Assembly (NCBI GenBank): GCA_964510165.1
Contig: CAZEBC010000080.1
Location: forward strand, 1-11,995
From: an uncultured bacterium
GTDB lineage: Bacteria; Abyssobacteria; SURF-5
Direction of reading: 5' to 3'
DNA: 11,995 bases
Below, one piece after another: positions 1 to 11,995 of this stretch (its first letter is position 1; each line of letters begins with the position of its first letter). Below the pieces are notes generated by a model. It ran no database searches. It had not been told where the DNA came from and saw nothing but the letters and a program-made list of their open reading frames with translations. The position numbers were made by a program, and so were the translations under genes.

Positions 1-75
1 GTGGGCGGTACTGGGCTCGAACCAGTGACCTCCTGCTTGTAAGGCAGGCGCTCTCGCCATCTGAGCTAACCGCCC
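1..75 (-). tRNA. tRNA-Val (anticodon TAC); discriminator A at position 2, possible CCA end cut by the window edge
   Basis: Reverse complement folds to a cloverleaf: acceptor GGGCGGT/ACCGCCC, D arm GCTC/GAGC, anticodon arm CCTGC-CTTACAA-GCAGG, T arm ACTGG-TTCGAGC-CCAGT. Confidence 0.97.
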
Positions 76-93
76 GCTCGTTCTTGCCTTTTT

Positions 94-121
94 ATTATAT
101 CAACCCCCACTATAAAGTCAA
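94..121 (-). promoter_or_regulatory. sigma70-type promoter for tRNA-Val
   Basis: Minus strand TTGACT (121-116), 16 bp spacer, TATAAT (99-94), ending 18 bp before the mature tRNA 5' end; 16-bp spacers are common at stable-RNA promoters. Confidence 0.8.
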
Positions 122-158
122 ATGCGAAACCGCCATAACGCTGAAATCCTCACATGCT

Positions 159-188
159 TTGAAAATACTCGCTGCTTCGAGCTATACT
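159..188 (+). promoter_or_regulatory. putative sigma70-type promoter for the two-component operon
   Basis: TTGAAA (159-164), 18 bp spacer, TATACT (183-188); GGAG RBS at 208-211 before ATG 217. Confidence 0.6.
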
Positions 189-216
189 GAAAGGGAGCCT
201 TGCATCCGGAGCACTT

Positions 217-903
<687 letters not shown>

Positions 904-906
904 TTC

Positions 907-2682
907 ATGCACAGGAAGCGCCTCTTGTGGCAGTTGTACCCGTCCTATCTCCTCATCACGATTTTCGCGCTCCTGGCCGTCATTTGGTTCGTATCCCGAT
1001 TACTGCACGACTTCCACTTGGAAGAAACAGCCGCCGACCTCGAGACCCGCGCAAGGCTGCTCGAACAAAGGTTTTCAGACCTGCCGCTCGACGACGGGCG
1101 AGCCGATTCGCTCTGCAAACAACTTGGCCGGAAAACCTCAACGCGGATAACTGTCGTGCTTCCGTCGGGAAAAGTCATCGCCGACTCCGAAACAGACCCC
1201 GCCGACATGGACAATCACGCAGACCGCCCCGAGATCATCGAGGCGCTCGCAGGCCGGACCGGTGTCTCCACCCGCTACAGTTACACCGTCAAAGACGACC
1301 TCATCTATGTCGCAGTGCCCATGACCAAAGCGGACGCCATCATCGGCGCCGTGCGCGTTTCCATCCCGCTCACCGGCTTCAACAGAACGCTCCAAACGAT
1401 TCGTCTCCAAATCGTCTCCATAGGGCTTCTAATAGCGCTCTGCGCGGCGGGCGCGACCCTTGTTATCTCGCGCCGCGCAAGCCGGCCGCTGGAGGAACTC
1501 AAACGCGCCGCCCAGCGCTTTGCCGGGGGCGACCTCAACCGCGCTCCGATTATTCCCGCCGACAACGAGTTCGCCGACCTCGCCGACGCGATGACCGAGA
1601 TGGCCGGCCAGCTCGATGACCGCATCACCGCGCTGGCGCGCCAAAGCACTGAACAAGAGGTCGTGCTCTCAAGCATGACCGAGGGAGTGCTCGCAGTCGA
1701 TGCGCGCGAATGCCTTCTGAACGTGAATCGCGCGGCCGCCCAGCTTTTGGGCGTTGACCCTGCCGAATCGCGAGGCCGCAGCCTGCCGGAAATCGTCAGA
1801 AATACCGAATTGCAGCGAGTGGTGAGACAGACTCTCTCGAGCGGTCAACCGGTCGAGGGCGAAGTGGCGCTCCAGGGTGGCGGCGAGCGCTTTGTGCGGG
1901 TCCGGGGCGCAAACCTGAGGAATGCGCAAGGCCGCTCAATCGGCGCCGTCATCGTGCTCAGCGACGTCACAAATCTCCGACGCCTCGAGAACGTCCGCCG
2001 TGATTTTGTCGCCAACGTGTCCCACGAACTGAAGACGCCCGTCACCTCGATAAAGGGCTTTGTCGAGACCCTGCTGGACGGCGCAATCCGCGAGCCCGCA
2101 GAGGCCGAGCGCTTCCTCAGAATCATCGCGAAGCAGGCCAACCGGCTCGAAGCGATCATTGACGACCTGCTCAACCTCGCCAAGATCGAACGAGAGCGGG
2201 AACGCGGAGAGATTCACCTCGAGCCTGCGCCCTTGAGCGAGCCGCTCCGCGCGGCCATACAAACATGCGAGGCGCAGGCCGCCGCGAGACAGATAAGGAT
2301 TGAGCTGAAATGTCCCGAAGACCTCGCCGCAAGGATCAATCCCGCGCTGCTCGAGCAGGCGCTCGTCAACCTCATCGATAACGCCATCAAATACAGCGAA
2401 TCAGGCGGCCGGATCGAAATCGAGGCTTCCCAAACGTCAACGGACACGGTGATAAGCGTTCGCGATGAGGGCTGCGGAATCGAGGAACAGCACCTGGCGC
2501 GCATCTTCGAGAGATTCTATCGAGTTGACAAGGCGCGCAGCCGTACCGTGGGGGGAACGGGCCTGGGATTGGCAATTGTGAAACACATCGCGCAGGCGCA
2601 TGGCGGGAGCGTCAGCGTCCAGAGCGCGCCCGGCAAGGGCAGCGTCTTCTGCATTTACCTGCCAAGAGACGCATCTTCGTAG
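907..2682 (+). CDS. phoR: PhoR-like sensor histidine kinase (TM - extracytoplasmic domain - TM - HAMP - PAS - HisKA - HATPase; 591 aa)
   Basis: Two hydrophobic helices; MDNHADRPE sensor motif of long PhoR types; H-box DFVANVSHELKTPVTSIKGFVETL; N-box NLIDNAIKY; G1 DEGCGI; F-box IFERFYRVDKARSR; G2 GGTGLGL. Starts 3 nt after the regulator stop, GGGAG RBS at 896-900. Confidence 0.88.
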   Translation: MHRKRLLWQLYPSYLLITIFALLAVIWFVSRLLHDFHLEETAADLETRARLLEQRFSDLPLDDGRADSLCKQLGRKTSTRITVVLPSGKVIADSETDPADMDNHADRPEIIEALAGRTGVSTRYSYTVKDDLIYVAVPMTKADAIIGAVRVSIPLTGFNRTLQTIRLQIVSIGLLIALCAAGATLVISRRASRPLEELKRAAQRFAGGDLNRAPIIPADNEFADLADAMTEMAGQLDDRITALARQSTEQEVVLSSMTEGVLAVDARECLLNVNRAAAQLLGVDPAESRGRSLPEIVRNTELQRVVRQTLSSGQPVEGEVALQGGGERFVRVRGANLRNAQGRSIGAVIVLSDVTNLRRLENVRRDFVANVSHELKTPVTSIKGFVETLLDGAIREPAEAERFLRIIAKQANRLEAIIDDLLNLAKIERERERGEIHLEPAPLSEPLRAAIQTCEAQAAARQIRIELKCPEDLAARINPALLEQALVNLIDNAIKYSESGGRIEIEASQTSTDTVISVRDEGCGIEEQHLARIFERFYRVDKARSRTVGGTGLGLAIVKHIAQAHGGSVSVQSAPGKGSVFCIYLPRDASS

Positions 2683-2702
2683 GGAAGCACGGGGTGCGCC
2701 CT

Positions 2703-2954
2703 TCACTTCAACAATTCATCCAGCTTCCCCAGTTCCTCAAGCGCATACAGGTCATCACAACCGCCGACATGCACGTCACCGATGAATATCTGCGGAACCG
2801 TTCGACGGCCCGTCATCTCCATCACCGCCTTCATCGCGTCCTTGTCGGTCTCGACATTGATTTCCTCGTACGCGACTCCCTTCTTCGCCAGAAGAACCTT
2901 GGCCCGGTCGCAATAATAGCAGACGGGCGTCGTGTAGATTCTCACATGCTTCAT
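2703..2954 (-). CDS. grxC: Glutaredoxin 3 (83 aa, CYYC active site)
   Basis: IYTTPVCYYCDRAK, TGRRTVPQIFIGDVHVGGCDDLYALEELGKLDELL matches the Grx3 signature; GGAGG RBS upstream on the minus strand. Confidence 0.92.
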   Translation of the reverse strand: MKHVRIYTTPVCYYCDRAKVLLAKKGVAYEEINVETDKDAMKAVMEMTGRRTVPQIFIGDVHVGGCDDLYALEELGKLDELLK

Positions 2955-3002
2955 CGGCAGCGCCCTCCGAGAGGTTTCTCACACAACCAATCCATCGTTT
3001 GT

Positions 3003-3031
3003 ATTATCGTCTTTTACAGAATCGCTGTCAA
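3003..3031 (-). promoter_or_regulatory. sigma70-type promoter for grxC
   Basis: Minus strand TTGACA (3031-3026), 17 bp spacer, GATAAT (3008-3003). Confidence 0.72.
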
Positions 3032-3056
3032 ACGAAGTCCGGGCTGCATCAACGGC

Positions 3057-3085
3057 TTGACCCAAATCGTTGAGACCGATATAAT
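3057..3085 (+). promoter_or_regulatory. sigma70-type promoter for the barrel-AAC(3)-FkbH-ACP operon
   Basis: TTGACC (3057-3062), 17 bp spacer, TATAAT (3080-3085); 11 of 12 consensus bases. Confidence 0.78.
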
Positions 3086-3172
3086 TACAGCCGTGGCTCA
3101 CACGGTCTTGCCGGGTAATGTTGAACCGAGAATCATCTCTTGCATGCAGAGCGTATCGTGAAATTTCCGAAC

Positions 3173-4309
3173 ATGCCGCTTATTTATCGTGCCTGCCGCA
3201 GGTCTGCGGCCTCTCAGCGACAAGCGGATATCTCATTAAGACCGAATTTGCATGCGACGTACGCATGGCTGTGCGCCGCGCAAGATGCCTCCCCTGATTC
3301 GGGCGTCTCAGGCTGGTACAGCCTCATAAAAGGCTGGTCCGCCTCATATCCCGAAACCACGGGATACATTATCCCGTCCTTCCTCGCATACTCCTCGGCG
3401 CTTTCCGAGCCTGACGCAAGAGCCAGAGCGCTTCGGATGGCCGACTGGGAAATCGAGGCGCAACTGCCCGACGGCGCCGTCCGCAGTGGCGTCATGGGAA
3501 CCACACCCGGTCCCGCCGTGTTCAACACCGGCCAGGTGCTCTTCGGCTGGCTGGCCGCCTATCGAATGACTGGCGACGACCGATACTGCTCCGCTGCACA
3601 ACGCGCGGCTGAATGGTTGCTCAAGAATCAGGACGGCGACGGCGCCTGGCGACGGCATCTGTCGCTTCGAACAACCTCCAAAGTGCAAACATACAATGTC
3701 CGCGCCGCATGGGCACTTGCTCTCGCGGGCCGAGCCTTGGACGAATCTGCATGGGTCCGCGCCGCCGAAAAGAACTGCGAGTGGGCGCTCACGCAACAGA
3801 ACCGCGACGGCTGGTTCGAAAACAACTGCTTCTATGAAAACGAAATCCCGCTCCTGCACACCATCGCTTATACGCTCGAGGGCCTCCTGGGCGTCGGCGA
3901 AACACTGCGCAAAGAACGATACATTGCCGCCGCCCGGGCCGGAATCGAACCGCTCGTGAGAATCTATCAGACCGAGAGAGAGCTGAAGGGGCGATACGAC
4001 CGCGATTGGAGCGGCGCCGTCTCCTGGCGATGCCTGACGGGCGAGGCCCAGCTCGCGGTCGTGCTGCGACGCCTCTCGAAATATTCCGAGGACGACGTGT
4101 ATCCGCACATGGCGCGCTCACTGGCGGAAGGACTTGCATCCACCCAGGACCTCGACAGTCCCCGGCCCGAAACCAGGGGCGCCGTCGCAGGCTCCGAGCC
4201 TGTTTGGGGCGGCTACTGTCCGCTCTCATACATCAGTTGGGGCGCAAAGTTCTATCTCGACGCGCTGCTCCAGGAACTGTTCGGTCTCGACGTGCAGGAG
4301 TTTCACTGA
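3173..4309 (+). CDS. (alpha/alpha)-barrel protein with prenyltransferase/squalene-oxidase (QW-like) repeats, 'SYPETTGY' type; function unknown. Start uncertain (TTG 3140, GTG 3158 or ATG 3173)
   Basis: Repeated Q-x-x-D-G-x-W/F motifs (AQLPDGAV, NQDGDGAW, QQNRDGWF) after Trp-containing helices; blocks SYPETTGY, FNTGQVLFG, TYNVRAAW, HTIAYTLEGL, CLTGEAQ, SWGAKFYLDAL; stop overlaps the next ATG (TGATG 4307-4311). Confidence 0.75.
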   Translation: MPLIYRACRRSAASQRQADISLRPNLHATYAWLCAAQDASPDSGVSGWYSLIKGWSASYPETTGYIIPSFLAYSSALSEPDARARALRMADWEIEAQLPDGAVRSGVMGTTPGPAVFNTGQVLFGWLAAYRMTGDDRYCSAAQRAAEWLLKNQDGDGAWRRHLSLRTTSKVQTYNVRAAWALALAGRALDESAWVRAAEKNCEWALTQQNRDGWFENNCFYENEIPLLHTIAYTLEGLLGVGETLRKERYIAAARAGIEPLVRIYQTERELKGRYDRDWSGAVSWRCLTGEAQLAVVLRRLSKYSEDDVYPHMARSLAEGLASTQDLDSPRPETRGAVAGSEPVWGGYCPLSYISWGAKFYLDALLQELFGLDVQEFH

Positions 4310-5181
4310 TGATCGCTGCTGTCAGACGCGCAATCCCGAAGGGCCTGCTTCCTTACATCGAGCCTGGTTACCGGCAGGTGCGGCGCTGGTCGGCTCGGTT
4401 GGACCGCCTCCTCGATACGCGTACAATGAACGAAACCACGTTCGGAGAACTTCTGAGAAAACTCGGCGTCGTCTCAGGCGCCACAGTCATGATTCACAGT
4501 TCAGCCGACGAGATCGCCCGGCGCGTCCCCGGCATGAACCCGATGAAACTCATAAGGCTCCTTCAGGAATCGCTGGGCACACAAGGCACGCTCCTCATGC
4601 CGACGTTCCCTTTTTCGGGACGACAACTTGAATATGTCGAAACACAAGATTCGTTTGACGTCAAGCGGACGCCCTCACAGGTCGGTCTCGTTACAGAGGT
4701 GTTCCGGCGCATGCCCGGCGTAATCCGAAGCCTGCACCCGACACACTCCGTCGCCGCATGGGGCAGACACGCGCAGGAACTGCTCTTGGAGCATCACCTC
4801 GGCACGGCCTTCGGCGAGAAGTCGCCCATCTTCAAGCTGCGCCGTTACGACGGCAGCATCATCAGCCTGGGCGCCGCGTTCAGCGACAGCTTCACGGTCC
4901 TCCATGTCGCGGAGGAATTACATCCGACGACGCGCGAACGCGCCTATGAAACGCAGACGCGCTGCATGAACATCCTTAATGGCCGCGAGACCGTCCGCTA
5001 CGAATTCCGCGCGATGCGGGGCGACCTGGAACGCAACTTCGGCCGCGTCGAGAAGGCGCTCCTCAAGGACGGCACACTGATATCCATCAATGAATGCGGG
5101 CTGAAATGCCTGTCCGCCAACGCAGACCGGTTCATCACGCGCTCACTGGAACTTATCGAAAAGGGGATGTATCTTTTCTGA
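4309..5181 (+). CDS. AAC(3)/YokD-family (Antibiotic_NAT) N-acyltransferase (290 aa)
   Basis: Family motifs LGVVSGATVMIHSS, GTLLMPTF, FDVKRTPSQVGLVTEVFRRMPGVIRSLHPTHSVAAWG, SPIFKL, TVLHVAEE (catalytic His, codon 4903-4905). Start at 4309 is coupled to the upstream stop; the longer ORF from 4006 overlaps the previous gene. Confidence 0.88.
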   Translation: MIAAVRRAIPKGLLPYIEPGYRQVRRWSARLDRLLDTRTMNETTFGELLRKLGVVSGATVMIHSSADEIARRVPGMNPMKLIRLLQESLGTQGTLLMPTFPFSGRQLEYVETQDSFDVKRTPSQVGLVTEVFRRMPGVIRSLHPTHSVAAWGRHAQELLLEHHLGTAFGEKSPIFKLRRYDGSIISLGAAFSDSFTVLHVAEELHPTTRERAYETQTRCMNILNGRETVRYEFRAMRGDLERNFGRVEKALLKDGTLISINECGLKCLSANADRFITRSLELIEKGMYLF

Positions 5182-7070
5182 TGGAACCACAGGATTTCAA
5201 AAAGGACCTCGAAGACAGGTTGCGCAGGCCGGACAGTTTCCCCGCCGCCTATCTCGACCTGAAATCCCATCTCCGCGCGAATCGCACCGTCAAGGAGTTC
5301 CATTACGGACACAAGCTCCTGCGCGAATTCGAGCAGGACCCGCAACGCTCGCCGTTCACAAGGAAGATCAAACTCGCAATCCTCACGTCATACACGACCG
5401 ACTTCCTCTATCCTCTCCTGAAGGCCGACCTCATGCTCGAGGACATTGCCTGCGAACTCTACGAGCCGAAGTATAACCAGTTCCGGCAGGAGGTGCTGGA
5501 CCCAGCCAGCGGCCTGTACTCGTTCCAGGCGGACATAACCATCGTGGCGTTCGAACTGAAGGACATCTTTCCGGAACAGATGGCCCGCTTCCCGATCCTC
5601 ACCGAAGAGGAAAAGCGGAACTTCCACGCCGAGGTCGTCTCGCTCCACGAAACCATCGCCCGAAGCTATCGGCAGAACTGCAAGAATCCGCGCTCGCTGT
5701 TGCTGCTCAGCGACCTCGCCGCACCCGCACACGCCTACGAAGGCCTTTCTACGAATGAAGCCGACCTCGATACGTTCATCGAAAACATCAATAAAGAACT
5801 CGATTCAATCTGTACCGCGAGCTCAAACACGCACGCGCTGAAATACTCGAAACTGGTCGAACACTGCGGGCGTCGTGGATGGGCCGACCCGCGCCTGTAC
5901 TTCACGGCCAACATCCCCGTCGCCCCGCAAAATTGGCTGCATCTGAGCGACGCCTATGTGCGCTACATCAAGGCGGCCCTCGGCATAGACTTCAAGTGCG
6001 TCGTGCTCGACCTCGACAACACGCTCTGGGGCGGCATCCTCGGCGAGGAGGGCCTCGAAGGTATCCAGCTTGGCGACAGGTACCCCGGCGCCGTCTACCG
6101 CAAATTTCAGGAATATCTGCTCGGCCTGTACGCGAACGGATACATCCTCGCCATCAACAGCAGGAACAACGCAGAGGATGTGCTCGACGTCCTTCACTCC
6201 CACAACGGCATGCTCCTCAAGGAACAGCATTTCGCCGCCATCAGGGCGAACTGGCAGGAAAAAGCGGATAATATACTGGAGATATCGAGAGAAATCAATA
6301 TCTTGCCTGACCACATGCTCTTCGTGGACGATGACCCGGTCCAGATCGAGAAAGTGCGCCTCTCGCTTCCAACCGTGACTTGCCTGCGCCTTGAGTCGCC
6401 CCCCCTCAATTTCGTCGAGCGATTCAGCCGGCTCCGCTGCTTCCTCAGGCTTGGGCTGACCGACGAGGACAAACAGCGGGGACAACTCTACGCGAGCGAG
6501 AGAAAAAGGCGGGAAGCAAAGCACAGCATTGGCTCACTCGATGAATTTTATCGAAGCCTCGCTCAACGCCTCGTCATCCATTGCGGCAACGCGGGCCACA
6601 TCAAGCGCATAGCTCAGCTTACGCAAAAGACTAATCAGTTCAACATGACCACACTCAGGCTGACCGAAGCGGAAGTCGAGCGCATCCTCCAGGACCCTCA
6701 GCACGAGCTTCTCACGGCTGAACTCTCCGACAGGCTCGGCGACAACGGCATCATCGCATACGTTCAGATACGAAGAACCGCTCCCGCGTGGGAGATCGAG
6801 AATTTTCTCATGAGCTGCCGCGTGCTCGGCAGGATGGCGGAAGAGTGCCTCCTGGATTACATCGCTCAGCGGGCAAAGCGAGAGGGAATCGAGTCGCTCC
6901 GGGCGCGCTTCGTTCCCACCGCCAAGAACACACCCTTCGCCGACTTCTATATAAAGAACGGATTCGCACTCGAAAAGGGCGGTCCCCCCGGAGAGAAATG
7001 CTTTGTGCTGCCCCTGGCCGACTACTGCCCGAAATCGTTCCCCATCGAGGTCATCATCAATGAGCAGTGA
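5181..7070 (+). CDS. fkbH: FkbH-like HAD-IIIC phosphatase / glyceryl-ACP synthase with ~270-aa N-terminal extension and C-terminal GNAT-like region (629 aa)
   Basis: HAD motif I VVLDLDNTLWGG (6009-6035), AINSRNN, ANWQEKADNI, FVDDDP, LTQKTNQFNMTT, DRLGDNGII, FLMSCRVLGR (Cys codon 6816-6818). ATG overlaps the upstream stop (TGATG 5179-5183). Confidence 0.9.
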   Translation: MEPQDFKKDLEDRLRRPDSFPAAYLDLKSHLRANRTVKEFHYGHKLLREFEQDPQRSPFTRKIKLAILTSYTTDFLYPLLKADLMLEDIACELYEPKYNQFRQEVLDPASGLYSFQADITIVAFELKDIFPEQMARFPILTEEEKRNFHAEVVSLHETIARSYRQNCKNPRSLLLLSDLAAPAHAYEGLSTNEADLDTFIENINKELDSICTASSNTHALKYSKLVEHCGRRGWADPRLYFTANIPVAPQNWLHLSDAYVRYIKAALGIDFKCVVLDLDNTLWGGILGEEGLEGIQLGDRYPGAVYRKFQEYLLGLYANGYILAINSRNNAEDVLDVLHSHNGMLLKEQHFAAIRANWQEKADNILEISREINILPDHMLFVDDDPVQIEKVRLSLPTVTCLRLESPPLNFVERFSRLRCFLRLGLTDEDKQRGQLYASERKRREAKHSIGSLDEFYRSLAQRLVIHCGNAGHIKRIAQLTQKTNQFNMTTLRLTEAEVERILQDPQHELLTAELSDRLGDNGIIAYVQIRRTAPAWEIENFLMSCRVLGRMAEECLLDYIAQRAKREGIESLRARFVPTAKNTPFADFYIKNGFALEKGGPPGEKCFVLPLADYCPKSFPIEVIINEQ

Positions 7071-7302
7071 TAGGACGCTGGACAGAATCCGCGAGATAAT
7101 ATCGGACGTCACGCGCTTCCCGCTGGGGCAGATACATGCGGATTCCACTCACGAGACAGTAGAGGGATGGGACTCCCTCGCGCAGATCAATATCATCGTT
7201 GCGGTCGAGGCCGAATTCGGCGCGTTCTTCACCCCCGATGAGGTCTACGAACTTAACACCGTCCAAAAAATCCTCAATGCCCTCCAAGACCGAGCCTCCT
7301 GA
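7060..7302 (+). CDS. Acyl carrier protein (80 aa, GWDSL type)
   Basis: Small acidic protein with VEGWDSLAQINIIVAVEAEFG; phosphopantetheine Ser39 (7174-7176); GAGG RBS 7047-7050; overlaps the fkbH end by 11 nt. Confidence 0.92.
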   Translation: MSSDRTLDRIREIISDVTRFPLGQIHADSTHETVEGWDSLAQINIIVAVEAEFGAFFTPDEVYELNTVQKILNALQDRAS

Positions 7303-7326
7303 GACGCCGGCCCCGCATGCGCGAAT

Positions 7327-7569
7327 TCATCCGGACGGCTTCCCCCCATACTCCTTCTCCAGATACTCGCATATCACCGCAGACTCATTGATCACTCTGT
7401 CACCGTCCACAATCACCGGCACCATCGCCTTGCCCGTCAAGCGCTCCACCTCCGCCCATCGGCTCGGATGAAACCCCACCCACACCCTCTCACACTCCAC
7501 CCCAAGCTCTTTCGGCTTCCTCCGCACCCGCTGACAGTACGGACACATCCACAAATGATATAGCTTCAT
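7327..7569 (-). CDS. Glutaredoxin / GST N-terminal-domain protein (80 aa, CPYC)
   Basis: MKLYHLWMCPYCQRVR...TGKAMVPVIVDGDRVINESAVICEYLEKEYG: thioredoxin fold with cis-Pro VP and GST-like ES motif; AAGGGAG RBS upstream on the minus strand. Confidence 0.85.
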   Translation of the reverse strand: MKLYHLWMCPYCQRVRRKPKELGVECERVWVGFHPSRWAEVERLTGKAMVPVIVDGDRVINESAVICEYLEKEYGGKPSG

Positions 7570-7646
7570 GGCCTTACTCCCTTTCTCAGAGTCCGGATTC
7601 TTGCTGCCTGACTACTATGGCACCAAGTCCACAGTGCCCGATACCC

Positions 7647-7680
7647 TTGCGTCTTTTCTCCACGTCGTTTATGATACAAT
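7647..7680 (+). promoter_or_regulatory. putative sigma70-type promoter for MFS-PfkB
   Basis: TTGCGT (7647-7652), 17 bp spacer, TATGAT (7670-7675), overlapping an extended -10 TGaTACAAT (7672-7680). Confidence 0.6.
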
Positions 7681-7689
7681 GAATTGGCG

Positions 7690-7724
7690 GTTCCGAAGAG
7701 AAAGGGATTTACCCTCTTCGGAAC
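7690..7724 (+). repeat. Perfect 11-bp inverted repeat (hairpin) in the MFS leader
   Basis: GTTCCGAAGAG (7690-7700) pairs with CTCTTCGGAAC (7714-7724); no U-tract follows. Confidence 0.8.
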
Positions 7725-7761
7725 GGCTGCGGAATGCAACTCTTGGAGGGGCCTCACTCAT

Positions 7762-9072
7762 ATGACTACGGTCAAAGCCAGTCGTGAGTTTGTCGCACAG
7801 AATACTCCACGGTCATCCGAGGGCTGGGGATATCTCGCGCAATTGAGCTTCAACTATTTCGGTTGGCTGTTTTGCTGGACGGTTGCCGCGTCGTACATGG
7901 TGCCGAACACACTGCTGAGGATGGTGGACGATGCCGAGAAGAACACGCGCTTCGGGCTGATGGTCGGCGTTTCGAACGTGTTCATGCTTGTCGTGATCCC
8001 GCTGGCCGGCACGTTGAGCGATCGCCTGCGCTGGCGGCTGGGCCGCCGCCGCTCGTTTTATCTGCCATCGGCGCTTGCAGTGGGTGCGCTGATCTTTCTC
8101 GTGGTTCGGTGCCGGTATTATTCTGCGCTGTTTGTGCTGATGATGCTGATGCACGGAACGTATGCCTGCTGGTTTCCCAACTACGCGTTGCTCCGGGATG
8201 TCGTTCCACTCAACCGCAGAGGCCGCATATCGGGCTTGGCCAACATCACGAGCACGTTGGGGATAATAGTCGGACACACCATATCGCCGTATTTCATCGC
8301 AAAGGGACAGATGCTGGCGCTGGCGTTGATCGCCGGCTCGGCGAATCTATTGGCCAATCTGTGGGTAGCGCTCAAGATACGGGAGGAGTCTCCTGTCGAG
8401 CAGGTGCCCCGCAAGAGCTTTTCGTTGAAGGAAGCGTATGTTCCAAAGCTGGAGGGAGCGAGCAGCCTGGGCTGGCTGGCGGCAGTGAACCTGCTCACCC
8501 AGATGGGGGCCGTCGCAATGCTGTGCTTCCTTCTGTATTTCGTGAAGGACCAGATCGACAAAACCCATTTTAATGAAACATATCGCAACGCCAATCTGAT
8601 CGGAGCGGGCGCGGGCGTGTGTTCCGCAATTGCGGCGGGGTGGGTGGCCGACCGATTCGGGCGAAAGCGCGTGTTGCTCGTGGCCTGCATACTCCAAATC
8701 GCCTGCATGGTTATTTATTTCTTTCTTCCATGGGTTAGCACGACACTGTATTGCTCGGCATTTCTGTTCGGGCTGGGCAACGCCGCGTATTGGAGCATTT
8801 ACTGGGCGTTGCTCTCGGACCTGGTTCCCGAAGGCGAGACGAGCAAATACATGGCCCTGATCCAATACACGAGCATTCTGCCGTGGGCGGTCGTGCCCGC
8901 TGTGCTCGGGCCGGTTGTGGACGGCTTCGGGGCAGCATCGGGGCAAGGTTATAAGGTTCTCTTCATCACGATAATCGTCATACTGACGCTGGGTCTGCTG
9001 CTGATCCCAAGGATACCGGAGACGCTGAAGAAGGGTGAGCCGAAAGCCTTTTCTCCAGCAGTCGGCGTTTGA
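7762..9072 (+). CDS. MFS transporter, probably sugar/glycoside type (436 aa)
   Basis: About 12 hydrophobic segments; motif A copies GTLSDRLRWRLGRRR (extended form seen in GPH/SLC45-like carriers) and GWVADRFGRKR; GGAGG at 7745-7749 favours ATG 7762 over the track start 7684, which lies in the promoter/leader. Confidence 0.88.
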   Translation: MTTVKASREFVAQNTPRSSEGWGYLAQLSFNYFGWLFCWTVAASYMVPNTLLRMVDDAEKNTRFGLMVGVSNVFMLVVIPLAGTLSDRLRWRLGRRRSFYLPSALAVGALIFLVVRCRYYSALFVLMMLMHGTYACWFPNYALLRDVVPLNRRGRISGLANITSTLGIIVGHTISPYFIAKGQMLALALIAGSANLLANLWVALKIREESPVEQVPRKSFSLKEAYVPKLEGASSLGWLAAVNLLTQMGAVAMLCFLLYFVKDQIDKTHFNETYRNANLIGAGAGVCSAIAAGWVADRFGRKRVLLVACILQIACMVIYFFLPWVSTTLYCSAFLFGLGNAAYWSIYWALLSDLVPEGETSKYMALIQYTSILPWAVVPAVLGPVVDGFGAASGQGYKVLFITIIVILTLGLLLIPRIPETLKKGEPKAFSPAVGV

Positions 9073-9137
9073 GATACACGCGGGCACGTTGACGGGAATA
9101 CATTTGGAGAGGCATAAGTTGACGAGGAGAACGACTC

Positions 9138-10046
9138 ATGGCGGTTGATGTGGTCGGCGTGGGACTTGCGGTTGTGGACCTGAAGGTCACGGTCTCGAGC
9201 ATTCCTCAGATCGAGGAGACCGTGCTGGCGTTTGATTTTCACAAGCATCATGGAGGGCCGGTCGGCAATGCTCTCGTGGCGTTACAACGGCTCGGAATGA
9301 AGACGCAGTATATGGGCATGCTCGGGAACGACGAGTACGGCAGGCTCATCGCCGATGGGATGAAGGCTGAGGGTATCGACACGAGCCTGCTGCGCATGGC
9401 AGACGGCGAAAACACTCCATTCTCGATTGTGATGGTCGACGCCTCCACCAAGAAGCGCTCCATCGCGTTCCACGCCGGCTGCGCGCTGTCGGTTCCCGCA
9501 GAGTGCGTAGATACCGAAGTTGTCAAGTCAGCCAAATTGCTCCATGTGGATTTTTGCACGCCTGCCGTACGCGCCGCATGCGAGGCGGCACGGGATGCTG
9601 GGATTCCCATCTCGGTTGACGCGGACGGACTGTACCCCGGGCTGGAGGAGATTCTCGATATGGCGACCATCTTCGTCCCAGCCCGAGAGATAGCCTCTCA
9701 ACTTGTGGGCGAGGATGATCCCGCTAAGGCCGCCGAACTCATCCGAGAAAAGTACAACCTCGAAGTGGTGACCGTCACGCGCGGGAAAGAGGGCAGCGTC
9801 AGCGTGACGCCGGAGGGAACCGTCAGCGCGCCAGGCTTCGAGATCGAGGCGGTTGACACGACGGGGGCCGGCGGCGTATATCAAGGGGCGTATTTGTACG
9901 GCTATCTGAACAGGTGGCCCGTCGAGCGCACAGCCCGCTTCGCGAACGCGGCCGCCGCGCTCATGTGCTCCGGCATGAACGGCTGGGCCGATATCCCGAC
10001 GCGGTACAAGGTTGAAGCGTTTCTGAAAGAGCGCGGCGCCGAATAG
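9138..10046 (+). CDS. PfkB/ribokinase-family carbohydrate kinase with a non-canonical catalytic motif (302 aa)
   Basis: VVGVGLAVVD, GGPVGNALVALQRLG, GMLGNDEYG, VTVTRGKEGS, AVDTTGAGGVY, ANAAAAL; GAGGAG RBS 9124-9129. Confidence 0.9.
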   Translation: MAVDVVGVGLAVVDLKVTVSSIPQIEETVLAFDFHKHHGGPVGNALVALQRLGMKTQYMGMLGNDEYGRLIADGMKAEGIDTSLLRMADGENTPFSIVMVDASTKKRSIAFHAGCALSVPAECVDTEVVKSAKLLHVDFCTPAVRAACEAARDAGIPISVDADGLYPGLEEILDMATIFVPAREIASQLVGEDDPAKAAELIREKYNLEVVTVTRGKEGSVSVTPEGTVSAPGFEIEAVDTTGAGGVYQGAYLYGYLNRWPVERTARFANAAAALMCSGMNGWADIPTRYKVEAFLKERGAE

Positions 10047-10059
10047 TAGCGCAGGCTTC

Positions 10060-10103
10060 TCCCGCCTGGGCGGGACAAAGCGATTGTTCTGAAAATCCCG
10101 CCC
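10060..10103. terminator. GC-rich hairpin(s) between convergent genes, possible terminator
   Basis: TCCCGC-CTGG-GCGGGA (10060-10075); GGGCGGGA (10068-10075) can alternatively pair with TCCCGCCC (10096-10103). No clean U-tract. Confidence 0.3.
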
Positions 10104-10293
10104 CGAAAAAGGCAGGCAAGATGTCTGCGCTGCCGGGACGGCGGCGCTATTGCTTATACAGCCACCACCAGTCGCTGTTGACGATGGAACGCGGTTCGGC
10201 GTCCAAATCCACCCCACGCAATTCTTGAATCTCAGAATGCTATGGCGACGTTTTGTCCCATTCCCACTTTGCACGTAGTGGCGGTCGGGACTA

Positions 10294-10539
10294 TCACTTG
10301 CCGACCACAGGTTTGCCCTTGGCGCCGCCGAAGCGGTACCATTCATCATCCCACAAATAATTGCCGTTCAAATCCAAGAACCAGTACCCAGCGTTAAACA
10401 CGCCGATATCATCGAGGCCATCACCGTTCCAGTCTCCAACAACGGGGGTATCACCGACTCCTCCAAGACCGTACCATCCATCATCCGGCAACGCGCCTGC
10501 CTTCGCGCCCTCCAGATGAAACCACATATCGTGCTCCAT
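10294..10539 (-). CDS. Small FG-GAP/VCBS-like repeat protein or gene remnant (77-81 aa; possible start at 10527)
   Basis: GDTPVVGDWNGDGLDDIGVF...WFLDLNGN Ca-binding blade motif plus second repeat WYRFGGAKGKPVVGK; GGAG 6 nt before ATG 10527; in-frame upstream stop at 10597-10599; no signal peptide. Confidence 0.65.
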   Translation of the reverse strand: MEHDMWFHLEGAKAGALPDDGWYGLGGVGDTPVVGDWNGDGLDDIGVFNAGYWFLDLNGNYLWDDEWYRFGGAKGKPVVGK

Positions 10540-10593
10540 CCTTTCAGTGAAAAAACATCTTATGTTGTACAGGCTCTTGCCAACAGCGACACC

Positions 10594-10623
10594 AACTTAG
10601 TCATATGGTTATTTGTTTGTCAA
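10594..10623 (-). promoter_or_regulatory. possible promoter for the small repeat ORF
   Basis: Minus strand TTGACA (10623-10618), 18 bp AT-rich spacer, TAAGTT (10599-10594). Confidence 0.35.
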
Positions 10624-10705
10624 GATTGCCCTATAGCCGTTCTGGTTTGGTGTCTTGCTGGACCACAGGGCGCGGAATCCTACATTACGGGTGCCGCTTC
10701 CCGCT

Positions 10706-11995
10706 TCACTTGCGGATCATTCCTACGGAGTTCTTGTCGGCGCCGATAACCTCGACGGTGAAGCGGGCGCGGGAACGGCCGATCTTGACCATGTGCGTGC
10801 CGTGGGAGGCGGTGTATTCAATTGGGACACGCTCGTCGTCAACCGGCGCGATGAAACTCGACTGCCCGTTTGATTCGAATGGGGCGATACGAACGTCAAC
10901 GGCATCCGTCGGGCGCTCGCCCACGTAATTCATGACCGGTCCCATGGGCACAATGCCGCCCTCGCGGATGTAAAGCGGTAGGGTTTCGATGTCGGCCTCC
11001 ACCTGTATCCATCGCTCTCCCCGGAGGCGTTCGCCGGTCCACCAGTCGGTCCAGACTCCCTTCGGCAGATAGACCCAGCGCCGGTCGGTTTCGTCGGTTA
11101 TCGGGGCGACGAGCAAGGAATCGCCGAAAAGGTACTCGTTGCCGATGTTCCACACGTTGGGGTCGTCCTGGTACTCGATGACGAGCGCGCGCGCCATGGG
11201 GAGCGACCGCTCAACGCACGCGATGGCCGAACCATAAATGTACGGCAGCAGGCGGTAGCGAAGCCGGATGTAATCGCGACAGATTCGGAATGTGTCGGGC
11301 CCGAAGGAATATATCTCTCGGTCTCCGAACCCGTGGATGCGGCTGTGGGACAGGAAACAGCCGAACTGCATCCAGCGAGTCAGCAGCCGGTCTTCCGTCT
11401 CCCAGATGAATCCGCCGATATCCTGACTCCAGAACTGGAAGCCGGAGAGCCCGAAGGAGAGGCCTCCTTCGAGTTGTGGGATTATGTTGGCCCAGTTCGC
11501 GCTGTTGTCGCCGCCCCAATGGAGCGGATAGCGCTGGCTGCCGGCCCACGCAGAACGCGCCCAGATGGTGGAGTGTCCGGCTACTTCTTTCGTCACTTCG
11601 GCCATTATCTTGTTATAGAGCAATGGATAGAGATTATGCGCCTGATGACCGGGCGTGCCATCGTAGTATACGCCGTCGCTGGGGGCGTCCTCGCCGAAGT
11701 CGACCTTTATCACTTTCGCGCCCATTTTCAACAGCCTGCCGATCCATTTCTTGTGTATCTCAACCGCTCTGGGATTCGTGTAGTCAATGCATCCGACGGC
11801 TCCCTTGAATCCCGGCGTGATGCAAAGGCCGTGATCGTACATTTCGCCGGAATGGTTCCTGATGAACGCGCCGGCTTCCTTCAACTCATCAAACAGGCGA
11901 GAGCCCTCGGGGATGTAGGGAAGCTGCCACAGGGACACCTTGAATCCGAGTTTGGCGAGTTCGGCGAACATTCCTTCTGGGTCGGGGAAACGGTC
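10706..11995 (-). CDS. Glycoside hydrolase family 31, alpha-xylosidase YicI-like; 5' end lies beyond the window
   Basis: Frame stays open to the window edge (DRFPDPEG precedes the tracked Met); IDYTNP, nucleophile motif KVDFGE (11690-11707), HNLYPLLY, WARSAWAGSQRYPLHWGGD (acid/base Asp, 11507-11518), WSQDIGGF, RWMQFG, HSRIHG, RYRLLPYIY, YLFGDSLLVAP. Confidence 0.92.
   Translation of the reverse strand, partial: DRFPDPEGMFAELAKLGFKVSLWQLPYIPEGSRLFDELKEAGAFIRNHSGEMYDHGLCITPGFKGAVGCIDYTNPRAVEIHKKWIGRLLKMGAKVIKVDFGEDAPSDGVYYDGTPGHQAHNLYPLLYNKIMAEVTKEVAGHSTIWARSAWAGSQRYPLHWGGDNSANWANIIPQLEGGLSFGLSGFQFWSQDIGGFIWETEDRLLTRWMQFGCFLSHSRIHGFGDREIYSFGPDTFRICRDYIRLRYRLLPYIYGSAIACVERSLPMARALVIEYQDDPNVWNIGNEYLFGDSLLVAPITDETDRRWVYLPKGVWTDWWTGERLRGERWIQVEADIETLPLYIREGGIVPMGPVMNYVGERPTDAVDVRIAPFESNGQSSFIAPVDDERVPIEYTASHGTHMVKIGRSRARFTVEVIGADKNSVGMIRK

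What the first reader, a model, noticed from the sequence alone, without database searches (positions are those of the whole stretch)
3057..7302. Stand-alone FkbH-ACP-AAC(3)-barrel operon: candidate glyceryl-ACP-dependent N-acylation system
Seen: four genes under one near-consensus promoter, linked by TGATG overlaps (4307-4311, 5179-5183) and an 11-nt overlap (7060-7070), bounded on both sides by minus-strand genes, so the unit is complete. Established: FkbH proteins convert 1,3-bisphosphoglycerate to glyceryl-S-ACP; characterised acceptor enzymes are PKS extender-unit pathways (FK520, oxazolomycin) and FabH-like tetronate synthases. Characterised AAC(3)/YokD/FrbF enzymes transfer acetyl from acetyl-CoA to N atoms. 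Inference: no PKS, KAS III, FkbI/K dehydrogenase, MBOAT or glycosyltransferase is in the operon, so the AAC(3)-fold enzyme is the only obvious separate transferase and may use glyceryl-ACP instead of acetyl-CoA to N-glyceroylate an amino sugar, surface glycan or small amine. I know of no characterised ACP-dependent AAC(3)-family transferase, but cannot exclude one.
Basis: partly seen in the sequence, partly recalled or inferred. Interest (0 to 1): 0.8.

Follow-up and report, generated by a model that had tools for sequence, protein, structure and literature searches.

The report
Glyceryl-carrier sugar-acylation operon
A compact four-gene operon most likely makes a carrier-protein-bound glyceric acid unit and attaches it to an amino sugar of a surface polysaccharide, using an enzyme fold so far known only for acetyl-CoA-dependent antibiotic acetylation; it has not been tested at the bench.

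Summary
One near-consensus promoter (3057-3085) precedes four tightly coupled plus-strand genes. They are a six-hairpin (alpha/alpha)6 barrel (3140-4309), an AAC(3)-fold transferase (4309-5181), an FkbH loader (5181-7070) and an ACP (7060-7302). Minus-strand glutaredoxin genes flank the unit. The title's gene order is wrong: the barrel comes first.

In 79 AAC(3)-anchored loci from other genomes, 26 have the barrel, 26 an ACP and 14 an FkbH within 5 kb. Ten have all partners. In the window's well-supported 13-row AAC(3) clade, 11 rows have an ACP nearby, loaded either by FkbH or by an AMP-binding ligase. The context elsewhere is exopolysaccharide loci.

The barrel folds like sugar-acting enzymes (GH88, AGE epimerases). 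In two genomes it pairs with a formyltransferase instead of the AAC(3) enzyme.

Best reading (about 0.5): an acyl-ACP-dependent N-glyceroylation module for a glycan amino sugar. Against it, 7 barrel+AAC(3) loci lack any ACP, and no biochemistry exists.

This scan noted an ACP-FkbH-AAC(3) trio before on other DNA (e1-5229663). My literature searches found no description of it. Two Tannerella papers call the genes for N-glyceroyl sugars unknown.

The parts
3057..3085 (+). sigma-70-type promoter-like site TTGACC-17-TATAAT; a divergent site for grxC lies at 3031-3003
   Evidence: 11 of 12 matches each; sequence read. Consensus match only, no transcript data.
3140..4309 (+). six-hairpin (alpha/alpha)6 barrel protein, 389 aa, no curated family. 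Invariant motifs include SYPETTGYI, FNTG, PxxHTxxY and TGxxQ.
   Evidence: AF2 model pLDDT 94, pTM 0.93. Foldseek best hit is the GH88 hydrolase 3wiw, E 3e-11. VIA-align gives Z 33.5 to 2fv0 and about Z 31 to cellobiose 2-epimerases. Alignment A2 of 25 sequences. Atlas clusters are unnamed.
4309..5181 (+). AAC(3)-fold (Antibiotic_NAT) acyltransferase, 290 aa, with T196-x-x-H199-x-A-E202
   Evidence: Pfam PF02522 1.1e-45. Best solved relative is FrbF 3sma, E 2.3e-22. Below every NCBIfam AAC(3) resistance cut-off. 379 homologues at E<=1e-10.
5181..7070 (+). FkbH-type HAD-IIIC loader, 629 aa: FkbH_N domain, HAD core with D277/D279, and a C-terminal domain with invariant S545-C546-R547
   Evidence: TIGR01686 306.9 bits, PF21211. 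3slr BF1531 E 1.1e-40. Alignment A3. The only FkbH hit in the genome.
7060..7302 (+). dedicated acyl carrier protein, 80 aa, with Ser39 in GWDSL
   Evidence: PF00550 39.2 bits; translation. An AcpS-type PPTase is present elsewhere, on C28.
7327..7569 (-). convergent glutaredoxin/GST_N-like gene. It is also next to the cassette in the closest relative (71% identity) but probably has no functional link.
2703..2954 (-). grxC (glutaredoxin 3), the divergent upstream boundary gene
   Evidence: TIGR02181 112.7 bits

Best explanation
The operon encodes a carrier-protein-dependent module that acylates a sugar.

Proposed steps:
1. The FkbH-type enzyme takes 1,3-bisphosphoglycerate, removes the phosphate in its HAD domain, holds glyceryl on its C-terminal cysteine (C546), and passes it to the phosphopantetheine arm on Ser39 of the adjacent ACP.
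2. The AAC(3)-fold enzyme has an intact Thr/His/Glu catalytic motif. It accepts the glyceryl thioester from the ACP in place of acetyl-CoA and transfers it to an amino group of a sugar, giving an N-glyceroyl sugar.
3. The six-hairpin barrel belongs to a family that otherwise sits in exopolysaccharide loci. It binds or processes the carbohydrate acceptor.

Shown here: the operon structure, the family memberships, the conserved catalytic residues, the conserved neighbourhoods, and the swapping of loaders.

Inferred: the identity of the acyl group, the use of ACP as donor by the AAC(3)-fold enzyme, N- rather than O-acylation, the acceptor, and the role of the barrel.
For: 1. Operon coupling: one promoter and start/stop overlaps.
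2. FkbH membership is well above cut-off, with invariant DxD and SCR motifs. The ACP has its serine, and a PPTase is in the genome.
3. The AAC(3)-like protein keeps T196/H199/E202 (motif from passages of PMC8956665). Acetyl-CoA lies in a long surface groove in AAC(3)-VIa (passages of PMC5884680). A groove like that could in principle take a carrier's pantetheine arm.
4. Co-occurrence in 79 AAC(3)-anchored loci: barrel 26, ACP 26, FkbH 14, AMP-binding ligase 9 within 5 kb. ACP plus a loader occurs in 20, and all of barrel+FkbH+ACP in 10.
5. On the AAC(3) tree the window sits in a 13-row clade (SH-aLRT 100). Eleven of the 13 rows have an ACP within 5 kb. By the HMM scan, six rows have an FkbH (window, L003, L004, L007, L012, L013) and five have an AMP-binding ligase instead (L006, L008, L010, L011, L014). 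L005 has an ACP plus a ligase seen only by Pfam. L010 and L011 keep the same four-gene layout with the loader swapped. The other half of the tree has an ACP in 2 of 32 rows. The ACP label needs 9 changes on the tree, against a mean of 22.6 in shuffles, and 0 of 500 shuffles were as low.
6. The AAC(3) paralogue in the same genome (C31) has no ACP, barrel or FkbH beside it.
7. The barrel has a carbohydrate-enzyme fold. In two unrelated genomes it is translationally coupled to a Formyl_trans_N gene instead of AAC(3), which points to an amine being N-acylated.
8. Neighbours in relatives are Wzx, Wzy_C, Wzz, glycosyltransferases, asparagine synthases and DUF3485/EpsI. This genome has an exosortase.
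9. N-glyceroyl amino sugars exist (Pragia fontium O-antigen, table and reference list of PMC10609480). Their genes are called unknown in Tannerella (passages of PMC5378307 and PMC6120980).
Against: - There is no biochemical or expression evidence of any kind.
- Seven of the 26 barrel-linked AAC(3) loci have no ACP within 5 kb (L007, L029, L041, L043, L050, L069, L078). Only L007 is explained by a contig end. G007 in the window's own family likewise has barrel+AAC(3) without FkbH or ACP. Those enzymes presumably use an acyl-CoA, so this one might too.
- Five Magnetococcales rows inside the ACP-rich half of the tree are solitary.
- Most barrel homologues are not next to an AAC(3) gene. Only 17 of 80 barrel-anchored metagenome loci hold one, or 8 of the 40 loci with at least 1 kb on both sides.
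- The window holds no glycosyltransferase, aminotransferase or flippase, so the acceptor is unidentified.
- KAS III-like hits (3) and MBOAT hits (2) exist elsewhere in the genome and were not examined as alternative consumers.
- Related loci share ancestry, so the counts are not independent events.
Confidence: 0.5

Rival explanations
1. The AAC(3)-like enzyme is an ordinary acetyl- or acyl-CoA-dependent N-acyltransferase working with the barrel on a sugar. The glyceryl-ACP made next door is used by a different enzyme: the FkbH C-terminal domain itself, or a KAS III-like or MBOAT enzyme encoded elsewhere. The operon would then deliver two separate modifications.
For: Barrel+AAC(3) pairs without any ACP or loader occur in L041, L043, L050, L069, L078 and G007. 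All characterised family members use acetyl-CoA (passages of PMC8956665 and PMC5884680). The genome has 3 KAS III_C hits and 2 MBOAT hits.
Against: In the minimal four-gene operons (window, L003) no other transferase is present. ACP linkage follows the AAC(3) clade across two unrelated loader types, and the ACP gene directly follows AAC(3) in L010 and L011. The genome's other AAC(3) paralogue lacks such neighbours.
Confidence: 0.22
2. The product is a small molecule or lipid, not a polysaccharide. Examples would be an N-glyceroyl amine or amino-sugar metabolite, or a glyceroylated lipid head group, made by a self-contained four-gene pathway.
For: In the window and in L003/G002 the cassette stands among housekeeping genes with no glycan genes nearby. 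FrbF, the best solved relative, acts on a small phosphonate intermediate (name; its role is recalled).
Against: In most relatives the cassette is embedded in exopolysaccharide loci. The barrel fold is that of carbohydrate-acting enzymes. The wider barrel family sits beside Wzy_C/DUF5935 and GT4 genes.
Confidence: 0.13
3. The genes supply a glycolate-derived extender or tetronate unit for a polyketide pathway, as in FK520, oxazolomycin and tetronate antibiotics.
For: This is the only experimentally established use of FkbH/ACP pairs. Listings and abstracts (for example PMC3679948 and PMC7489565) concern such pathways.
Against: All four KS-domain hits in the 97%-complete genome lie in open frames of 413-442 aa, so none has modular PKS size. 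The window has no FkbG/I/K-type genes and no FabH-like gene. Relatives place the cassette in polysaccharide loci.
Confidence: 0.03
4. The AAC(3)-like gene is an aminoglycoside resistance gene, and its neighbours are unrelated.
For: Pfam Antibiotic_NAT match and intact catalytic motif.
Against: It scores 102 bits against the NF033082 cut-off of 270 and is far below every specific AAC(3) model. The closest solved relatives are FrbF, BA2930 and YokD, which have no activity on aminoglycosides (passage of PMC8956665). It is translationally coupled to both neighbours.
Confidence: 0.02

Closest known systems
FkbH/OzmB-type glyceryl-ACP formation (FK520 methoxymalonyl-ACP pathway, oxazolomycin, tetronate antibiotics)
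   Same: Same enzyme family (TIGR01686 306.9 bits). It has the FkbH_N and HAD-IIIC domains, a C-terminal domain with an invariant Cys, and a dedicated stand-alone ACP next door.
   Different: There is no PKS, no FkbG/I/K tailoring genes and no FabH-like tetronate synthase. The proposed consumer is an AAC(3)-fold transferase, and the context in relatives is polysaccharide synthesis.
Antibiotic_NAT fold enzymes: AAC(3) aminoglycoside acetyltransferases, FrbF, YokD, BA2930
   Same: Same fold by sequence (FrbF E 2.3e-22). The TxFHFAE Thr/His/Glu motif is kept.
   Different: It fails all AAC(3) resistance models. It has a conserved 40-60-residue N-terminal extension. The Gly-rich loop after the HSS motif is replaced by A-R-R-V-P in its clade. 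It is genomically tied to an ACP and a loader instead of standing alone. I found no paper describing an ACP-dependent member.
Dlt system (DltA ligase, DltC carrier protein, DltB MBOAT, DltD): D-alanylation of teichoic acids (recalled, not from a call)
   Same: Same logic: a small acyl group is loaded on a dedicated carrier protein and then moved onto a cell-surface polymer. The AMP-ligase/ACP versions of this cassette (L006, L008, L010, L011) resemble DltA/DltC.
   Different: The transferase here is a soluble AAC(3)-fold protein rather than a membrane MBOAT. The loader is FkbH. The expected bond is an amide on an amino sugar made in the cytoplasm.
BtrI/BtrH of butirosin biosynthesis: ACP-dependent N-acylation of an aminoglycoside (recalled, not from a call)
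   Same: An acyl group carried on an ACP is transferred to an amino group of an amino sugar.
   Different: As I recall, BtrH has a different fold (papain/transglutaminase-like), and its acyl group is a gamma-glutamylated amino acid rather than glycerate.
Earlier notes of this scan: e1-5229663 (ACP+FkbH+AAC(3) trio in a Bacteroidota sugar operon) and e1-1232554 (carrier-protein acylation cassette beside an exosortase)
   Same: Same trio of families and the same proposed glyceric-acid decoration of a surface sugar. The same exosortase/EPS context is seen in many of my loci.
   Different: Here the trio is joined by a six-hairpin barrel and stands outside any glycan locus. Neither the barrel nor the AAC(3) protein shares sequence words with earlier windows.

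Membership tests
FkbH (TIGR01686 / HAD-IIIC) | Profile score above the curated cut-off | tested here: met
   306.9 bits against 146.65; HAD-SF-IIIC 69.4 against 35.75; PF21211 FkbH_N 39 against 27
FkbH (TIGR01686 / HAD-IIIC) | HAD phosphatase DxDxT motif | tested here: met
   D277-L-D279-N-T in VVLDLDNTLWGG. Both Asp are invariant in 14 of 14 sequences of A3.
FkbH (TIGR01686 / HAD-IIIC) | C-terminal domain cysteine that carries the glyceryl intermediate (role recalled from the OzmB work, not from a call) | tested here: met
   S545-C546-R547 is invariant in A3. I did not check from a paper that this is the catalytic Cys.
FkbH (TIGR01686 / HAD-IIIC) | Forms glyceryl-S-ACP from 1,3-bisphosphoglycerate | not testable with these tools
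   Needs an enzyme assay with intact-protein mass spectrometry.
Antibiotic_NAT fold (PF02522) | Profile score above cut-off, plus the TxFHFAE catalytic motif | tested here: met
   156.5 bits against 25. T196-V-L-H199-V-A-E202 aligns to the motif in FrbF (motif from passages of PMC8956665). H199 is invariant and E202 at least 90% conserved in A1.
AAC(3) aminoglycoside resistance enzymes (NCBIfam NF033082 and subtypes) | Score above the equivalog cut-off | tested here: not met
   102 bits against 270. AAC_3_IV 75.5 against 420; AAC_3_II 70.1 against 480.
Antibiotic_NAT fold (PF02522) | Acetyl-CoA as acyl donor | not testable with these tools
   Only indirect evidence: an ACP is nearby in 11 of 13 rows of its clade.
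Acyl carrier protein (PF00550) | PP-binding profile and the phosphopantetheine serine | tested here: met
   39.2 bits against 20.8. Ser39 lies in GWDSL. It is below the housekeeping AcpP cut-offs (30.9 against 71), so it is a dedicated carrier.
Six-hairpin (alpha/alpha)6 glycosidase / AGE-epimerase superfamily | Fold | tested here: met
   VIA-align Z 33.5, rmsd 2.9, 331 residues aligned to 2fv0 (GH88). About Z 31 over 342 aligned to cellobiose 2-epimerases. Foldseek E 3e-11. Model pLDDT 94.
GH88 / AGE / GH76 as specific enzyme families | Family profile above cut-off and the family's catalytic residues | tested here: inconclusive
   Glyco_hydro_88 16.2 bits against 26.6 and C5-epim_C 18.1 against 23.3. 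Identity to structural matches is 8-18%. Catalytic residues were not mapped, and the top rows are nearly tied.
Squalene/oxidosqualene cyclases | Full-length cyclase profile | tested here: not met
   TIGR01787 29.2 bits against 322.7. The PF13243 hit (27.9 against 26.1) covers only residues 84-245.
Methoxymalonyl-ACP / tetronate polyketide pathways | Modular PKS or an adjacent FabH-like synthase, plus FkbG/I/K tailoring genes | tested here: not met
   None in the window. The four KS hits in the genome lie in frames of 413-442 aa. The genome is 97% complete in 325 contigs, so absence is not proven.

The most novel reading that the evidence does not exclude
A clade of AAC(3)-fold enzymes are acyl-ACP:amino-sugar N-acyltransferases. 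With interchangeable loaders (FkbH for glycerate, adenylating ligases for other acids) and a six-hairpin sugar-handling partner, they install N-glyceroyl and other unusual N-acyl groups on bacterial surface glycans across many phyla. That would supply the missing genetic basis for N-glyceroyl sugars and the first carrier-protein-dependent member of the Antibiotic_NAT fold.
Probability: 0.4. Interest if true: 0.75.

Novelty: new variant of a known kind. Interest (0 to 1): 0.6.

Why it matters
N-glyceroyl and other rare N-acyl groups on bacterial surface sugars shape antigenicity, yet their genes are unassigned. Two Tannerella forsythia papers say the basis of the N-glyceroyl group 'remains a major challenge' and that a candidate gene 'remains elusive' (passages).

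If this cassette is the route, it gives a four-gene, directly testable system. It would extend FkbH chemistry from polyketides to glycans. It would also show that the fold known for aminoglycoside resistance has a native role with carrier-protein donors, which bears on where AAC(3) resistance genes came from.

Tried and rejected
1. Complex prediction of AAC(3)-like with barrel gave no answer (score 0.00, mark 0.32). It is not evidence either way.
2. Barrel-AAC(3) fusion proteins seemed present in L011, L021 and L022 from my greedy ORF caller. The HMM envelopes show the two genes in different frames, so these are artefacts of long spurious ORFs in GC-rich DNA.
3. Sequencing runs: 5 DNA holders in 3 studies and no RNA holder listed. 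There is no expression evidence, and read laying was not used.
4. Literature:
   - 'FkbH'+'glyceroyl' gave 2 polyketide papers.
   - 'N-glyceroyl'+'biosynthesis'+'acyl carrier protein' gave 0.
   - 'FkbH'+'aminoglycoside 3-N-acetyltransferase' gave 0.
   - 'FkbH'+'polysaccharide'+'acyl carrier protein' gave 2 irrelevant papers.
   - 'FrbF/YokD' gave two structural papers with no occurrence of 'acyl carrier' in PMC8956665.
   - The FrbF paper PMC3195558 is not held.
   - Supplementary Fig. 1 of PMC8956665 was not seen.
5. Earlier findings searched by barrel or AAC(3) sequence gave nothing.
6. The DUF5935 search of the own genome is uninformative, because nothing rang in any control.
7. Squalene-cyclase reading of the barrel was rejected.
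8. Downstream MFS, PfkB kinase and GH31 genes as part of the unit was rejected. They are not conserved next to the cassette in L003/G002, and paralogous MFS and kinase genes lie elsewhere in the genome.
9. I tried to interpret the A-R-R-V-P loop as an ACP-docking or CoA-phosphate site. The papers I could read give no residue-level description of that loop, so no claim is made.

Full report
**What is in the window**

The window is the first 11,995 bases of a 16,625-base contig (C80). It comes from a 4.17-Mb, 97%-complete metagenome-assembled genome in 325 contigs. The held collection has only 11 genomes of its phylum.

Four plus-strand genes lie between 3057 and 7302:
- a 389-aa protein (3140-4309)
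- a 290-aa Antibiotic_NAT protein (4309-5181)
- a 629-aa FkbH protein (5181-7070)
- an 80-aa ACP (7060-7302)

The promoter-like site TTGACC-17-TATAAT is at 3057-3085 with 11 of 12 matches. The region has 6 such sites against 1.6 +/- 1.5 in shuffles. Minus-strand grxC (2703-2954) and a minus-strand glutaredoxin-like gene (7327-7569) close the unit. The only correction is that the barrel gene comes first, not last.

**The four proteins**

*FkbH.* It scores 306.9 bits against TIGR01686 (cut-off 146.65) and carries the FkbH_N domain. Its N-terminal and HAD parts match the solved BF1531 protein at E 1.1e-40. In an alignment with 13 homologues from related loci, the HAD aspartates D277 and D279 and an S545-C546-R547 motif in the C-terminal domain are invariant. 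That this cysteine carries the glyceryl intermediate is my recollection of the OzmB work, not a call result.

*ACP.* It has Ser39 in GWDSL and is a dedicated carrier, below the AcpP cut-offs. An AcpS-type transferase is encoded on C28.

*AAC(3)-like protein.* It matches PF02522 at 1.1e-45. Its best solved relatives are FrbF (E 2.3e-22), BA2930 and YokD. Passages of PMC8956665 state that these three have no activity on aminoglycosides. It keeps the TxFHFAE motif as T196/H199/E202. It falls far below every NCBIfam AAC(3) resistance cut-off, for example 102 bits against 270.

*Barrel.* It has no curated family. An AlphaFold2 model from a 25-sequence alignment has pLDDT 94 and pTM 0.93. The model is an (alpha/alpha)6 six-hairpin barrel. 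Foldseek's best hit is a GH88 unsaturated glucuronyl hydrolase (3wiw, E 3e-11, TM 0.70). VIA-align gives Z 33.5 (rmsd 2.9, 331 aligned) to 2fv0 and about Z 31 to cellobiose 2-epimerases of the AGE family, with GH76, GH105 and YihS close behind. The fold is therefore that of carbohydrate-acting enzymes, but the rows are nearly tied and no specific activity can be read off. Many invariant polar residues suggest an enzyme rather than a scaffold: E72 in SYPETTGY, N129, Q220, H240 and Y244. This is inference.

**Do the families travel together?**

I aligned 20 AAC(3)-like homologues and fetched 80 loci from species-representative genomes. An HMM found an AAC(3)-like ORF in 79 of them, the exception being L074. 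I scanned all ORFs with HMMs built iteratively from the window's proteins. The table gives the number of loci, out of 79, with each partner within 5 kb.

| Partner within 5 kb | Loci of 79 |
|---|---|
| Barrel | 26 (18 within 200 nt) |
| ACP | 26 |
| FkbH | 14 |
| AMP-binding ligase | 9 |
| ACP plus a loader | 20 |
| Barrel + FkbH + ACP together | 10 |

The ten complete loci are L003, L004, L015, L017, L019, L021, L022, L028, L032 and L034. They come from records titled Acidobacteriaceae, Methylomirabilota, Cytophagia, Nitrospira, Magnetococcales, Planctomycetota, Planctomycetia and a beta-proteobacterium, among others. The one FkbH locus without an ACP (L007) ends 900 bases after the AAC(3) gene.

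A quick maximum-likelihood tree of 79 AAC(3)-like sequences (78 loci plus the window; one row under 200 residues was dropped) splits the family in two:
- One half has 47 rows. It holds 25 of the 27 ACP-linked rows and every barrel-linked row.
- The other half has 32 rows, with 2 ACP-linked rows and no barrel.

The window lies in a 13-row clade with SH-aLRT 100, and 11 of its rows have an ACP nearby. The exceptions are the truncated L007 and the solitary L009. Within this clade the loader varies. By the HMM scan, six rows have an FkbH (window, L003, L004, L007, L012, L013). Five have an AMP-binding ligase (L006, L008, L010, L011, L014). L005 has an ACP and a ligase seen only by Pfam. L010 and L011 have the order barrel, AAC(3), ACP, ligase, which is the window's layout with the loader exchanged.

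The ACP label needs 9 changes on the tree against a mean of 22.6 in shuffles, and 0 of 500 shuffles were as low. Related rows inflate such a test, so I treat it as a sign of clustering only.

The second AAC(3)-like gene in this genome (41% identity, on C31) sits with a DsbA-like gene and a BadF/BcrA-type ATPase. It has no ACP, FkbH or barrel beside it.

**Context and the barrel's partners**

Pfam scans of neighbours in 22 AAC(3)-anchored loci show polysaccharide genes again and again:
- Wzx-type flippases (Polysacc_synt_3), Wzy_C and Wzz
- GT2 and GT4 glycosyltransferases
- UDP-sugar dehydrogenases and epimerases
- asparagine synthases and a carbamoyltransferase
- Poly_export and DUF3485/EpsI

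In the window's own family the search gave these results:
- G002 (the L003 record) has the same four genes plus the glutaredoxin-like neighbour.
- G007 has barrel+AAC(3) in a glycan locus without FkbH or ACP.
- G009 has the barrel translationally coupled to a Formyl_trans_N gene in place of AAC(3).

The same barrel-formyltransferase pair, with a 4-nt overlap, occurs in an Acidobacteriota genome (G100, L109). In that phylum the barrel profile matched 7 of 301 sampled genomes. One of the seven is the unpublished G167, which I did not examine.

Anchoring on the barrel in metagenome contigs gave 80 loci. Seventeen hold an AAC(3)-like gene and 13 have it within 150 nt. Among the 40 loci with at least 1 kb on both sides, 8 hold one. 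Five of the seven closest barrel relatives (54-60% identity) have it. The more distant barrels (about 40-45% identity) mostly sit directly upstream of a DUF5935/Wzy_C protein and GT4 genes. This was so in 8 of the 14 loci whose neighbours I scanned, and one more (L121) has that protein upstream of the barrel.

The barrel is therefore a general exopolysaccharide-locus protein. One subclade of it has become coupled to N-acylating enzymes of two unrelated folds. That is why I read the acceptor as a sugar amine. The window's genome has an exosortase on a 1.6-kb contig, so a fragmented polysaccharide locus probably exists elsewhere in the assembly.

**Mechanism and rivals**

The best-supported reading (about 0.5) has three steps. 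FkbH makes glyceryl-S-ACP from 1,3-bisphosphoglycerate. The AAC(3)-fold enzyme takes the carrier-bound thioester in its donor groove and transfers glyceryl to a sugar amine by its Thr/His/Glu machinery. The barrel binds or prepares the sugar. The donor groove is a long surface groove in AAC(3)-VIa (passages of PMC5884680).

The chemistry is plausible. N-(D-glyceroyl) amino sugars are known, for example in the Pragia fontium O-antigen (table and reference list of PMC10609480). Pse5Am7Gra of Tannerella forsythia is another, and its genes are stated to be unknown (passages of PMC5378307 and PMC6120980).

The main rival (about 0.22) is that the AAC(3)-like enzyme uses an acyl-CoA and the glyceryl-ACP goes elsewhere. 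Seven barrel+AAC(3) loci without an ACP, and G007, speak for that. So do the unexamined KAS III-like and MBOAT genes elsewhere in the genome.

A small-molecule or lipid product (about 0.13) fits the stand-alone position here, but not the context in relatives.

A polyketide role (about 0.03) is unlikely. All four KS hits lie in frames of 413-442 aa, and this is the only FkbH in the genome.

Aminoglycoside resistance (about 0.02) is unlikely.

**Novelty**

My searches found no paper linking FkbH or an ACP with an AAC(3)-fold enzyme or with glycan N-glyceroylation. Subscription journals are largely not covered, so this is not proof of absence.

This scan has already noted an ACP+FkbH+AAC(3) trio in a Bacteroidota sugar operon (e1-5229663) and a carrier-protein acylation cassette beside an exosortase (e1-1232554). 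Those are unchecked AI notes, and I repeated the neighbourhood test independently.

This window adds four things:
- the minimal, self-contained four-gene form
- the six-hairpin partner and its alternative pairing with a formyltransferase
- the natural loader swap within one AAC(3) clade
- a clade-specific change of the loop after the HSS motif, from Gly-rich to A-R-R-V-P

I class it as a new variant of known kinds: FkbH/ACP loading, Antibiotic_NAT transfer, and carrier-dependent polymer acylation.

Noticed in passing
L101:7643-9690 (G009) and L109:1453-3368 (G100): The barrel family is translationally coupled to a Formyl_trans_N gene instead of an AAC(3)-like gene in two unrelated genomes. This suggests a barrel plus N-acyl/formyl transferase two-gene unit.
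   Followed up: partly
window 4309-5181, residues 68-75 and 1-60: In the window's 13-row AAC(3) clade the Gly-rich loop after the HSS motif is replaced by A-R-R-V-P (R71 in 8 of 13 rows, P74 in 12 of 13). The other clades have G at these columns in 23-29 rows. A conserved basic N-terminal extension is also present. Both are candidate carrier-docking features but remain unexplained.
   Followed up: partly
L004:6768-7751 and L108:303-1412: A SAM methyltransferase sits directly upstream of the barrel in two Acidobacteriota loci. Together with FkbH/ACP in L004, this hints at O-methylated glyceroyl groups. I recall di-O-methylglyceroyl pseudaminic acid from Campylobacter flagellin, but did not check it.
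   Followed up: no
G000:C31:10679-11467 (L093:6679-7467): A second AAC(3)-like gene (41% identity) lies between a DsbA-like thioredoxin gene and a BadF/BcrA-type ATPase gene. An alkaline-ceramidase-like gene, a PAP2 gene and an MBOAT gene are further along the contig.
   Followed up: partly
window 217-2682: A PhoB-type response regulator (217-903) and a Cache/HAMP/PAS histidine kinase (907-2682) lie upstream on the plus strand, separated from the operon by grxC. No link to the cassette was found.
   Followed up: no
window 7684-11995: An MFS (GPH-like) transporter, a PfkB sugar kinase and a GH31 glycosidase (minus strand) lie downstream. The MFS has 55-63% identical paralogues on C115 and C25, and the kinase has a 52% paralogue on C68. 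They are not conserved with the cassette.
   Followed up: partly
L115:3221-4369 and L116:5001-6149: In the closest metagenomic barrel relatives (56% identity), FkbH follows the barrel directly (20 nt) and then the ACP. The AAC(3)-like gene lies 3.8 kb upstream on the other strand (L116), so gene order within the module is fluid.
   Followed up: no
G000:C323:1074-1610: An exosortase (EpsH) gene lies on a 1.6-kb contig. The genome's PEP-CTERM/exopolysaccharide locus appears to be fragmented in the assembly.
   Followed up: no
L006:4107-5126 and L006:8923-9864: A Scalinduaceae locus carries two AAC(3)-like genes, three ACP-like ORFs, several AMP-binding ligases, a chorismate pyruvate-lyase-like gene and a B12/radical SAM gene in one glycan locus. 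This suggests several different carrier-borne acyl groups.
   Followed up: no
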